Shown: positions 1 to 64,000 of the stretch, in pieces
Layout of the letters: every line of letters starts with the position of its first letter
Position numbering within the stretch: position 1 is the stretch's first letter
Virus record (IMG/VR): IMGVR_UViG_3300042301_002170
Strand: one strand, 5' to 3'
Length of the DNA: 64,000 nt
Origin: a virus
Made by a program: the position numbers and the translations under genes
The notes under the pieces: generated by a model
Seen by the model: the letters and a program-made list of their open reading frames with translations, nothing else
Told to the model about the DNA's origin: nothing
The model's database searches: none

Positions 1-1
1 T

Positions 2-913
2 GAATTAAGAGCTAGATTGGCTGAATTAGAAGGTGGACCAGATGGTGAAGAAGATGAAAATCCTTTTGCAGCTACTGAAGAAGAAGACCCATACGCAATG
101 GCAGGTGGTGAAGAAGAAGAAAATCCGTTTGGTGAAGAAGAAGACCCATATGCGGGTGAAGAAGAAGGTGAAATGGGATTAGAAGCCATTATCAGAGAAT
201 TAGAAGCACAATTAGGTGAAGAAGATGGCGAAGAAGAAGCAGGTGAAGAAATTCCAGCAGAAGACCCTAACGCAGCACAAATTGCAGAATTAAGAAGACA
301 ATTAGCTGAATTAGAAAATGGTGAAGAAGCTCCAGCGGCAGAAGAAGAACCAAAAACGGAATCTAAAAGATTAAGAGAATCACGTAGAAAATTGAGAGAA
401 GATTATACTGACGGAGCTGAGGCAGGAACTGACCCAGATGGTGAGAAAGTAATCGACTTAGAAGAAATTCTTCGTGAAATGGAAGATGATTTGAAAGATA
501 AAGTTGAAGAAGGTGAAGAAGAGGATGCGGAAGAATTGAAAGCAGACTTAAACGAAGCTTACAAAACTATCAAATCATTACAAAGAACAATTAACGAAGT
601 GAACTTATTGAACGCTAAGTTATTATTCGCAAACAAATTATTCAGAGCTCATAACATGACTAACGAACAGAAAGTTAAAGTTATTGAAACTTTGGATAGA
701 ACAAAATCAGTAAGAGAAGTTAAATTGGTTTACTCTACATTAGCAGAGAATTTCAAATACACTTCATCAAACAGAATTGCTAAGAAATCAATCGCAGAAG
801 GAATTGCAAGTAAAGTAGTTAAATCTACAAAACCATCAGCTCAGAAGCAAGTGATTTCAGAATCTACTACAATTTCTAATAGATTCAAAAAATTAGCTGG
901 TATTATTAAATAA
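2..913 (+). CDS. Prohead core/scaffolding protein (5'-truncated; frame is open from the window start)
   Basis: Very acidic, coiled-coil protein directly upstream of the capsid gene. C-terminus ends in RFKKLAGIIK, typical of T4-like scaffolds, and it carries several (I/L)xE motifs. The frame is open upstream of the TTG at 17. Confidence 0.75.
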   Translation, partial: ELRARLAELEGGPDGEEDENPFAATEEEDPYAMAGGEEEENPFGEEEDPYAGEEEGEMGLEAIIRELEAQLGEEDGEEEAGEEIPAEDPNAAQIAELRRQLAELENGEEAPAAEEEPKTESKRLRESRRKLREDYTDGAEAGTDPDGEKVIDLEEILREMEDDLKDKVEEGEEEDAEELKADLNEAYKTIKSLQRTINEVNLLNAKLLFANKLFRAHNMTNEQKVKVIETLDRTKSVREVKLVYSTLAENFKYTSSNRIAKKSIAEGIASKVVKSTKPSAQKQVISESTTISNRFKKLAGIIK

Positions 914-933
914 TAAAAACAATTAAATTCAAA

Positions 934-2559
934 ATGAACTTAAAAAAATTAATGACAGGTGCTAACCCACAGAGCGTAATGCTTGAGCAAACTAGAGGTT
1001 TGAAAGGCAAGTGGGAAAAAACAGGATTACTTGAAGGAGTAGGTTCTGAAACAACTAAGCATGGTATGGCAGTAATGTTAGAAAACCAAGCTAAGCAATT
1101 ATTGGACGAGGCAACTCGTACAGGTACATCTTCTGGTTCAGAAGAGTGGGCAGGTGTTGCTCTTCCATTGGTACGTCGTATCTTCGGTTCTATCGCAGCG
1201 AAAGAATTCGTTTCGGTTCAACCAATGAACTTACCATCAGGACTTATTTTCTATATGGATTTCAAATATGGTACTGATACTACAGTAGGTAGACCAGCTT
1301 CTGGTTCTTCTATGTTCGGTAACGGTGGAACTTTTGGTAAAGATTCTTTATCTCCAGATGGTAACAAATTGGGTTCTACTCAAGCTACTGAAGGTGGTCT
1401 TTACGGAGCAGGACGTTTCGGATATACAATCAATGATTCAGACGTTGCAAAATCAGCTACGTTAGCATCTGCATCTTTAGCAAGTATTTCATTTGATTTA
1501 TCTGATTCTACTATTTCTTCATCTTATGCAGCAGGTAAACTTAAAAAATTAACTGTAGCATTACCAGATGATGCAGATTTTAGTGGTGTAAGAGCATTTG
1601 ATTTTGTACAATCAGGTTCTGGATTTACATTATATCCTCAATTTACTGTTAAAGATGGTTCAAACGTAGTATTCGTAGCAGGAGTTACTGCAGAAAGTAC
1701 TTACGCAGGAGCAACTACGGTAGGTGGTACTTTAGCATACCACAAACAACCAACTGACATCTCTAGAGGTGACTTTGAAGATAGAGGAGCTGATTTAGCG
1801 ATTCCAGAAATCGAATTAGAATTGAAATCTGAGCCTATCGTGGCTAAGACTCGTAAATTGAAAGCAATCTGGACTCCAGAATTAGCGCAAGATTTAAATG
1901 CATACCACTCAGTAGATGCAGAAGCTGAATTAACTCAAATGTTATCTGAGTATATCTCATTAGAGATTGACTTAGAAATCTTAGAGATGTTGCAGCAAAA
2001 CGCATTCACAACTGATTACTGGTCTGCAAGAGTTGGATACGATTACAATTCTGGAAACGGAACATTTGCAATCGATGCTAACGCAGCAGCAGCTTCAGCA
2101 TACACAAAATCAACTTGGTATCAAACTTTAGGTATCAAATTGCAAAAAGTATCTAACAAGATTCACCAATTGACTATGAGAGGTGGAGCAAACTTCTTAG
2201 TTGTTTCTCCAAACGTAGCTACAATCTTAGAATCAATGAACGGATTCTCTGCAAACCCTGGTAAAGATGCTTTAACTTTTGCAGCAGGTGTAACTAACAT
2301 CGGTTCTATCTCAAACAGATATGATGTTTACAAAAACCCTTATATGACTGAGAACGTTATCTTATTAGGTTTCAAAGGTTCTAACTTCTTCGAGACAGGT
2401 GCGGTTTACGCTCCATATGTACCGTTGATTATGACTCCATTAGTGTACGACCCAACTAACTTCACTCCAAGACGTGGTGTTATGACTCGTTACGCTAAGA
2501 AAATCGTTAGACCAGAATTCTACGGTAAAATCTTAGTTGAAGGATTAGAGACTCTTTAA
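934..2559 (+). CDS. gp23: Major capsid protein, T4 gp23-like
   Basis: Motifs ALPLVRR, VSVQPMNLPSGLIFYMDF, VAKTRKLKAIWTPELAQDLNAYH, DAEAELTQMLSEYISLEIDLEIL and YAPYVPL..TPRRGVMTRYA are characteristic of gp23-type capsids. Confidence 0.95.
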   Translation: MNLKKLMTGANPQSVMLEQTRGLKGKWEKTGLLEGVGSETTKHGMAVMLENQAKQLLDEATRTGTSSGSEEWAGVALPLVRRIFGSIAAKEFVSVQPMNLPSGLIFYMDFKYGTDTTVGRPASGSSMFGNGGTFGKDSLSPDGNKLGSTQATEGGLYGAGRFGYTINDSDVAKSATLASASLASISFDLSDSTISSSYAAGKLKKLTVALPDDADFSGVRAFDFVQSGSGFTLYPQFTVKDGSNVVFVAGVTAESTYAGATTVGGTLAYHKQPTDISRGDFEDRGADLAIPEIELELKSEPIVAKTRKLKAIWTPELAQDLNAYHSVDAEAELTQMLSEYISLEIDLEILEMLQQNAFTTDYWSARVGYDYNSGNGTFAIDANAAAASAYTKSTWYQTLGIKLQKVSNKIHQLTMRGGANFLVVSPNVATILESMNGFSANPGKDALTFAAGVTNIGSISNRYDVYKNPYMTENVILLGFKGSNFFETGAVYAPYVPLIMTPLVYDPTNFTPRRGVMTRYAKKIVRPEFYGKILVEGLETL

Positions 2560-2583
2560 TCTTAATCAATTAGAGTAATCATT

Positions 2584-2617
2584 AAGGGAGGACAGAAATG
2601 TTCTCCCTTTTTGTTTT
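2584..2617 (+). terminator. Intrinsic terminator after the capsid gene
   Basis: AAGGGAGGACA-GAAA-TGTTCTCCCTT hairpin with a GNRA loop, followed by a T-rich tract. Confidence 0.85.
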
Positions 2618-2647
2618 ATAGGAATATCAGTTCTTTTTTATTTCTTA

Positions 2648-2655
2648 TATTTATA
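2648..2655 (+). promoter_or_regulatory. Putative late promoter TATTTATA (neck operon)
   Basis: Motif sits between the terminator and the ATG at 2680. The same motif precedes many other structural genes. Confidence 0.6.
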
Positions 2656-2679
2656 GGTGTAAAACTATAAATTTTCATT

Positions 2680-3876
2680 ATGTCTGTAAACACATACTGG
2701 TCAGGTTCAGTATCTGGCTCATTTATATCGGGTTCATCTACTCCTTTTGGAATTTACGATTCAGATACTGAGTTTAGAATTGATGCACCCAAAACTGCAA
2801 CATGGGTAGCAAAACGATTGGGTTGGCCAATTGTAAATATTGAATTGGATAATGACCAAATATTTACTTGTTTTGAAGAATCTGTTTCAGAGTATTCGGC
2901 ACAAATAAACCAATTTAATCTTCGTAATAACCTTGATATTTTAAGAGGACAACCAAAGGGGAGAGTTGCAAACTTTTCTCAAACACTTGTAGATGGTTCA
3001 TTTTTACCTACTGCAGTTCGTATGGCACAACAATATGGAACTTTGGCAGGAGTTGGAGGTTCAACATCTATTAAGAAAGCATATGTAACTCTAACATCAT
3101 CGGTTCAAATATATGATATAATGGAAGGTGCAACTGATGTAGAATCGGGTCTTTCTTTTGGAGCAATATTTAGTGGTTCATCCACAATTGATGTTACAAG
3201 AGTTTATCACGAAGCAGTTCCTGCAATTACTCGTTTCTTTGACCCATATTCAGTTGGAGCTCAAGGTACATTGAATTTAATGAGTGAGTTAGGATTTGGT
3301 AATTACTCTCCTGCGGCACAATTCTTAATGATGCCTTTATATGAGGATGTTCTAAGAATGCAACATATTGAATTTAATGACCACATTCGTAAATCGGCAC
3401 ATTCATTTAATATAGTAGATAATAAATTAGAAATATTCCCCGTTCCTTCTATAAATCATCCAGAAAGAATATACTTTGAGTATATTAGTAGAGATGAATT
3501 TGAACATGATTCTCAAACAATTCAAGCAGATTCACTTTCGGATTATTCAGATATTCCATACGATTTCATTCAATATTCAAACATAAATGATGTTGGTAAA
3601 CAATGGATTCGTAAGTACACGTTGGCTCTCTCTAAAGAGTTACTAGGGGCAATTAGAGAGAAGTATTCATCTATCCCTATACCTGATGCAGAAATCTCTT
3701 TAGATGGGGCAGCATTGAGAGCAGAGGCACAGGTAGAGAAAGATATGCTAATTACCCAATTAAGAGAAAACTTAGATGAGATGAGTAGAAAGAATGTGAT
3801 GGAAAATAAAGCACATGAATCCACTCACCATCAGGAAATGCTAAGAAAAGTTCCTTTAAGATTATATGTAGGATAA
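2680..3876 (+). CDS. Neck/head-tail adaptor protein (gp13-like)
   Basis: Position after the capsid gene. Motifs LGWPIVNIELDNDQI and WIRKYTLALSKELLG.IR.KY..IP.P.....LDG..L resemble gp13-type neck proteins. Confidence 0.7.
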   Translation: MSVNTYWSGSVSGSFISGSSTPFGIYDSDTEFRIDAPKTATWVAKRLGWPIVNIELDNDQIFTCFEESVSEYSAQINQFNLRNNLDILRGQPKGRVANFSQTLVDGSFLPTAVRMAQQYGTLAGVGGSTSIKKAYVTLTSSVQIYDIMEGATDVESGLSFGAIFSGSSTIDVTRVYHEAVPAITRFFDPYSVGAQGTLNLMSELGFGNYSPAAQFLMMPLYEDVLRMQHIEFNDHIRKSAHSFNIVDNKLEIFPVPSINHPERIYFEYISRDEFEHDSQTIQADSLSDYSDIPYDFIQYSNINDVGKQWIRKYTLALSKELLGAIREKYSSIPIPDAEISLDGAALRAEAQVEKDMLITQLRENLDEMSRKNVMENKAHESTHHQEMLRKVPLRLYVG

Positions 3877-3877
3877 T

Positions 3878-4333
3878 ATGCCAAAGTTTTCAATAGGTAG
3901 AGATTTAGATTTTTTTCATAGTATTGCCAGAGAATTGGTAGATACTGTGATAGAAAATACTTTTGTATTGTTTAAAATAGATTTAAATTCTACAACAGTA
4001 AATATTTACGGAGAATCGTTAAACAAAACTTGGCATCCTGGTGTTGAACTATTTGGTTTAGTAGATAAAGACCCGGAAGGAGTTACATATGAGGGATTTG
4101 GTTCTGAAGCCACTCAAACTATGACTTTTAAAGTTGATAGAGAATTGTGTGAAGAACGAAAAGTATATCCGGAAATTGGTGATGTTATATATTACGATGA
4201 TTCTTATTATGAAATTGATAATACAAATGAAATTCAGTTTGTAGCAGGTTCTCCTGATAATAATTGGAGTATTGTAATATCATCATTTGAAGTAAGTAAA
4301 TCGAATCTAAACATAGAAAAAAGAATAGATTAA
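3878..4333 (+). CDS. Head closure/neck protein (gp14-like)
   Basis: Synteny after the neck gene. Motifs NIYGES, FG, YPEIGDVIYY and YYEI fit head-closure proteins. Confidence 0.6.
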   Translation: MPKFSIGRDLDFFHSIARELVDTVIENTFVLFKIDLNSTTVNIYGESLNKTWHPGVELFGLVDKDPEGVTYEGFGSEATQTMTFKVDRELCEERKVYPEIGDVIYYDDSYYEIDNTNEIQFVAGSPDNNWSIVISSFEVSKSNLNIEKRID

Positions 4334-4334
4334 T

Positions 4335-5444
4335 ATGTCTACTAACCCATTAAAAAAAACAGATAGGATTCTGCAATCAAAATCTACAAAAGGAGACTTA
4401 AAACAAAGTATCTCTCTTTTTGATATAGATTATGCAATGATGTCTTATTTAGAAGATACTGCATTACCTACATTGGATAATAATGGAGTAGCAGTTAAAA
4501 TACCTGTAATTTATGGTAATTCCGAAAGATGGAATGGAGCTAGAAGACAGGGTGTTTTTAGAGATAATAAAGGTAAAATACAATTACCAATAATGATGAT
4601 TCGTAGAACATCTATTGCAAAAGATGACCAAATGCCAATGAACAATAGGCATGTTTCATATCAAGGTATTACAAAATATTCAAAAGATAATAGATACGAT
4701 AGATTTACATTATTGGGTAAAAATGTACAACCTAAATATGAAATTTATAAAATACAAATGCCAGAATATGTTGAATTAAACTATGATTGCATGGTTTGGA
4801 CTTCATATACAGAACATTTGAATTCAGTAATAGAACAATTACAATATACTGGAACATATTGGGGTGATAAGGATAAGTTTAAATTTAGAACATCGTTAGG
4901 TGATTTCAATGTTGTAAACGAAGTAGGAGAAGGAACGGAAAGAATTAACAGAGTTGAATTTAGTTTAACAGTTAAAGCATATTTACTACCTGAAAAATTT
5001 GATGGTGATACTAATATTAAAAAATCATTTTCTACAAAAAGAATTATTGTTGCAACTGAAACGGATGTAACTGCAAATGGTAGATTAGAAGGAATGCTTA
5101 CAACTCCATCTCCATATTATGATAACAAAGATTTAATTGATTTTCTTTCAATAAACAATAGTAAAGTAGTAGATGGGGGAACAAATTCGGCAACATTTGA
5201 AAATGTAAAGTTAATACAAGCACCCCCACAATTAGTATCTGTAATTAGTACTGGATTAACATATGGAGAAAACTCATATGATGTTAAGTTGTATATAAAT
5301 GGTGTAAGATATTATCAAACAACACATTTTACTGTAACATCATATACAAACAACATACTAACATTAGCGTTATCCCCTGGATTTCCAGTAGATAATAATG
5401 ATGAAATTACTATTACAGGTAAATTTATTGAAATTCTTCCATAA
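4335..5444 (+). CDS. Tail terminator/sheath stabiliser (gp15-like) with C-terminal beta-sandwich extension
   Basis: VKIPVIYGNSERW, LPIMMIRRTSI, P.YVELNYDCMVWT, LNSVIEQL and FSLTVKAYLLP, plus position in the neck cluster. Confidence 0.6.
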   Translation: MSTNPLKKTDRILQSKSTKGDLKQSISLFDIDYAMMSYLEDTALPTLDNNGVAVKIPVIYGNSERWNGARRQGVFRDNKGKIQLPIMMIRRTSIAKDDQMPMNNRHVSYQGITKYSKDNRYDRFTLLGKNVQPKYEIYKIQMPEYVELNYDCMVWTSYTEHLNSVIEQLQYTGTYWGDKDKFKFRTSLGDFNVVNEVGEGTERINRVEFSLTVKAYLLPEKFDGDTNIKKSFSTKRIIVATETDVTANGRLEGMLTTPSPYYDNKDLIDFLSINNSKVVDGGTNSATFENVKLIQAPPQLVSVISTGLTYGENSYDVKLYINGVRYYQTTHFTVTSYTNNILTLALSPGFPVDNNDEITITGKFIEILP

Positions 5445-5773
5445 TGAAAAGAAGCCTTTTAGATATAACACAAAAAATCAGTAGAAAACCTGGCAAAGCG
5501 GTTTTAACTCCAAAGGATTTAACAAATTCTACTCATTTTATTTATGAAGCAACGGGTTGGAGATTTGTGAGTATATTAAGAGAAATTGAATACAGAACTA
5601 CGCAAGACAGATTGCAAGTTTATATTAATACACAGACAATAAGTGGAACAGATTATATAGTTGAAGAAGGTGGGAATGGTTTATTAATTAAATTTATTAG
5701 AAGTGAATTTCAATATAATTTAGATTCACAGGATTACATAGAAATAAAAGGAGATATAGAACAATATGCTTAA
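5444..5773 (+). CDS. Virion structural protein, small beta-sandwich (possible fibre-anchoring collar protein)
   Basis: Coupled to the previous gene. QVYINTQ..SGTDYIV...LIKF...LDSQDYIEIKG pattern is shared with its neighbours. Confidence 0.45.
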   Translation: MKRSLLDITQKISRKPGKAVLTPKDLTNSTHFIYEATGWRFVSILREIEYRTTQDRLQVYINTQTISGTDYIVEEGGNGLLIKFIRSEFQYNLDSQDYIEIKGDIEQYA

Positions 5774-6317
5774 AAGATTTTCATCAAATACACGAAAATT
5801 AAATAGAATCATTCCAAAAGTTAATACTAACAATTTGAATGATAATTCGTATTTGACAGGAAGTTTGTTAAATATAGAACTACCAACTACTCGTTCTTTT
5901 GATTCACATACTCGTTCTAATCCAAATCCAATAAAAGTTGTAAATAACAAAACAATTATATCCGACTTTTATCAAGAAATATTAGAACATAGTGCAAGAT
6001 ACAATCAAAGAGTAATTGATGAATTTGATAATAATTTAAATACATTAACGATATATAATGTTACATTAGATTATGGAACAGAAGGAGCATCTGCTGATAA
6101 TTTTGAAGTATTAGTTTATGGATTACATATTCCAGGAAACTATACAATAAAAGAAGTTGGAAATGATGTAGTAATAACATTAAACGAACAATACATAGAT
6201 TATGATAATGTGACTATTAATGATATTTATGTTATAGGTAAATTGGTGGATATAGAATTAGATACGGAAAATGATATAGATATATTAACCGAAAACGATG
6301 AAAATATAATAATATAA
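5766..6317 (+). CDS. Virion structural protein
   Basis: Overlaps the previous stop, has a similar beta-sandwich C-terminal half, and ends in an acidic LTEN tail. Confidence 0.45.
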   Translation: MLKRFSSNTRKLNRIIPKVNTNNLNDNSYLTGSLLNIELPTTRSFDSHTRSNPNPIKVVNNKTIISDFYQEILEHSARYNQRVIDEFDNNLNTLTIYNVTLDYGTEGASADNFEVLVYGLHIPGNYTIKEVGNDVVITLNEQYIDYDNVTINDIYVIGKLVDIELDTENDIDILTENDENIII

Positions 6318-6318
6318 A

Positions 6319-7119
6319 ATGGCAATAAATAGAGGTAAACGAATATCAGAATTAACGGAATTAACTTCGGCATCATTAAATACTACAATTGTTGGTGTTG
6401 ATAATGGTACTACTTATAAAATTGAGTTGGATACTCTTGCGGATGCAGTTACTTCCAGAGTAAATACATTGGATAGAGAGAGATTACAATCTTTAGAGTC
6501 CGTAACATCTTCATTTGAAACCAAAGGTAGAAGTGTCGTATCGGGGTCATCTCAATTAACTTCTTCATTTGATACAAGATATACATTGAGTGGTAGTGTT
6601 CAGCCATTACCTTCAAATTTATTAAGTTCATCTGCACAAATAACGGCATTTGGATTTATCAGTTCGTCAACAACAATAAACACATCATCATTTGCAACAA
6701 CGGGTTCAAACTCATTTAACGGAAACCAAAATATTACGGGTTCATTAGTAGTAAGTGCAATGGCAGTTGTAGTGGGTGCAGTAACTATACCATCAGCATC
6801 GGTAATATCTTTGACAAGTGGTAGTAGTATTTCGGTAGATGCAAGTGGAGCAATCACAGGTTCATTAACTGGTTCTGTTTTTGGAATTGGTGATGTTGTA
6901 GCATTTAGTGCATCACTTAATAGTAGAATTATTAGTGGTAGTGCGGTAGCAGGAACTATTAGTGGTTCATCACAATTAACATCTTCGTTTGATACAAGAT
7001 ATGCAATTAGTGCTAGTTTTGTTAGTTCATCAAATCTATCATCAATACAAACTATAACATCGGCTTCATACGCAGCATTGACACCGGTAAGTGGAACTCT
7101 TTACATTATAATAGGATAA
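6319..7119 (+). CDS. Ser-rich fibre protein
   Basis: N-terminal KRISELTEL motif; SGSSQLTSSFDTRY occurs twice; ATTGSNSFNGNQ; ends TLYIIIG. Confidence 0.6.
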   Translation: MAINRGKRISELTELTSASLNTTIVGVDNGTTYKIELDTLADAVTSRVNTLDRERLQSLESVTSSFETKGRSVVSGSSQLTSSFDTRYTLSGSVQPLPSNLLSSSAQITAFGFISSSTTINTSSFATTGSNSFNGNQNITGSLVVSAMAVVVGAVTIPSASVISLTSGSSISVDASGAITGSLTGSVFGIGDVVAFSASLNSRIISGSAVAGTISGSSQLTSSFDTRYAISASFVSSSNLSSIQTITSASYAALTPVSGTLYIIIG

Positions 7120-7122
7120 GTT

Positions 7123-8565
7123 ATGCCAGTATTTGGAAATGCAACTTCAATAAGGTTAAATGGGAATTCCGCAACAAAGGCATTTTTGAATAATAATCAA
7201 ATTTGGCCAACAACATCCGCAGTAGTTACTGAAAATTTACTTTTACATTATAACACATTTAATACATCATCATATAATGGTAGTGGGGTAACTATTGCCG
7301 ATATAAGTGGTAATAGTAGAAATGGAACAATTACAGGTTCTCCAACTTGGACTGGTAATTATTTTACTTTTAGTGATGATTATATAACAACACCAAATTT
7401 AAGTTCGGCAATACCTATATCTAATGAAGTTCATTCAGTAGAATTGTGGGTATATCCAACTGATAATGGAGTATTAGTTCAGTATAATGGTACTACAACT
7501 CCAAATGCATCGTATCACTTTTCAGCAATAGAAATAGTTGGTGGTAATTTGGAGGTTGGACTATGGACTGGTGTTGGTGGATTGGCATCAACTGGAAATA
7601 TAGGTGCAGTTTCATTTAATCAATGGCATCAAATAGTTTTAACTTATAATGGTTCAGTATGTAGGGGATACCTTGATGGGGTATTTAAGGGTTCGGTAAA
7701 CTTAACTTTTCAATCACCGATGGATGATTCTCTACTATTTTATATGAACTTTGGTTTTAGAACTGCTACAAGTCAAGGTGATGCAACTAATTTCGATGGT
7801 AGATTTGGTATAATGAGAGTATATAACAAATCATTGACAGATGCAGAAGTTTTAAGTAATTATAATTCTACTTTACCAACAATAGTTAATTTAACCACAA
7901 GTGGGTTGGTATTGTATTACGACCCATCAAGTGTATCTTCATACCCAGGTAGTGGAACAACTATTACGGATTTAAGTGGTAATGGTAGAAATGGAACTAT
8001 GAGTAATATTACATATACATATCCATACTTTACATACAATGGGTCTTCATCACAAATTTCAGTTGCAGATAATGCACTATTAGAACCGGGAAGTGGTGAT
8101 TGGACAATGGAAGTTTGGGTTAATCAATCAGTAGCAGGTAACGATGTTGTATTAGGAAAATTCCCCGCAGGTGGCACACAGGTAAGTTATAGTATTAGAA
8201 CATCTACTTCTACATATTATGCACAAATGGGTTCGGGTATTGGTTCTGGTGCAACCCTATTCCAAAATAGCACATTTCAAGTTGGAACAATTGGAACATG
8301 GTATCAGTTAGTTTATGTATTTACTAATGTCGCTGCTAATACACTCCAAACATTTGTTAATGGTAGTAGTATCGGTAGTGTAGGACATAGTTTGGCAAGT
8401 ATATTAAACACAACCACAGATTTATACATTGGTTCATACAATAATGGTGAATACGCACAATGGTTTGATGGTAAAATTGGAATAACCCGTTTATATAATA
8501 GAGCATTGACATCAGCAGAAGTTTTGAATAATTATAATACAGACAAATCTAAATACGGACTATAA
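7123..8565 (+). CDS. Tandem LamG/concanavalin-like adhesin (two domains)
   Basis: Two repeats of L.L.Y(D/N)....SY.GSG.TI.D.SGNGRNGT ... W.Q.V..Y ... G.IGI.R.YN.AL...EV..NYN. Confidence 0.8.
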   Translation: MPVFGNATSIRLNGNSATKAFLNNNQIWPTTSAVVTENLLLHYNTFNTSSYNGSGVTIADISGNSRNGTITGSPTWTGNYFTFSDDYITTPNLSSAIPISNEVHSVELWVYPTDNGVLVQYNGTTTPNASYHFSAIEIVGGNLEVGLWTGVGGLASTGNIGAVSFNQWHQIVLTYNGSVCRGYLDGVFKGSVNLTFQSPMDDSLLFYMNFGFRTATSQGDATNFDGRFGIMRVYNKSLTDAEVLSNYNSTLPTIVNLTTSGLVLYYDPSSVSSYPGSGTTITDLSGNGRNGTMSNITYTYPYFTYNGSSSQISVADNALLEPGSGDWTMEVWVNQSVAGNDVVLGKFPAGGTQVSYSIRTSTSTYYAQMGSGIGSGATLFQNSTFQVGTIGTWYQLVYVFTNVAANTLQTFVNGSSIGSVGHSLASILNTTTDLYIGSYNNGEYAQWFDGKIGITRLYNRALTSAEVLNNYNTDKSKYGL

Positions 8566-9254
8566 TGCCAATTTCATTTTCAAAAGGATTTAGTATAACA
8601 CCAAATGTGGTATCCAATAATATTGTATCATCTGGATTATTACTCCAATTGGACGCAAATAGTTTAACAAGTTATCCTGGTAGTGGAACAACTGTTTATG
8701 ATTTAACTAATTCATATAACCATACATTGATTGGTGCTACATTTACTACATTGAATGGAATAAAATGTTTTGATTGTACAACCGGAACTAATAGAGTTGA
8801 TGTAAACGGAACAGGTCCAACTTTACCATCAACGGGATATACCTATGTTACTTGGGCGAGAATAATTCCAAGCTCTACCAATTGGAGGTCTTTATTAAGA
8901 ACAACCAATAACGTACCAATTTTAGTTCAAATTGGAACTGATGATTTGGGTTACTACGGAAGTGGAGGTATCGTATTTCAAGACTCAGGATATAATGTTA
9001 CATCGGATGAAGATGTGTGGGTACAATATGCAATAGTTGGGGATAATGTATCTCAAACATTCTACATAAATGGTTCACAAGTAGGAACGGTTGCGTATGG
9101 AGCAGGTGGAGATACTCATTTTGGGTGGGGTAATAACCAAACCGCCGGACAACCTTTTGGACATGTTGCAAATCTTTATTTGTATAATAGAAAATTATCA
9201 ATTGCGGAAATAACACAAAATTATAATGCAATAAAACCGACTTACGGATTATAA
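8565..9254 (+). CDS. LamG-like adhesin
   Basis: GLLLQLDANSLTSYPGSGTTVYDL ... FYING ... LYLYNRKLSIAEITQNYNA. Confidence 0.75.
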   Translation: MPISFSKGFSITPNVVSNNIVSSGLLLQLDANSLTSYPGSGTTVYDLTNSYNHTLIGATFTTLNGIKCFDCTTGTNRVDVNGTGPTLPSTGYTYVTWARIIPSSTNWRSLLRTTNNVPILVQIGTDDLGYYGSGGIVFQDSGYNVTSDEDVWVQYAIVGDNVSQTFYINGSQVGTVAYGAGGDTHFGWGNNQTAGQPFGHVANLYLYNRKLSIAEITQNYNAIKPTYGL

Positions 9255-9275
9255 GAATAAAACATATTTATACAT

Positions 9276-9635
9276 ATGGCAAACTTAATAAGATTAAAAC
9301 AAATAGAAAGTGGTTCGGCATTGAGTACCGCAGCATCGGTTGGACAAGACTTTAGTGCATCGGTATATGAAATTATAGATGCAGCAGGACTTATTTCGTC
9401 ATCTGCACAAGTTTTACTAATATCAGCATCAGGATATAATCAATTAGCAACCGATTTAGAAGTATCTGTAATAAGTTCTTCAATTGCAGCAACCATTAAT
9501 GTAGTTGCAGCAGGAACGGGATTTGTAACAACTGGTTCATTTAATTCATATACTGCATCTTTAGGAGATACATTTGCAACCGATGTAGAGGTTTATCTTA
9601 CTGCTTCGAACATTATAGACCAGGGAGAGTTTTAA
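9276..9635 (+). CDS. Short fibre-associated structural protein
   Basis: N-terminal LIRLKQI; C-terminal FATDVEV..TASNIIDQGEF is shared with the next gene; TATTTATA at 9265-9272. Confidence 0.5.
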   Translation: MANLIRLKQIESGSALSTAASVGQDFSASVYEIIDAAGLISSSAQVLLISASGYNQLATDLEVSVISSSIAATINVVAAGTGFVTTGSFNSYTASLGDTFATDVEVYLTASNIIDQGEF

Positions 9636-9683
9636 TTAAAAAGTTATACTTATAGATAATAAAGTAAATTAAGAAGAATATAG

Positions 9684-10481
9684 ATGGCTCAGTTAATACA
9701 ACATAAAAGAGGTAGATTAGAAAGATTATCGGTAATTACGGGTTCTTTACAAAAAGGAGAAATCTTAATTGTAACCGGTTCATCTAATATTACATCTTCA
9801 AACGGCTCATCTATTTTATTTGCAGCAACCGAAAGTGGTTCAGTTCAAGCTACCAATAGATTTATAATAGGCAGTTCAGCACCAAATGTATTTACTGCAT
9901 CTATTTATGGTGGTTTAGTAAATGGAGTTCCTTATTACGATAGTGGTAGTGGAACTTTATATTTGTTAGGAAGTGATAGTAATACTGCAATTAACCTAAC
10001 AGGTAACATTAGTGCATTTAGTTCATCGGTAGCAACATCATTTAGTGCAAGTAATGCAAGTATAGCAAGTGTAACTGGTGATTTTAGTTCTTCAGTAGCT
10101 CAAACATTTGCAACACAAAGTTTAAACTTATCAAATTTAAGTTCTTCTATTTCTCAATCTATTATTGATATTGTAAGTGCATCATTAAGTAGTTCTTTAT
10201 CAGTTATAGCAACCGATATAGAAGTTTCAATTATTAGTGCATCACTATCATCATCACAAGCTTTAATATCATCATCAATTAGTACATCATTATATAATGC
10301 GTTGGATAATATTGAAACATATTTTCCTTTGGGTGTAATATCATCTTCACAACAAGTCATTGATATATTTAACGCAAACTTCCTATCTGGTTCTACAATG
10401 GCAACCACAGTAGATACTACATTTGCAACCGATGCAGAGTTATTTGTTACTTCTTCTAACTTAGATGCAGGAGAGTTTTAA
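9684..10481 (+). CDS. Ser-rich fibre protein (paralog of the 10574 N-terminus)
   Basis: First ~125 aa align by eye with those of 10574 (IQHKRG/IRHRRG ... SILFAATESGSVQA.NRF ... GVPYY.SGS.TLYLLGSD). Ends NLDAGEF. Confidence 0.65.
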   Translation: MAQLIQHKRGRLERLSVITGSLQKGEILIVTGSSNITSSNGSSILFAATESGSVQATNRFIIGSSAPNVFTASIYGGLVNGVPYYDSGSGTLYLLGSDSNTAINLTGNISAFSSSVATSFSASNASIASVTGDFSSSVAQTFATQSLNLSNLSSSISQSIIDIVSASLSSSLSVIATDIEVSIISASLSSSQALISSSISTSLYNALDNIETYFPLGVISSSQQVIDIFNANFLSGSTMATTVDTTFATDAELFVTSSNLDAGEF

Positions 10482-10573
10482 AAAATATATAAAATATAAT
10501 ACACTTTAGTTATCGGTTACATAAAAAAACAATATTTATAGATTGAGTAACATAGAATAATCAAACCCAAAAT

Positions 10574-13500
10574 ATGGCACAAATAATTAGACACAGACGT
10601 GGTAGTTTAGAATCCCTTTCAGCAGCAACGGCATCGTTTCAAAAAGGTGAATTAATAATTGTATCCGGCTCATCAAATCTTACCACAACAAATGGTTCAT
10701 CCATTTTATTTGCAGCAACTGAAAGTGGTTCAGTACAAGCGGTAAATAGATTTTTAATTGGAGATGCTGCACCAAACGTATTTAGTTCATCTACTTATAA
10801 TGGTTTAGTTAAAGGTGTTCCTTACTATGCAAGTGGTAGTTCAACTTTATACTTACTTGGTTCTGACCAAAATGATATTCCAGATTTAACGGGTAACATT
10901 AGTAACTTTAGTGCATCAGTTGCAACTTCATTCTCAGCAAGTAATGCAAGTGTAACTGCATTATCTGCATCAGTTTCATCGGTAACGGGTGAGTTCAGTT
11001 CTTCAGTAGCAACTTCATTTAGTGCAAGTAATGCAAGTATCACTTCATTATCGGCAAGTGTTGCAAGTGTAACTGGTGATTTCAGTTCTTCAGTTGCACA
11101 AACATTTACAACTCAAAGTGCTAGAATTTCTTCATTAGAATCATTTAGTGGTTCTGCTTTAGGTAGATTATCTAACTTAGAATTAACTTCGGCAAGTGTA
11201 AATAATTCAGTAACTGCTTTAAATACTTCATCGGCATCTCAACAAACAAGTATAGATGCATTAAATAGTTATACTTCTTCAAACACATCAACAACTGCAT
11301 TAAACGAATTTACGGCTTCTGCAAATGGTAGATTTACAAACTTAGAAACAACTTCTGCAAGTGTAAATACATCGGTTGCAGCTTTAAACACTTCTTCTGC
11401 ATCACAACAAATTAGTATTGACGCATTAAATACGGTAAGTGCTTCAAACTTAGGAAGATTAAGTAACTTAGAAGCAACTTCGGCAAGTGTAAATACTTCG
11501 GTAGCAGCTTTAAATGTTTCATCGGCATCTTTAAATTCATTTACTTCATCATTACTTCAAGCATTAACTGCAAGTGGTGTAGATTTAACTGCAAATGGTA
11601 ATTTAAGTGTACTAGGTAACTTAACAGTAGCAGGAACAACAACTGCAGTAAACTCTACTACAATTCAATTAGGAGATAATATAATTGAATTAAATGGTAC
11701 GGGTGTTGCAAATGGAGGTTTATTAGTTAAAGACCCAACTGCACCAAATACTGTTTCCGGTTCATTATTGTGGGATTCTACAAATGACTACTGGAAAGCA
11801 GGAGCATTGGGAGCTGAAAGTAAATTATTGAGAGCAGGTGGCGATAATGTTGTTACAGAATCGGCACAAATACTTTTCACCGGAATTACCGGATACGACA
11901 CATATAGTGGTTCGGTTTCGGCATCATTTGCAGAAGTAATTGCAAACGTAGGTTCTGGTGTTGGAGTTTCAATTTCAAACTTAAATTCATTCAGTTCTTC
12001 TACATTAGGAAGATTAACAAATATTGAAGCAACTTCTGCAAGTGTAAATAATTCGGTATCAGCATTAAACACTTCGACTGCATCACAACAAATTAGCATT
12101 GATGCATTAAACGTAGTAAGTGCTTCAAACTTAGGAAGATTAACAAACTTAGAAGCAACTTCTGCAAGTGTAAATACTTCAGTAGCAGCTTTAAATACGG
12201 CAAGTGGTAATTTAATATTATCAGCATCGGCAATTGTAACAGTAAATAATACACAAGGTGGTAGATTAGATAATTTAGAAGCAACTTCTGCAAGTGTAAA
12301 TAATTCAGTAACGGCATTAAATACATCATCTGCTTCTCAACAAATTAGTATAGATGGATTAAATGTTGTATCTGCATCTTTAAATACATTTAGTGGTTCT
12401 ACTTTAGGAAGATTAACAAATATTGAAGCAACTTCTGCAAGTGTAAACAATTCTGTATCAGCATTAAATACTTCATCCGCATCTCAGCAAGTAAGTATTG
12501 ATGCATTGAACGCTTATACTTCTTCAAATACTTCAACAACTGCTTTAAATACATTCACTGCATCTGCGGATGGTAGATTAACCAACTTAGAAAGTACATC
12601 AGCGAGTGTAAATATTTCAGTAACTGCTTTAAATACTTCTTCGGCATCACAACAAATTAGTATCGATGCATTGAATGTTACATCTGCAAGTGTAAATGAA
12701 TTTAGTAGTTCTACTTTAGGTAGATTAACCAACTTAGAAAGTACATCAGCAAGTGTAAACAATTCAGTAACTGCTTTAAACACTTCAACTTCTTCTCAAC
12801 AAATTAGCATTGATGCATTAAATGTTGTAAGTGCTTCAAACTTAGGAAGATTAACAAACTTAGAAGCAACTTCAGCAAGTGTAAATAATTCAGTAACTTC
12901 TTTAAACACATCAACTGCATCTCAACAAATTAGTATAGATGCGTTGAATAGTTATACTTCTTCAAACACTTCAACAACTGCCTTAAACGCATTTACTGCA
13001 TCTGCAGACGGAAGATTAACAAACTTAGAAGCAACTTCGGCAAGTGTAAATAATTCAGTAACTTCTTTAAACACATCAACTGCATCTCAACAAATTAGTA
13101 TAGACGCATTAAATGTAGTTAGTGGTTCAAACTTAGGTAGATTATCTAACTTAGAATTAACTTCTGCAAGTGTAAATACTTCAATAACTAATTTAAATAC
13201 AGTAAGTAGTTCAAACTTAGGAAGATTATCTAACTTAGAATTAACTTCTGCAAGTGTAAATACTTCAATAGGAGCATTAAACACTTCTTCTGCATCACAA
13301 CAAATTAGTATTGACGCATTAAATGTTGTAAGTGCTTCGAACTTAGCAAGATTATCTAATTTAGAATCTACATCAGCAAGTGTTAATGTATCAGTAGCAG
13401 CATTAAACTCATATTCATCTTCATTAAAGACGGCATTTGAATTAACTGGTTCTAATGTTGTAGTATTAGGTGATTTAACTGTTAAAGGTACAACTACATC

Positions 13501-14275
13501 GGTAGAATCTAATACAATTCAATTAGGTGATAATATTATCGAATTGAATGGTACTGGAGCAGCAAATGGTGGATTATTGGTTAAAGACCCAACTGCACCA
13601 AATACGGTAAGTGGTTCTTTACTTTGGGATTCAACAAACGATTATTGGAAAGGTGGAGCTTTAGGAGATGAATCTAAATTATTAAGAGCAGGTGGTGATA
13701 ATGTTGTTACCGCTTCTGCACAAATACTTTTCACCGGAATTAACGGATACGAAACATATAGTGGTTCGGTAGCAACTTCGTTCTCAGCAAGTAATGCAAG
13801 TATCACTTCATTATCTGCGAGTGTATCAAGTGTAACAGGTGAATTTAGTAGTTCGGTTGCAACTTCATTTAGTGCAAGTGCAGCATCTCAATTATCATTA
13901 AGTTCTTCATTCGCATCTTCACAAACTGCACAAAATGATAGATTAGGTTTAATAGAAGCATCGACAGGAAGTTTAAATTCATTTACTTCTTCGATTGATA
14001 CTACTATTAAAACTAAATTGAATCTTGAAACGGTAGTTAGTGGTTCATCTCAAATTGATATAACATCAACAACTAACTATACAACATTTAGTAGTTCGAT
14101 TGCAACATCAATAAGTGCATCAACCGCAGCAGCGACTTGGGAAAATCTTAATGGTAAACCATCTGGCATTGTAAGTGGTTCAGTTCAAGTTGATATTACA
14201 CAAACAACTGGATTCAGTACATTTAGTGGTTCAATTGCTACTTCATTCGCAACAATAGATGGTGGAACTTATTAA
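10574..14275 (+). CDS. Long fibre protein with coiled-coil repeats (1233 aa)
   Basis: Many repeats of GRLTNLEATSASVNNSVTALNTSSASQQISIDALN and two copies of a GNLTV.GTTT...GSLLWDSTNDYWK domain. Ends TIDGGTY. Confidence 0.8.
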   Translation: MAQIIRHRRGSLESLSAATASFQKGELIIVSGSSNLTTTNGSSILFAATESGSVQAVNRFLIGDAAPNVFSSSTYNGLVKGVPYYASGSSTLYLLGSDQNDIPDLTGNISNFSASVATSFSASNASVTALSASVSSVTGEFSSSVATSFSASNASITSLSASVASVTGDFSSSVAQTFTTQSARISSLESFSGSALGRLSNLELTSASVNNSVTALNTSSASQQTSIDALNSYTSSNTSTTALNEFTASANGRFTNLETTSASVNTSVAALNTSSASQQISIDALNTVSASNLGRLSNLEATSASVNTSVAALNVSSASLNSFTSSLLQALTASGVDLTANGNLSVLGNLTVAGTTTAVNSTTIQLGDNIIELNGTGVANGGLLVKDPTAPNTVSGSLLWDSTNDYWKAGALGAESKLLRAGGDNVVTESAQILFTGITGYDTYSGSVSASFAEVIANVGSGVGVSISNLNSFSSSTLGRLTNIEATSASVNNSVSALNTSTASQQISIDALNVVSASNLGRLTNLEATSASVNTSVAALNTASGNLILSASAIVTVNNTQGGRLDNLEATSASVNNSVTALNTSSASQQISIDGLNVVSASLNTFSGSTLGRLTNIEATSASVNNSVSALNTSSASQQVSIDALNAYTSSNTSTTALNTFTASADGRLTNLESTSASVNISVTALNTSSASQQISIDALNVTSASVNEFSSSTLGRLTNLESTSASVNNSVTALNTSTSSQQISIDALNVVSASNLGRLTNLEATSASVNNSVTSLNTSTASQQISIDALNSYTSSNTSTTALNAFTASADGRLTNLEATSASVNNSVTSLNTSTASQQISIDALNVVSGSNLGRLSNLELTSASVNTSITNLNTVSSSNLGRLSNLELTSASVNTSIGALNTSSASQQISIDALNVVSASNLARLSNLESTSASVNVSVAALNSYSSSLKTAFELTGSNVVVLGDLTVKGTTTSVESNTIQLGDNIIELNGTGAANGGLLVKDPTAPNTVSGSLLWDSTNDYWKGGALGDESKLLRAGGDNVVTASAQILFTGINGYETYSGSVATSFSASNASITSLSASVSSVTGEFSSSVATSFSASAASQLSLSSSFASSQTAQNDRLGLIEASTGSLNSFTSSIDTTIKTKLNLETVVSGSSQIDITSTTNYTTFSSSIATSISASTAAATWENLNGKPSGIVSGSVQVDITQTTGFSTFSGSIATSFATIDGGTY
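11160..13400 (+). repeat. In-frame coding tandem repeats within the 1233 aa fibre
   Basis: Recurrent unit AACTTAGAAGCAACTTCNGCAAGTGTAAATAATTCAGTAAC, with near-identical blocks of about 85 bp near 12860 and 13020. Confidence 0.85.
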
Positions 14276-14310
14276 TAACAACAAAATAAAAATATAAATA
14301 ATAATATATT

Positions 14311-14856
14311 ATGGCAGTAAATAACACAACTTCATCGATTTTATTAAAACGTTCAGGCGTTGCAGGTTCAAAACCAACAACTGATTCGTTAAAGGTAGGT
14401 GAAATCGCATTAAACACCTATGATGGTAAAGCGTTTTTACACAAATCTGGTTCAACCGATGAGGTAGTAGAAATCGTAGTTACGGGTGCGGGTATAACGG
14501 GTTCAATCAATCTTAGTGGAGCAGTAACTGCATCAGCCTTTGCAGGTTATGGTGGGGCATTGACGGGTGTTACGGCATCAATGAGACCTGATGATTTTGA
14601 TTTTAACTCTGACCCGTTTGCAGGAACAATTGGATACATACAAGCAAGTGGTTCTCTTTACAAAGTAGCAACTACAGTTGGTTCAGTTGATTTTAGATAT
14701 AACGATGTAACAATCGCAACTATTACAACAGGTTCTGGATTTAGTGGTTCTCTTTACGGAATTGGAGATGTATTAGCATTTAGTGGTTCAGTAGCAGGTA
14801 GATTATTCAACTTAGAAATATCAGCATCACTTGGTCCAGATGGTGGAGAAATTTAA
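14311..14856 (+). CDS. Fibre-associated protein with a T4 long-tail-fibre-like N-terminal motif
   Basis: ILLKRSGVAGSKP...LKVGEIALNTYDGKAF; ends GPDGGEI. Confidence 0.6.
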   Translation: MAVNNTTSSILLKRSGVAGSKPTTDSLKVGEIALNTYDGKAFLHKSGSTDEVVEIVVTGAGITGSINLSGAVTASAFAGYGGALTGVTASMRPDDFDFNSDPFAGTIGYIQASGSLYKVATTVGSVDFRYNDVTIATITTGSGFSGSLYGIGDVLAFSGSVAGRLFNLEISASLGPDGGEI

Positions 14857-14876
14857 TAAAAAATAAAAATTATAAT

Positions 14877-14909
14877 AAAAACCCCTCTTAGTAGGGGTTT
14901 TTTTGTTTT
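14877..14909 (+). terminator. Intrinsic terminator
   Basis: AAAAACCCCT-CTTAGT-AGGGGTTTTT followed by further Ts, with A and T tracts on both sides (possibly bidirectional). Confidence 0.85.
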
Positions 14910-14974
14910 AAGTTATATTTATATTCGTAGTATATACTACATTTGTTGTTAGATAACTTTAAAAACTTAGCCAC

Positions 14975-17791
14975 ATGGCATCGACTATTCAATTAAAACG
15001 CTCTGCCCAAACGGGTAAAGTACCTGATACTGGTTCCCTTAATTTAGGAGAATTAGCAATTAATACCTATGATGGTAAGATTTATTTTAAAAAATCAGGT
15101 TCGATTGAATCAGTTGAAAGTGTATTAACAACAAATTCTGTAGTAACAGGTTCCATTAGATTAGAAGGAACTGGTTCTTTTGGTTCTCTAAAAGTAAACG
15201 ATACTCTCACAATAAATCACGGTGAAGCAATAATTAGTGGTTCGGCATTAGTAACATCGGACTTAACTATATTAGGAGCAGTTAATGCAAGACAATTTAA
15301 TATTTCAGTAATTTCCTCATCTGTCCTTTTTGAAAGTGGTAGTTCTAGATTTGGTAATACAACAGACGATACACATCAATTTACAGGTTCAGTTAATCTA
15401 ACGGGTTCGTTATATTTAAATGGTGTAGCCGTTGGTGGTTCATCTAATAGTGGTTCATTTACAGGTTCATTTACAGGTTCATTTAGTGGAGATGGTAGCG
15501 GATTAAGGGGTGTGGTTAGTGATGATATACCGAGAGATGGTTGGGATTATGATTCAAACAGTTCAGCATCTATAAGTGATTTTAATGATGTATCAGACAA
15601 GTATTTTATAGATTTTGAACAATCGCAATCAACTGCAGTAGGTACACCTGTTGGATTTAAAGGATTTTTAACAAATGTATCAGGTAGTACACAAATATTA
15701 CCTACATTAGATAGTATTAATTTTATAGTTAGAGATAGTTTAGTTGCATCAATTGGTGTGGGTGGTATTATAGCACAACCAACTGCAGGAACTGTTAGTG
15801 GTTCTTCACAATTAACATCATCATACGATAGTAGATATGTTTTAAGTGGTTCAATTACTCAAACAACTTGGGATAATATTGCATCCAAACCAGGTGGAAT
15901 TATAAGTGGTTCTTCGCAATTAACATCATCGGTATTAGCAACAACAGGTTCGAATACATTTGTAGGAACTCAAACTTTAAGTGGTTCAATTATACCTGCA
16001 ATCGATAATACATACGATTTAGGTTCGGCAACTTATCAATGGAGAGATATTTATGTTTCTTCTGGTTCACTTTATATAGATGGAACAAAGGTATTAGGTT
16101 CAACGGGAAATGAATTACAAATCACAACCGATGCAGGGCAATCAATAAAAATTTTAGAAGAGGGCAGTGATAGTATTATTTTACAATCAGCGGATGGAGA
16201 TATTCAATTAAAAACATCAGGTGGTGGTAATTTATTATTTGACCCAACAACTGGTTTAATTGATGTTAGAGGAACTTTGCAAATACAAGATGGATTTAAG
16301 ATAACATCATCTGGTGGTAACTCAATTCAATTTGGAAATGATTTAGGAATTACAGGTTCAATAAACACAACGGGAAATGTTAATGGTATAAACCTTACAA
16401 CATTTAGTTCATCTATTGCATCTACTTTTTTAAATCAAAATAGTGCAACTTCATCTTATGAAACAAAAGGTAGTGGAATTGTTAGTGGTTCTTCACAAAT
16501 AACTTTTAGTGGAATTAGTTCACTACCTACTTTAGTTAGTGGTAGTTCACAGATAGATGTAATGTCTACAACAAACATTGCAAGGTTAGCAACTACCGGT
16601 TCTAATACATTCTTTGGAACTCAAACATTTAGTGGTTCAGTTTATATTGCAAATGATTTAATTGTACAAGGTAGTTCATCGATTCAATATATTTCCGCAT
16701 CATCTGTATCAATTGGAACTAATATTATTCAATTAAATACGGCAAACCCATCGGTAAGATTTGCAGGTTTAACTATAATAGATAGTGGTTCAGTTGGTGG
16801 TTCAGGTTCATTCCTTTACGATTCGGTACAAGATGAATTCATTTTTGTACATAGAGGAAATGGTACAAATATAACATCTTCTCATTTCATTTTAGGACCA
16901 GAAACATACGATAATTTAGGTAATGAAGCATATTTAACAAATAATAGAATACCAAAAGGAACTGGAATAGAACATCTTAATGATTCTAATATTTCAGATA
17001 CGGGTACATTAATTACTTTGGGTTCAAACACAGTTGTAAACGGTACATTATTAGCAACCGGAACAACATTGGTTTCATCTTCGGCACAAGTAGATGTATT
17101 ATCTACAACAAACATTGCAAGATTAGCAACTACTGGTTCTAATACATTTAACGGAAATCAAACCGTAACTGGTTCATTTACTGTTACAAATAATACCTTT
17201 TCAATTGGAGCAACTGCAAATACTTATGTAGGACCTACTCAATATGGTGGTATAGTATTCCCAAGAGGACAAATATTATATTCAAATACTAATAATCAAA
17301 ATCAATTTTATTTATCATCAAACGCATATACAAATGCAAGTGGTGTATATGCATATAAAAATTCATCCCAACCCGCCGTTGCATTGGGATTAGATAATGG
17401 TGCATTTACATTGCAAACGGCAGGAAACGGAACGGCAGACGCTACCATTACTTGGACAACCGCGATAACCGTTACAAATGCGGGTAATACTACATTTGGT
17501 GGAACGATTACTGAAAATTCATCAATACGATATAAAGAAAATGTTGAAACTATAAATAATGGTTTAGATAAAGTTCTTCAAATGAGAGGTGTTACTTATG
17601 ATAAAAAAGATAGTGGAGTAAAAGAAATCGGTGTGATAGCTGAAGAAATATATGAAGTTTTACCAGAAGTAATTTTAAAAAATGAAGAAGGTGAAGTAGA
17701 TTCAGTTTCATATGGTAGAATTACCGCAGTATTAATCGAAGCAATAAAAGATTTAAAAAAAGAAATTGAAGAATTAAAGGCAAATAAATAA
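14975..17791 (+). CDS. Fibre protein with C-terminal peptidase S74 intramolecular chaperone
   Basis: N-terminal IQLKRS...GELAINTYDGKIYFK. C-terminal NSSIRYKENV...RGVTY...IGVIAEE...LPEV...VSYGRITAVLIEAIKDL. Confidence 0.85.
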   Translation: MASTIQLKRSAQTGKVPDTGSLNLGELAINTYDGKIYFKKSGSIESVESVLTTNSVVTGSIRLEGTGSFGSLKVNDTLTINHGEAIISGSALVTSDLTILGAVNARQFNISVISSSVLFESGSSRFGNTTDDTHQFTGSVNLTGSLYLNGVAVGGSSNSGSFTGSFTGSFSGDGSGLRGVVSDDIPRDGWDYDSNSSASISDFNDVSDKYFIDFEQSQSTAVGTPVGFKGFLTNVSGSTQILPTLDSINFIVRDSLVASIGVGGIIAQPTAGTVSGSSQLTSSYDSRYVLSGSITQTTWDNIASKPGGIISGSSQLTSSVLATTGSNTFVGTQTLSGSIIPAIDNTYDLGSATYQWRDIYVSSGSLYIDGTKVLGSTGNELQITTDAGQSIKILEEGSDSIILQSADGDIQLKTSGGGNLLFDPTTGLIDVRGTLQIQDGFKITSSGGNSIQFGNDLGITGSINTTGNVNGINLTTFSSSIASTFLNQNSATSSYETKGSGIVSGSSQITFSGISSLPTLVSGSSQIDVMSTTNIARLATTGSNTFFGTQTFSGSVYIANDLIVQGSSSIQYISASSVSIGTNIIQLNTANPSVRFAGLTIIDSGSVGGSGSFLYDSVQDEFIFVHRGNGTNITSSHFILGPETYDNLGNEAYLTNNRIPKGTGIEHLNDSNISDTGTLITLGSNTVVNGTLLATGTTLVSSSAQVDVLSTTNIARLATTGSNTFNGNQTVTGSFTVTNNTFSIGATANTYVGPTQYGGIVFPRGQILYSNTNNQNQFYLSSNAYTNASGVYAYKNSSQPAVALGLDNGAFTLQTAGNGTADATITWTTAITVTNAGNTTFGGTITENSSIRYKENVETINNGLDKVLQMRGVTYDKKDSGVKEIGVIAEEIYEVLPEVILKNEEGEVDSVSYGRITAVLIEAIKDLKKEIEELKANK

Positions 17792-18621
17792 TGGCTAATC
17801 TTATAAATCTTACTGTAAATGATACCGGTTTTATGGGATTACCAAGTGGAACATTAGCACAAAGACCGGCTTCACCTGTAATGGGTTATACCAGATTTAA
17901 TACTACATTGGGTGTAACTGAATATTATAATGGGACACGTTGGATAGACCCATCAACCGAAAGAGCAGCGGAAGGACCAATAATTACAGCAAATCAATTA
18001 TTTCACGTAGATGCTGCAAAACCATCAAGTTATGCGAAAAATAGAAATTTATGGTATGATATAAGTGGAAATGGTAGACATTTTTTATTAAACGGAACTA
18101 CTTCATTTAATACATCAAATGATGGTTCGATAAATTTTGGTGATAATCAAGGATATGCATCTATCCAATCATTAAATCTTCAACAAAATTTTACATTGGA
18201 AATATGGTGTTTTATAATTGGAAATAGTGCGGGATTATTTGGACAAGGTCCAACTGCAGTATCACAAGGATTACACATACTTTGGGATGCAACCAGAGGT
18301 ATTGTTTTTGGTTTATATGCAAATGATTTAGATACACCATCATATAGTCTAACATACAATACATGGCATCAATTTGCGTTTACACATAATAATAGTAATG
18401 CCGTAAAACAATTTTACGCAGATGGTGCATTAATAAACTCACACACAGGTTCCGCAGTATATACTGGTAGTGGGCAATTTAATATAGGAAGTACATATAG
18501 TAATCCGATTTACGCAAATATGAGAGGAAGAATATCAATAGCAAGAGGATACAGTACAATTTTATCCGCAAATGATATATTACAAAATTTTAATGCACAA
18601 AGAAGTAGATATAATTTATAA
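17791..18621 (+). CDS. Adhesin: shared N-terminal anchor plus LamG-like domain
   Basis: NDTGFMGLPSGTLAQRP...RFNTT...EYYNGTRW, then DAAKPSSY...WYDISGNGRH ... ILQNFNAQRSRYNL. Confidence 0.7.
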   Translation: MANLINLTVNDTGFMGLPSGTLAQRPASPVMGYTRFNTTLGVTEYYNGTRWIDPSTERAAEGPIITANQLFHVDAAKPSSYAKNRNLWYDISGNGRHFLLNGTTSFNTSNDGSINFGDNQGYASIQSLNLQQNFTLEIWCFIIGNSAGLFGQGPTAVSQGLHILWDATRGIVFGLYANDLDTPSYSLTYNTWHQFAFTHNNSNAVKQFYADGALINSHTGSAVYTGSGQFNIGSTYSNPIYANMRGRISIARGYSTILSANDILQNFNAQRSRYNL

Positions 18622-19337
18622 TGGCAACATTTAAAAATGTAACAATTAACGATACGGGATTTTTAAAATTACCAACGGGTACAACGGCAGAAAGACCTTC
18701 TCCATCTACTGGGTATTTAAGATATAATACAACTTTAAATAGACCAGAAGTTTATTATAATAGTAATTGGGCAAATGTTGCTACAAAAAATGAAAGTTAT
18801 TTGTATTACTATGAAGGTAGGGATGCAAATTTATATACCGGAAATTGGAATAACTCAACAACTTTTTCAATGTTAAATTTTGGTGGGTTAGGACATGTTA
18901 CTGCTCATGGTTGGACAACAGGTCCATCAACATATACATTAACATTGGGTTCTATACCAACTCACACTCAAGTTAGATATGTAGTTTTTTGGCATTTAAT
19001 AGATTCATTAGATACTGAAACTAGTAATCTATTTTTAATGAATTCATCTGAAACCGAAACTGAATTTTTAAGATTTACAAAAATATGGAGTGGAGCTCCA
19101 TCTACCGTAGTATTACAATCAGGTGCATCTGCAACATGGAGTGGTTCTAAAACATATACATATACACCTTGGACAACTTCTACGGGTAATCCAACTATAC
19201 ATGGTTATTATGTATTTGATAGTGGATATTATTCACACACATCTACTTCGTTTACTGCAAGACATATATTGGGAGCAGACCAAGCAGCTGCAGATGAGGC
19301 AATGTATCTTTCACACGTTCAATTATGGATAAGATAA
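18621..19337 (+). CDS. Adhesin: shared N-terminal anchor plus unknown beta-rich domain
   Basis: INDTGFLKLPTGTTAERP...RYNTT...EVYYNSNW N-terminus; aromatic-rich C-terminal domain. Confidence 0.6.
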   Translation: MATFKNVTINDTGFLKLPTGTTAERPSPSTGYLRYNTTLNRPEVYYNSNWANVATKNESYLYYYEGRDANLYTGNWNNSTTFSMLNFGGLGHVTAHGWTTGPSTYTLTLGSIPTHTQVRYVVFWHLIDSLDTETSNLFLMNSSETETEFLRFTKIWSGAPSTVVLQSGASATWSGSKTYTYTPWTTSTGNPTIHGYYVFDSGYYSHTSTSFTARHILGADQAAADEAMYLSHVQLWIR

Positions 19338-19338
19338 A

Positions 19339-20982
19339 ATGGCAACACTTAAAAATACATCAATAACAAGTTCAACCGGATTTATATCGTTACCATCCGG
19401 AACAGGTACACAACGACCAACGCCATCAACTGGAATGATACGATATAATTCTTCTCGTTTAGAATTTGAAACTTATGATGGTAGTAAATGGATTAGTGCA
19501 CAAAAGCAAAAAGAAAATTATAGTACATCTGGATTGGTGTGTTATATAGATGCGGGAAACCCACAATGTTATAGTGGAAATGGAAGTACATTAACCGATT
19601 TATCAGGTAATTCAAATAATTTAACTTTACCTGGTTCTGGTGTAGTTTTTAATTCTACGGGAGGAGGTTCTCTATATTTTGATGGAACTGCTAGAGCAAA
19701 CGTAGCACATAGTAGTACATTGGATTTTACAGGTACTCAACAATATACTGCATTAGTTTGGGTTAGACCATCTTTGGGTGGTGGAGTTTGGCATGGATTA
19801 ATAAGTAAAGGAGACGGCCAGCAGTATGCTGCAACTATATATAGTCCAACTAAATATATTCATTACGAAACAAATACTTCGTTGGGACCAATGGATACAC
19901 CTACCAATTCAATAGAGGGAAATAAATGGCAACAAGTCGTTATTAGAAGTAATGGTTCATCAAAAGCAACTTTTATTAATACAATACGGTGTGCATATGT
20001 AACTGGTGCAGTTAATTCAACTTCCAATACTGAAACATTAAGATTTGGTGAAGGAAATGCTGGTGAATTATTAATAGGTTATATGGGTGCAGTAATGATT
20101 TACAATAGAGCATTAAGTGATGAAGAAATAGGAAACTTATTTAATGAACAAAGAGGTAGATATGAGGTAGATGCACCATTGGGTTCTGCATTTAATCCTG
20201 CCGATTCTGCTGCAACAATTAAAGCAATGAATACCAACGCACCTGATGGTGTATATTATATAAATTTACCAACAGTAGGTCCGAAAAAAACATATTGTAT
20301 TATGAATAGTGCGTTTGATGGAGGAGGATGGATGCTAACAATGAAAGCAACAAGAGGAACTACATTTAGTTATGCTTCAAGTTATTGGACTACGAGAAAT
20401 TTATTAAATGAAGCAAATTTACATCAAGATGATGGGGATGCTAAATATGATGCATTTAATTATTTTGAAGGTTCTGATTTGATGGCAAGATGGCCTGATA
20501 TTGGAACAAGTGGTGGTAGTATAGCTGGAACAGGAACTTGGACGTGGTTAGAAAGAAGTTTTAATAGTGGTAGGGCTAGTACAAGAACAAATTTAGTAGA
20601 TTTTTTTACAAATGCAGGAACTTACCAAAGTGGATATGGTGGTTATTTTTTGAGAGATGCAAAAACATTTAGTGGTTGGGCAAATGGAGTATTCTCAAGT
20701 CAAGTAGATATTAGGTTTTATGGATTTAATTTTATTAATCATCCAAATTATGGATTATTTGCAAAATGCAGATGGGGGTTTGGATGGAATGAAAATAGTG
20801 AAGGATTATATTCATCACCTGCAACATTAGCAACTGGTGGAGCACCTGGTTCAGATGACGTTTCAGGTGGTATTGGAATGGATACATCATTTGGAAGTTA
20901 TTCAGCAGGTGATAGAATTAACTGTTGCAACGATACGACTGGTATCAACAGAACGGCAAGAGTTGAGATATATATTAGATAA
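19339..20982 (+). CDS. Adhesin: shared anchor, LamG and fibrinogen-like C-terminal domain
   Basis: TGFISLPSGTGTQRP anchor; LamG motifs; then APDGVYYI...TYCIM...DGGGWML, resembling the fibrinogen C-terminal (FReD) VYCDM..DGGGWT motif. Confidence 0.7.
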   Translation: MATLKNTSITSSTGFISLPSGTGTQRPTPSTGMIRYNSSRLEFETYDGSKWISAQKQKENYSTSGLVCYIDAGNPQCYSGNGSTLTDLSGNSNNLTLPGSGVVFNSTGGGSLYFDGTARANVAHSSTLDFTGTQQYTALVWVRPSLGGGVWHGLISKGDGQQYAATIYSPTKYIHYETNTSLGPMDTPTNSIEGNKWQQVVIRSNGSSKATFINTIRCAYVTGAVNSTSNTETLRFGEGNAGELLIGYMGAVMIYNRALSDEEIGNLFNEQRGRYEVDAPLGSAFNPADSAATIKAMNTNAPDGVYYINLPTVGPKKTYCIMNSAFDGGGWMLTMKATRGTTFSYASSYWTTRNLLNEANLHQDDGDAKYDAFNYFEGSDLMARWPDIGTSGGSIAGTGTWTWLERSFNSGRASTRTNLVDFFTNAGTYQSGYGGYFLRDAKTFSGWANGVFSSQVDIRFYGFNFINHPNYGLFAKCRWGFGWNENSEGLYSSPATLATGGAPGSDDVSGGIGMDTSFGSYSAGDRINCCNDTTGINRTARVEIYIR

Positions 20983-21032
20983 TCAAAGAAAAAAGATATT
21001 ATTATATTTATAAGAAAACATAACAGATTTAA

Positions 21033-23972
21033 ATGGCAGCTATATTTCAAATTAGAAGAGGAACAACTGATATATCATCTTCAATAGTAGATGGTGAATT
21101 ATATTTACATAAAGGAAAAAACTCTTTACAAGTGGCAATTGGTGATGGAAATCCTATCACATTACTTGCATTAAATACATCCTCAGTTGGTAATATTAAC
21201 TTAACAGGAGATGTATCAGCATCTAATATGTTTGTTAGTGAAAATTTAACCGTTTCTGGTAATTTATTTTTAGGAAATCAAACAACAGATACTATAACTG
21301 CAACGGGTGAGTTTACATCAAACTTAATCCCCAATCCATCAAATACATATTCAATTGGTTCTACTTCAAAAGTTTGGAAAGAAATACACGCAACTTCTTT
21401 TTCAGGTTCATTTAGTGGTTCTATTAATGGTATAAACGAAGGAATTTCAGCATTTAGTGAATCGGTAGATAGTAGATTAGACCAATTGCAATTAGCATCG
21501 GCATCTTTACAATTATTTACATCATCACAAGAAACGAAAAATGTAACTATTGGAGAACATACTTCTTCAATAAATTCATTTACTCAATCACAAGAATCAA
21601 AAGATGTAGTTATTTCTGCTTATACGGCATCAATGAATACGTTTAGTGCTTCAATATATCAACATTCGGCATCTATAAACTCATTTACATCATCACAAGA
21701 AACAAAAGATATAGTAATTGCATCATATACTGGTTCAATGAATACCTTTACTCAATCTGTATATGAGCACACATCTTCTATTAACGAATATACTCAATCT
21801 TTAAGAACGGCAATTGATGTAACTGATGGAAATACAAGAATAATAGGAAACTTAATTGTAGATGGTACACAAACATCATTAAATACAACTGAAACTTTTG
21901 TTGAAGATAAATCAATTACTTTAGCAAGTGGTTCTACAACTTCTGCTATTGCGGATGGTGCAGGTTTAAATATAGCAGGTGCAAATGTTTCAATGAGTTG
22001 GGAAGATTCTAATCAAAGATTATATTTTAATACAAGTATAGCAGCATTAGGTTCAATTAGTTCATCTACAGTTGTTGGTTTAAATGGTGATAGTGTAACT
22101 GTATATTCAACATCGGTAGATAGTAGATTAAGTAACTTACAAAGTAAATCTGCAAGTGTAGATAATTCTATTTTATTATTAGGACAATTTACTCAATCTC
22201 AAGAAAACAAAAATACCACATTAGCTACTTATACTTCATCATTAGAATTATATACGGCATCGGTAAATAGTGATTTAGCAAGTATTCATCAAACTACTTC
22301 TTCATTAAATGCATTTACTGCAAGTATATTTGGAACAAATGAATTTACTGCATCTACTAAAATTAGATTAGATAATTTAGAAAGTACATCTGCATCAATT
22401 AGTTCTTCAGTTGGACAATTGAATTTAGTAACTTCATCTTTACATTCATATACATCATCTACAAATGTTAGATTAGATAATATAGAATTAACTACTTCTA
22501 GTTTAAATTCTTCGATTCTACAAATAAATTCAGTAACTACATCATTAAATTTATGGACGGGTTCTGGATTCTTTAATGCATATTCAACTTCAGTAGATAA
22601 TTTATTAGATGGATTAAGATATGATTTAGATTTATTAACTCCTGCAGGATTAACTGCGGCATTTGATAATTTAAATTTATTTACATCATCTGCAAATAGT
22701 AGATTAAATAGTATAGAAGCGGCAACTTCATCATACGAAACAAATGGTAGAGGAATTGTAAGTGGTAGTTCTCAAATAACTCCATTATTACCAACGGGTG
22801 TAATTAGTGGTTCATCTCAAATTACATTAATATTACCAACAGGAGTAGTATCTGGCTCATCTCAAATTACATATGCAAGTATCTCATCTATACCAGCAGG
22901 TATTGTAAGTGGTTCATCACAAGTTGATATTACGGCAACAACTAACTATTCAACATTTAGTAGTTCGGTAGCAAATGATATTACATCGTTAAACTCATAT
23001 ACTTCATCTCTAAGAGGGGCAATTACTATAAGTGGTACAGATGTTTCTTTAGCAGGAAATTTAACAGTATTAGGAACTACAACTATTATAGATAGTACGG
23101 TTGTTAATATTAAAGATAATATTATTCAATTAAATGGAGCAGGTTCGGCAAATGCAGGTTTAGTAGTAAGAGATGCAACTGGCACAACAACTTCTGGCTC
23201 ATTGTTATGGGATACAGATAACGATTATTGGAAAGCAGGACCATTGGATGCTGAATCCAAATTGCTAAGAGCAGGTGGAGACAATGTGATTTCTGCTTCA
23301 TCACAAATTACTTATTCAAATATTTCTTCAATACCAGCGGGAATTATAAGTAGTTCTACTCAAATAGATGCATTATTTAATATTGATGGATTAGTTTCAG
23401 GTTCATCTCAAATTACATATGCAAGTATTAGTTCAATACCAGGTGGGATAGTTAGTGGTTCATCTCAAATTACGGCGGGTTCAACTACAAACTTCGCAAC
23501 AGATGTAAAAACTCAATTAAACTCTAGCACAGTAATTAGTGGTTCATCTCAAGTAACGTTATCATCTACAACAGGTGGTGGTACAACTTCAAATGTACAA
23601 CATGGTTCTTTAGGAATTGGATTAGCAGCTACTGGAGTAAGTGGTGAAATTGTAGCAAGTGCTGATATTGTGGCTTTTGCATCATCCGATATTAGATTAA
23701 AAGAAAATATTCAACCAATTCAAAATGCATTAGAAAAAGTTGAATCGATTAGTGGTAACACATACGATTGGAAAGAAGGATATGATGAAATTCACTCTCA
23801 CAAAGGAAATGATGTTGGAGTAATTGCACAAGAAATTGAATCAATATTACCACAAATTGTAACAAATAGAGATAACGGATACAAAGCAGTTCAATATGAA
23901 AAAATAGTTCCATTATTAATTGAAGCAATAAAAGAATTATCAGCAAAAATTAAACTATTAGAAAATAAATAG
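21033..23972 (+). CDS. Fibre protein with C-terminal peptidase S74 chaperone
   Basis: N-terminal FQIRRG...GELY; coiled-coil and SGSSQI repeats; C-terminal SSDIRLKENI...DVGVIAQEIE..LP.IV...AVQYEKIVPLLIEAIKEL. Confidence 0.85.
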   Translation: MAAIFQIRRGTTDISSSIVDGELYLHKGKNSLQVAIGDGNPITLLALNTSSVGNINLTGDVSASNMFVSENLTVSGNLFLGNQTTDTITATGEFTSNLIPNPSNTYSIGSTSKVWKEIHATSFSGSFSGSINGINEGISAFSESVDSRLDQLQLASASLQLFTSSQETKNVTIGEHTSSINSFTQSQESKDVVISAYTASMNTFSASIYQHSASINSFTSSQETKDIVIASYTGSMNTFTQSVYEHTSSINEYTQSLRTAIDVTDGNTRIIGNLIVDGTQTSLNTTETFVEDKSITLASGSTTSAIADGAGLNIAGANVSMSWEDSNQRLYFNTSIAALGSISSSTVVGLNGDSVTVYSTSVDSRLSNLQSKSASVDNSILLLGQFTQSQENKNTTLATYTSSLELYTASVNSDLASIHQTTSSLNAFTASIFGTNEFTASTKIRLDNLESTSASISSSVGQLNLVTSSLHSYTSSTNVRLDNIELTTSSLNSSILQINSVTTSLNLWTGSGFFNAYSTSVDNLLDGLRYDLDLLTPAGLTAAFDNLNLFTSSANSRLNSIEAATSSYETNGRGIVSGSSQITPLLPTGVISGSSQITLILPTGVVSGSSQITYASISSIPAGIVSGSSQVDITATTNYSTFSSSVANDITSLNSYTSSLRGAITISGTDVSLAGNLTVLGTTTIIDSTVVNIKDNIIQLNGAGSANAGLVVRDATGTTTSGSLLWDTDNDYWKAGPLDAESKLLRAGGDNVISASSQITYSNISSIPAGIISSSTQIDALFNIDGLVSGSSQITYASISSIPGGIVSGSSQITAGSTTNFATDVKTQLNSSTVISGSSQVTLSSTTGGGTTSNVQHGSLGIGLAATGVSGEIVASADIVAFASSDIRLKENIQPIQNALEKVESISGNTYDWKEGYDEIHSHKGNDVGVIAQEIESILPQIVTNRDNGYKAVQYEKIVPLLIEAIKELSAKIKLLENK

Positions 23973-24032
23973 ATATTTATAAGGGTATAAGGAATTTCTT
24001 ATATTTTAAACTAAAAAAAAGAGTAAACTAAA

Positions 24033-25604
24033 ATGGGACTTAAATTTAGACGTGGGACGAACGCACAAAAATCTGGTTCGTTAGCATTCGGAGAGCCGTA
24101 TGTAAATACAGACTTAGGAACATTACAAATTGGAGGAGCAACCGGTGATATTACACTAGGAGCTTCCGGAACAGGAAGTCAGGGTTCATTCGCCGGAATT
24201 TCAGGTTCATCATTGGACATTACCGGAAACGCAAAAATTGACGGTAACTTAACATTGGGTGGTAACATTACAATTGGTGATAACACATCCGATAGTGTAA
24301 ATGTTGTAGCATCTTTAAGTTCATCACTTATTCCACAAACAACCAATATATTTGATTTAGGTTCAGAGACTAAATTTTGGAGAGATTTATATATCTCAAC
24401 AGGTTCAATCAAAATGGTTAATCCTGCAAACAATCAAGTAGTAACAACAATTACTGCGGTAGCAGGTGGTGGTATTCAAATTGGTAATGTACAAATTTCA
24501 ACTGCATCAATTTCATTTGTAGATAATAGTGGTAATATTACACAAAATGTTGCACAATCTTCTTCGGTAGGTTCAACGAGTAATTTTACAACAACATCTT
24601 CATTTAACTCATTTACAAGTTCAATCGATACAACGATTAAAACTAAAATAAATACGGATGGTGTAGTATCAGGTTCTTCACAAATATCACATGATTCAAC
24701 AACGGGATATTCTGCAAACAAACACGTTGACCATACATCTGTATTAATTAGTGCAGGTAATGGTTTGAGTGGTGGGGGTGATATTTCATCAACAAGAACA
24801 TTAGCATTAGATAGTGGTTCTGCACACTTTACAGGTGGTGTTAAATCTGCATTAAATACAAATACTGTAGTAAGTGGCTCATCTCAAATTACATACGCAA
24901 GTATTTCTTCTATACCAGCAGGAATAGTAAGTGGTTCTTCACAAGTAACAGGAATTGGAAATGCACAATTAACAAACTCTACAATTAGTGGTATTTCATT
25001 AGGTTCTAACTTAGCAACTTTAACAATTGGTACGGGATTAAGTGGAACATCTTACAACGGTAGTGGTGCAGTAACAATTGCAAACACCGGTGTAACTTCA
25101 AACGTAGCAGGAACTGGTGTAACAGTATCTGGAGCAACTGGGGCAGTAACAATATCAATTGGACAATCGGTAGCAACAAACGCAACTCCAACATTTGGTA
25201 ACTTAACCATCAATGGAACGATAACTGCAACTGGTGATATTACGGCATTCTTTACTTCGGATATTAGACATAAAAACAATGTTCAATTAATAGATAACGC
25301 ATTAGATAAAGTAAATGCATTGAATGGTGTAACTTGGGAATGGAATGATGATGTAGATGAAGTAACTAAACAAACTCCAAAAACTGGTTTAATTGCACAA
25401 GATGTTTTAGATGTTTTACCTGAAGTAGTTAAGACAAGAGAAAATGGTTTCTTAGCATTGGATTATTCTAAAATGATTGGTTTGTTAGTAGAAGCAATCA
25501 AAGAGCAAGATATTGTTATACAAAAATTAAAATCAGATATGGTTGGATTGAGTACAACAATTACCGTTTTTGAAGATAGAATGAAAGAAAAAGGTTTATT
25601 ATAA
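24033..25604 (+). CDS. Fibre protein with C-terminal peptidase S74 chaperone
   Basis: N-terminal LKFRRGT...GEP; C-terminal TSDIRHKNNV...NGVTWEW...GLIAQDV..VLPEVV...LDYSKMIGLLVEAIKEQ. Confidence 0.85.
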   Translation: MGLKFRRGTNAQKSGSLAFGEPYVNTDLGTLQIGGATGDITLGASGTGSQGSFAGISGSSLDITGNAKIDGNLTLGGNITIGDNTSDSVNVVASLSSSLIPQTTNIFDLGSETKFWRDLYISTGSIKMVNPANNQVVTTITAVAGGGIQIGNVQISTASISFVDNSGNITQNVAQSSSVGSTSNFTTTSSFNSFTSSIDTTIKTKINTDGVVSGSSQISHDSTTGYSANKHVDHTSVLISAGNGLSGGGDISSTRTLALDSGSAHFTGGVKSALNTNTVVSGSSQITYASISSIPAGIVSGSSQVTGIGNAQLTNSTISGISLGSNLATLTIGTGLSGTSYNGSGAVTIANTGVTSNVAGTGVTVSGATGAVTISIGQSVATNATPTFGNLTINGTITATGDITAFFTSDIRHKNNVQLIDNALDKVNALNGVTWEWNDDVDEVTKQTPKTGLIAQDVLDVLPEVVKTRENGFLALDYSKMIGLLVEAIKEQDIVIQKLKSDMVGLSTTITVFEDRMKEKGLL

Positions 25605-25609
25605 TATAA

Positions 25610-26608
25610 ATGTACGATGTTTATTACACAACCGCAGGAGGACCTTGGTTCAATAGTGGTGCAGATATGTGGGTAACACAATGGATAAAAGAAGTGGCTC
25701 CTCATTTAGAAGTGAAGCCACTTCTTCTTTTCCATAGACACAAACCTCAGAATTATGAGGATTTTGAAATCAATATTGACCATATTTGGGAAACATCTGA
25801 AGATGAAATTATAAAACATTTGGAAGGTGCAAGACGAATTCATATTCTACACGGTCATTATACTCCAACCAGAGCTATTCATCAAAATTTGGAAAAGATT
25901 GATTCAATCGTTTTTCATAATTTAACAAGAGTGTCTTTAATGGCACAAATGGAAAAAGAAGAATACTTACATTGGTACGGCAATTGGGAATATGAATCAG
26001 AAATGATTGATAAAATTAAACATAAAGTTTGGGTAGGATTATATCATTTTCCATATAAAACGGATAATTTACATCACATACCAAACTGTTACGAATTTAC
26101 AGTAAATAAAGAAGTTTCGGAGTCATTGAAAATTGGTTTTGCCGCAAGAGCGGAAGGTAGAAAAAATTTAGAGTTCATAGAACCATTTGAAAATTATATT
26201 TCTACTAATTCAGAAACATTTAACAAATATTACCGAAAGAAGTATGGACACAAATTCGAAAAAAGTAAAATTTATAAATTTGATTACAAATATAAAGAAA
26301 GGTTCTACGGACTTGATTGGGGTATATCTCACTCGTGTTTTGAAAATGAACCATTCGGATATGGAATATTTGAAGCAGTTGATTGGGGTAAAGTACCAAT
26401 ACTACATGAAAACTGGTGTATTCCCCTTGACTACAAATATAAAGCAAAAGATGCAGAAACTTTTAAGGAAACCTATGAGCAAATCTGTAAAGATAGTTAT
26501 GAAGAAAGAAAAACAGAACATCACAAACTAAAAGATTGGATGAAAACACATTTTGGAAATAAAGATGTATGGAAAGAAAAACTTTTAGATATTTATAACG
26601 GAGAATAA
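25610..26608 (+). CDS. GT-B fold glycosyltransferase (GT4-like)
   Basis: N-terminal GG...SGADMWV; FAARAEGRKNL; C-terminal nucleotide-sugar motif EPFGYGIFEAVDWGKVPI (E-x7-E). Confidence 0.75.
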   Translation: MYDVYYTTAGGPWFNSGADMWVTQWIKEVAPHLEVKPLLLFHRHKPQNYEDFEINIDHIWETSEDEIIKHLEGARRIHILHGHYTPTRAIHQNLEKIDSIVFHNLTRVSLMAQMEKEEYLHWYGNWEYESEMIDKIKHKVWVGLYHFPYKTDNLHHIPNCYEFTVNKEVSESLKIGFAARAEGRKNLEFIEPFENYISTNSETFNKYYRKKYGHKFEKSKIYKFDYKYKERFYGLDWGISHSCFENEPFGYGIFEAVDWGKVPILHENWCIPLDYKYKAKDAETFKETYEQICKDSYEERKTEHHKLKDWMKTHFGNKDVWKEKLLDIYNGE

Positions 26609-26619
26609 CACATACTAAT

Positions 26620-28371
26620 ATGCCAAAAACTAATTTATCTTTAGGAAATTTATACAGAGCAACTGTAGGTTCAGCAAGAACTTCACAAGCATCATCATTA
26701 AATGCAAGAAATGCATCTGCAGGAACTTCAATTTCCATTGGAGCATTTGCAATTGATTCGGTAACAGTAACTCCACCAACTTTTACATATATTGTAGAAT
26801 CTACATCTGAAAATGCTACATTTACATTTGGAAGTGCGGGTGCTGCTCATACTGCAAGAGTTGCTAGTGTAGCTGCAAACTATACAGTATCATTTAATAA
26901 TGCAAACTTTACAGTTGGTGGTGCAACATTAGGAGCTACTTCAACGTTTCCAGTAACACCTGCATCCATCGCAGTATCAACGTATTCAGAAGCACAATCT
27001 ACGTTATCAATGACGTATAACGATGGGTTTAATACTGCGGCAACAAATTATAACTCTACTGTTACAAAAATTTTATACGCAGTTGATGTTTATAATACAA
27101 TTAACCAACCAGATTTCTGTTTATTATTTGATACTCCGGTAACAAAAGCAGACAATACTATTGTAAATGTAGAAGATTTGGCAGTTGGTGATGTTATTAA
27201 AGCATGGGTGCCAGCGGGATTGCCTGATGAATCATTGGATGGGACAGATACAGAAGCAACAGAATGGAGAATGTTTAATTCAGATACCGCTGCAGGTGAA
27301 TACCAGGATGTAACTGTATCTGATATTACATTTAACTTTGCAAGTGGGTATTACAATATTAATAATGGTTTAATAAAGGCAACTGGAACTCACCCATTAT
27401 ATGTGTTTGATTTTGAAACACAAAAATATCACTTTAAATTAGTAGAAACTATATTACCAGGAGATTCAATATTAACTTATGATGAAACCGATGGTTTAGT
27501 TGAAGTTTTGGTATATGATGTTGCTAAAATAATAGAAGATGTTGAAATTGTAACACTCAACGTAGAAAATGCTGACGTTTATTTGGCAAATGGTACAATA
27601 TCACACAACAAAGGAACAACTACACAACCATCTATTCCTGCATCTGGATTAAGAATGTATTTAGAACCTGCTAAAACTGCATCATTTGCAGCAGGTTCTT
27701 TACCTGCAACTGGTACACCAACGGTAGATTTGTTGGATATGAGTGGGTATGGTACGGGTGTTAGACCTGGAGCACAGGGACCTTTATCATTGGCAAGTGG
27801 AAATCCATCATACAATAATGGTGGAAGTAGAAACGAAAGATACTATTCATTTAATGGAACATCTAACTTATTCTATAAAGATACTGCATCTAATATTAAT
27901 GGTGGTATATCTCAATTTAATACTAATACAGGTACAATTCACGTTTGGATTAGACCTACAACTACATTAGGTGTTGCATCAAGACCTATATTTGATTATG
28001 CGGGTTTTTATAAATTATCAATTGAATCAACAAACAGTTCTACATTAAATAGAGTACAATTTACAGGTAGTTCTTTGGGAAGTTCCGGTCAATTAACAAC
28101 ATCATTATCATCAAATGTATGGTATATGATTTCAGCGGCATTCCAACCAAGTGGTACTTGTACAATTTATGTAGATGGAGTATCTGTTGGTACATTTTCA
28201 TCATCAGCATTCACTGCACCATCATCTACAAACTATGTAACAATTGGTTCAAATACAGGTAGAACGTTATTTTGGAATGGACAAATCGGACCAGTATTGT
28301 TTTATAACACATTACAAACTTTAGCCTTAGTAGACCAGGTATATGATTATTTCTCTCCAAACTACAAATAA
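26620..28371 (+). CDS. Virion protein with an internal Hint (intein-like) domain and C-terminal LamG domain
   Basis: C167 LLFDT.V...D.....VEDLAVGD, block B ATGTHP, terminal VYLANGTISHN330-K, then LamG motifs (IHVWIRP, WYMISAAF, IYVDG, NGQIGPV.FYN). Confidence 0.8.
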   Translation: MPKTNLSLGNLYRATVGSARTSQASSLNARNASAGTSISIGAFAIDSVTVTPPTFTYIVESTSENATFTFGSAGAAHTARVASVAANYTVSFNNANFTVGGATLGATSTFPVTPASIAVSTYSEAQSTLSMTYNDGFNTAATNYNSTVTKILYAVDVYNTINQPDFCLLFDTPVTKADNTIVNVEDLAVGDVIKAWVPAGLPDESLDGTDTEATEWRMFNSDTAAGEYQDVTVSDITFNFASGYYNINNGLIKATGTHPLYVFDFETQKYHFKLVETILPGDSILTYDETDGLVEVLVYDVAKIIEDVEIVTLNVENADVYLANGTISHNKGTTTQPSIPASGLRMYLEPAKTASFAAGSLPATGTPTVDLLDMSGYGTGVRPGAQGPLSLASGNPSYNNGGSRNERYYSFNGTSNLFYKDTASNINGGISQFNTNTGTIHVWIRPTTTLGVASRPIFDYAGFYKLSIESTNSSTLNRVQFTGSSLGSSGQLTTSLSSNVWYMISAAFQPSGTCTIYVDGVSVGTFSSSAFTAPSSTNYVTIGSNTGRTLFWNGQIGPVLFYNTLQTLALVDQVYDYFSPNYK

Positions 28372-28440
28372 TAAATTGTTGTTTTGAAAATAATTTTTAT
28401 ATTTATATTAAGATAATAAAATTTTTAAATTAGAATACAA

Positions 28441-30672
28441 ATGGCAGACAAAATAGTATCACCAGGTGTTTTTACAAAAGAAAACGACCTTTCATTTTTA
28501 CAACAAGGTGTAGCTGATATTGGTGCAGCTTTCATCGGACCTTTTAAAGAAGGACCATTAGTTCCAACAATCGTTAATTCTCAAGCAGAATTCGAAACTT
28601 TGTTTGGAACAGTTGATGATACATACTACACACCTTTAGCAGTACAATCATATTTAAGAGAAGCAGGAACTGCTACAATTTGTAGAGTTGCGGGTATCGG
28701 CGGATATACTGAAACTGCTCCTTTATTATTAACAGTAACTTCTGGTTCAATATCGGCATCTGTTGGTATTTTATTTAATACGGCAAGTGGTTCAAACGCA
28801 GGTTTTGCAGGAACAACTGTAACAGTCGGTTCATCTGGTCAATTTTTAATTTCGGGTTCAAACGCAGGATTGTTATCCGCATCTTTGGAAGCATCTGATA
28901 CGGATGATATTGAATCTGTATTTGGATTATCTGCTTTTGGAGCAAAAAAACCTTATGTTTATGGATTTTTTAAAAATCATAATGTTCCATTTGTATCAGC
29001 TACAAGTGCAAGTGTAACGGTATTAGCAGACCAAGCATATACATTTGATGCACAAGAAGCATTGACACCATTTATCCAATCACAATTGATTTCTGGAGAA
29101 AGAACAAATCTTTTCCGTTTTGAAACAATTGGTGCAGGAAATGCAGCAAATACTAAAGTTAAAATCGGTATTACAAACATTAAAGCAGCAGGTTCAGTAA
29201 ACGGTACTGATTATGGTACATTTACAGTTGTTGTTAGAGATGGAGCCGATACAAACAAAAAGAAAGTAGTATTAGAAACTTATTCTAATGTAAACTTAGA
29301 CCCTAACTCTCCTAACTACATCGCAAGAGTAATTGGTGATAGAAAGAGAACAATTGCATCAGATGGTAAAGTAACTGAAAATGGTGATTGGGTTAATAAC
29401 TCAAAATATATTAGAATTTCTGAATTAAACGAAAACTCACCAGTTCAAGCAGTTCCTTTTGGACATGGAGCTTATACATTACCAATCTCAGCATCAGCAG
29501 GAATTGGTTCATTAATTCCTTCAGTAACTTATGTTAGTTCTTCGGCAACTGTATATGGTGGTATTGATTTGGATGGTAATATTGATAACTCAATTTACTT
29601 AAAGCCAATTCCTAACGGAGCAGGTGTAGGTGCTAACGTAGCATTTGGAGTAGATGTGGCAAACGGAGGAGCATTATCTGTTGGTAATTCAGCAGCACAA
29701 TTCTTAGTAGCATTCCAAGAAGGTTTTGATGGTATGAGTCCGGCAACACCTATCTACAAAGGAGATAGTATTATAGCAGGAAACTCACAAGGATTTAACC
29801 TTACTAACTCATTATCATCTGGCTCTGTTGCTTACGGAAAGCATGTATCTGCATTATCTAACCAAGATGAATACGATGTTAATATGATTGTAACTCCTGG
29901 TGTTATTAGAAGATTGCACACCGCAGTAACAACTGATATTTTAGATATGGTTGAAGAAAGAAGTGATTGTTTCTACATAATGGACACAACAACATATTCG
30001 GATTCAATAACAAACGCAGTAGGACAAGCAAATGATATTGATTCTAACTACGCAGCAACTTACTACCCTTGGATTAAAACAATTGATGTTAATACTAATA
30101 AGTTAATTGCAGTACCACCATCAGTATTATTACCTGGTGTATTTGCATCTAACGATAGAGTAGCAGCAGAATGGTTCGCACCAGCAGGTTTGAATAGAGG
30201 TGGTTTGATTGGAGCAGTAGCAGTTCAAAATCGTTTAACTCAATCGGAAAAAGATACATTATATGAAGGAAAGGTAAATCCAATCGTTCAGTTCCCAGGA
30301 CAAGGTATCGTAGTATTCGGACAAAAAACATTACAAGATAAACCATCTGCATTAGATAGAATTAATGTAAGAAGATTATTATTAACTGTTAGAAAATACA
30401 TCGCATCTACTTCAAGATATTTAGTATTCGAACAAAATACTTCTGAAACTAGAAACAGATTCTTAAACATCGTAAACCCTTACTTAGAAGCAATTCAACA
30501 AAGACAAGGACTTTACGCATTTAGAGTTGTGATGGATGATTCAAACAACACACCAGATGTAATTGATAGAAACATTATGAAAGGAGCTATCTACTTACAA
30601 CCAACTAAGACAGCTGAATTCATTCAAATTGATTTCAACATCTTACCAACTGGCGCGGCGTTTAACGGATAA
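28441..30672 (+). CDS. gp18: Tail sheath protein
   Basis: VSPGVFTKENDLS, IGPFKEGP, WFAPAGLNRG, LYEGKVNPI, VFGQKTLQ..SALDRINVRRL, IYLQPTKTAEFIQIDF. Confidence 0.95.
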   Translation: MADKIVSPGVFTKENDLSFLQQGVADIGAAFIGPFKEGPLVPTIVNSQAEFETLFGTVDDTYYTPLAVQSYLREAGTATICRVAGIGGYTETAPLLLTVTSGSISASVGILFNTASGSNAGFAGTTVTVGSSGQFLISGSNAGLLSASLEASDTDDIESVFGLSAFGAKKPYVYGFFKNHNVPFVSATSASVTVLADQAYTFDAQEALTPFIQSQLISGERTNLFRFETIGAGNAANTKVKIGITNIKAAGSVNGTDYGTFTVVVRDGADTNKKKVVLETYSNVNLDPNSPNYIARVIGDRKRTIASDGKVTENGDWVNNSKYIRISELNENSPVQAVPFGHGAYTLPISASAGIGSLIPSVTYVSSSATVYGGIDLDGNIDNSIYLKPIPNGAGVGANVAFGVDVANGGALSVGNSAAQFLVAFQEGFDGMSPATPIYKGDSIIAGNSQGFNLTNSLSSGSVAYGKHVSALSNQDEYDVNMIVTPGVIRRLHTAVTTDILDMVEERSDCFYIMDTTTYSDSITNAVGQANDIDSNYAATYYPWIKTIDVNTNKLIAVPPSVLLPGVFASNDRVAAEWFAPAGLNRGGLIGAVAVQNRLTQSEKDTLYEGKVNPIVQFPGQGIVVFGQKTLQDKPSALDRINVRRLLLTVRKYIASTSRYLVFEQNTSETRNRFLNIVNPYLEAIQQRQGLYAFRVVMDDSNNTPDVIDRNIMKGAIYLQPTKTAEFIQIDFNILPTGAAFNG

Positions 30673-30720
30673 TTTTAAAAAACCATATTTATTAGAGAAT
30701 AACATTTAAATAAAAAGAAA

Positions 30721-31209
30721 ATGCCAGAAATATTAGAATTTGACAAGATATTTTATAAGAATTTTGAACCAAAGCTTGGTAATAGATTCATTATGGAAAT
30801 CAATGGTATCGAATCATACATCATCAAAACTGCAAGTAGACCAACATTTACTTCGGAAATAGTTGAATTAGACCATATCAACGTAAAGCGTAAGATAAAG
30901 GGAAAATCTAACTGGGATGATATGAATATCACACTTTATGACCCAATCGTTCCATCAGGAGCACAACAAGTTATGGAGTGGATTAGAACATCACACGAAT
31001 CATTAACGGGTAGAGATGGATACGCAGCGTTCTATAAGAAGGATATTACTTTCTATTTGTTAGGACCAGTTGGTGATAAAGTAGAACAATGGACAATCAA
31101 AGGAGCATTCATTACATCGGCAAACTTTGGTGAGTTGGATTGGGCTTCAAACGACCCTGTATCAATTGAATTAACTTTAACATTTGATTACGCAGTATTA
31201 GAGTACTAA
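30721..31209 (+). CDS. gp19: Tail tube protein
   Basis: Directly after the sheath. FEPK..NRF, KIKGKSNWDDMNITLYD, WTIKGAFITSANFGELDW, LTFDYA. Confidence 0.9.
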   Translation: MPEILEFDKIFYKNFEPKLGNRFIMEINGIESYIIKTASRPTFTSEIVELDHINVKRKIKGKSNWDDMNITLYDPIVPSGAQQVMEWIRTSHESLTGRDGYAAFYKKDITFYLLGPVGDKVEQWTIKGAFITSANFGELDWASNDPVSIELTLTFDYAVLEY

Positions 31210-31231
31210 GATTAAATAAAGTAATTGAAAT

Positions 31232-31265
31232 AGAGGGGAGCAGAGATGTTCCCCTTTATTTTTTT
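31232..31265 (+). terminator. Intrinsic terminator after the tail tube gene
   Basis: AGAGGGGAGCA-GAGA-TGTTCCCCTTT followed by a T tract; sequence resembles the capsid terminator. Confidence 0.85.
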
Positions 31266-31305
31266 AAAAATGTGATATATATTAATAAACACATTAAGTT
31301 ATATT

Positions 31306-32118
31306 ATGGAAGAACAATTAGAACAACAAGTTACGAGAGGTTTAGGGGCATCCCAAACTACAACTCAAAAAAACTTCCCATTTGCAACGGAAGTTATTTC
31401 ATTACCATCTAAAGGATTAGCATATCCAGAGAGTTCACCTTTATCAAGAGGAGAAATAACTCTTAAATTAATGACTGCAAAAGAAGAAGATATTTTAACT
31501 TCTACAAATTTAATCCGTAAAGGAATACATTTGGATAGATTATTAGAATCAATTGTAGTAGAACCTGGAGTTAATATCAATGACCTTTTAATTGGTGATA
31601 AAAACGCAATTTTGATTATCACAAGAATGTTAGCATTTGGAGCTGAATATGATATTACAGTAACAGATTCAATATCGGAAGAAGATGTGGTTGTAAAAGT
31701 TGATTTATCTAAATTAAAAACAAAAGAAATTGATTATTCTTTATTAAATAGAAACAACGAATACGAATTTACTTTACCAAAATCAAAAACTGAAATTAAA
31801 TTTAAATTACTTAATCATGGTGATGAACTTGCAATTCAAAAAGATGTTGAAGCAAGTGAAAAAATATTAAAACAAGGAAACGAAATTACTACTAGATTTA
31901 GAAGAATCATCACAGAGGTAGAAGGTAATAGAGATTTAGGATATATCAGTAACTTTGTTTCAAATAGATTGTTAGCAATGGATTCAAAAGCATTGAGAAA
32001 ACATATTTTATCAATTACACCTGATTTAGATTTAATTACAGAATATGAAAATTCAGTAGGTGAGACGGAGGCTCTCCGAATCCCGTTTGGGGTAGACTTT
32101 TTTTACCCTGCCGAGTAA
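31306..32118 (+). CDS. Tail/baseplate-hub assembly chaperone (gp26-like; lambda G position)
   Basis: LPSKG..YP, TAKEEDIL, LLIGDKNAIL...R..AFG..Y, ends IPFGVDFFYPAE. Located between tube and tape measure genes. Confidence 0.75.
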   Translation: MEEQLEQQVTRGLGASQTTTQKNFPFATEVISLPSKGLAYPESSPLSRGEITLKLMTAKEEDILTSTNLIRKGIHLDRLLESIVVEPGVNINDLLIGDKNAILIITRMLAFGAEYDITVTDSISEEDVVVKVDLSKLKTKEIDYSLLNRNNEYEFTLPKSKTEIKFKLLNHGDELAIQKDVEASEKILKQGNEITTRFRRIITEVEGNRDLGYISNFVSNRLLAMDSKALRKHILSITPDLDLITEYENSVGETEALRIPFGVDFFYPAE

Positions 32119-32326
32119 TTATTCCGTATTATTACATCAAACCATTTTTCAAATGATTTATTTTGCGAATGGTGGGTTTACTTGGCATGACTTATATCTT
32201 ATGCCAACTAAACTTCGTGAGTTTTATTGGAAAGAATTATTGAAAACAAAAGAGGAAGAAAGAGAGCAAATAGAAAAATCTAAACCATCAAACGCAAATA
32301 ATTCATCTAAAACTCGAAGAAGATGA
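32105..32326 (+). CDS. Unannotated overlapping ORF (lambda T position, gp51-like); probable frameshift extension of the previous gene
   Basis: Not in the ORF track. Reads TLPSNYSVLLHQTIFQMIYFANGGFTWHDLYLMPTKLREFYWKELLKTKEEEREQIEK...RRR-stop in the +1 frame right after a T7 run. First ATG is at 32153. Confidence 0.75.
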   Translation, partial: TLPSNYSVLLHQTIFQMIYFANGGFTWHDLYLMPTKLREFYWKELLKTKEEEREQIEKSKPSNANNSSKTRRR

Positions 32327-32361
32327 TATTTATATGAGTAATATAAATTAAAAACTCAATT

Positions 32362-32607
32362 ATGTCTAAAAGAGTATTATCAGAAGGAATTTTAGATAAA
32401 TTCTTTTCTTTATTTTTAAAAGCAAAATCACAGAATAAAGAATCTGCATGGTTATCTCGTCTAAGAGATAAAGACCCTGAATTAGCAGATATATGGTCTG
32501 GATGGGATAGTGATATGAATAAACTTTTAGCTGCAACCCAAGCAATGGCAAAAAAAAGTAATTTAGATACAACGGATATTGATACCGTAATTAAAAAATA
32601 TAGCTAA
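32362..32607 (+). CDS. Small late protein of unknown function
   Basis: TATTTATA at 32327-32334; N-terminal VLSE motif; fills the gap before the tape measure gene. Confidence 0.6.
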   Translation: MSKRVLSEGILDKFFSLFLKAKSQNKESAWLSRLRDKDPELADIWSGWDSDMNKLLAATQAMAKKSNLDTTDIDTVIKKYS

Positions 32608-32617
32608 TATAGAATAA

Positions 32618-35614
32618 ATGGCTGCTAAAAAAAAATCAACATCCACTACTAATTCGGTTAAAGCACAAAAAGACCAGGGAACTGATGGTTTAGACAGTGC
32701 GTTTGCTAAACAAAATGTCCAAGCAAAAGAAGCTGAAAAATTAACAGAAGCAGTAAACAAGAAAAAAGAAGCTCAATTAGTTATACAAGATAGACTAAAT
32801 GAAAAATTAAAACAAGCAGTTGATTTAGAAGAAGCACAAAAAACGGCGGTTGGAAAACTTTCCACAATGTGGGGAGATTTTTCAAGTAAAGCCGCAGAAT
32901 ACCATCAAGATGTCAAAGATGGTTTAATGACCCAAGAGCAGGCCAATAAGAAGTTAAACGCAATGCGTGTTAATTTTGATAGAATGGCTAAATCAGCCGG
33001 ACTTAATAAAAAAGAAAACAAAGAGATAGTAGACATATTGAAACTGATGGGTAACGAAATGTTATCCGTTCAAAAAGCATATGATAAAACTGCTCAAAAA
33101 GCTGCACTATTAAATACTGCATTAGATGCAGTTGGTTCTAGTGGAATTCCATTAATGCAAGAATTGAGTGAAGTTCTTAAAAATATCGGTAAAAATGCCG
33201 AAGGAACAAAACTAGCAATGACCGCATTAGGTGCAGCTATCGGTGGTCTATCTATGAAATACTTTGGTGCGGAATTAGAAGCCGGAACAAAAGCATTAAA
33301 TGATGCAGCTCAGGGTGATTTGGATACATCCAGAAAAATGTTTGAGCTTGAAAATAAACGTGGATTTTTAAAACAAAGAGTTGGATTAGAAGTTCAAAAA
33401 AATGCAGCAGATGGTGAACAAACTCTTGCAAAGCTTGGACAAAAACGTGGATTTGTACAAAAACAAATTGGATTAGAAGTAAGCCAAAATAGTATAGATA
33501 CTGCCAATGAGGTAAATAGATTAACTATTGAAGCTGCAAATTCATCTCAAAGAGCAGCAATACAATTTTCAGCACAATTACAAACGGGTGCAGCAGAATT
33601 TAAAGCTGCTGCTAAAACTGCACTTTATGGTAAAGGTATAGGTTCAATTGGATATGGTGCAGCACAAATGCAATTAGCAGGAGTAGGTGCTGAAAATGTA
33701 GCAGCTTCTTTAACAACTGCAACAAAAGCATTGGGTACTAAAGTTTCATCTGATTTTGCAGCTGATATGTCAGTATTGGAAAAAAGAACAGGTCAATCTT
33801 CTGAAAATGTATCAGGTATGGTATCCTTTTTTAGAAGAATGGGAAAACTTACAAATGAGAGTGCATTGAATATGACGGAGGGTATGCGAGCAATGGCAGA
33901 TTCTGCGGGTATAGATTTAGGTGGATATATGGAAGAGGTTGCACAAGCATCCAAAGAAGCATTAGGATACCAAATCAAATCAGGTCCTGCATTGCAAAAG
34001 CAAGTAGCATATGCACAACAATTAGGGGTTTCATTTGGGGATATAGCAAAAGCAGGTAAGAGCATGGTTTTGAACTATAAAGATAGTATCAAAAAAGAAA
34101 TGGAATTATCTGCAATGTTAGGTAGAAATGTAAACCTATCAGAAGCAAGAGCATTATTTTCGCAAGGTAAAACCGATGAAGCTTTAAAATCCATTAAAGC
34201 ACAAGGTTTAGACCCTAAGGCAATGAATATGTTCCAACAAGAAGCACTCTCTCAAGCATTGGGTGGTTTGGATTTGGATTCAATACAAAAAATTGCAACT
34301 GGAAGTGCTAAAGATGTAAGTGCACAAACGGGAAATGTAAAAGAGGGGAATAAGGGGTTTTTAAAAACAACACAATCTGCACAATCTACATTAGCATCAC
34401 AAACGGCATCTATACAAGCACAGACTGCAATTGTAGATGCTAAATTATCGGGTCAAATAACTGATGCATATTTGAAATCTTCCGGATATAAAAAATATCA
34501 AGATGCTTTAATAAAACAACAAGAAGACCAGGCAAAATTAGAAACTCTAATAACAGAAACATATTTAAAATCACCTGCATATCTAAAGTATCAATCATTT
34601 TTAATCAATCAACAAAAATTAGAAGAAGCATTAAATAACGCAGAAAACAAAAAATTTATCACAAGTGCAGACGCAATTAAAAATGCAGCAGAATCTGCTA
34701 GATTGGGTATTGATAGAATGTTTAGTGAAAATTGGAGAACTGGATTAGCAACTATTGCCGGTGGAGTTGCGGGTAATGTTTTATCTAAATTGTTTGGTGG
34801 AGTTCAAGATGTGCGTATTGTTGACGGAGGTGGACCTATGTCGGATAGTAGTTCATCAGATGGTCCTAAAACAAAAGATGGTAAACCTGATAGGAGATAT
34901 AAAAGTAATAGACCAAGTACTCCAAAACCTGGAGGGAGTAAACTGTCAAAAATATTTAATTCTGCTAAAAATTTATTACCAAAAATTACTAATTCATTAA
35001 AACCTACCAGTTTATTAAAAGGTGGTGCAAAACTACTTAAAGGTGGATTACCTGGTATTATTGGTGGTTTAGCATTGAATGCTTTTGCAGAAAATCAAGC
35101 TGCAAAAGGAAATAAAAAAACGGCAGCAGGTGCTGATATTGCAAGTTCTGCATTATCTGGAGCAGGTTATGGTGCAATGATAGGTTCGATTGTTCCAGGT
35201 GTTGGTAACGTTGTTGGTGGTGCAGTTGGTGGTATATTGGGTGGAGCATATGGCTTGTATCAAAACTGGGGAACAATGACTGCTCCTGCAGCAGCTCCAA
35301 AAGGTGCACCATCAAAAGCTAAAACACCTCCCAAAGCAGGGACAACTACTGTTGTAGGAACACCTGGAGCACCGGGTGGTGTGGCATCGGTACCAGCGGG
35401 GATGTTATCTGCGGCGGAATATCAAGTAAAATTACAAATAAAAATGGTTCAACTAATGGGTGTAAGTGCTGCATTATTGGAAGCTATCTTATTGGAAACT
35501 GATTCTAAACCTGTTCTTAGTGTTAATGGAATTAAATTAAACCAACAATTAATGGCATCAAGTTTAAAAACAATGGCAGTTAATAGAAGAGATGGTGGAA
35601 CTCCGAGAATGTAA
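32618..35614 (+). CDS. Tape measure protein
   Basis: 998 aa, Ala/Lys/Gln-rich and helical, with C-terminal Gly-zipper hydrophobic segments (GAMIGSIVPGVG.VVGGAVGGILGG). Canonical position after tube and chaperones. Confidence 0.85.
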   Translation: MAAKKKSTSTTNSVKAQKDQGTDGLDSAFAKQNVQAKEAEKLTEAVNKKKEAQLVIQDRLNEKLKQAVDLEEAQKTAVGKLSTMWGDFSSKAAEYHQDVKDGLMTQEQANKKLNAMRVNFDRMAKSAGLNKKENKEIVDILKLMGNEMLSVQKAYDKTAQKAALLNTALDAVGSSGIPLMQELSEVLKNIGKNAEGTKLAMTALGAAIGGLSMKYFGAELEAGTKALNDAAQGDLDTSRKMFELENKRGFLKQRVGLEVQKNAADGEQTLAKLGQKRGFVQKQIGLEVSQNSIDTANEVNRLTIEAANSSQRAAIQFSAQLQTGAAEFKAAAKTALYGKGIGSIGYGAAQMQLAGVGAENVAASLTTATKALGTKVSSDFAADMSVLEKRTGQSSENVSGMVSFFRRMGKLTNESALNMTEGMRAMADSAGIDLGGYMEEVAQASKEALGYQIKSGPALQKQVAYAQQLGVSFGDIAKAGKSMVLNYKDSIKKEMELSAMLGRNVNLSEARALFSQGKTDEALKSIKAQGLDPKAMNMFQQEALSQALGGLDLDSIQKIATGSAKDVSAQTGNVKEGNKGFLKTTQSAQSTLASQTASIQAQTAIVDAKLSGQITDAYLKSSGYKKYQDALIKQQEDQAKLETLITETYLKSPAYLKYQSFLINQQKLEEALNNAENKKFITSADAIKNAAESARLGIDRMFSENWRTGLATIAGGVAGNVLSKLFGGVQDVRIVDGGGPMSDSSSSDGPKTKDGKPDRRYKSNRPSTPKPGGSKLSKIFNSAKNLLPKITNSLKPTSLLKGGAKLLKGGLPGIIGGLALNAFAENQAAKGNKKTAAGADIASSALSGAGYGAMIGSIVPGVGNVVGGAVGGILGGAYGLYQNWGTMTAPAAAPKGAPSKAKTPPKAGTTTVVGTPGAPGGVASVPAGMLSAAEYQVKLQIKMVQLMGVSAALLEAILLETDSKPVLSVNGIKLNQQLMASSLKTMAVNRRDGGTPRM

Positions 35615-35658
35615 TAAATTTAAATAACTCATATTTATAGTAAATCAATACACTATAA

Positions 35659-37014
35659 ATGCCAACAATATTAGAACTTTTTGATTCTGGAAAAAAAGAA
35701 CTATACAATAAAGAACTTATTCGTATAGACAGTAGAGGATTAATAAATCCACCAAGAGCTGCAGCTTTACTTGCATCTTCTCCAAATTCACTTGGTGATT
35801 TAATCGGTGGTCAAATTGCAGGTGCTATTGGTGGAGTTGCAAATAGACCATCGGATACTATATTTAAAGGAAATAGTCCATTAAGTAAACCAGTTACATT
35901 AACTGCATTTACAGAAGCGGGTTTAAAAGATGCCGTAGAAAGTGGTACTGATTATACCGTAAAACAATCCCCATCTCCTAATTCAATTTTAAATAGTATA
36001 TCACAAGGTGGTTCATCAATCGGTGGAGTTGCAACTAATTTAGCGATTCAAAGTTTAAACAAATTTGGAAGTAAAGATGGTTTAACAAAATTAAGTGATT
36101 CTTTAAAAAATAAATCTAATGAAAATGGGTACACAAATAAAAAACCATTTTCAACACATTTAAAAGGAACAGAAAGAACTGCAGTTGAAAAGAAAACTTG
36201 GAGTATGTCAAATGAAGATTTGAATGATATTCAATATTTTCAAAATGATAAAGCATTACAAGATTGGATAAAAGAAAATCGTTTTGCAAATCAAGTTCCA
36301 ATAACATTTAAAAAATTTGATAGTAATACTATAGTTCCGTTTGTAGGAGCAATATCTGGAATAAGTGAAGATGTACAACCTGAATGGAGTAATTTTAAAT
36401 ATGTAGGTTCTCCATTTAAAACATATAGGTATCAAGGAGTAGAGCGTTCTGTAAAGTTTAATTTAAAATTATACTATATGGATATTTCTTCAAAAGAATC
36501 AATGATTAAAAAAATAGAATATTTAAAATCGTTGGCATTTCCTAATGAAAAACTTTCAGAATTTTCATATGGTGGTTCACAATCACAATATGCATTTTCA
36601 CCAAATTTAATATCATTTTCAATTGGTGATTTATATAAAGATATGTTTGGATATATGGAAAGTTTATCATTTAGTATAGATGATAATACGGTTTGGTCTA
36701 ATTTTAATCCAAAAAATGAATCAGACGGTGATAACACATTATATCCGTCTGTAATGGATGTTTCTATTGGAATAAAAATAATAGAAAATCATAAAATAGA
36801 AGATAAACAATTTAAATATAATTTTAACGGTACTAGAGTATTTGATAAAAAATCAATATCCGTACCTGATACATCAACTCCTGAGGAATTACAAGCATTA
36901 TCTGATTCTGCAGAAATTGCATATAAACAAATGCAAATAGATGATAAACCAATAGAAGAAACTCCAATGAGTTCAGAAGAAATTGCAGCTTATTATGGAC
37001 ATGGGTTAGGCTAA
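35659..37014 (+). CDS. Baseplate/tail-tube initiator protein
   Basis: ISGISEDVQPEWSNFKYVGSP...YQGVERSVKFNLKL, LKSLAFP, P.LI.F.IGD, MESLSFSIDD..W are typical of tube-initiator proteins. Confidence 0.7.
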   Translation: MPTILELFDSGKKELYNKELIRIDSRGLINPPRAAALLASSPNSLGDLIGGQIAGAIGGVANRPSDTIFKGNSPLSKPVTLTAFTEAGLKDAVESGTDYTVKQSPSPNSILNSISQGGSSIGGVATNLAIQSLNKFGSKDGLTKLSDSLKNKSNENGYTNKKPFSTHLKGTERTAVEKKTWSMSNEDLNDIQYFQNDKALQDWIKENRFANQVPITFKKFDSNTIVPFVGAISGISEDVQPEWSNFKYVGSPFKTYRYQGVERSVKFNLKLYYMDISSKESMIKKIEYLKSLAFPNEKLSEFSYGGSQSQYAFSPNLISFSIGDLYKDMFGYMESLSFSIDDNTVWSNFNPKNESDGDNTLYPSVMDVSIGIKIIENHKIEDKQFKYNFNGTRVFDKKSISVPDTSTPEELQALSDSAEIAYKQMQIDDKPIEETPMSSEEIAAYYGHGLG

Positions 37015-37035
37015 AATTAGGTAAATAAAAAGAAA

Positions 37036-37338
37036 ATGGCAAGTAGATACCAATATACAACTGAATTAACAACAGATAATACTAAAAGAAAGTATTTAAG
37101 TTCTTTAATATATCCAAAAATTAAAGCAACCGATAATGATATGTATGTAATATCGGAAACAAGTGATAGATTGGATATATTAGCAAGTAAATATTATGGA
37201 GATAAATCATATTGGTGGGTAATATCAATTGCAAATAATTTAAACGATGCTTCATTTCACATAGAACCAGGTATTCAGTTAAGAATACCATCCGATTTAC
37301 CAACAATTTTAAGAGATTTTAACAAAATAAATAAATAA
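37036..37338 (+). CDS. LysM-like baseplate wedge protein (gp53/tail X-like)
   Basis: DRLDILASKYYGDKSYWWVISIANNL......G.QLRIP. Confidence 0.8.
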   Translation: MASRYQYTTELTTDNTKRKYLSSLIYPKIKATDNDMYVISETSDRLDILASKYYGDKSYWWVISIANNLNDASFHIEPGIQLRIPSDLPTILRDFNKINK

Positions 37339-37341
37339 GTT

Positions 37342-39600
37342 ATGCCCGCAATTCCATATATCCAGCCCATACCAAAGTGGATTGAAGAAGAATTAAAATC
37401 AAGAGCCAATAATCAAGCTCGAATGATTAGAACAACTCCGTTTGTTATGCTTACATCACCCGCAGTTGTAACAAGTGCCGAACATAGTGTAGGTATGATT
37501 GAATCCGAAAATTATGCTGGAAAATATTATGGATGTGTTTTATCAAATACAACCGATATTAGTAAATTATATCAAACTGGTAATACTATTGCAGGATATG
37601 ATTTAAATGGAAAGGCAATTGAAGTAACCGGAGAATCAAATAGAAAATTATCAGTACCTTTAATTATTGATTTACAAATTGAAGATGGTGCTGAAAACGC
37701 TGCATTAAAAACTGCAAAATTAAACATAAAAGTATTTTCATTAAAACAATTGGAAATGTTTGAATTGTTTTTTTTAAGACCAGGTATGCAATTGTTATTG
37801 GAATATGGAAATAATTCCGATTTAACTACCAATACCAATACAATTAGTAATTATTTATTTCCAAAAAATAGTTGGGAATCTTTTGTAAATCAATTTACAA
37901 GTGTATATTCTCCATTGGATTCAAAATGGGAAGCTAATAAAACGGAATACACAAATAAATTAAAATATACAAAAGGTAATTATGATGTTTGGACGGGTAA
38001 AGTTTTAACTTATTCATTTTCGGTTGATACGGATGGAACATATAATGTAAGTTTAGAAATATCAGCAGGAAATGAACTGGCATCTCAATTACTTAGTCAA
38101 TCTTCAAAACCAGAAGGTAAAAAAAGTGCAAAAGTAATAAAAGGTGATGTAAAATCATATATTACAAAAATTGCAGAAGATATAGATAACAACTTATTAC
38201 AAACTTTTAAAGATACAAAACAATGGGAAAAGGAGTTTTTTAATTGGGGCATAGAAGAGAAAAAAGCAGAAGATAACACAATATCAAAAACTCCTTACAT
38301 TTCGTTTAGATTGATATTAGAAATTATAAACTCTTTACATCTTTCACCTAATATAATATGTGGTACGGTTGGTGATAATAAAGTGTTACCAGTATCGGCT
38401 ACAAAATTTATGATGTCATCCAACGAAAATGTTATTTTTCCTGGAACATTACCTGATATAAATGTAGATATTGATGGAAACATTAAAGTTGGACATGTAA
38501 AAGTTACCGACCCTAAAACACAAAAACAAACATTTAAAGTTTCCGATGGAAAAAAATCTTTAATAAACGGTTATTCATTTATTTTAGATGAAAGTGGTGA
38601 AAAAATTACTAATTTTAAATTACCAACCGACCCAACGAATATAGAATTACCGGCTTATACTGGAAATTTATTAAATATCTTTATAAATTATGAAACATTT
38701 GTAAATTTAAAAAAGAATTCAATTAAAAATTCGGATTTATTGTATGAACTTTTAACTTTAATTCAGATGAGTATGTATGGGTATTCTTATCTTGAATTAT
38801 CAACTCCTGATAGTAGTTCAAATCCAAATCGTGGATTAACAATTATTGATAGAAAACTACCAAGAGTATTTACTCCAACGGCAAACTCTTCTACATATAG
38901 ATTCCCAATTGGACCAACTAATTCAATTGTACACACATTTTCATTTGATTTTCAAATGGGTGATATGATGGCAGGACAAACTTTGTACGCAGGTCAATTG
39001 CAAGTTTCAGAAGCAACGGAGAGTGATACTACTCAACAATCTGAAAATTTAAGATATAAACAAAATCTAGCTGAAAGTGCAGATATGAAAACTCTTAAAA
39101 ATGCAGATGGACTACATTCTATAAATCCAATTGAAGTTAAAATACAAAAAGAACTTTATAAGAAAAAATTGGCAGATGCTGCAAAGGCTGCAAAAGATGC
39201 CAAAGATATACCTAAAAAAGAATTGGATGCAGCTAAGATAGCAAAAGAAAAAGAAAAAACAGAAAAAGTAAAACAAGCTAATGAATCTTTGAATAACACT
39301 TTTGTTAGATTTAAAATTGGTAATGACAAACATAATTTAATTTATACAGATGAATCTTTATTAAAATATTATTTAGTAAAAAAACCATCACCAGACACAG
39401 TTTTGGTTTCCGGTATAGATGTTACTATTGCAATTGATGGTATGTCTGGATTTTCTACTGGTGATTATTTTCTTATAGATGGCGTTCCAGAAGTATATAA
39501 TCAAAATGGATGCTTTCAAATTACATCAATACAACAAGGAATTAATAACGATGGTTGGCTAACTACGATTACCGCTGGTTGGTTAAGAAAACAAATATAA
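37342..39600 (+). CDS. Baseplate hub protein
   Basis: Synteny after the LysM gene. LRPGMQLLLEYG; C-terminal VTIAIDGMSGF..GDYF.IDGVPEVY...FQITSIQQGI...GWLTTI.A. Confidence 0.6.
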   Translation: MPAIPYIQPIPKWIEEELKSRANNQARMIRTTPFVMLTSPAVVTSAEHSVGMIESENYAGKYYGCVLSNTTDISKLYQTGNTIAGYDLNGKAIEVTGESNRKLSVPLIIDLQIEDGAENAALKTAKLNIKVFSLKQLEMFELFFLRPGMQLLLEYGNNSDLTTNTNTISNYLFPKNSWESFVNQFTSVYSPLDSKWEANKTEYTNKLKYTKGNYDVWTGKVLTYSFSVDTDGTYNVSLEISAGNELASQLLSQSSKPEGKKSAKVIKGDVKSYITKIAEDIDNNLLQTFKDTKQWEKEFFNWGIEEKKAEDNTISKTPYISFRLILEIINSLHLSPNIICGTVGDNKVLPVSATKFMMSSNENVIFPGTLPDINVDIDGNIKVGHVKVTDPKTQKQTFKVSDGKKSLINGYSFILDESGEKITNFKLPTDPTNIELPAYTGNLLNIFINYETFVNLKKNSIKNSDLLYELLTLIQMSMYGYSYLELSTPDSSSNPNRGLTIIDRKLPRVFTPTANSSTYRFPIGPTNSIVHTFSFDFQMGDMMAGQTLYAGQLQVSEATESDTTQQSENLRYKQNLAESADMKTLKNADGLHSINPIEVKIQKELYKKKLADAAKAAKDAKDIPKKELDAAKIAKEKEKTEKVKQANESLNNTFVRFKIGNDKHNLIYTDESLLKYYLVKKPSPDTVLVSGIDVTIAIDGMSGFSTGDYFLIDGVPEVYNQNGCFQITSIQQGINNDGWLTTITAGWLRKQI

Positions 39601-39602
39601 TA

Positions 39603-39977
39603 ATGTACACAGATTTAATTAAAAATAAAGAACTACCATCATTGTTTACACCACAGACGATTGTACCATCACCAACTGAAAATGATTATGCGAGAGGTTT
39701 TGTAGAAAGATTTTTTACTCAAAAAGCAAATGATATAAATGGGTTTGTATATGAAATAGATGATAAAACTTACATCCAATTGTTAAAAAATCCATATTGG
39801 TTATCCCAAAGTATTTATTGGAGAATATCAGGTCCTTTGGATATGGTATATAATGATAATGGTATGGTTACGGATAAGGGGGTATTTAACTCAAATACGG
39901 CATCCATACGATTGGGTGCGGAAACATTAAAAAATTTAGGATTATATTTACCCAATATCTTACAATTTCATAAATAA
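39603..39977 (+). CDS. Hypothetical protein (baseplate-linked)
   Basis: ATG at 39603 follows the previous stop. PSPTENDYARGFVERFFTQKAN and YWRISGP. Confidence 0.6.
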   Translation: MYTDLIKNKELPSLFTPQTIVPSPTENDYARGFVERFFTQKANDINGFVYEIDDKTYIQLLKNPYWLSQSIYWRISGPLDMVYNDNGMVTDKGVFNSNTASIRLGAETLKNLGLYLPNILQFHK

Positions 39978-39979
39978 AT

Positions 39980-40010
39980 TTTGAAATGTGAATTATTTTT
40001 TGTATCTTTG
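39980..40010 (+). promoter_or_regulatory. Bacteroidota-type housekeeping promoter
   Basis: TTTG-N19-TATCTTTG; ATG follows 5 nt later. Confidence 0.8.
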
Positions 40011-40015
40011 TAGAT

Positions 40016-41275
40016 ATGAATATAATTGAAACAGATAAAGATTTACACTTATTAAATCCAGAGGAGATTTTATTGATAGTTCCTGTATGGAGTTCTCAAA
40101 GGGGACATCAATCAATGTTTCCAATATCATTCGTATATATAAAAACCAAAGATACGGATTTTATTTTAAATTTCCAACACATCGATGCAGATTCCGTTAC
40201 ACCATTCCCAATATCTAAACTCTGCAATCCAAACACATTAGTATTAGGAAACCGATATATCCAATCAAACGGACTTGATTATGAGTGGGTATATTTTGAA
40301 TCAGTAGGTAAACCATTTATATTTAATGATTTTGTAGAAACTCTTTTTAAGGGGTATAGAAACGATTATCTTTTCAACAATGACTGTATTCCTCTTATGA
40401 AGTGGTACGAACTCTTAAAATCAATACCTGAAGGGTTTGAGATAAAGGATTGGTATCGTAAATATTCGGATTCTATTTCTCTATTAGGAAAAGTGGAAGG
40501 GGCGGGGGTTCAAGTCGAAGTGGAAAATTTTATTGATAGATTTAGCTTCGATTCACGTTACATAGATGAGGGTAAAGTGTACACACAATACAATCCATAT
40601 ACTATTACGGGTAGACCATCCAATAGACATTTAAACGTAAATTACTCTGCTCTTCCTAAAGGTGATGGGAGTAGGGGAACTATTATTAGTAGGTGGACGT
40701 TTGGGAGTTTAATTCAATTTGATTATGAATCTTACCACATCCGTTTAATCGCGGGGTTGGTAGGGTATAAGTTTCCAATAGGTATATCTGCTCACCAATA
40801 CCTCGCAAATTACTATGGGTGTGATTACGATACTGCAAAAGGTTTAACCTTTAAGTATTTGTATGGAGGTTTAGACGACTTTGCGAGAGGAATACCGTTC
40901 TTTCAAAAAGTAGATTCATACATCGAAACTTTGTATCAACGGTATGTAATTTCGGGTAAATTAACGACACCTTTATTTAAAAGGGAAATTAATCATAATC
41001 GAATCGAATTACCGAATCAACAAAAAATATTTAACTATCTTCTACAAGCATTAGAAACTGAAATAAATTATATGAAGATGGTAGAGATGTTGGAGTTTAT
41101 GAGTGGGATGAAATCGAAAATAATCTTATACACCTATGATGCGTTCTTAATCGACACTCACCCATCGGAAAGAGATAAAATTTTGAACCTCCTACCGACC
41201 ATTATGGAAAAAGGTGGATTCCCCGTCAAAGCAGATGAAGGAACGAATTATGATAATTTGGTTCATTTACAATAA
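40016..41275 (+). CDS. Compact family A DNA polymerase
   Basis: TITGRPSN; motif A FDYESYHIRLIA; motif B AKGLTFKYLYG; NYLLQALE; motif C YTYDAFL. No clear 3'-5' exonuclease motif. Confidence 0.8.
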   Translation: MNIIETDKDLHLLNPEEILLIVPVWSSQRGHQSMFPISFVYIKTKDTDFILNFQHIDADSVTPFPISKLCNPNTLVLGNRYIQSNGLDYEWVYFESVGKPFIFNDFVETLFKGYRNDYLFNNDCIPLMKWYELLKSIPEGFEIKDWYRKYSDSISLLGKVEGAGVQVEVENFIDRFSFDSRYIDEGKVYTQYNPYTITGRPSNRHLNVNYSALPKGDGSRGTIISRWTFGSLIQFDYESYHIRLIAGLVGYKFPIGISAHQYLANYYGCDYDTAKGLTFKYLYGGLDDFARGIPFFQKVDSYIETLYQRYVISGKLTTPLFKREINHNRIELPNQQKIFNYLLQALETEINYMKMVEMLEFMSGMKSKIILYTYDAFLIDTHPSERDKILNLLPTIMEKGGFPVKADEGTNYDNLVHLQ

Positions 41276-41315
41276 ACTTTTATATTTATAACATATACAG
41301 AAACACAAATAAATT

Positions 41316-43370
41316 ATGTATCCAAATTTTGAAGAGATATTAGAAGAGTTAAGTTATAAAGTAGGGATTGTTGATTTAACAAACGAATCCCACAAACAGA
41401 TATTAGTAAAACTTTTAAGAGAAAGAGGTATAGATTCTGCACAACAACTTACAGATAGAGCATCTGTTGTGTTTGAGTATATAAAAGAGAACACTCCAAA
41501 ACCAAAACGTATTCTTAAAGAGGATACTGTTGTAAAAGGCAAAGATTCAGGTAACATCTATACGGTTAAAACATTTAATGCAGATAGACACGTTAAACCA
41601 ACTCCTGCTGAAATAGAAAAAGCTAAAAAAGATAATGGTGGTAACTTACCATCAGAACCTAAAGAACCTGCTCAGGGTGCAAGTGTATTTGGTAATGATG
41701 GTGGTGCGAGTGTATTTCCTGAACCAACCCCTACTCAAACAGAACCAAAATCTGATTTTTCAGAATTAGAAACTGTAAATAAAAATTCATTAGATTCATT
41801 TGTTAAAAATGGATTTGCAAAAAGTGCGGGAGCACCTGGTACTGCTGGTTCTATGTTAAATGAAATCGTATCAACCACATCTGCTACAAATGTATTAAAT
41901 TCAAATGAAGATTTTAATTATGATTCTCAATTAGAATCCAATATTACAATATTAAAAGACACAGAATTGGGTAAAGAAAATGATGGTAATAAACCAGCGA
42001 GTGGTGTTAAAAAATCAGAAGCAGCCGAAGTTGGTAAAAAATATGGTATATCAATAGGACTTGCATCCAAAGCAATCATTGCAACAAGAGCAGCACAGAG
42101 TAAAACTAATCATGTAAAACAGGCAATCATAGAAAAAAACGGTATTAAAAACGCAACATCTATACCATTTTTTGGAGATGCCAAAGGTTTAAAAGCACAA
42201 GAAGCTGCCGTAAATACTACCAAAGGTAAAGTATTTTTAGGAAACACCGAAATTTCAAAAGAAGAAGCAACTGAAATCATCAGAAATAGTGGTGGGGGTG
42301 AAAACCCATCAGATACTGCTATATTTATTTTAAATAAAGATACTGGTGATTTACATATGACATTTTATTCCGATAAGGATAATGTAAATGCAATTGTTGC
42401 CCAATCTACAATCAAAGCCGAAGCGGAATTTAAAAAGAAACAAATTGATGATTTTGTTCAAAAAGGATTAATTACACCAGAACAAGGTGAAGTAGTTAAA
42501 AAGACAATAGTAAGTGCTATAAAAGATTATCAGCAATTAGAAACCGATTTAGATACGGTTGTTAATGAACCAATTATACATTTACAAAGTGTAGACCCTA
42601 ATACTTTAATAGAATTAACAAAAACACTATCTACTGGTGCAAATAAAGATAAGTATTGGAATGGTGATAAGAATGTAAGAGGAGTTGCTCAATTAATGAC
42701 AACATCCAAAAAACATATGGCATATTTACCAGATGGACACACTACTCCACCTACCGAAGTAGAAATGATGCAAGGATTTATTAAGTATGCATCAGATACA
42801 AAAAATACTTTAACACAACCAGAACAAAAAGTTTTATCAGAGTTATCAAATAAAACAAATGGTCCTAATTTAGGTCCTAAATTGGGTCAAATTAGAAAAA
42901 AAACCGTTGAAACCGATTTAAATTTGATTAAAAAATTGGATGAGCAAACTGTAAATATAAACGGAGTACAAGTTGGTATTGGAACTTTATTAGAAGCTGA
43001 ATCAGTAGCTGAAAAACTACACCTTAATATTATGTTTGGTGGTAGTGGTGTATATAAAGACGAGGATGCATTCTATCAAGAAAGTGGTGGTGTTGCAGTT
43101 AATAAAGCTACTATGGAAAAATGTTTTCCATTTGATGATAAAAATGATATGGTTTCTCATTTTGAAGTAGGTGAAGAAAGAGAAACTACTAAAAGAGGTG
43201 AAACAACTATAACAGGTGGTTCTAAAATAGTATATGCTATATCAAAAAATGGACAGAGATACCCAATAGGAGAAAAAATCCAACGTTCTAAGAGTGGTAT
43301 TTTAGGTAAATTACAAACAGTTTATAAATATCATCCAGATGTTCAGGCTTGTTTTGCTAAAAATGGATAG
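41316..43370 (+). CDS. Large hypothetical protein, probably late-expressed and possibly virion-packaged
   Basis: 684 aa ORF with TATTTATA at 41283-41290, an ILKE motif and a Pro/Glu-rich linker. Confidence 0.6.
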   Translation: MYPNFEEILEELSYKVGIVDLTNESHKQILVKLLRERGIDSAQQLTDRASVVFEYIKENTPKPKRILKEDTVVKGKDSGNIYTVKTFNADRHVKPTPAEIEKAKKDNGGNLPSEPKEPAQGASVFGNDGGASVFPEPTPTQTEPKSDFSELETVNKNSLDSFVKNGFAKSAGAPGTAGSMLNEIVSTTSATNVLNSNEDFNYDSQLESNITILKDTELGKENDGNKPASGVKKSEAAEVGKKYGISIGLASKAIIATRAAQSKTNHVKQAIIEKNGIKNATSIPFFGDAKGLKAQEAAVNTTKGKVFLGNTEISKEEATEIIRNSGGGENPSDTAIFILNKDTGDLHMTFYSDKDNVNAIVAQSTIKAEAEFKKKQIDDFVQKGLITPEQGEVVKKTIVSAIKDYQQLETDLDTVVNEPIIHLQSVDPNTLIELTKTLSTGANKDKYWNGDKNVRGVAQLMTTSKKHMAYLPDGHTTPPTEVEMMQGFIKYASDTKNTLTQPEQKVLSELSNKTNGPNLGPKLGQIRKKTVETDLNLIKKLDEQTVNINGVQVGIGTLLEAESVAEKLHLNIMFGGSGVYKDEDAFYQESGGVAVNKATMEKCFPFDDKNDMVSHFEVGEERETTKRGETTITGGSKIVYAISKNGQRYPIGEKIQRSKSGILGKLQTVYKYHPDVQACFAKNG

Positions 43371-43442
43371 TAATAATCTGTAAAAAATCGTTTTTAGTTT
43401 GTAATTTTATATTTATCCGTAAAGTTAATAAACTAATAATAG

Positions 43443-43850
43443 ATGAATACACAGTTATTATGTCTCTTTACTACCAAAGAAGAACTAGATAAATCATTAG
43501 AATTCGTTCTAAACCAATATATACTTACAAATCCAAACGTTTTTGTATTAGAAAGCAAAACAAATGTGGGAGAACTTTATATTACATTTAATGTAGAAAA
43601 GGGTTCTGTTGCAATTCCTTCCCAATGGAAAACAATTTTAGTTCATAGAAAAAAACAATCCAATACAATCTACACCATCAACGCACTTAACGAAGTAGTT
43701 AAATCAAAAACAGGTGGTATGCTAGATAATACTTATCAGTTAGAGTGGGATGAATACAAAAACTGTATTATTACAACATCTCCAAACGGATACAAAAAAA
43801 TTCCTACAAAAGTTTTTAAATCAATTAATATAGATAATTTGGAAAAGTAA
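43443..43850 (+). CDS. Hypothetical protein
   Basis: Clean ORF (LLCLFT, HRKKQSNTIYTINALN) with a TATTTATC variant upstream. Confidence 0.6.
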   Translation: MNTQLLCLFTTKEELDKSLEFVLNQYILTNPNVFVLESKTNVGELYITFNVEKGSVAIPSQWKTILVHRKKQSNTIYTINALNEVVKSKTGGMLDNTYQLEWDEYKNCIITTSPNGYKKIPTKVFKSINIDNLEK

Positions 43851-43869
43851 AATATTTTTCTTATATTTG
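43838..43869 (+). promoter_or_regulatory. Bacteroidota-type promoter
   Basis: TTTG-N20-TATATTTG; ATG follows 5 nt later. Confidence 0.8.
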
Positions 43870-43874
43870 TATTA

Positions 43875-44216
43875 ATGAAAGCAGAAAAATTCGTACCATT
43901 ACAGATTTCGGAAAACAATCCAAACGAACTATTTGAAAATCACCAAACCGAACTTGCAAAAGCAATAATTCGTGCAATAGATTATGCCCTAACAAACAGA
44001 AGAAAAAAAATAGATTTTGCAGAAGTAATTGTAAAAGATATTCTTCTTATTGCATTAACAATTAGAAGTGATGAATTTGATGGTTTGTTAGATGAAAATA
44101 TAAAAATTTTGGAAAAAAACGAAGAATACGAATTGTGCGCATTAGCAGTAAAACTTAAAAACAAAATAAAAAAAACAAATGAAGCAGTTACTAAAAAAAA
44201 TCGAATTGTGGATTGA
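43875..44216 (+). CDS. Hypothetical protein with a UVR-like helical C-terminus
   Basis: LEKNEEYELCALAVKLKNKI resembles the UvrB/C (EEYE.AA..RD) motif. Confidence 0.5.
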   Translation: MKAEKFVPLQISENNPNELFENHQTELAKAIIRAIDYALTNRRKKIDFAEVIVKDILLIALTIRSDEFDGLLDENIKILEKNEEYELCALAVKLKNKIKKTNEAVTKKNRIVD

Positions 44217-44307
44217 CATCCATGTAGTGTATTTTCTGTATAACGGAAACAAAACACAAAGGTATTACACAATGTTAGAAAAAAAGTGGGGAATTAAAAA
44301 ATAAGTT

Positions 44308-44664
44308 ATGTCAGAAACCAAACTAGAACAGTCGGCAATTGCATATTGCGAAGAAATTTATCCAGAAACGTGTGATGAATTCAAAGTTATTTTAAACGAA
44401 ATGTATGAAACATTTTGTAAGAAACAAAGAAACTACGGACCTGGTAATATTTCCGTAGGAACTGCTCTGCAAACCAAAGAAGATATTAAATTATCTTTAA
44501 CAGGATTGTGGTTCAGACAAAACGATAAAATAAACAGATTAAAACAATTAGTAGTTATGGGTCAACCAGATGAAGTTGGAGAATCTGTTGAAGATACTTA
44601 CCAAGACCTTTCTATATATTCCGTAATTGCTCAATTAGTGAGTAGAGGAAAATGGGCAAAATAA
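44308..44664 (+). CDS. DUF1599 / nucleotide-modification-associated domain protein (all-alpha NTP pyrophosphatase-like)
   Basis: FCKKQRNYG..NI, RQNDKINRL, ESVEDTYQDLSIYSVIA pattern. Confidence 0.7.
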   Translation: MSETKLEQSAIAYCEEIYPETCDEFKVILNEMYETFCKKQRNYGPGNISVGTALQTKEDIKLSLTGLWFRQNDKINRLKQLVVMGQPDEVGESVEDTYQDLSIYSVIAQLVSRGKWAK

Positions 44665-44689
44665 AGGTTTTTTATTGGGCAAAATAAAG

Positions 44690-44721
44690 CTTGGAAAAGT
44701 AAAAAAAATGTTGTATCTTTA
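44690..44721 (+). promoter_or_regulatory. Bacteroidota-type promoter for the SSB/replication operon
   Basis: CTTG-N20-TATCTTTA, overlapped by the inverted repeat TGTTGTAT/ATACAACA. Confidence 0.65.
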
Positions 44722-44819
44722 TACAACAAAATGTAAAAAGGTTATATTTAGATATAGGTAATCGCGATATAACCTTAAAATTTAAAACAATTTATTAACA
44801 CTTAAAACTTAAAAAAGCA

Positions 44820-45686
44820 ATGGACATTTCATTAGCATTAAAGAGATTTAGCTCTCTTCAAACAAACACAAAGAAGTCGGATTCAATTTGGAAACCGGCA
44901 AACGGAAAATCTCAAATCCGTTTAGTACCTTACAAATTTAATAAGGACAATCCTTTTATTGAATTGTATTTTCACTACAATATTAACAACAAAACTTATC
45001 TATCTCCAATTTCATTTGGTAGACCTGACCCAATCGTAGAGTTTGCAGAAAAACTTAAACGTACAGGTGATACAGATGATTGGAAAGCAGGCAAGAAGAT
45101 GGAGCCAAAATTAAGAACATTCGCACCTGTAATCGTAAGAGGTAAGGAAAGTGAAGGAGTTAAGTTTTGGGGATTTGGTAAAACTGTTTATCAGGACATC
45201 TTAGGATACATTGCAGACCCTGATTACGGTGATATTACAGACCCACACACAGGACGTGATATTGTATTAGAAGTAGTATCTGCTGAGGAATCAAATGCAG
45301 CATACCCAACAACTACAATCAGAGTTAAACCTGCGGTATCTAAAATCTTACCAGAAGCAGAAGCAGTAACTGAATTATTGAACGCACAAAAAGATATTAC
45401 GGAATTGTATTCTGAATTATCTTACGCAGAATTAAAATCAGTATTAGAAAATTGGTTAAACCCAACTGCAGGAGCTAACGGTGATAGTGATGAGGTTGTT
45501 GCTGAATTAGAAGCACCAAAACCAAAACCAACAGTATCACATGATTTAGGTGGAACAACGGAATCAAAACCAGTAGTAGATACACTACCTTGGGATGATG
45601 AACTTCCTATCACACCGGCACCAAAAGCAGCAGTAACAACAAAAGATGATGTTACTTCGGCATTTGACGATTTATTTAACAACTAA
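44820..45686 (+). CDS. gp32: Single-stranded DNA-binding protein, T4 gp32-like
   Basis: WKP..GKSQIRLVP, GRPDPIVEF, VIVRG.E.EGVKFWGFGKTVY, DITD..TGRDI, acidic tail ending FDDLFNN. Confidence 0.85.
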   Translation: MDISLALKRFSSLQTNTKKSDSIWKPANGKSQIRLVPYKFNKDNPFIELYFHYNINNKTYLSPISFGRPDPIVEFAEKLKRTGDTDDWKAGKKMEPKLRTFAPVIVRGKESEGVKFWGFGKTVYQDILGYIADPDYGDITDPHTGRDIVLEVVSAEESNAAYPTTTIRVKPAVSKILPEAEAVTELLNAQKDITELYSELSYAELKSVLENWLNPTAGANGDSDEVVAELEAPKPKPTVSHDLGGTTESKPVVDTLPWDDELPITPAPKAAVTTKDDVTSAFDDLFNN

Positions 45687-45698
45687 AATTAGTTACAA

Positions 45699-46802
45699 AT
45701 GGCAAAAAGAGAAGATGATTTAGCAAGTTTACTTGCCGATTCTCTAAACAAACAAAATAAGGATGGGAAGATTGCCTATTTCTTAGACGATGATAGTTCG
45801 GATGCACCGACAAACGTCAAAGATTGGTTATCTACGGGAAACGCAATGTTAGATGTTGCAATCTCAAACAGACCTTATGGTGGATTGCCAGTTGGTAGAA
45901 TAACAGAAATAACGGGTTTAGAGCAGAGTGGAAAATCTCTGCTCTCTGCCCATTTATTAGCTGAAGCACAACGTAAAGGTGGTGTTGCAGTTCTGATTGA
46001 TACCGAAACCGCAGTTAGTAGAGAATTTTTAGAAGCAATTGGAGTGGATATTTCCAAACTCCTTTATGTTTCAGTAGATACCGTTGAAGGTATTTTTGAA
46101 GCTTGTGAAACAATTATTGAGCAAGTTCGTAAGGGTGATAAGGATAGATTAGTTACAATCGTAGTAGATTCAGTAGCAGCAGCATCTTCGAAGAAAGAGA
46201 TGGAAGCTGATTATGATAAAGACGGTTATGCAACTGATAAGGCAATCATCATTTCAAAAGCAATGAGAAAGATTACCAATATGATTGGTAGACAATCTAT
46301 TGCATTAGTATTCACAAATCAATTAAGACAGAAGATGAACGCAATGTTTGGAGACCCTTGGACAACATCGGGTGGTAAAGCATTAGCATTCCACGCATCT
46401 GTTAGATTGAGATTGAAGAATATGGGACAATTGAAAGCAGGGGATAGAATCGTAGGTATTAAGGTTCGTTGTCAGGTTATCAAAAACAGAATGGGACCTC
46501 CTTTGAGACACGCAGATTTTGATATTTTCTTTGATAGAGGTATTGATAATTACGGTGGTTGGATTTCAGTTATGAAAGATGCTAAATTGGTAAAACAAGG
46601 TGGTGCATGGTACACATATACTGATATTGAATCAGGGGAGGAAATTAAATTCCAAGCAAAAGACTTCGTATCTATTTTAGAAGATGAATCTTTAAAAGAC
46701 CAAATCTATCGTAGAATCTGCGAAGCAACTATTTTACAATATAAAACATCAGCATCAGAGGAAGTTGAAATAACAACGGATGAAGGCAATGAGTCAGATT
46801 AA
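45699..46802 (+). CDS. uvsX: RecA/UvsX recombinase
   Basis: STG...LDVAIS, GLP.GRITEITGLEQSGKS, IDTE, VVDSVAA, FTNQLR, TTSGGKAL.FHASVRL, KNRMGPP. Confidence 0.93.
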   Translation: MAKREDDLASLLADSLNKQNKDGKIAYFLDDDSSDAPTNVKDWLSTGNAMLDVAISNRPYGGLPVGRITEITGLEQSGKSLLSAHLLAEAQRKGGVAVLIDTETAVSREFLEAIGVDISKLLYVSVDTVEGIFEACETIIEQVRKGDKDRLVTIVVDSVAAASSKKEMEADYDKDGYATDKAIIISKAMRKITNMIGRQSIALVFTNQLRQKMNAMFGDPWTTSGGKALAFHASVRLRLKNMGQLKAGDRIVGIKVRCQVIKNRMGPPLRHADFDIFFDRGIDNYGGWISVMKDAKLVKQGGAWYTYTDIESGEEIKFQAKDFVSILEDESLKDQIYRRICEATILQYKTSASEEVEITTDEGNESD

Positions 46803-47847
46803 CAAACGGTATTTAGATATACTAAAACAAATAGATAAAGAACATAATGAATTTGGTGATTTACATCGTAACTCCAAAACATTGATTATTGATGGTCTTA
46901 ATACCTTCATTCGTTCTTGGTCAACTGCTCCAAATCTTAACGATAATGGAGACCACATCGGAGGCATAGTCGGTACTTTAAAAAGTATCGGCTACGCAAT
47001 CCGTACAATCAATCCTACCCGATGTATCATTGTATTTGATGGTAAAGGTGGTAACAAAAGCAGACAAGATATATACTCTGGTTACAAAGCAGATAGAGGC
47101 AAGAACAAAATCAAAATGAGATTGAATCGTGCTGCATCTGTTGAAATGAATCAAGAAGAAGAAAGTGAATCAATGAGACGACAAATGTTCGGATTGGGTG
47201 AATTACTGTCTTCTTTACCAGTATCCATTATGATTTATGATGGAATCGAAGCTGATGATGTTATTGCTTACATCACTACTCAATTAAAGAAAGAAGATGA
47301 AAAGGTTGTGATAATGAGTTCCGATAAAGATTTCTTACAATTGGTAAATAAAGATGTGAGTGTTTATTCACCATCTAAAAAGAAAATCTACAATATACCA
47401 GAAGTGGTAGAAGAGTTCGGAATTCATCCACACAACTTTGTCAATTTCAGAATGATTGATGGAGATAAATCCGATAATTTAAATGGTTTACCTGGATTAG
47501 GATTAAAAACAATTATAAAAAACTTTCCAATATTAACTGAAGAAACGGTACAAACTACTGAATCTTTGTTAGAATATATCAAAGAGCAACCAAAGAAAAC
47601 AAAAGCTTACGATTTATTTCAAAATAACTTGGAAATATTAAAAAGAAATCGTAAATTGATGCAATTATCAGAACCAGAATTTAGTGGTACTATTCGTATG
47701 AAGATTATAGATAGATACAATGAAGATACTGTTAAGTTTGATAAGCAAGGTTTCTTAAAATTGGGATTAAGGCATAAAGTATTAGACGCATTCCCTAACG
47801 TAACTGATTGGTTACAAAGTACATTTTTACACATTTCAAAATTTTAA
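46789..47847 (+). CDS. rnh: 5'-3' exonuclease / RNase H (FEN-like)
   Basis: LIIDGLNTFIR, VFDG, YKADR, EADDVIAY, SSDKDFLQL, GDKSDNLNGLPGLG.KT. Confidence 0.9.
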   Translation: MSQINKRYLDILKQIDKEHNEFGDLHRNSKTLIIDGLNTFIRSWSTAPNLNDNGDHIGGIVGTLKSIGYAIRTINPTRCIIVFDGKGGNKSRQDIYSGYKADRGKNKIKMRLNRAASVEMNQEEESESMRRQMFGLGELLSSLPVSIMIYDGIEADDVIAYITTQLKKEDEKVVIMSSDKDFLQLVNKDVSVYSPSKKKIYNIPEVVEEFGIHPHNFVNFRMIDGDKSDNLNGLPGLGLKTIIKNFPILTEETVQTTESLLEYIKEQPKKTKAYDLFQNNLEILKRNRKLMQLSEPEFSGTIRMKIIDRYNEDTVKFDKQGFLKLGLRHKVLDAFPNVTDWLQSTFLHISKF

Positions 47848-47852
47848 AACAA

Positions 47853-48161
47853 ATGGCAGAAGAAAGATTAGCAAAACCGTTAGGAGATAGAGTTCTTTTA
47901 ACAGAATTAGAATCAGAGGTTTCACAGACAGCAGGTGGTATTATTATACCTGATTCGGTTAAAAACGAAGATATTAAAAGAGCAAAAGTAGAATCAGTAG
48001 GACCTGGTATTTACACACAATCTGGAACATTGATTCCAATGAATTTAGAAGTAGGTGATGAAGTAATCATTCCACCATACCATCAAGGATTGGAGATTAA
48101 AGTAGGTGGTAACAAATACATCTTACTTAGAGAATCAGAAATTTTAATGGTAGTTAAATAA
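47853..48161 (+). CDS. groES: Co-chaperonin GroES
   Basis: KPLGDRVLL, TAGGIIIPDS, VESVGPG, VGDEV, YILLRESEILMVV. Confidence 0.93.
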   Translation: MAEERLAKPLGDRVLLTELESEVSQTAGGIIIPDSVKNEDIKRAKVESVGPGIYTQSGTLIPMNLEVGDEVIIPPYHQGLEIKVGGNKYILLRESEILMVVK

Positions 48162-48183
48162 TTTTAAATTAAACACGGAATAG

Positions 48184-48402
48184 ATGAAGTGCATTAAAAA
48201 TAAAGAAGGAGAAATCCGCAGAGTAAAAGAAGAAGAAGCAGATTTAAAAGTATTACAATACGGTTGGGTGTTCGTTCCTAAATCAGAATGGAAAGCACTT
48301 CGTAAACCGACTAACCCCCGACCAAGCTCCGACCAAGCTACCGACGTAGCTGAGTTATCGATTGAGGAAAAAAAATTAGCAAGAAAGAAAAAAACTAAAT
48401 AA
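48184..48402 (+). CDS. Small basic hypothetical protein
   Basis: Fills the gap and is coupled to the helicase start (TAATG overlap). Confidence 0.55.
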   Translation: MKCIKNKEGEIRRVKEEEADLKVLQYGWVFVPKSEWKALRKPTNPRPSSDQATDVAELSIEEKKLARKKKTK

Positions 48403-49760
48403 TGGAAGCAGTAGATACATTGGTAAAGTATGGACAATCGTATCAATCTAAAGTAGTTGCTTCTCTTATATCAGATGTAAAGTTTTTAGAGCAGGTAAGT
48501 GAAATCACCAAAGCTGCATTCTTTGAATCCGAAGCAAATAAATGGATTATAAACGAAGTAATTGATTACTTTGGTGAATATCGTGCAGTACCAACAATGG
48601 AGGTTTTCAAAATCAAAGTTGGTACAGTTGAGGATAAAGGATTGAAGCAGACCATTGTTGAGCAACTGAAAAGTGTGTATCAACAAATGGAGGCAAATGA
48701 TTTGCCCTATGTTAAAAACGAATATCTTACATTTGCTAAAAATCAAAAAGTTAAAGATGCTCTTTTAAAATCTGTAGAGTTATTAAAGTTAGGTCAATAC
48801 GATAAAATTATTGACACTATGACAGCAGCATCCAAAGTAGGTGTTGAATCTGATTTGGGTTTGGATTATATTGAAGAATTCGAATCCATTATGGAAGATG
48901 TTAAAAGAGATTCAGTACCTACTGGATGGGATGTTATCGATGAACTAATGGATGGTGGTTTAGGGCCAGGTGAATTAGGAGTGGTCATGGCTCCGTCTGG
49001 TATAGGAAAGAGTTGGTTCTTATCAAAGATAGCTTGTTCGGCATTACAAAGAGGAATCGATGTATTACATTATACATTAGAATTATCCGAAAGTTATGTA
49101 GGACAAAGATATACCACTATCCTTACAAACATCCAAACATCCGAACATAAGGATAGAAAAGATGAGGTAATCAGAAAAATTAAAGCAGTTCCTGGTAGAG
49201 TTCGTATTAAATACTACCCACCACAATTTGCATCAGCTAAAACCTTATCTGCCCACGTTGAGAAGATGAGACAAATTGGTTTTAATCCACAACTTATTAT
49301 TATTGATTACGCAGATTTATTAAAATCTGGAAATGGTAGTAGAGATGGGTTGTATGCAGAGTTGGGTGGAATCTATGAGGAGTTGCGAGGATTGAGTGGT
49401 ATTGCTAAAATACCGATATGGACTGCAACACAAACTAACAGAGCAGCTATTGACCACGAGGTTATCCAAGCCGATTCGGTTGGAGATTCGTATAAGAAAG
49501 TTCAAACGGCTGATTTCATTATGAGTGTTAGTAGAAAAACAAAGGATAAGTTATCAAACACAGGTCGTATTCACATCGTTAAGAATCGATTTGGACCTGA
49601 TGGATTAACGTTTCCTGCGAAGATTGATACATTCACAGGTGTTATGGATGTGTTTGCAGCTTCATCGGCAGATGGTATGGCATCTACCAGAGATAGTAAA
49701 GATGGAGAAGGATTAGAGAAGAAATTGCTCCATAAAAAGTATGTTGATAATATGGGATAA
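48402..49760 (+). CDS. gp41: Replicative DnaB-like helicase (gp41-like)
   Basis: Walker A APSGIGKS, YTLELSE, IIIDYADL, WTATQTNR, KVQTADF, VKNRFGPDG. Confidence 0.92.
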   Translation: MEAVDTLVKYGQSYQSKVVASLISDVKFLEQVSEITKAAFFESEANKWIINEVIDYFGEYRAVPTMEVFKIKVGTVEDKGLKQTIVEQLKSVYQQMEANDLPYVKNEYLTFAKNQKVKDALLKSVELLKLGQYDKIIDTMTAASKVGVESDLGLDYIEEFESIMEDVKRDSVPTGWDVIDELMDGGLGPGELGVVMAPSGIGKSWFLSKIACSALQRGIDVLHYTLELSESYVGQRYTTILTNIQTSEHKDRKDEVIRKIKAVPGRVRIKYYPPQFASAKTLSAHVEKMRQIGFNPQLIIIDYADLLKSGNGSRDGLYAELGGIYEELRGLSGIAKIPIWTATQTNRAAIDHEVIQADSVGDSYKKVQTADFIMSVSRKTKDKLSNTGRIHIVKNRFGPDGLTFPAKIDTFTGVMDVFAASSADGMASTRDSKDGEGLEKKLLHKKYVDNMG

Positions 49761-49848
49761 TTGTATAAAATTTTCTAAAGAAAACGGAAAATTTATCCAA
49801 TCGTTACATAGTTATATCTACACTTTGAACAATAAATTTTAAAAAAAT

Positions 49849-50862
49849 ATGAGCAAATTATTTACAGAAAGGATACCATACAAACCATTTGAATATCCAG
49901 TTTATTATACGGAAGGTTGGTTACAACAAGCTCAGGCATTTTGGTTGCATACGGAGATTCCAATGCAAGGAGATGTTAAAGATTGGAACGAAAATCTATC
50001 GGTAGAAGAAAAGAATTTAGTTGGAAACATTCTTTTGGGTTTTGCTCAAACAGAATGTGCAGTTTCTGATTATTGGACGGGTATGGTTACTAAGTGGTTT
50101 CCAAAGCACGAAATCAAACAGATGGCAATGTTATTTGGTTCACAAGAAACAATCCATTCAGTTGCATACTCTTACTTAAATGAAACATTAGGATTAGATG
50201 ACTTCGCAGGATTCTTACACGATGATTCAATGAAAGCTAGATTTGAAAACTTAACTCAAACTACGGCAGATTGGACACCCGAAGATTTACAAACAAATGT
50301 AAAGGCAAGAATTGAAGTAGCAAAGAGTTTAGCAATCTTTTCTGCATTCACAGAGGGTGTAGCATTGTACTCTTCATTTGCAGTTCTTTATAGTTTCCAA
50401 ATGAGAAACAAATTAAAAGGAATTGGACAACAAATGAAGTGGAGTGTTAGAGATGAATCCCTACATTCAAAGATGGGTTGCCAATTATTCAGACATATGT
50501 GTGAAGAGTTTCCAGAACTATTAGAAGAAGCTAAATCTGCAATCTATCAAGCAGCACACATAATGCAAGGATTGGAGTTTAACTATATTGATAAGATATT
50601 TGAAATGGGTGATTTGGAAAACCTTAAAAAAGAAGACCTTAAAAACTTTATTTCACAAAGAATCAATGAGAAGTTACGAGAATTGGGTTATAATCCTACA
50701 ACAGATGGGGATGAGTATTTCACTTACGATACAGAATCGGCAAATCAATTAGAATGGTTCTATCATTTAACGGGAGGAGTAACACATACAGACTTCTTTG
50801 CAATGAGACCTACCGATTACTCAAAACCAGGTGAAGACGAAGATTGGTCTGATATATTTTAA
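49849..50862 (+). CDS. nrdB: Ribonucleotide reductase class Ia beta subunit
   Basis: FAQTE, ETIHSVAY (radical Tyr), FTEGVALYSSF, RDESLH. Confidence 0.95.
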   Translation: MSKLFTERIPYKPFEYPVYYTEGWLQQAQAFWLHTEIPMQGDVKDWNENLSVEEKNLVGNILLGFAQTECAVSDYWTGMVTKWFPKHEIKQMAMLFGSQETIHSVAYSYLNETLGLDDFAGFLHDDSMKARFENLTQTTADWTPEDLQTNVKARIEVAKSLAIFSAFTEGVALYSSFAVLYSFQMRNKLKGIGQQMKWSVRDESLHSKMGCQLFRHMCEEFPELLEEAKSAIYQAAHIMQGLEFNYIDKIFEMGDLENLKKEDLKNFISQRINEKLRELGYNPTTDGDEYFTYDTESANQLEWFYHLTGGVTHTDFFAMRPTDYSKPGEDEDWSDIF

Positions 50863-50865
50863 ATT

Positions 50866-52644
50866 ATGAAAAATTACGGAGAAGAATTAGGATGGGAGGT
50901 CGATGTAGACTTCCCTCAATGGGGGAATAATGAGATATATGTAAAAACTATATCCAAAGACTACTTGCAATCAGGTGAAAAACCAAAGGATGCATATTGG
51001 AGAGTTGCAACAACGGTTGCAAAAAGATTAGGTAAACCAGAGATGGCAACCAAGTTCTTTGATTATATTTGGAAAGGGTGGCTATGTTTGGCAACTCCTG
51101 TTATTTCAAATACAGGAACTGATAGAGGTTTACCAATCTCTTGTTTTGGTATTGATGTAGGTGATAGTATCTATGAAATTGGTTCAAAGAATTTAGAACT
51201 AATGTTGTTAGCAAAGCATGGTGGTGGTGTTGGTATTGGTATAAACCAAATCAGACCAGCAGGAGCAAAAATTACGGGTAATGGTACATCCGATGGTGTA
51301 GTTCCATTCTGTAAGATTTACGATTCAACTATACTTGCAACAAATCAAGGTTCAGTTCGTAGAGGTGCAGCATCTGTAAATATGAACATTGAACACAAAG
51401 ATTTTGAAGATTGGTTAGAGATTAGAGAACCTAAAGGTGATGTAAATCGTCAATCTCTTAACTTACATCAATGTGCAGTTGTTGGAGATAAGTTTATGAG
51501 AAAGTTAAACGAAGGTAATCCGGAAGCAAGAAGAAAGTGGGCAAAACTTTTACAAAAAAGAAAAGCAACCGGTGAACCTTATATCTTATTCAAAGGTAAT
51601 GTTAATAAACAAAACCCTGAAATGTATAAGAAGAACGGATTAAAAGTTCATATGACTAACATTTGTTCTGAAATCGTTTTACACACAGATGAATCACATT
51701 CGTTTGTATGTTGTTTATCATCATTGAATCTTGCTAAATACGATGAGTGGAGAGATACCGATTTAGTATATACTGCTACGGTCTTTTTAGATGGCGTATT
51801 AGAGGAGTTCATACAGAGAGCTAAGGGATTGACTGGATTTGAAAATTCAGTTCGTTCAGCATCAAAAGGAAGAGCATTAGGATTGGGAGTTTTAGGGTGG
51901 CATACCTACCTACAACAAAAAGGTATTCCGTTTGAAGGATTGCATGCACAATTTGAAACTCGTAAGATATTCTCTCAAATTAAGATTGAATCTGAAAGAG
52001 CAAGTAGAGATATGGCATCCGAATATGGAGAACCACTATGGTGTAGAGATACAGGTTTCAGAAACACACACCTAAGAGCAGTAGCACCTACACAATCAAA
52101 CTCTAAGTTGAGTGGAAATGTAAGTAGTGGTATTGAACCTTGGAAAGCAAATGTATTTACAGAGCAAACTGCAAAGGGAACATTCATTCGTAAAAATTAT
52201 GAATTGGAAAAAACTTTAAAGAAGATTGGTAAAAACACCAAAGAAGTTTGGGACCAGATTTTATCAGATGAAGGTTCTGTATTAGGTTTAGACTTTTTAG
52301 ATGATTATTGTTTTGTAGATGGTAAGGTAGTTAAATGTGTAGAAATATCAGAAACAGATAAACTAAAAGCATATTCTGTTAAAGATGTATTTAGAACATT
52401 TAAGGAAATCAACCAATTGGATTTGGTAAGACAAGCGGGTGTAAGACAACAATACATAGACCAATCGGTTTCATTGAACTTAGCATTCCCAAAATCTGCA
52501 GAACCAAAATGGATTAATCAAGTAACTATGGAAGCATGGAAGCAAGGGGTTAAAACACTCTACTATTTAAGAAGTGAATCCGTATTAAGAGGAGATATTG
52601 CTGCAAGAGCAATGGATGAGAATTGTGTTAGTTGTGAAGGTTAA
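50866..52644 (+). CDS. nrdA: Ribonucleotide reductase class Ia alpha subunit (no ATP cone)
   Basis: ATPV.SN, ISC, GGGVG, TNICSEI, CCLSSLNL, RALGLG, APTQSNS, YIDQSVSLN, C-terminal CVSCEG. Confidence 0.95.
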   Translation: MKNYGEELGWEVDVDFPQWGNNEIYVKTISKDYLQSGEKPKDAYWRVATTVAKRLGKPEMATKFFDYIWKGWLCLATPVISNTGTDRGLPISCFGIDVGDSIYEIGSKNLELMLLAKHGGGVGIGINQIRPAGAKITGNGTSDGVVPFCKIYDSTILATNQGSVRRGAASVNMNIEHKDFEDWLEIREPKGDVNRQSLNLHQCAVVGDKFMRKLNEGNPEARRKWAKLLQKRKATGEPYILFKGNVNKQNPEMYKKNGLKVHMTNICSEIVLHTDESHSFVCCLSSLNLAKYDEWRDTDLVYTATVFLDGVLEEFIQRAKGLTGFENSVRSASKGRALGLGVLGWHTYLQQKGIPFEGLHAQFETRKIFSQIKIESERASRDMASEYGEPLWCRDTGFRNTHLRAVAPTQSNSKLSGNVSSGIEPWKANVFTEQTAKGTFIRKNYELEKTLKKIGKNTKEVWDQILSDEGSVLGLDFLDDYCFVDGKVVKCVEISETDKLKAYSVKDVFRTFKEINQLDLVRQAGVRQQYIDQSVSLNLAFPKSAEPKWINQVTMEAWKQGVKTLYYLRSESVLRGDIAARAMDENCVSCEG

Positions 52645-52658
52645 TAAACAAATAATTT

Positions 52659-53381
52659 ATGGGTGAGAACTTATCTAATAAAAACAAAGAGTTGACAGAA
52701 AAAATAAAAGAAGAATTAATTGATAAACCAAAAGGACCAATTAAATTTCAGGTTCAGTTAAACGATGAACAAAAAGAAGCAAAGGAAAAAATCCTAAACA
52801 ACGCAATTACAATATTAAGTGGCAAAGCAGGTAGTGGTAAAACACTACTTGCCTGCCAAGTAGCATTAGATATGTTGTTTAAGAAAACCGTAACCAAAAT
52901 CATCATCACTCGTCCTACTGTAAGTAAAGAAGAGATTGGTTTTTTACCAGGTGATTTAAGAGAGAAGATGGAACCCTGGATGCAACCTGTTTATTCAAAC
53001 TTTTATCAATTATATAACAAAGAAAAGATTGATAAGATTTTACAAAACGGACAAGTAGAAATTGTACCTTTGGCATTTATGAGAGGTAGAACTTTTTTGG
53101 ATTCATTTATTATTGTAGATGAAGCACAGAATTGTACAAACGACCAGATGGAAATGATTACATCTCGTTTAGGATTAAGAAGTAAAATGGTTGTATGTGG
53201 TGATTCACAACAAGTAGATTTAAAGTATAAAGGAGAAAGTGGATTTAAGTTTTTAGTTACTGCAGCAAAGAAGATTAAAGATATGGATTCTCAAACTCTA
53301 TTAGTAAATCACAGACATCCAGTAGTAGATGCATTATTAGATGCATATGATGAATTTAAAGAAAAACAAAATAAAATATGA
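52659..53381 (+). CDS. phoH: PhoH-like ATPase
   Basis: GKAGSGKT, TRP, IGFLPG, PLAFMRGRTF, IVDEAQN, GDSQQVD, HRHP.V. Confidence 0.93.
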   Translation: MGENLSNKNKELTEKIKEELIDKPKGPIKFQVQLNDEQKEAKEKILNNAITILSGKAGSGKTLLACQVALDMLFKKTVTKIIITRPTVSKEEIGFLPGDLREKMEPWMQPVYSNFYQLYNKEKIDKILQNGQVEIVPLAFMRGRTFLDSFIIVDEAQNCTNDQMEMITSRLGLRSKMVVCGDSQQVDLKYKGESGFKFLVTAAKKIKDMDSQTLLVNHRHPVVDALLDAYDEFKEKQNKI

Positions 53382-53650
53382 TAACTGTAAAGAAATTTTC
53401 CGCATCATGGTGTGGACCGTGTAGAACTTTGAAACCAATCTTTGAAGAAGTAAGAAATGGTTATGGTAGTAACATTGTTAAATTTGAAGAATACGATGTT
53501 GATGAATCATCCGATGTTGCATCTAAATATAATATTCGTTCAGTACCAACTGTTATTGTTGAAAAGAATGGTAAAGAGGTAGGTAGATTTGCAGGTGTTC
53601 AATCTAAAATCGCCTATGTTAATTTAATAAACGAACAAATATTGAAATAA
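53378..53650 (+). CDS. trxA: Thioredoxin
   Basis: FSASWCGPCR, YNIRSVPT. Confidence 0.93.
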   Translation: MITVKKFSASWCGPCRTLKPIFEEVRNGYGSNIVKFEEYDVDESSDVASKYNIRSVPTVIVEKNGKEVGRFAGVQSKIAYVNLINEQILK

Positions 53651-53651
53651 G

Positions 53652-53683
53652 CTTGTTTTATTCAATTTTTTTTCGTAAATTTG
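53652..53683 (+). promoter_or_regulatory. Bacteroidota-type promoter
   Basis: CTTG-N20-TAAATTTG; ATG at 53687. Confidence 0.7.
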
Positions 53684-53686
53684 GTT

Positions 53687-54451
53687 ATGTATAAACATTT
53701 AGATTTTCATTTAGAAAGATATAACTATGAGGTGAATTTACCACCTATCGTAGTTCAAACCATCGGAGGTATAAAGGTTGTTAGAGATGACCTTTTACCT
53801 GGCGGTACAAAACGTAGATTCGCATATGCATATATGTTGGCATACCCACAGGTAGAGCAATGGATTTATGCATCACCAAGACAAGGATACGGACAAGTTG
53901 CATTAGCATATGCTTGTAGAGATTTAGGAAAAAAAGCAATAGTGTATGTTCCACAAGGTCAGAGAACCGAACTTACATTAGAAGCTGAAATGGTGGGTGC
54001 AGAAATCAACGAAGTTCCTATGGGATACTTAACTAACTTAAACCGAAAGGCAAAAGATAGACAAGGAAACGGATGGGATAAGATTAAATTAGTTCCATTC
54101 GGATTTGATGACCCAATCATTCTAAACACAATTGTAGAAACGGCAAGAAAACTACCATTCACACCAAAAGAAGTTTGGAGTGTAATGAGTTCTGGAACTT
54201 TGAGTAGAGGTTTGCAGTTAGCATGGCCTGATGCAAAAGTATATGGGGTTCAGATTGGACACAACACATCAATAGTTCAGCAAGGTAGAGCAATCACAAT
54301 ACCAAAAAGAATGCCCTTCCACAAAGATTGTAAATTGGAAGATAGACCTCCATTCCCATCATCACTAACATATGATAGTAAAGCATGGAAACATATTCAG
54401 GAGATGGCAACAATTAGTGAAGATACTTTATTTTGGAATGTTGGAAAATAA
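53687..54451 (+). CDS. Fold-type II PLP-dependent enzyme (ACC deaminase / D-cysteine desulfhydrase-like)
   Basis: VVRDDLLPGGTKRR (Schiff-base Lys position), GYGQVALAYACRDLG, GAEI..V, phosphate loop VMSSGTLSRG. Confidence 0.75.
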   Translation: MYKHLDFHLERYNYEVNLPPIVVQTIGGIKVVRDDLLPGGTKRRFAYAYMLAYPQVEQWIYASPRQGYGQVALAYACRDLGKKAIVYVPQGQRTELTLEAEMVGAEINEVPMGYLTNLNRKAKDRQGNGWDKIKLVPFGFDDPIILNTIVETARKLPFTPKEVWSVMSSGTLSRGLQLAWPDAKVYGVQIGHNTSIVQQGRAITIPKRMPFHKDCKLEDRPPFPSSLTYDSKAWKHIQEMATISEDTLFWNVGK

Positions 54452-54456
54452 ATGAG

Positions 54457-54486
54457 AAAATGCTTGGAAATACCAAGCATTTTTTG
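54457..54486 (+). terminator. Intrinsic terminator overlapping a promoter
   Basis: AAAATGCTTGG-AAATA-CCAAGCATTTT followed by Ts. Confidence 0.7.
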
Positions 54487-54494
54487 TATATTAG
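54463..54494 (+). promoter_or_regulatory. Bacteroidota-type promoter (variant)
   Basis: CTTG-N20-TATATTAG. Confidence 0.55.
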
Positions 54495-54541
54495 TATTAT
54501 AAAACAAACCGTTGCCGGACCGTACACCGGTATTAAAAGTT

Positions 54542-54895
54542 ATGAAAACATTTTTCAAAGAAACTCCAAAAGGAGCATTAGTAGAATCTACATTAATTGG
54601 ACGTAATCCAAATAGACCAGATGAATCCGTTTGGGTTAGATTTAAAAAAGAAACATCAGGAAGATATACTGTTGAAATACATTCAAATAGTAAAGATTCC
54701 GACCAACCTTGGAATAAAGAAAATAAACCGTGGAACAATACACAATTAATTGCAGCTAAATTATATGCAATAGATGTAACTCCTGAAAGTGTATTTCGAA
54801 CTAAATCATCTTTTAATTCAAATTCAATAGATGATGCATTAAAATCCAAAGATAAACTAACTCAATTTGCTAAAAAATTGACTCAATTATTTTAA
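54542..54895 (+). CDS. Hypothetical protein
   Basis: ATG at 54542, downstream of its own promoter; no recognised motif. Confidence 0.6.
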   Translation: MKTFFKETPKGALVESTLIGRNPNRPDESVWVRFKKETSGRYTVEIHSNSKDSDQPWNKENKPWNNTQLIAAKLYAIDVTPESVFRTKSSFNSNSIDDALKSKDKLTQFAKKLTQLF

Positions 54896-54905
54896 AATAC
54901 ATAAT

Positions 54906-55418
54906 ATGAAAAGCAGAGAAGAAGTAGAAAAGTGGATGCGAAATGAAGTTTCTAATCCTATAATTGGTGATTTAATTATGAGAATGACGGAAGATGGATT
55001 ACCGATGGATGAAATTTTAGAAATGATAAAACCATTAGTAGATAATACACCAAATGTAGAAAGAAAATTGGTAGAAGATTATATGAAAAAAGAAAGAATT
55101 GAAGATGGGGATGTTATAACATCTAAAATAGAAGAGTTTGCAAACATCGCAGAACTTAATGGTTTTGAAACAATATTTTCCGTATATGAAGTTAATAATA
55201 TAAATGAACTATCTGGCATTACTGCCGATTATATTACAAACGGATTAGATGCTACTCAAATCGAATTGGAAAATAAAGAATTGACTTGGTTAGAGTTATG
55301 GGCAGCTGCCGATAATTTATACAAAAAGATTGGAGATACGGAACATTTGTTTGTAGAAAGTTTTGATGTTATTCAGAATGGAGATAAAACAGAAGTTCAG
55401 GTATTCTTTGGAAGTTAA
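54906..55418 (+). CDS. Hypothetical acidic protein
   Basis: Clean ORF; C-terminal TWLELWAAADNL....GD.EH.F.E.F. Confidence 0.6.
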   Translation: MKSREEVEKWMRNEVSNPIIGDLIMRMTEDGLPMDEILEMIKPLVDNTPNVERKLVEDYMKKERIEDGDVITSKIEEFANIAELNGFETIFSVYEVNNINELSGITADYITNGLDATQIELENKELTWLELWAAADNLYKKIGDTEHLFVESFDVIQNGDKTEVQVFFGS

Positions 55419-55437
55419 AAATAAATAAAACAAAATG

Positions 55438-55469
55438 ATTGATAATACCAAATATATTTCGTATATTTG
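55438..55469 (+). promoter_or_regulatory. Bacteroidota-type promoter
   Basis: ATTG-N20-TATATTTG, with the same TATATTTGTATTAATGAA string as the promoter at 43862. Confidence 0.75.
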
Positions 55470-55474
55470 TATTA

Positions 55475-55537
55475 ATGAACCAGTGGAGCAGAACCCACTT
55501 TAAAAAACGAAACGTTTATAACAACGCTATTATTTAA
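55475..55537 (+). CDS. Putative leaderless leader peptide (uORF, 20 aa)
   Basis: MNQWSRTHFKKRNVYNNAII-stop. ATG lies 5 nt after the -7 box, as for the apparently leaderless genes at 40016 and 43875. Confidence 0.45.
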   Translation: MNQWSRTHFKKRNVYNNAII

Positions 55538-55593
55538 TAACTTCATAAACATATAAATTGAAGTTAAAAATGTAGCATAAAACACAAACAATT

Positions 55594-56940
55594 ATGAGTA
55601 ATTTTATTGATGGCTTAGTAGCCGCAGAAATCGAGCACGCGAATCAGACTCGCGATTTACAAATCAACGCACGAGCAAACGAAACAAGACGTGAGCATGG
55701 GGCAACATTTGAAAAGTATGTAGACACTTTATTAGTTAAAAGTGGTTTAGGATGTCAAAGAACACGTGTTAAGACATCGGATGGTGAGAAGATTAGTGAC
55801 CATACGTTTAATAATGTTTGGATGGAATCCACTACATTTTTTGATAAGAAACGTGTAAACGAATTCATTCTCAAGAAAAGAGTAATTGAAGAAGCAACTG
55901 CTGATTTTACAAAATTCTTTTTGTTTTATGAGAGAAACATTACTAAATTAACAGAAGGTCTTGTAGAGAAGTTGGTAAATGCTGGATGGGTAGTGTTATG
56001 TGGTAAGAATAAAATTGAAACATTTATTAGTGCATATGGGAAGCATGCATCAAATGTTACAAATGATGTTATTCAGGTCGCGAAACCACAGTTAATTGAT
56101 ATAGATTTATTAATTAAAAACCCATTTAATAGAGAACAAAATAGTAAGGGTGTAGAATCTATTGCAAAATCAATTATAAATGAAGGATTTTTAACTTGTT
56201 TATATGTTGTTCCACGAAAAGATAAAAATGGTAAGATAACAGGATATATGTTATTTGAAGGTCATCATAGATTAAGTGCAGCGATACAGGTGAGGTCTTG
56301 GGGGTTTTCATTAAATCAATTACCATGTGTAGTTGTTGATTGGTTATCTACCGATAATATGGAAAAATTATCAAGATTGTTAATTAAAATAAACGTAGAA
56401 TACAGAAGTTGGAAATTGGGTGATTATATTAAACACCATTTTGATGTTGCAGAACTTTTAATCAAAGATAAGAACACTGCTTCAACTATTGTTAAAAAAC
56501 AATACTCATATCAAACATTATTAAATTGGATGAAAATTGGTAAGCAATATGGATTTGGTGATAATGGGTTAATTTATATATTAGGACCTTTAACTGGTAG
56601 TGATAGGTGGTTAGACCAGGATTTGATTAGAGGTGGTGATTATATCGTAGAACAATCGGAAGTTGAAAATTATGCAACTCCATTTTTTGATGTAATGAAA
56701 AATTTTATATCAAAGGCAAAACAAAATGCTGAATATAGAAAAGATGTATATCAATTATTCTGTTGTGAATTATATGAAAAGTTAAAAGATGGTACAGTAT
56801 CGTTGGATGAAATAAACAATTATTTTTTAGCATATAATATGTTGGATTCTACCGAAGTTCCTAATAAAAAATCCGATGTTAAAAACATATACCAAAAATT
56901 GGATGATAATATTAAACATTTCAAAAACGGATTTAAATAA
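55594..56940 (+). CDS. PD-(D/E)xK-like N-terminus fused to a ParB/sulfiredoxin-like domain
   Basis: GATFEKYV...ISDH....VWMEST, then IDIDLL..NPFNR...IAKSI..EGFL..L.V...LFEGHHRL.AA. Confidence 0.65.
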   Translation: MSNFIDGLVAAEIEHANQTRDLQINARANETRREHGATFEKYVDTLLVKSGLGCQRTRVKTSDGEKISDHTFNNVWMESTTFFDKKRVNEFILKKRVIEEATADFTKFFLFYERNITKLTEGLVEKLVNAGWVVLCGKNKIETFISAYGKHASNVTNDVIQVAKPQLIDIDLLIKNPFNREQNSKGVESIAKSIINEGFLTCLYVVPRKDKNGKITGYMLFEGHHRLSAAIQVRSWGFSLNQLPCVVVDWLSTDNMEKLSRLLIKINVEYRSWKLGDYIKHHFDVAELLIKDKNTASTIVKKQYSYQTLLNWMKIGKQYGFGDNGLIYILGPLTGSDRWLDQDLIRGGDYIVEQSEVENYATPFFDVMKNFISKAKQNAEYRKDVYQLFCCELYEKLKDGTVSLDEINNYFLAYNMLDSTEVPNKKSDVKNIYQKLDDNIKHFKNGFK

Positions 56941-56946
56941 CAATAA

Positions 56947-58176
56947 ATGTATATAAAATACTTTGATAAGTTTAAAAATATGACTCCATATCTTCACATC
57001 AATAGTGAAGAGTGGAGTTATATTAAAACAACATTTGATAGAGATGATGTAAAAGACTCTCTTGCACAGATATGTATGGAGTATGAACTTCCGTATGCAG
57101 AAATATCAGAAACCGAAGCTAGAAAGGAATATCTTGCTCTCAAAGGAACTCGTTACAACGAACTACTTAAAGAGGGTGAGTGGTTTCCTCGTAAAGCATC
57201 GGAAAGTAAGTATCCTTTAACATTCAGAGGTAAACAACAATTCGTAAGAAGGTTGAATACTGGCAACTCTTCATCCAATTACTTCCAACAAGCAAATCGT
57301 TGGAGTGTAGATGGTACAGTTTCACCAGGACCTCATAGAACTTGGAATAGTAAGGATTTTATGACGAGTTTAATGGGTGGATTATACACTCTTAAATTTG
57401 ATGAAGTGGGAAGGAACGAACTAAGAGTTTGTTTGAGTTTAAGAAAGTACATTTGCTCACAATTCAAACCTAATGTTGCCAAAGCACTCTACGATATGGT
57501 AGGTGCAAAGAATGTGTTAGACATTTCGGCAGGGTGGGGAGATAGATTATGTGGTTTTATGGCGAGTGAAAAAGGAGAGCATTACGTGGGAATTGACCCG
57601 AGAAAAGAAAATCATCCAATTTATGAACAACAAGCAGAATTCTACAAAAAACACAACGGTTTTTTCGAAACGGATAAAAAAACTACATTCCATTGCTCAC
57701 CAGCGGAAGACATGGATTATAGTGATTACACCGATTATTTTGATATTGTTTTCAGCTCACCCCCGTATTTCAATGTTGAACGATATTCTTACGATGATAC
57801 CCAGAGTTGGGTTAGATACAACAACATTGATGCGTGGAATAAGTTATTCCTACACAAGACAATTGAAAAGGTTTGGCCAACTATTCGGAAGGGAGGATAC
57901 CTAGCAATCAATATCGCAGATGTGTACGCAGCATCTAAAGGAGATGGTAAAGGATACCAAGAGATTACAAACCCTATGAACGATTATATTAAATCAATAG
58001 GAGGAGAATATGAAGGTTGCTTGGGCATGGAAATGGCCAAGAGACCGGGCAGCGCGGGAGCAGGTGCAATTATAGACGGTGATGAAGGTAGATATACCGA
58101 AGAATCATTAAGAAAAGCAGAAGAGGTTAAAAATAAAACATTCTGTGAGCCAGTTTGGGTATGGAAAAAACCATAA
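56947..58176 (+). CDS. SAM-dependent DNA amino-methyltransferase (N4-C or N6-A)
   Basis: QFKPNVAK, motif I VLDISAGWGDRL, YVGIDP, motif IV FSSPPYFNVERY, GGYLAINIAD. Confidence 0.8.
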   Translation: MYIKYFDKFKNMTPYLHINSEEWSYIKTTFDRDDVKDSLAQICMEYELPYAEISETEARKEYLALKGTRYNELLKEGEWFPRKASESKYPLTFRGKQQFVRRLNTGNSSSNYFQQANRWSVDGTVSPGPHRTWNSKDFMTSLMGGLYTLKFDEVGRNELRVCLSLRKYICSQFKPNVAKALYDMVGAKNVLDISAGWGDRLCGFMASEKGEHYVGIDPRKENHPIYEQQAEFYKKHNGFFETDKKTTFHCSPAEDMDYSDYTDYFDIVFSSPPYFNVERYSYDDTQSWVRYNNIDAWNKLFLHKTIEKVWPTIRKGGYLAINIADVYAASKGDGKGYQEITNPMNDYIKSIGGEYEGCLGMEMAKRPGSAGAGAIIDGDEGRYTEESLRKAEEVKNKTFCEPVWVWKKP

Positions 58177-58179
58177 ACA

Positions 58180-58211
58180 TTTGGAAATATCAAAAAATTA
58201 TAGTATCTTTG
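58180..58211 (+). promoter_or_regulatory. Bacteroidota-type promoter
   Basis: TTTG-N20-TATCTTTG. Confidence 0.8.
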
Positions 58212-58240
58212 TAAAACAAATAAATTAAAATAAAGTAAGT

Positions 58241-58960
58241 ATGAACAAAACAAGAATTACACGATTCATCCAAAAGTATAATTTGGCAGGATTAGTAGAA
58301 TCAGTTGCATGGAAAGCAGCAGATGGCAAATTGGTTACCCGTTTTATCTCTGATGATAAAACAGTATTAGGTGAAATCCAATTAGATAATTTTACATTTA
58401 ATGCACCGGAGTTGGGAGTATATACAACATCCACATTAAATAAATTATTATCAGTAGTTGGAGAAGATGTTGAATTAGAAGTTCAGGAGCAAAACGGAAA
58501 TGCAGTTAATTTATTCATTAAGAGCGAAGGAACAAAAGCACAATTCCAATTAGCAGATTTGGCAGTTATTCCAACTGTACCTGATTTGAAATCATTACCT
58601 GACTTTGATGTTAAGATTGAATTCGATGGTAAGTTTATTGACAAATTTATCAAAGGTAAAAATGCATTATCTGATGTAGATACTTTTACAGTATTAAGTG
58701 AGGGTGGTGAATTAAAAATTGTATTGGGTTATTCAAATGTAAATTCAAACCGAATTGCATTCTCTGCTGAAAAGGATTATACAGGAACTGTTAAACCTAT
58801 TTCATTCTCTGCAAAGTATCTTAAAGAAATCTTCTCAGCAAACAAAGAAGCAAACGCAGTTACATTAAATGTATCAACATCTGGTCTTGCTCACGTTGAG
58901 TTTAAGATTGATGACTTTACTGCAAAATATTATTTAGTAGAAGTTCAACTAACTACCTAG
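58241..58960 (+). CDS. DNA polymerase sliding clamp (gp45/PCNA-like)
   Basis: 239 aa, alternating beta/alpha pattern, FSAKYL, SGLAHVEF and KYYLV C-terminus; near PolB and the clamp loader. Confidence 0.7.
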   Translation: MNKTRITRFIQKYNLAGLVESVAWKAADGKLVTRFISDDKTVLGEIQLDNFTFNAPELGVYTTSTLNKLLSVVGEDVELEVQEQNGNAVNLFIKSEGTKAQFQLADLAVIPTVPDLKSLPDFDVKIEFDGKFIDKFIKGKNALSDVDTFTVLSEGGELKIVLGYSNVNSNRIAFSAEKDYTGTVKPISFSAKYLKEIFSANKEANAVTLNVSTSGLAHVEFKIDDFTAKYYLVEVQLTT

Positions 58961-58961
58961 A

Positions 58962-60533
58962 ATGGCATTCAATTACGAAAAGAAGTATTTTTACGAAAGA
59001 AACGATTGGATTTACTCTCCAGAAATAAATCTTAAATACGAAGATGTATTGAAGATGCCTTTTCCAGAGTTTGGTAAATGGGTTGATTTCTTTCGTAAGA
59101 CTGCCATTGAGCAGTGGAACAGAACGGATGCACCACCGAGAATTGGTATGGACGAAGCTGAAATTATTGAAAACTTTTCTAAACTACAAACATACAAAGT
59201 TAATGAGTTTAGTAAGGTAGACAAAGATGGTGATGAAGTTATTTTTAACTTTAACAAATTTGCCACTTGTGTAAATCAATTCTTTCCTGCAATGTACAAA
59301 ACAGGTATTGGTGGTTCTGCGTATGATAATCCAAAACCATCTATCTATGATATTTTTGTAGAAGATGAGTATTTACCAAACTTCATCAAACAGATGAATC
59401 GTCTAACTCGTCAAGATGGTATGTATCGTTTTTCTAAAACTTTACACTTAAACCATCCTGATTTTCATAACTCACATATCCAAACTGGTAAAGAATGGAT
59501 TGAGAAATGGGCAGAGGGTGATACTCAAAAAGGATTTGGGTTTTGTTTATCTCAGGCAGATAGTAAAGTTCCATCTCCACCAATTACCGCACAAGAAGTA
59601 AGAGATTTGTATAACGCGGGTATATTGAAGTATGAGAATATTTCATCACTTAAAACTGCGGATTGGGGTGAGAATATTGATAATCTAATTGATATTCCAA
59701 AACAACCTATACAGATTAAAACATATCCTTTTGGTCAAACTATCTTTCCAGAAGCAACTGCGGCATTCCGTATTGGTATGGGAACACAGGCAGTAGTTAA
59801 TTTTCCACCATTAACTGCAAAGTATCTTTATCAAAGATTTACAGAGCACATTAAGGAACAAAAGAAGATTAACATTTATGACCCATCAGCAGGTTGGGGT
59901 GGTAGAATTTTAGGAGCATTATCGGTAGATGATAGAAACATTCACTACATAGGTAATGACCCTAATACTGAAAACCAAATACCGGAAATTGGTAAGACAA
60001 GATATGAGTATTTAGCAGAATTCTTTAACAATAAGATTCCAGGTGCAAGTAATCCTTTTTGGGGACACCAAAACACTTACGAAATCTTTACAACTGGTTC
60101 TGAAATTATTCATTTAGATTCTAACTTTCAAAAGTATAAAGGAGAATTAGATTTTGTATTTACATCTCCACCATACTTTGATAGAGAAAGATATTCAAAC
60201 GATGAAACTCAATCATTTAAGAAGTTCAGTAACTACGATAGTTGGAGAGATGGATTTTTAAGACCTACTTTAACAACTGCATTTGAATATCTTCGTAATG
60301 ATAGATACATCCTTTGGAACATTGCGGATATTAAAATGGGTAAGGATAAGTTTTTCCCATTAGAGCAAGATTCAATTGATATTCTTACGGAGTTGGGTTG
60401 TGAGTACAAAGGTAAGATTAAGATGACAATGAGTCCTATGACCGGTGTTGATTTGAGTGGAGTGAAAAATAGTATGAAAATAGGTGATATGGTTTACAAA
60501 TACGAACCAATCTTCATTTTCTACAAACCTTAA
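58962..60533 (+). CDS. Second SAM-dependent DNA amino-methyltransferase
   Basis: VNFPPLTAK, motif I IYDPSAGWGGRIL, YIGNDPN, motif IV FTSPPYFDRERY, WNIAD, YEPIFIFYKP. Confidence 0.8.
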   Translation: MAFNYEKKYFYERNDWIYSPEINLKYEDVLKMPFPEFGKWVDFFRKTAIEQWNRTDAPPRIGMDEAEIIENFSKLQTYKVNEFSKVDKDGDEVIFNFNKFATCVNQFFPAMYKTGIGGSAYDNPKPSIYDIFVEDEYLPNFIKQMNRLTRQDGMYRFSKTLHLNHPDFHNSHIQTGKEWIEKWAEGDTQKGFGFCLSQADSKVPSPPITAQEVRDLYNAGILKYENISSLKTADWGENIDNLIDIPKQPIQIKTYPFGQTIFPEATAAFRIGMGTQAVVNFPPLTAKYLYQRFTEHIKEQKKINIYDPSAGWGGRILGALSVDDRNIHYIGNDPNTENQIPEIGKTRYEYLAEFFNNKIPGASNPFWGHQNTYEIFTTGSEIIHLDSNFQKYKGELDFVFTSPPYFDRERYSNDETQSFKKFSNYDSWRDGFLRPTLTTAFEYLRNDRYILWNIADIKMGKDKFFPLEQDSIDILTELGCEYKGKIKMTMSPMTGVDLSGVKNSMKIGDMVYKYEPIFIFYKP

Positions 60534-60542
60534 AATTAAAGT

Positions 60543-63101
60543 ATGTATCAAAATATTTATTACGAAAGACAAAAGAATTTAATTCACTTATGGGATGATA
60601 CCAATGGGTATCAGACATTTCCATACAGAAAGTATGCATATGTTAAAGACCAACATGGTGAACATCGTTCTATGTATGGTGATAAATTACGGAAGATTTC
60701 TAAATGGGAAAAAGATGAATCACCTGATTTATTTGAATCCGATGTACCAGAAACAACCAGAGTATTAGTTGATATATATGATTCTGATATTCCATCAAAA
60801 GGAAACAGAACAATGACCTTTGATATTGAGGTTGAAATGATTAGTGGTTTGCCAAATACCTTTGATGCAAAAAACGAAATCACTGCAATTGCTTCGCACG
60901 ATAGTGTAACCAAATTGTATGATGTGTTTGTGTTGGATAAGGCAAGAAAGGTAAAAAACACTGCTCAACAATTCAATAAAGATGGTCGTAGTGTGAGTGT
61001 ACACATCTTTGATAATGAGAAGAATTTGCTATTAGCATTTTTAACTTATTATCAAGGTGTGAATCCTACTATTCTAACAGGTTGGAATATTGACTTCTTT
61101 GATATTCCTTATTTATACAATCGTATTAAGAGAGTATGTGGTGAAGGACATGCAAAGAGATTATCACCCATTTCAGAAACATTCTATTCTCCTTACAGAC
61201 AAAGATGGAGTTTTGGTGGTGTATCCATTTTAGATTACATCAACCTCTACAAAAACTACAACTATGGTTTAGAAAGTTCATATACATTAGACCACATAGC
61301 AAAGAAAGAGTTGGGCAGAGGTAAGATTGAATATGAAGGAAGTTTGGATGATTTATTCGAAAACGATTTAGAAAAGTTTATTGAATATAACATTGTCGAT
61401 GTAGACTTGGTAGTATCAATGGATGAGAAACTTCAATTCATTGAGTTATGTAGAGCAATCTGCCACGCGGGATTTGTTCCGTATGAAGATTATATGTTCT
61501 CATCAAAGTATTTGGAAGGCGCGTGTTTAGCGTATCTGAAAAAGAAAGGTTTAGTAGCACCAAATAAACCAAAGGATAGGAAAGAGAAGATGCAGGCACT
61601 TCGTGATAATAACGAAGAGAAGTTTATCGGAGCTTATGTAAAAGAACCCATTGTTGGTAAGTATGATTGGATTTATGACTTGGACTTAACATCCCTATAT
61701 CCATCAATCATTATGACCCTAAATATTTCACCCGAAACAAAGATTGGTAAGATTTCTAATTGGGAACCTGAAGAATGGGTAAGAGGTATAAATAAGAATT
61801 ATACAATTGTTGGAAAAGATGATACTTATGAATATAGTAGTTCAGAACTCCAAGATGTTATAAAAGATAGCAACTTAGGAGTTGCAGCAAACGGAGTTTT
61901 GTACAATCAGGACAAACCTGGACTTATTGCTGATATTCTGGATACTTGGTTTAAACAACGAGTTGAATTCAGAAAATTAGAAAAACAATATGGTGAAGCG
62001 GGTGATACGGAAAAATATGAGTTTTATGCGAAACGCCAGCTTGTCCAAAAGATTCTTCTTAACTCTATGTATGGTGTTCTTGGTCTTCCTGCCTTTCGGT
62101 TTTACGATATTGATAATGCAGAGGCAGTTACGATTACGGGGCAAACTGTTATTAAGAAAACGGCAGAGATGGCAAACATCAAATATTGGAAAGAGTTAGG
62201 TACAAAAGAAGATTACAATGTCTACATAGATACCGATTCAATCTATATGATGGCAGAACCTTTGGTTAAACATCGTTATCCAGATTACAAAACATTTGAT
62301 GAACAAAGAATGGCAGATGAAGTTAATACTATTGCAGAAGAAACCCAAACATTCTTAAACAACTTTTACGATTTATTATCAGAAAGATTCTTCGGAATAC
62401 CAAAAGATAAACATAGATTTGAAATCAAAAAAGAATACATCTCCAAAGCAGGATTTTGGGTAGCAAAGAAACGTTACGCACAATGGATGGTATTGAAAAA
62501 TGGTATCAAATGTGATAAGTTGGACGTAAAAGGTTTAGATGTAGTTCGTTCATCATTCCCCAAAGCATTTCAAGGATTCATGTCAACAATGTTAAAAGAC
62601 ATTTTGATGGGTAAAGATAATGATTATATAGATAAAACCCTAATTGAATTTAAGAATAGTTTACCAACACTTCCTGTTAAAACTATTGCAAAGGGTGGGG
62701 CAATTAAAGAGTTGAGTAAGTATGATGATGGTAAGTGGAGAAAAGATAGTGGGTTACAGATTGCAGTGTTTGAGAAAGGAACACCTGCACACGTTAAAGC
62801 AGGAATTGCATACAACCGATTATTGAAATTCTTCAATTCACCGTTTAAGCATGAACCAATTAGAGATGGTGATAAAGTTAAGTGGGTGTATTTAAGACAA
62901 AATCCATTAGGATTGGATACGGTTGCTTTTAAAGATTACAATGACCCTAAAGAAATTATGGATTTCATTGAACAGTACATAGATAGAGACATGATTTATA
63001 AAGCAGAGTTAGAAAACAAATTAGATGATTTTTACAACGCACTAAAATGGAACAAAGCATCTAACGAAGTTCAAACTGCAAAAAAATTCTTTGATTTCTA
63101 A
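60543..63101 (+). CDS. gp43: Family B DNA polymerase (gp43-like)
   Basis: ExoI FDIEV, GWNIDFFDIPY, YNIVDV, DLTSLYPS, KILLNSMYG, YIDTDS, KKRY. Confidence 0.95.
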   Translation: MYQNIYYERQKNLIHLWDDTNGYQTFPYRKYAYVKDQHGEHRSMYGDKLRKISKWEKDESPDLFESDVPETTRVLVDIYDSDIPSKGNRTMTFDIEVEMISGLPNTFDAKNEITAIASHDSVTKLYDVFVLDKARKVKNTAQQFNKDGRSVSVHIFDNEKNLLLAFLTYYQGVNPTILTGWNIDFFDIPYLYNRIKRVCGEGHAKRLSPISETFYSPYRQRWSFGGVSILDYINLYKNYNYGLESSYTLDHIAKKELGRGKIEYEGSLDDLFENDLEKFIEYNIVDVDLVVSMDEKLQFIELCRAICHAGFVPYEDYMFSSKYLEGACLAYLKKKGLVAPNKPKDRKEKMQALRDNNEEKFIGAYVKEPIVGKYDWIYDLDLTSLYPSIIMTLNISPETKIGKISNWEPEEWVRGINKNYTIVGKDDTYEYSSSELQDVIKDSNLGVAANGVLYNQDKPGLIADILDTWFKQRVEFRKLEKQYGEAGDTEKYEFYAKRQLVQKILLNSMYGVLGLPAFRFYDIDNAEAVTITGQTVIKKTAEMANIKYWKELGTKEDYNVYIDTDSIYMMAEPLVKHRYPDYKTFDEQRMADEVNTIAEETQTFLNNFYDLLSERFFGIPKDKHRFEIKKEYISKAGFWVAKKRYAQWMVLKNGIKCDKLDVKGLDVVRSSFPKAFQGFMSTMLKDILMGKDNDYIDKTLIEFKNSLPTLPVKTIAKGGAIKELSKYDDGKWRKDSGLQIAVFEKGTPAHVKAGIAYNRLLKFFNSPFKHEPIRDGDKVKWVYLRQNPLGLDTVAFKDYNDPKEIMDFIEQYIDRDMIYKAELENKLDDFYNALKWNKASNEVQTAKKFFDF

Positions 63102-63120
63102 AATATTTTTCGTATATTTG
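63090..63120 (+). promoter_or_regulatory. Bacteroidota-type promoter
   Basis: TTTG-N19-TATATTTG. Confidence 0.8.
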
Positions 63121-63142
63121 TAAACAATTAAATAAAAATAAA

Positions 63143-63475
63143 ATGGCAGAACAATTAGATTTATTTCCACAAGAGGAATTACAACAACAAGACGCGGGTA
63201 GTGTTCAATCACCTGAATTAACCCCAATAGCAGATGCAGAGTGGTGTTTTCAATTTTTTAACAACGAACCAATAACATTTGCATGGTCAAATGAGGGAGA
63301 AGAAGCTGCACCATTGGTTTTACAAATTCAACCACAAGAAGGTGAAGGGTTAAATTTTCAACAAAACGGAATGACTTTTAGAATTTTCCCAAGACCAATT
63401 ACAGAAGAAACTAAACAAGCAAGAAAAGAACAAAATGAAAGTAAAAATCAAACTACTGAACAATCAGGCAACTAA
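63143..63475 (+). CDS. Hypothetical acidic protein
   Basis: ORF downstream of the promoter, overlapping the dUTPase start. Confidence 0.55.
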   Translation: MAEQLDLFPQEELQQQDAGSVQSPELTPIADAEWCFQFFNNEPITFAWSNEGEEAAPLVLQIQPQEGEGLNFQQNGMTFRIFPRPITEETKQARKEQNESKNQTTEQSGN

Positions 63476-63860
63476 ACCAAAGTACGCAAAAGAAAGTGAT
63501 GCAGGATTAGATTTGGTGGCAACATCAATTATATCAAACACAACATTTCAGGTAACATATGGTTTGGGTATTGCAATGGAAATACCAGAAGGTATGGTTG
63601 GTTTAGTATTTCCCCGTTCTTCAATAAGAAACACAGAATTGATACTAAGTAATTCAGTTGGTGTAATTGATGCAGGTTATAGGGGTGAATTACAAGCAAC
63701 ATTTATCAAATTAAATGGTTTAGATTCAGTTGCATATAATGTTGGTGATAGAGTTTGTCAAATCATTATAGTTCCTCATCCTGTAGTACAATTACAGGTA
63801 GTAGATGAGTTAAGTGAAAGTGCAAGAGGTATAGGTGGGTTTGGTTCAACAGGTAAATAA
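63435..63860 (+). CDS. dut: Trimeric dUTPase
   Basis: DAGLDL, PRSS, GVIDAGYRGEL, RGIGGFGSTG. Confidence 0.95.
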   Translation: MKVKIKLLNNQATKPKYAKESDAGLDLVATSIISNTTFQVTYGLGIAMEIPEGMVGLVFPRSSIRNTELILSNSVGVIDAGYRGELQATFIKLNGLDSVAYNVGDRVCQIIIVPHPVVQLQVVDELSESARGIGGFGSTGK

Positions 63861-63866
63861 AAAAAG

Positions 63867-64000
63867 ATGAGTTTTTTCGCAAACGAAAATAGTAAAAGAG
63901 AGCATAGTTTATGGGTGGAGAAATACCGCCCACAAACTCTTGCCGAATATGTTGGTAATGAAACCGTAAAGGAAACGATTCAACAATATTTGGATAATAA
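63867..64000 (+). CDS. gp44: Clamp loader ATPase subunit (RFC/gp44-like), 3'-truncated
   Basis: Not in the ORF track. Reads MSFFANENSKREHSLWVEKYRPQTLAEYVGNE; WVEKYRP is the RFC/gp44 signature. Confidence 0.85.
   Translation, partial: MSFFANENSKREHSLWVEKYRPQTLAEYVGNETVKETIQQYLDN

Follow-up and report, generated by a model that had tools for sequence, protein, structure and literature searches.

Few recoding events in viruses are as conserved as programmed frameshifting in tail chaperone genes. In phage lambda, it gives rise to the tail assembly chaperones gpG and gpGT (Xu, Hendrix and Duda 2004, reviewed in PMC5009743), and frameshifting of this G-T type has been described as conserved among long-tailed phages "except T4", which is cited as the exception (Atkins et al. 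2016, PMC5009743). In T4, gp26 and gp51, of 208 and 249 aa, are listed as hub assembly chaperones (Leiman et al. 2010, PMC3004832). Shifts in the +1 direction are known from prfB (the gene of release factor 2), where the event takes place at CUU_U or, in a minority of species, at UUU_U, and the tail chaperone of the haloarchaeal myovirus HSTV-2 has been described as "very likely +1" (both PMC5009743). A UUU-UGG heptamer was proposed as the +1 site of Yersinia yopN-tyeA, but mutating it in Y. pseudotuberculosis did not abolish the hybrid protein and the site is unproven (PMC3789692). In the literature and database records, no report was found of a frameshift in genes of the gp26/gp51 family (PF12322), nor of one in Flavobacterium phage immuto.

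The locus described here belongs to an uncultured aquatic phage (IMG/VR record IMGVR_UViG_3300042301_002170); the whole stretch of 64,000 nt that was analysed is referred to as the window. The favoured reading, with a probability of roughly 0.7, is that a gp26-like gene of this phage undergoes a programmed +1 ribosomal frameshift at UUU_U, which would yield two forms of 30.4 and 38.8 kDa as a pair of the G/GT type.

A gp26-like gene and the open frame behind it

The tail genes of the window (Table 1) follow one another in the order sheath, tube, a 270-aa gene, an ORF hidden in its +1 frame, an 81-aa ORF and tape measure. The 270-aa protein matches PF12322 (T4_baseplate) with 28.0 bits against a curated cut-off of 24.5 (E 2.1e-6, profile positions 10-134 of 219) and the "baseplate hub" family phrog_150 with an E value of 1e-8; with the fusion, the latter match reaches profile positions 21-234 of 282. 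Synteny of sheath, tube, gp26-like and tape measure genes is also seen in Flavobacterium phage immuto, Microcystis phage Mel-JY01, Bacillus HSE3 and Listeria LIS04, so that the G/GT position between tail tube and tape measure genes, to which the sequence-only reading had drawn attention, holds in relatives as well. Among relatives of the window phage, three that are near-complete (176, 202 and 274 kb) contain only one PF12322 gene each. No NCBIfam model was found for any of these proteins, searches of Pfam and PHROG with the 81-aa ORF gave no match, and no tRNA genes were found in the window.

Table 1. Tail genes and candidate recoding features of the window (positions are those of the 64,000-nt stretch).
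Feature	Position	Strand	Basis and remarks
Tail sheath gene, 743 aa	28441..30672	+	Pfam Phage_sheath_1 and Phage_sheath_1C; phrog_23, E 7e-68
Tail tube gene, 162 aa, T4 gp19-like	30721..31209	+	Pfam PF06841, E 9e-11; phrog_4542, E 1e-30
Short chaperone form (putative), gp26-like 0-frame ORF, 270 aa, 30.4 kDa	31306..32118	+	PF12322, phrog_150; C-terminus ...IPFGVDFFYPAE, then stop
Candidate shift site TTT TTT T	32098..32104	+	minimal conserved element UUU_U at 32101-32104
+1-frame extension, 73 codons and TGA	32105..32326	+	predicted three-helix domain; no conserved start of its own
81-aa ORF between chaperone and tape measure genes	32362..32607	+	ORF list
Tape measure protein gene, 998 aa	32618..35614	+	phrog_23574 and phrog_167, tail length tape measure

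The 270-aa gene ends in GAC TTT TTT TAC CCT GCC GAG TAA. Its +1 frame has a TAG at 32093-32095 and is then open from 32096 up to the TGA at 32324-32326; the permitted shift interval is 32096 to 32115. Around the site the open +1 frame reads FFTLPSNYSVLLHQTIFQMIYFANGGFTWHDLYLMPTKLREFY..., and counted from ACC 32105 it comprises 73 codons (FFTLPSNYSVLLHQTIFQMIYFANGGFTW...), the first ATG being the 17th (32153). A +1 shift would join 31306-32103 to 32105-32323 in a predicted long form of 339 aa and 38.8 kDa with the junction peptide IPFGVDFFTLPSNY... The coordinates, the T run, the 73-codon ORF and its translation, all put forward in the sequence-only reading, were confirmed on the sequence; its statement that the -1 frame closes "within a few codons" was in error, as closure occurs 19 codons on, at TGA 32154-32156, and the -1 frame is not conserved. 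The window has 33% G+C and contains seven runs of at least seven Ts on the + strand, and at least 65 open +1 codons follow 7 of its 47 long ORFs. A T7 run with an open +1 frame in this single sequence is not beyond chance, and its significance comes from comparison.

An AF2 model of the 0-frame protein (pLDDT 85.9, pTM 0.81) was used in a fold search against 48,161 representative chains. The first three ranks were 3fgx_B (Z 6.3, rmsd 4.1, 88 aligned, model residues 18-120), 3klu_A (YqbN; Z 5.1, rmsd 3.6, 78 aligned, model residues 151-236) and 2ob9_B (HK97 tail assembly chaperone, gp13; Z 4.6, rmsd 4.0, 93 aligned), and their Z scores of 4.6-6.3 are all lower than the Z of 8 that the tool gives as its common-background level. 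All three structures, which represent HK97 gp13, YqbN and Rbstp2171, are named tail assembly chaperones (PMC9603447). That the top three ranks of a model-based search all come from this one class is unlikely to have arisen by chance, and the matched model ranges would suggest that the short form consists of two chaperone-like domains in tandem. The extension was modelled as three helices (pLDDT 83.7), and a fold search with it returned generic helical matches only (Z <= 5.2). PDB sequence searches with both profiles gave no match, and neither did Foldseek at E <= 0.001.

The junction in related loci

The comparison covered 158 related loci with 128 distinct junction regions. A first scan contributed 80 IMG/VR loci of 46-91% identity and a second scan 74 more, and the same arrangement was present in the phage records of immuto, Mel-JY01 and the uncultured LR756508. 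The extension lies in the +1 register in all 158 loci. TTT TTT T occurs in 119 of the 128 junctions, with Mel-JY01 among the T7 loci, the others being TTC TTT T (n = 7), TTT CTT T (n = 1, immuto) and TTT CTA T (n = 1, LR756508), while the re-pairing element YUU_Y is kept in every one of the 128. The conservation of slippery codons and +1 register in homologous loci, proposed as a check on the fusion, was thus found. Of the 166 Phe codons at the site (83 loci), 165 are TTT, as opposed to 22.6% TTC elsewhere in the same genes, and third-position entropy is 0.10 bits at both site codons compared to about 1.4-1.9 upstream. This codon bias and drop in entropy indicate selection on the nucleotide sequence of the site. 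Based on this comparison, the recoding signal is real and strongly conserved.

Conservation of the extension starts at the site itself (consensus FFTLPxNYSxxLHxxIFxMxYYGNGFxWxDxYxMPxxLRxFY) and upstream of any ATG, and the +1-frame third base is the most variable one from approximately 12 nt after the first T. A second ORF in varying frames or with a conserved start of its own, which would have spoken against a fusion, was not seen in the 158 loci. An ATG before the conserved Tyr is absent in 105 of the 128 junctions, ATG, GTG and TTG are all absent in 51 of them, and the first ATG of the extension is found at codon 18, at codon 33/34, or not at all.

An HMM of the extension, searched exhaustively against 1.84 billion representative proteins, gave 926 matches, mostly stand-alone calls of 50-120 aa. 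Such calls would be expected if no fusion were made and the downstream ORF were a separate small gene, starting at ATG 32153, at a non-canonical codon or by re-initiation after the TAA. Gene callers and GenBank annotate it in this way (immuto gp038, Mel-JY01 WWT39326, HSE3 gp075), and as hosts of the Bacteroidota type need no Shine-Dalgarno sequence, a start could be present without any sign of it in the sequence. However, no start is conserved: the first ATG of immuto is at codon 46, past the conserved NGG motif, three loci (L059, L060 and L080) have no ATG whatsoever, and conservation with +1 periodicity extends to residues that precede every candidate start. A separate gene would also fail to explain why the register is fixed at +1 and the slippery codons are frozen, and fusions in frame do exist among the database proteins. 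Independent translation of the extension is therefore very unlikely.

At least ten of the matches to the extension HMM are proteins of 288-318 aa that carry the domain in frame at their C-terminus, and the gp26-like N-terminal domain is present in these ten. In alignments with the predicted +1 product of the window, these proteins show no gap at the junction, as seen for PFGVDFFTLPSNYSVLLHQTIF (window) and PLGDVFFNLDEYYRLNLHEEIF (uninterrupted homologue). The fusion of about 339 aa that had been predicted from the window thus has natural uninterrupted counterparts matching the +1 product. A word-indexed protein search for in-frame fusions had found none where the later exhaustive HMM search did, and this negative is a matter of sensitivity. 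The gene very probably makes both a short and a long protein.

One of the long-form proteins is encoded on a contig in which two tandem PF12322 genes precede a 1052-aa ORF, itself without a family match and located at the tape measure position. The first gene encodes a 282-aa short paralogue ending in IPIGVNFLWPDVNS and a stop, the second the 309-aa long form, and the same short/long gene pair is found in three more loci (L095-L097). The motif of the short paralogues, NF(F/L)WP...stop, is written TTC TTC, TTT ATG, TTT TTC or TTC TTG in the four paralogues. As all four use other codons for the same motif, the slippery run, by this comparison, is not kept in phages that encode the long form separately. 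These non-shifting short paralogues keep F-F-(Y/W)-P too, and for this reason this conserved terminal motif of the short form is, judged from the paralogues, at least partly a protein feature.

The same plan is seen at only about 27-29% identity in myophages of Firmicutes (Bacillus HSE3, Streptococcus GXN1 and Listeria LIS04). Their 0-frame proteins end in PEFFRPKFR (HSE3), PEFFRPRFD or GEFFSTRF followed by a stop, the sites read TTC TTT C (HSE3, GXN1) or TTT TTT A, and a +1 ORF of 70-90 codons lies upstream of the tape measure gene. GenBank entries for immuto, Mel-JY01, HSE3 and LIS04 either list the extension as a separate hypothetical gene or leave it without annotation. If the fusion is real, phage records and metagenomes would contain hundreds of C-terminal extensions mis-annotated as small "hypothetical" ORFs downstream of "baseplate hub" genes.

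How the long form may be produced

In a programmed +1 frameshift, most ribosomes would stay in the 0 frame and terminate at 32116-32118, giving the 270-aa short form, and a fraction of them would slip at UUU UUU U. The P-site tRNA-Phe would shift one base forward (UUU to UUU) and reading would resume at ACC 32105, so that the slipped ribosomes would produce the 339-aa long form with its extra 73-residue helical domain. If lambda gpG/gpGT is taken as a guide, the tape measure protein would be bound by the region common to both forms, another tail component (probably tube or hub) would be recruited through the extra domain, and both forms would be absent from the finished virion. We infer that the slip is ribosomal and +1, and likewise its efficiency and the binding partners of the two products.

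Re-pairing in the +1 direction is supported by the variant sites TTC TTT T, CTT_T and TTT_C, all of which still permit it. The P-site codons shared by the members as a whole are UUU_U, CUU_U or UUU_C, each of which re-pairs one base forward, and the first two of which are the known shift sites of prfB (Atkins et al. 2016, PMC5009743). The A-site codon in the 0 frame is UAC, UAU or UGG. Schwartz and Curran are said to have found, in 1997, that UUU-pyrimidine sites are +1-prone in E. coli.

The usual stimulators of +1 shifts are missing, which counts against this reading. The A site of the 0 frame contains an ordinary sense codon (UAC/UGG), neither a stop nor a demonstrably rare one. No Shine-Dalgarno-like element was found near the site and no conserved purine-rich element adjoins it, a conserved GAGG being 30 nt away. 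RNAalifold returned no consensus pairs for 28 diverse junctions, covariation was absent from a hairpin around the T run (GGGUA/UACCC), which was 69.6% paired as compared to 70.7% in shuffles, and Rfam gave no match at the site.

The frozen pair of TTT codons (T7) exceeds the need of one UUU_U slip and would suit polymerase slippage or a -2 shift too. Perhaps, as a guess, the two codons offer two successive chances to slip, or the first acts through an E-site effect. Alternatively, RNA polymerase could drop one U (or add two) on the T7 run, after which the edited mRNA would be read normally. The prevalence of T7 among the junctions would fit such slippage, as would a hairpin-capable stretch at 32080-32093, only 4-5 nt upstream, which was flagged as terminator-like and is pairable in 85% of cells. 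This mini-hairpin, however, shows no covariation, its 85% pairing compares with 83.9% in shuffles, and the pairing is due to the conserved I-P-x-G codons. For productive transcriptional slippage, runs of at least 8-9 are usually required. The homopolymer run at the site is T7 at most and is not kept at that length in all members, and nine distinct junctions together with the Firmicute phages, with 3-4 consecutive Ts, still keep the +1 ORF. Polymerase slippage is thus unlikely.

The frame of the +1 shift would also be reached by ribosomes slipping -2 on U UUU UUU, as happens in phage Mu, and the product would then have 340 aa with FFF at the junction. T7 permits full re-pairing two bases back, and a -2 shift would account for the conserved first TTT. 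In TTC TTT T and TTT CTT T, on the other hand, re-pairing would meet UCU or UUC with mismatches, and the natural in-frame homologues have FF followed by 10 residues to an invariant His, which is the +1 spacing, whereas a -2 product would have one residue more. A -2 event is therefore very unlikely; the predicted junction peptides differ, being IPFGVDFFTLPS... for +1 and IPFGVDFFFTLPS... for -2. The sequence-only reading had allowed for +1, -2 or polymerase slippage. The comparison narrows this to a ribosomal +1 shift as the favoured route, and the latter two became less likely in view of the variants with 3-4 Ts.

Relation to T4 gp26/gp51 and to known recoding systems

T4 gp26 and gp51 match PF12322 end to end, gp51 with approximately 48 more C-terminal residues, and this family is common to both of them and to the N-terminal domain of the window protein. 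When a profile of the long forms was compared to a profile of 27 gp51 homologues, hhalign gave a probability of 90.9% (E 1.2e-6, 218 columns) for an alignment that crosses the FF junction into the gp51 extension. The extension alone was not significantly similar to the gp51 C-terminus (E 0.04-0.09), the best alignment always being the same collinear stretch (GF..vY.MP..lR.FY and nY..sI.MIP.ER), and single T4 gp26 or gp51 sequences gave no significant match in pairwise BLASTP or hhalign comparisons. Because of the result for the extension alone, the correspondence of the short form to gp26 and of the long form to gp51 is, on these profiles, an architectural equivalence with a shared N-terminal domain. 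The proposed link between gp26/gp51 and G/GT is thus borne out for the shared domain and the gene position, while the extension aligns collinearly with the gp51 C-terminus but without statistical significance. A cyanophage "gp51" of only about 20% of the T4 length, which matches the gp51 C-terminal region (Sullivan et al. 2010, PMC3037559), fits this picture of short and long equivalents.

T4 gp26 ends in KEFFELL and a stop (GAG TTC TTT GAG TTA CTA TAA), an FF-then-stop end like the ...VDFFYPAE of the window protein, and comparable ends are found in HSE3 (...PEFFRPKFR) and in the two-gene short paralogue (...VNFLWPDVNS). In T4, genes 26 and 51 are separate, divergently transcribed and away from the tube gene, and a long +1 ORF is lacking: gene 25 comes next after gene 26, in the -1 frame, and the +1 frame of gene 26 is closed about 10 codons on. 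T4 and most relatives also have two CxxC pairs (zinc-ribbon-like) that are nearly invariant in gp26, gp51 and the long forms, whereas the window protein has no Cys at all and D/S and N/G at the aligned positions.

Most probably, the locus represents a new form of the G/GT system within the T4 gp26/gp51 family. A gp26-like gene in the G/GT position with a +1 site, together with relatives that have two genes, suggests that the poorly understood gp26 and gp51 are the G and GT of T4. By a narrow preference, the whole PF12322 family might then be regarded as the T4-type counterpart of lambda G/GT, in which a need for a short and a long chaperone, universal among long-tailed phages, would be met interchangeably by a +1 frameshift (in this clade and some Firmicute myophages), by tandem paralogues or by two unlinked genes (T4). 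If this is true, the textbook exception, "all long-tailed phages except T4", would be removed, and the family would offer a natural series in which to study the gain and loss of recoding signals and switches in their direction. The junctions would also form a large natural collection of +1 sites (UUU_U with UAC or UGG next) without the usual stimulators, from which one could learn how slips of this kind are set.

Among described +1 systems, the UUU-UGG heptamer proposed for yopN-tyeA is the same as that in 49 of the 128 junctions, and HSTV-2, compared by position only, resembles the window in a +1 shift at the same gene position. With prfB, the locus would share the logic of P-site re-pairing, at UUU_U in most members and at CUU_U in immuto. 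It differs in that prfB has an in-frame A-site stop and a Shine-Dalgarno-like stimulator 3 nt upstream, neither of which is present here, and in that the system would serve a fixed ratio of two products instead of autoregulation. Compared to lambda G/GT, the predicted shift is +1 at UUU_U and not -1 at an X XXY YYZ heptamer. The protein, a member of PF12322 with 270 aa and apparently two chaperone-like domains, has about twice the length, and sequence similarity to G or T was not detected. The likenesses to lambda lie in the arrangement: the gene is located between the tail tube and tape measure genes, the long form would share its N-terminus with the short one and add a C-terminal domain from an overlapping ORF without its own start, the register is conserved across very divergent sequences, and the best three fold matches, at modest Z, are the three solved chaperones of this class.

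Tandem paralogues and a divided gene

In four of the related loci (L091, 4150-5930; L095; L096; L097), a short and a long PF12322 paralogue lie in tandem, in place of the frameshift. Of the two, the short paralogue is nearer to the window chaperone gene, with HMM E-values of 1e-74 to 1e-99 where the long paralogue gives 1e-24 to 1e-51; its slippery codons have been lost. In a further related locus, L099 (2381-3444), the gp26-like domain itself is divided over two frames, one covering 2381-2902 and the other 2848-3444; the extension shares its frame with the second half of the domain. The split is due to an error in the assembly or else to a break point that differs in this locus.

Sequence features around the chaperone gene

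Upstream of the shift site, a GAGG motif (32070-32074 in the window, and homologous positions elsewhere) is kept at a distance of about 30 nt in most loci, where it is encoded as GAG (Glu) followed by a codon beginning with G. For a classical Shine-Dalgarno stimulator, its distance to the site is too great. GAG is used at the kept motif although the genomes are A+T-rich and GAA would be expected.

Features flanking the chaperone gene, with positions in the window
Feature	Position	Location
G+C-rich hairpin followed by TTTATTTTTTT	31233-31265	just 3' of the tail tube gene, 5' of the chaperone gene
81-aa ORF	32362-32607	3' of the frameshifted chaperone gene, 5' of the tape measure gene
A9 run (AAA AAA AAA), in frame	32627-32635	codons 4-6 of the tape measure gene

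The hairpin (GGGGA...TCCCC, with a loop of 10 nt) looks, from its sequence, like an intrinsic terminator or attenuator, and if it acts as one, the chaperone and tape measure genes would be expressed at a lower level than the tube gene. It is missing from our terminator scan because the scan was limited to loops of at most 8 nt. Further downstream, the 81-aa ORF has no family match; a small gene resembling it is present in Microcystis phage Mel-JY01 (L002, 4051-4266), and Flavobacterium phage immuto has no counterpart. The A9 run is the longest homopolymer near the chaperone locus and could possibly be a slippage-prone spot.

The gp51 extension and the cysteine pairs

In the precomputed Pfam annotation, homologues of T4 gp51 (P0155-P0246) carry PF28602.1 as a second family beside PF12322; PF28602.1 presumably models the C-terminal extension of gp51. 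In alignment A4, the window chaperone protein (31306-32118) contains no cysteine at all. Two CxxC pairs, kept almost without exception in T4 gp26, T4 gp51, the Firmicute homologues and in those long forms that carry the extension in frame, have lost all their four cysteines in the clade of gp26-like proteins to which the window protein belongs.

Follow-up and report, generated by a model that had tools for sequence, protein, structure and literature searches.

Introduction

PLP decarboxylases that take part in the hypermodification of thymidine in phage DNA have been described for Pseudomonas phage M6 (5-NedU) and Salmonella phage ViI (5-NeOmdU), where these enzymes are gp52 and gp226, respectively, the substrate of gp52 being DNA-bound C-alpha-glycinyl-thymidine (PMC8989533). 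A pairing of a SAM-dependent transferase and a PLP decarboxylase is also found in the maturation of microcin C, in which MccD, an enzyme with a methyltransferase fold, transfers an aminocarboxypropyl group from SAM, and the N-terminal PLP decarboxylase of MccE and the nucleosidase Mtn cooperate with it (PMC10491745). In the present work, we have analysed a viral stretch of 64 kb (hereafter the window) from an uncultured freshwater/lake phage lineage, in which a fold-type-II PLP enzyme is encoded beside two SAM enzymes with an SPPY motif (MT1 and MT2). In view of the kinship of this PLP enzyme to a decarboxylase of DNA adducts, and of the fusion of its family to MT-like enzymes elsewhere, the DNA of this phage probably carries a SAM-derived decoration that has not been described; our literature search found no paper describing a DNA modification made by such a combination of a PLP enzyme and SPPY transferases. 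The evidence from sequence comparisons, structural models and gene neighbourhoods is presented below.

Results

All of the cluster genes are located on the + strand of the window, and each gene listed in an earlier note on this DNA was recovered at its position and in that orientation. The genes for RNR, PhoH and thioredoxin (53378..53650, +; phrog_22 4.8e-13) are upstream of the PLP enzyme, the thioredoxin gene forming the conserved left border of a variable island and being present in 69 of 79 loci seeded with MT1. Between MT1 and MT2 lies a sliding clamp gene (58241..58960, +; PCNA_C 2.8e-4, below the Pfam cut-off), whose position is syntenic in relatives, and MT2 is followed by a family B DNA polymerase (PolB; 60543..63101, +; PF00136 1.6e-34), which is 49.7% identical to the PolB of Microcystis phage Mel-JY01, and by a dUTPase (63435-63860, +); the clamp and PolB serve here as context genes. 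A DUF1599/Nmad1 gene (44308..44664, +; PF07659 1.1e-4, below the cut-off; phrog_1485 5e-13), located 9.0 kb upstream of the PLP enzyme, had earlier been counted as linked to the cluster. Its homologue (54%) is also present in Mel-JY01, where PLP, MT1 and MT2 were not found, and hence it shows no specific link.

The PLP enzyme (53687..54451, +; alternative TTG start at 53681) is of the M6 gp52 type. Its score against PF00291 (31.5 bits) is below the 35-bit cut-off, and it matches phrog_7093 at 4e-36. BLASTP aligns it over its full length with gp52 of phage M6 (2e-16, 26% identity), whose gene identity was checked; the catalytic lysine K42 aligns with K36 of gp52, and both proteins share the SSGT phosphate loop and the C-terminal motifs PFPS..YD.KAW..FWN.G. 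Across 21 homologues, the residues R33-D34-D35, G39-G40-T41-K42 and S168-S169-G170 show no or almost no variation. On the basis of this alignment, the protein is a predicted decarboxylase of a DNA-bound amino-acid adduct, and the earlier view that enzymes of other kinds serve in the characterised thymidine pathways is not supported, M6 gp52 being its homologue. A palindrome with an 11-bp stem (54457..54483), detected by pattern matching only, directly follows the stop codon of this gene and is a possible terminator.

MT1 (56947..58176, +; alignment A1) and MT2 (58962..60533, +; alignment A2) are SAM enzymes of the SPPY amino-methyltransferase fold with paralogous catalytic domains (hhalign 1e-33) and unrelated N-terminal domains, viz. 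a conserved domain of 170 aa in MT1 and a different one of 290 aa in MT2. In both proteins motif I (SAGWGDR in MT1, SAGWGGR in MT2) precedes the invariant SPPY. The AF2 model of MT1 (pLDDT 86) has TrmN, Trm11, Trm14, METTL5 and PrmC as its closest folds, all with Z 14-16, and MT1 has 477 relatives in IMG/VR. In the lake-phage lineage, MT1 and MT2 belong to the core genes of the replication module. By sequence and fold (SPPY; weak PF01555 and Eco57I matches; m2G/m6A methyltransferases as the closest folds) they are indistinguishable from ordinary amino-methyltransferases, and nothing in either their sequence or their fold points to the transfer of a group other than methyl, which counts against the reading that we favour.

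Outside the window, at least 10 other proteins combine a domain of the PLP family with a relative of MT1 or MT2. These include fusions of PLP to MT1-like (P0121, P0134) and MT2-like (P0125, P0126) enzymes, a fusion of ParB, methyltransferase and PLP (P0127), and proteins in which the PLP domain is inserted within the methyltransferase fold (P0129, P0130 and gp1 of Erythrobacter phage R6L, a ParB-methyltransferase). Two bacterial proteins (P0131 and P0132, matching MT2 residues 10-522 at 9e-58 and 4e-53) combine a full-length MT2-like part, an Asp/Arg-hydroxylase domain of the 2OG-oxygenase type and PLP, and P0128 likewise carries a 2OG-oxygenase-type domain between PLP and an MT2-like part that is limited to the catalytic portion. 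In Microcystis phage Mae-JY30, ParB, methylase and PLP are encoded by consecutive overlapping genes. A functional link between the PLP enzyme and the SPPY transferases that goes beyond plain methylation, as proposed earlier, is thus upheld by the fusions to MT1-like, MT2-like and ParB-methyltransferase proteins and by the homologous decarboxylase that acts on DNA. With regard to the co-occurrence of the two families, a check proposed in the earlier note, 20 PLP loci have flanks of at least 5 kb on either side, and an MT-family gene is present in 19 of these; in the remaining one, MT2 is truncated by the contig end. A PLP hit lies within 10 kb in only 13 of the 79 MT1-seeded loci at the tblastn threshold used. 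At least three gene orders occur; co-occurrence inside one lineage does not constitute independent evidence.

The neighbours of these genes in other genomes are also informative. Genes of the SAM-lyase family and MTA/SAH-nucleosidase-like genes adjoin the module in relatives, and one conserved neighbour resembles DNA glucosyltransferases. In one bacterial MAG, an MT2-PLP fusion adjoins a nuclease-helicase resembling Type ISP/IIG proteins and a T4-BGT-like glycosyltransferase, which is the context of a modification enzyme. A conserved protein of 215-227 aa precedes the bacterial fusions; it could itself be the enzyme that installs the adduct, and this counts against our main reading.

The PLP gene is part of an accessory cassette of 3.3 kb (53674..56937), located between thioredoxin and MT1, that also contains orf127, orf170 and a nuclease-ParB gene. 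A variant that occurs in the same lakes and lacks the cassette is represented by one lake-metagenome contig (run X5, depth 4), which joins position 53673 to 56938 with 3 letters between them, and in 94 loci the interval from thioredoxin to MT1 ranges from 37 to 6605 nt and differs in gene content. MT1 and MT2 do not need PLP: they occur without it in most relatives, and the cluster does not stand or fall together as had been supposed. The island of relatives carries an AsnB-like amidotransferase, a GNAT, a 2-hydroxyacid dehydrogenase or a second gp52-like PLP family, and in some relatives nothing. The targets of these enzymes are amine, carboxylate or 2-oxo-acid groups, and the allelic AsnB-like, GNAT and dehydrogenase genes hint at an adduct that bears amine and carboxylate groups. 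Of the remaining cassette cargo, orf127 (54512..54895, +) has no match in Pfam, PHROG or NCBIfam and no homologue in 160 related loci; for the acidic orf170 (54906..55418, +) no credible family was found, its sole match (93% identity) being at the edge of locus L085.

The nuclease-ParB protein (55594..56940, +) consists, according to its AF2 model (pLDDT 85.5) and fold searches, of a PD-(D/E)xK nuclease (residues 34-155; Z 11.7 to AF1548, Z 10.6 to Can2), a ParB/sulfiredoxin domain (residues 160-272; Z 12.9 to PadC) and a helical, ParB/KorB-like DNA-binding C-terminal part. D69, E78, N179, R180 and R226 are invariant and K94 is nearly so; the invariant residues sit in the motifs ISDH, WxESTT, NR and GHHR, whose remaining residues vary. 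The family is rare (30 relatives among 1.8 billion representatives), and in a relative with a 98% identical PLP enzyme an unrelated 600-aa gene takes its place, both of which speak against its earlier assignment to the pathway. The protein is probably a nuclease that targets DNA in a role of its own and travels with the cassette.

Discussion

Our best overall explanation of these results, for which we regard the chances as evenly balanced, is that the PLP enzyme, as the functional gene of the cassette, tailors a base adduct on the DNA in a pathway dependent on MT-family enzymes. In the chemistry that we consider most likely, the SPPY enzymes would attach an amino-acid side chain derived from SAM, and the PLP enzyme would decarboxylate it on the DNA. 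MT1 and/or MT2 would flip out the base and move to it the 3-amino-3-carboxypropyl part of SAM, not the methyl, with release of methylthioadenosine; the amino acid on the DNA, whose alpha-amino group is free, would form an aldimine with the PLP enzyme through K42, and decarboxylation of the adduct would yield a cationic aminopropyl group that may hinder host nucleases. In relatives without PLP, the adduct might be left unchanged, or be amidated and acetylated by the AsnB-like and GNAT enzymes. That the PLP enzyme works together with MT-family enzymes and has a DNA adduct as its substrate is in itself rather likely; the identity of the adduct as the SAM-derived aminocarboxypropyl group is a tentative and somewhat doubtful proposal. 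The earlier suggestion of a SAM-derived group followed by a PLP-dependent step is therefore retained as our best guess, with decarboxylation favoured over the elimination or deamination that it had named.

The PLP enzyme might also work away from the DNA, MT1 and MT2 being ordinary m6A or m4C DNA methyltransferases whose SAM chemistry it supports or redirects, e.g., by removing S-adenosylhomocysteine or a breakdown product, or by decarboxylating SAM so that the transferases use decarboxy-SAM, an order of events that is possible even for MccD/MccE (PMC10491745). This explanation, in which the PLP-MT fusions would serve cofactor channelling, accords with the methyltransferase fold and SPPY motif of MT1 and MT2, with the N4-cytosine or DNA methylase annotations that relatives of the catalytic domains bear in cultured phages, with the nucleosidase-like and SAM-lyase-family neighbours and with the many relatives that lack PLP. 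We consider it unlikely, because gp52, the sole homologue of the PLP enzyme to have been characterised, has amino acids attached to DNA as its substrate, the allelic island genes suggest an amine/carboxylate adduct, and cofactor recycling leaves unexplained both the fusion domain of the amino-acid beta-hydroxylase type and the conserved glucosyltransferase-like neighbour. It is highly improbable that the PLP gene is an auxiliary metabolic gene whose product has no connection with DNA and whose substrate is a free amino acid, such as ACC, D-cysteine, serine/threonine or diaminopropionate. The cassette is dispensable, and among solved structures and NCBIfam models the PLP protein comes nearest to diaminopropionate ammonia-lyase and to serine/threonine dehydratases; these matches are very weak (E 0.0004-0.1), however, and the PLP protein, which lacks about 80 residues relative to these enzymes, aligns with gp52 over its whole length, is fused to proteins of DNA-methyltransferase families and always occurs within replication or modification neighbourhoods.

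The homology to gp52 is also in line with a PLP enzyme that works, as in M6 and ViI, on an amino acid attached to a 5-hydroxymethyl-pyrimidine, with the hydroxymethylase, kinase and transferase encoded outside the 64 kb seen, beyond which most of the genome lies, and with MT1 and MT2 as unrelated nearby methylases. In some relatives the island contains HD hydrolases and a gene with weak similarity to thymidylate synthases (PF00303 2.6e-4), and group-2 relatives have BGT-like and TAGT-like glycosyltransferases, but these accessory genes are absent from the window, tblastn against the window and 80 related loci detected nothing homologous to M6 gp51, gp53 or gp54, and at least ten independent PLP-MT fusions, including bacterial ones with canonical DNA, would be left without explanation; we therefore judge this reading quite improbable. 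Still less probable is a route in which MT1 and MT2 methylate an exocyclic amine and other enzymes build on the methyl (by means of oxygenases in the bacterial fusions and, here, of PLP-dependent steps that form C-C or C-N bonds), for example through an N-hydroxymethyl or iminium intermediate. The methyltransferase fold of MT1, the 2OG-oxygenase-type domain in P0128, P0131 and P0132 and the need of the glucosyltransferase-like neighbour for a hydroxyl acceptor are in keeping with it; on the other side, the window lacks an oxygenase, decarboxylation is the only activity known for fold-type-II PLP enzymes of the gp52 type, and the papers searched offer no precedent.

With regard to known systems, decarboxylation on DNA after transfer of a SAM-derived side chain has partial parallels in several. 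The Mrr-nuclease and helicase protein of the bacterial MAG fits the PADLOC Type IIG model over its first 650 positions (1e-144), as in Type ISP/IIG systems of the LlaGI/LlaBIII type; unlike these, the modification part is a separate MT2-PLP fusion with a BGT-like glycosyltransferase, not a fused N6-adenine methylase, and this context belongs to the MAG and is absent from the window. In the biosynthesis of wybutosine (TYW2/TYW4/TYW5) and diphthamide (Dph5/Dph6), a methyltransferase-fold transferase installs a SAM-derived aminocarboxypropyl group, which is tailored by hydroxylase, amidating and amine- or carboxyl-modifying enzymes. The oxygenase domain, AsnB-like amidotransferase and GNAT that occur with the present module recall this tailoring, by analogy only, the substrates there being tRNA and protein. 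The microcin C pathway shares the logic of a methyltransferase-fold SAM enzyme and a PLP decarboxylase, together with a nucleosidase-like neighbour in relatives; its substrate is a peptide-nucleotide, unlike phage DNA, and the likeness is a working analogy, MccD (5fcd) being the rank 33 Foldseek match of the MT1 model and not distinct from hundreds of methyltransferase folds.

As in M6 and ViI, the PLP gene lies in a nucleotide and replication neighbourhood of a phage and is one of several tailoring enzymes whose combinations vary among relatives. Unlike in those phages, the 5-hmdU DNA kinase, the aGPT-Pplase amino-acid:DNA transferase and the radical-SAM isomerase of the M6 type were not found in the window and the 80 related loci (tblastn), and the partners of the PLP enzyme are SPPY methyltransferase-fold enzymes that are fused to a PLP domain elsewhere. 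The ParB/PF01555-type methylases of R6L gp1 and Mae-JY30 share with MT1 and MT2 motif X, motif I, (S/C)PPY and then ExYS.D..Q, whereas MT1 and MT2 have unique N-terminal domains and fall below the PF01555 cut-off. The ParB-fold protein of the window carries a PD-(D/E)xK nuclease, and BLAST shows no homology between it and the ParB of Mae-JY30. The PLP enzyme is 38-42% identical to its R6L and Mae-JY30 homologues, and here, too, a ParB-fold protein is part of the cluster; ParB, methyltransferase and PLP, which are fused in R6L (vB_EliS_R6L), are separate genes in the window.

Genomic context of the cluster

The window is phage DNA with a G+C content of ~33%, all of its genes lying on the + strand, and the stretch is carried by contigs from ~20 lake-water metagenome runs, which points to an uncultured freshwater phage as its source. 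Among cultured phages, Microcystis phage Mel-JY01 has the closest PolB (49.7%), and the region has no DNA-level match in the phage collection. Along the window, structural genes are followed by a DUF1599 gene (44308-44664), gp32, a RecA-like gene, FEN, GroES, DnaB, the small and large subunits of RNR, PhoH and thioredoxin; next come a PLP enzyme (53687-54451), orf127, orf170 and a 448 amino acid (aa) ParB-like protein (55594-56940), and then the SPPY methyltransferase MT1 (56947-58176), the clamp, a second SPPY methyltransferase, MT2 (58962-60533), PolB and dUTPase. An earlier note had grouped the PLP enzyme, a nuclease-ParB fusion and the two methyltransferases as a possible DNA-modification cluster, with the DUF1599 gene upstream of it, and every element that it named is present where it had been placed. 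The GroES (Cpn10) homologue between FEN and DnaB is found at 47808-48161 (1.4e-23), and in some relatives PolB and the clamp are separated by a GroEL-like gene (L045:13616-15232). A 419 aa ORF (40016-41275) has a weak, below cut-off match to family-A DNA polymerases (PF00476, 1.6e-7) in the same genome as the full PolB.

A PLP enzyme related to a decarboxylase of modified DNA

The PLP enzyme is a short (254 aa) protein of fold-type II (PALP), which scores 31.5 against PF00291, under the 35-bit cut-off, and matches phrog_7093 at 4e-36. Its relatives in the phage collection, identified by tblastn, form two sets. One comprises two phages of Erythrobacter, R6L and ZS04, at 42% identity, along with the Microcystis phage Mae-JY30 at 38%; the other is made up of 52 records from M6/YuA-type Pseudomonas phages (26%), M6 and YuA among them. 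The M6 match is gp52 (YP_001294560), a PLP-dependent decarboxylase that converts DNA-bound C-alpha-glycinyl-thymidine to 5-aminoethyl-uridine and for which K36 is the proposed Schiff-base lysine (Lee et al., PMC8989533). The two proteins align end-to-end (BLASTP 2e-16, residues 14-254 against 11-278); in the pairwise alignment K42 of the window enzyme, which is invariant among 21 homologues, is matched with gp52 K36, and the SSGT loop and C-terminal motifs are retained. Hence, the earlier note erred, as far as the PLP gene is concerned, in remarking that different enzymes serve the characterised thymidine pathways, and we infer from sequence that its product is a predicted decarboxylase acting on modified DNA, of the gp52/gp226 type.

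Homologues of M6 gp51, gp53 and gp54 (a query set comprising the amino-acid:DNA transferase aGPT-Pplase, a radical-SAM isomerase and the 5-hmdU DNA kinase) were not found by tblastn, a search of limited sensitivity, of the window and 80 related loci. The neighbourhood of M6 gp52 and ViI gp226, with its 5-hmdU kinase and aGPT-Pplase, is in this respect different from that seen in the window or the 80 loci.

Fusions of PLP and methyltransferase domains

The strongest result for a link between the PLP enzyme and the methyltransferases comes from gene fusions. In the 807 aa gp1 of Erythrobacter phage vB_EliS_R6L (L001:4822-7242), a ParB domain precedes a methyltransferase that is split in two by a complete PLP domain (residues 397-625): motifs X, I and II belong to the N-terminal half, CPPY and what follows it to the C-terminal half, and the PLP domain falls between motif II and motif III/IV. 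The same architecture is present in two metagenome proteins (P0129 and P0130), and in Mae-JY30 the ParB, methylase and PLP proteins are encoded by consecutive overlapping genes. The four-part layout in R6L, taken with the separate genes of Mae-JY30, indicates that the PLP domain has been inserted inside the methyltransferase fold in R6L. The Mae-JY30 methylase matches both MT1 and MT2 (BLASTP), and a motif after SPPY is common to all three.

A search for longer proteins identified 14 that contain a PLP domain of the window type. They include two MT1-like + PLP fusions, one spanning MT1 residues 42-359; two MT2-like + PLP fusions (P0125 and P0126); one further MT-like + PLP protein (P0122); one protein with ParB, methylase and PLP domains; a further two insertions like that in R6L; and three in which an Asp/Arg-hydroxylase (2OG oxygenase) accompanies the MT2-like and PLP domains, two of which match MT2 almost end-to-end (9e-58 and 4e-53) and one of which is from Nitrosomonas nitrosa. 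These fusions are independent architectures, found in both phages and bacteria.

Sequence and fold characteristics of MT1 and MT2

The catalytic domains of MT1 and MT2 are paralogous (hhalign 1e-33) and share the motif order X, I, II, III, IV, and each is preceded by a separate, strongly conserved N-terminal domain (~170 residues in MT1 and ~290 in MT2). Residues D192, S194, G196-R200, D217 and E254-D255 are invariant in the MT1 alignment and have equivalents in MT2, while motif IV is invariant in MT1 (S271-P-P-Y274) and nearly so in MT2 (S402-P-P-Y405). The MT1 model (pLDDT 86) is a class I Rossmann methyltransferase with a SAM-binding motif I and acidic motifs II and III. Its closest folds, TrmN (Z 15.8) and Trm11 (Z 15.7), together with Trm14, METTL5 and PrmC, are exocyclic-amine methyltransferases, and lie within Z 14-16, level with many other methyltransferases. 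The structure of MccD (5fcd) ranks 33rd in Foldseek among ~500 generic methyltransferases and is outside the VIA top 50 for the MT1 model.

Sequence-level matches for the pair are weak (viz. Eco57I and PF01555), MT2 scoring 24.6 bits against PF01555, under the 26.7 cut-off, and MT1 having no PF01555 match in Pfam. Sequence searches of the PDB with MT1 and MT2 yielded no useful relatives, the best hit of the MT1 alignment profile being 2zie at E 0.36. Cultured phages encode relatives of the catalytic domains, which carry the annotation N4-cytosine or DNA methylase. Neither sequence nor modelled fold points to transfer of anything but methyl, and neither reveals the transferred part of SAM. Some relatives have, besides MT2, a tandem pair of MT1 paralogues (47-51% identity to the window MT1; L019:13417-15854 and L079:2898-5314).

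Core methyltransferases and a hypervariable accessory island

Among 77 IMG/VR loci seeded with the PLP enzyme (52-98% identity), MT-family genes are nearly always present: where at least 5 kb is available on both sides, 19 of 20 loci have one, and the remaining locus carries an MT2 that is truncated at the contig end. The loci seeded with MT1 carry a PLP gene within 10 kb in only 13 of 79 cases (68-94% identity; tblastn threshold). MT1 and MT2 are therefore core genes of the lineage, with PolB and the clamp as their neighbours.

Between thioredoxin and MT1 lies a hypervariable island, which ranges from 37 to 6605 nt across relatives. It may contain the PLP gene alone; PLP with the ParB protein (as in the window and a single close relative); PLP with an unrelated 600 aa gene (a relative whose PLP enzyme is 98% identical); PLP with dUTPase and a SAM-lyase-family gene; an HD protein with PLP; an AsnB-like glutamine amidotransferase with a GNAT; an AsnB-like gene with a 2-hydroxyacid dehydrogenase and a second gp52-like PLP family; a weak thymidylate-synthase-like gene; or nothing. 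The AsnB-like (L095:5961-7418; 56 related loci) and GNAT (L093:9483-10010; 40 loci) genes occupy this same island in many relatives that lack PLP. The second PLP family (278 aa, L152:9125-9961) is 28% identical to M6 gp52 (6e-24) and 23% to the window enzyme. In a second group of phages, the genes form a block of MT2, an unknown gene, PLP, a BGT-like GT-B, a TAGT-like GT-A, HD and MT1, often with an MTA/SAH-nucleosidase-like gene. Searches of the window by tblastn with the relatives' genes revealed no MTA/SAH nucleosidase, SAM-lyase-family, HD, AsnB-like, GNAT, 2-hydroxyacid dehydrogenase, thymidylate-synthase-like, BGT-like or TAGT genes, and orf127, orf170 and the 600 aa and 480 aa island genes of relatives have no match in Pfam, NCBIfam or PADLOC.

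One lake-metagenome contig (run X5, depth 4) joins position 53673 to 56938 with only TCT between them, and is the same phage type without the PLP-to-ParB cassette. Joints that skip 4103 nt were left out, as they have just 29 letters on the short side. Contigs from RNA runs that cross the PLP gene show just ~91% likeness and could stem from carried-over DNA, hence we make no claim of expression; this comparison of metagenome contigs is silent on base modification. A perfect palindrome with an 11-bp stem (54457-54483) lies 6 nt 3' of the PLP stop codon, and could be a bidirectional transcription terminator or a marker of the cassette.

The nuclease-ParB protein of the cassette

The model of the ParB-like protein (pLDDT 85.5) has three parts, and with the fold searches it bears out, at the level of fold, the description of this protein as a nuclease-ParB fusion. 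Residues 34-155 match the PD-(D/E)xK nuclease fold (Z 11.7 to AF1548, 10.6 to Can2 and 10.2 to PspGI), with D69 and E78 invariant, K94 nearly so and T80 at the position of the canonical ExK lysine; nuclease activity is putative. Residues 160-272 form a ParB/sulfiredoxin domain (Z 12.9 to PadC, rmsd 2.1 over 98 aligned residues; Z 10.3 to sulfiredoxin; Foldseek 4e-6 to Noc and ParB; phrog_4715 at 2e-11), in whose GHHR motif R226 alone is invariant, G223 being nearly so, and the third part is helical and ParB/KorB-like. No ParB match was obtained in Pfam.

The family is rare (30 relatives): besides the window, it was found only in ~30 metagenome proteins and in a single IMG/VR contig (L005 and L087 are its loci), and other genes take its place among close relatives. 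A link to the methylase-linked ParB proteins of Mae-JY30 and R6L was put aside in view of this rarity and the lack of BLAST homology to either. We read the protein as cargo of the cassette, and our guess is that it is perhaps a nuclease telling modified from unmodified DNA. One phage of the second group encodes, within its modification block, a GmrSD-like protein (DUF262-type N-domain + HNH; L019:10991-12676), which like the window protein combines a ParB-fold domain with a nuclease.

Fusion proteins in bacterial islands

One example of a bacterial island is that of the fusion P0125 (L164:5486-13077, MAG GCA_945882315.1), which has a resolvase nearby. Its first gene encodes a 1203 aa Mrr-nuclease + helicase that aligns with the initial 650 positions of PADLOC's model for Type IIG restriction-methylases (1e-144), and is followed by a 227 aa protein of no family, the MT2-PLP fusion and a 330 aa protein that in its Atlas model is similar to T4 beta-glucosyltransferase (TM 0.70). 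The latter is 40% identical to the gene after PLP in the second phage group; a PDB sequence search with this BGT-like family gave nothing useful. Proteins of 215-227 aa without a family (L164:9346-10029 and L166:1750-2397; 28% identical, 2e-23) overlap the start of the MT2-PLP fusions in two islands, and may be a further member of the pathway. Neither these nor the 325 aa partners of bacterial fusions have a match in Pfam, NCBIfam or PADLOC. The islands of the triple fusions contain either a resolvase together with a type I R-M system or type IV CRISPR genes. Such islands are the place expected for a modification enzyme that protects self DNA, and the bases of bacterial DNA are canonical.

Proposed pathway and its significance

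A pathway can be proposed from what is established, namely homology to a decarboxylase that acts on a DNA adduct, the gene fusions and neighbourhoods, and a cassette that is accessory. The PLP enzyme would need a DNA-bound substrate with a free alpha-amino acid. Since the SAM enzymes alone recur everywhere, and SAM carries such an amino acid, we infer that the simplest pathway is one in which the MT-family enzymes would transfer the aminocarboxypropyl group of SAM to a base and the PLP enzyme would then decarboxylate the adduct to an aminopropyl group. The amidotransferase, acetyltransferase, 2-hydroxyacid dehydrogenase and beta-hydroxylase-type oxygenase of relatives fit an adduct bearing an amine and a carboxylate, and the tailoring of aminocarboxypropyl groups in wybutosine and diphthamide resembles that proposed here. 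In microcin C, an aminopropyl group is made in this way by MccD, MccE and Mtn, and the reverse order via decarboxy-SAM is possible (PMC10491745).

Against the aminocarboxypropyl reading, the SPPY enzymes resemble plain methylases and operate without PLP in most relatives, our view is limited to 64 kb of the genome, and the 215-227 aa bacterial partner could be the actual installer. In its full form, the reading holds that MT1, MT2 and related enzymes act as aminocarboxypropyl transferases on DNA, and that their adduct is sculpted by a toolkit that phages exchange as a cassette and that in bacteria would be the modification arm of a Type ISP-like restriction system; we advance it tentatively and regard it as less likely than not. 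The toolkit proposed under it consists of gp52-type PLP decarboxylases, AsnB-like amidotransferases, GNATs, 2OG oxygenases and BGT-like glycosyltransferases.

If the aminocarboxypropyl reading is true, these would be the first known case of enzymes hypermodifying canonical bases of DNA post-replication with the amino-acid part of SAM, and new bases are predicted that would block restriction enzymes and upset the sequencing and cloning of environmental DNA. The module is common (>1100 PLP homologues and 477 MT1 relatives in public metagenomes), and is directly testable in two cultured phages with the fused or adjacent form (viz. Erythrobacter phage R6L and Microcystis phage Mae-JY30). No description of a methyltransferase-PLP DNA-modification module was found in the open-access literature.

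The P0125 island may be likened to a Type ISP restriction system in which the methylase has been replaced, and would, if the reading is true, point to a new kind of bacterial restriction-modification system. To our knowledge, the known phage DNA hypermodifications begin with a pre-made odd nucleotide (5-hmU, 5-hmC or 7-deazaguanine) or with Mom-type chemistry, and the action of a methyltransferase-fold SAM enzyme followed by a PLP enzyme would then be a biosynthetic logic new to DNA; PLP tailoring in the hypermodification of phage DNA is known already, and it is the installing chemistry that may be new.
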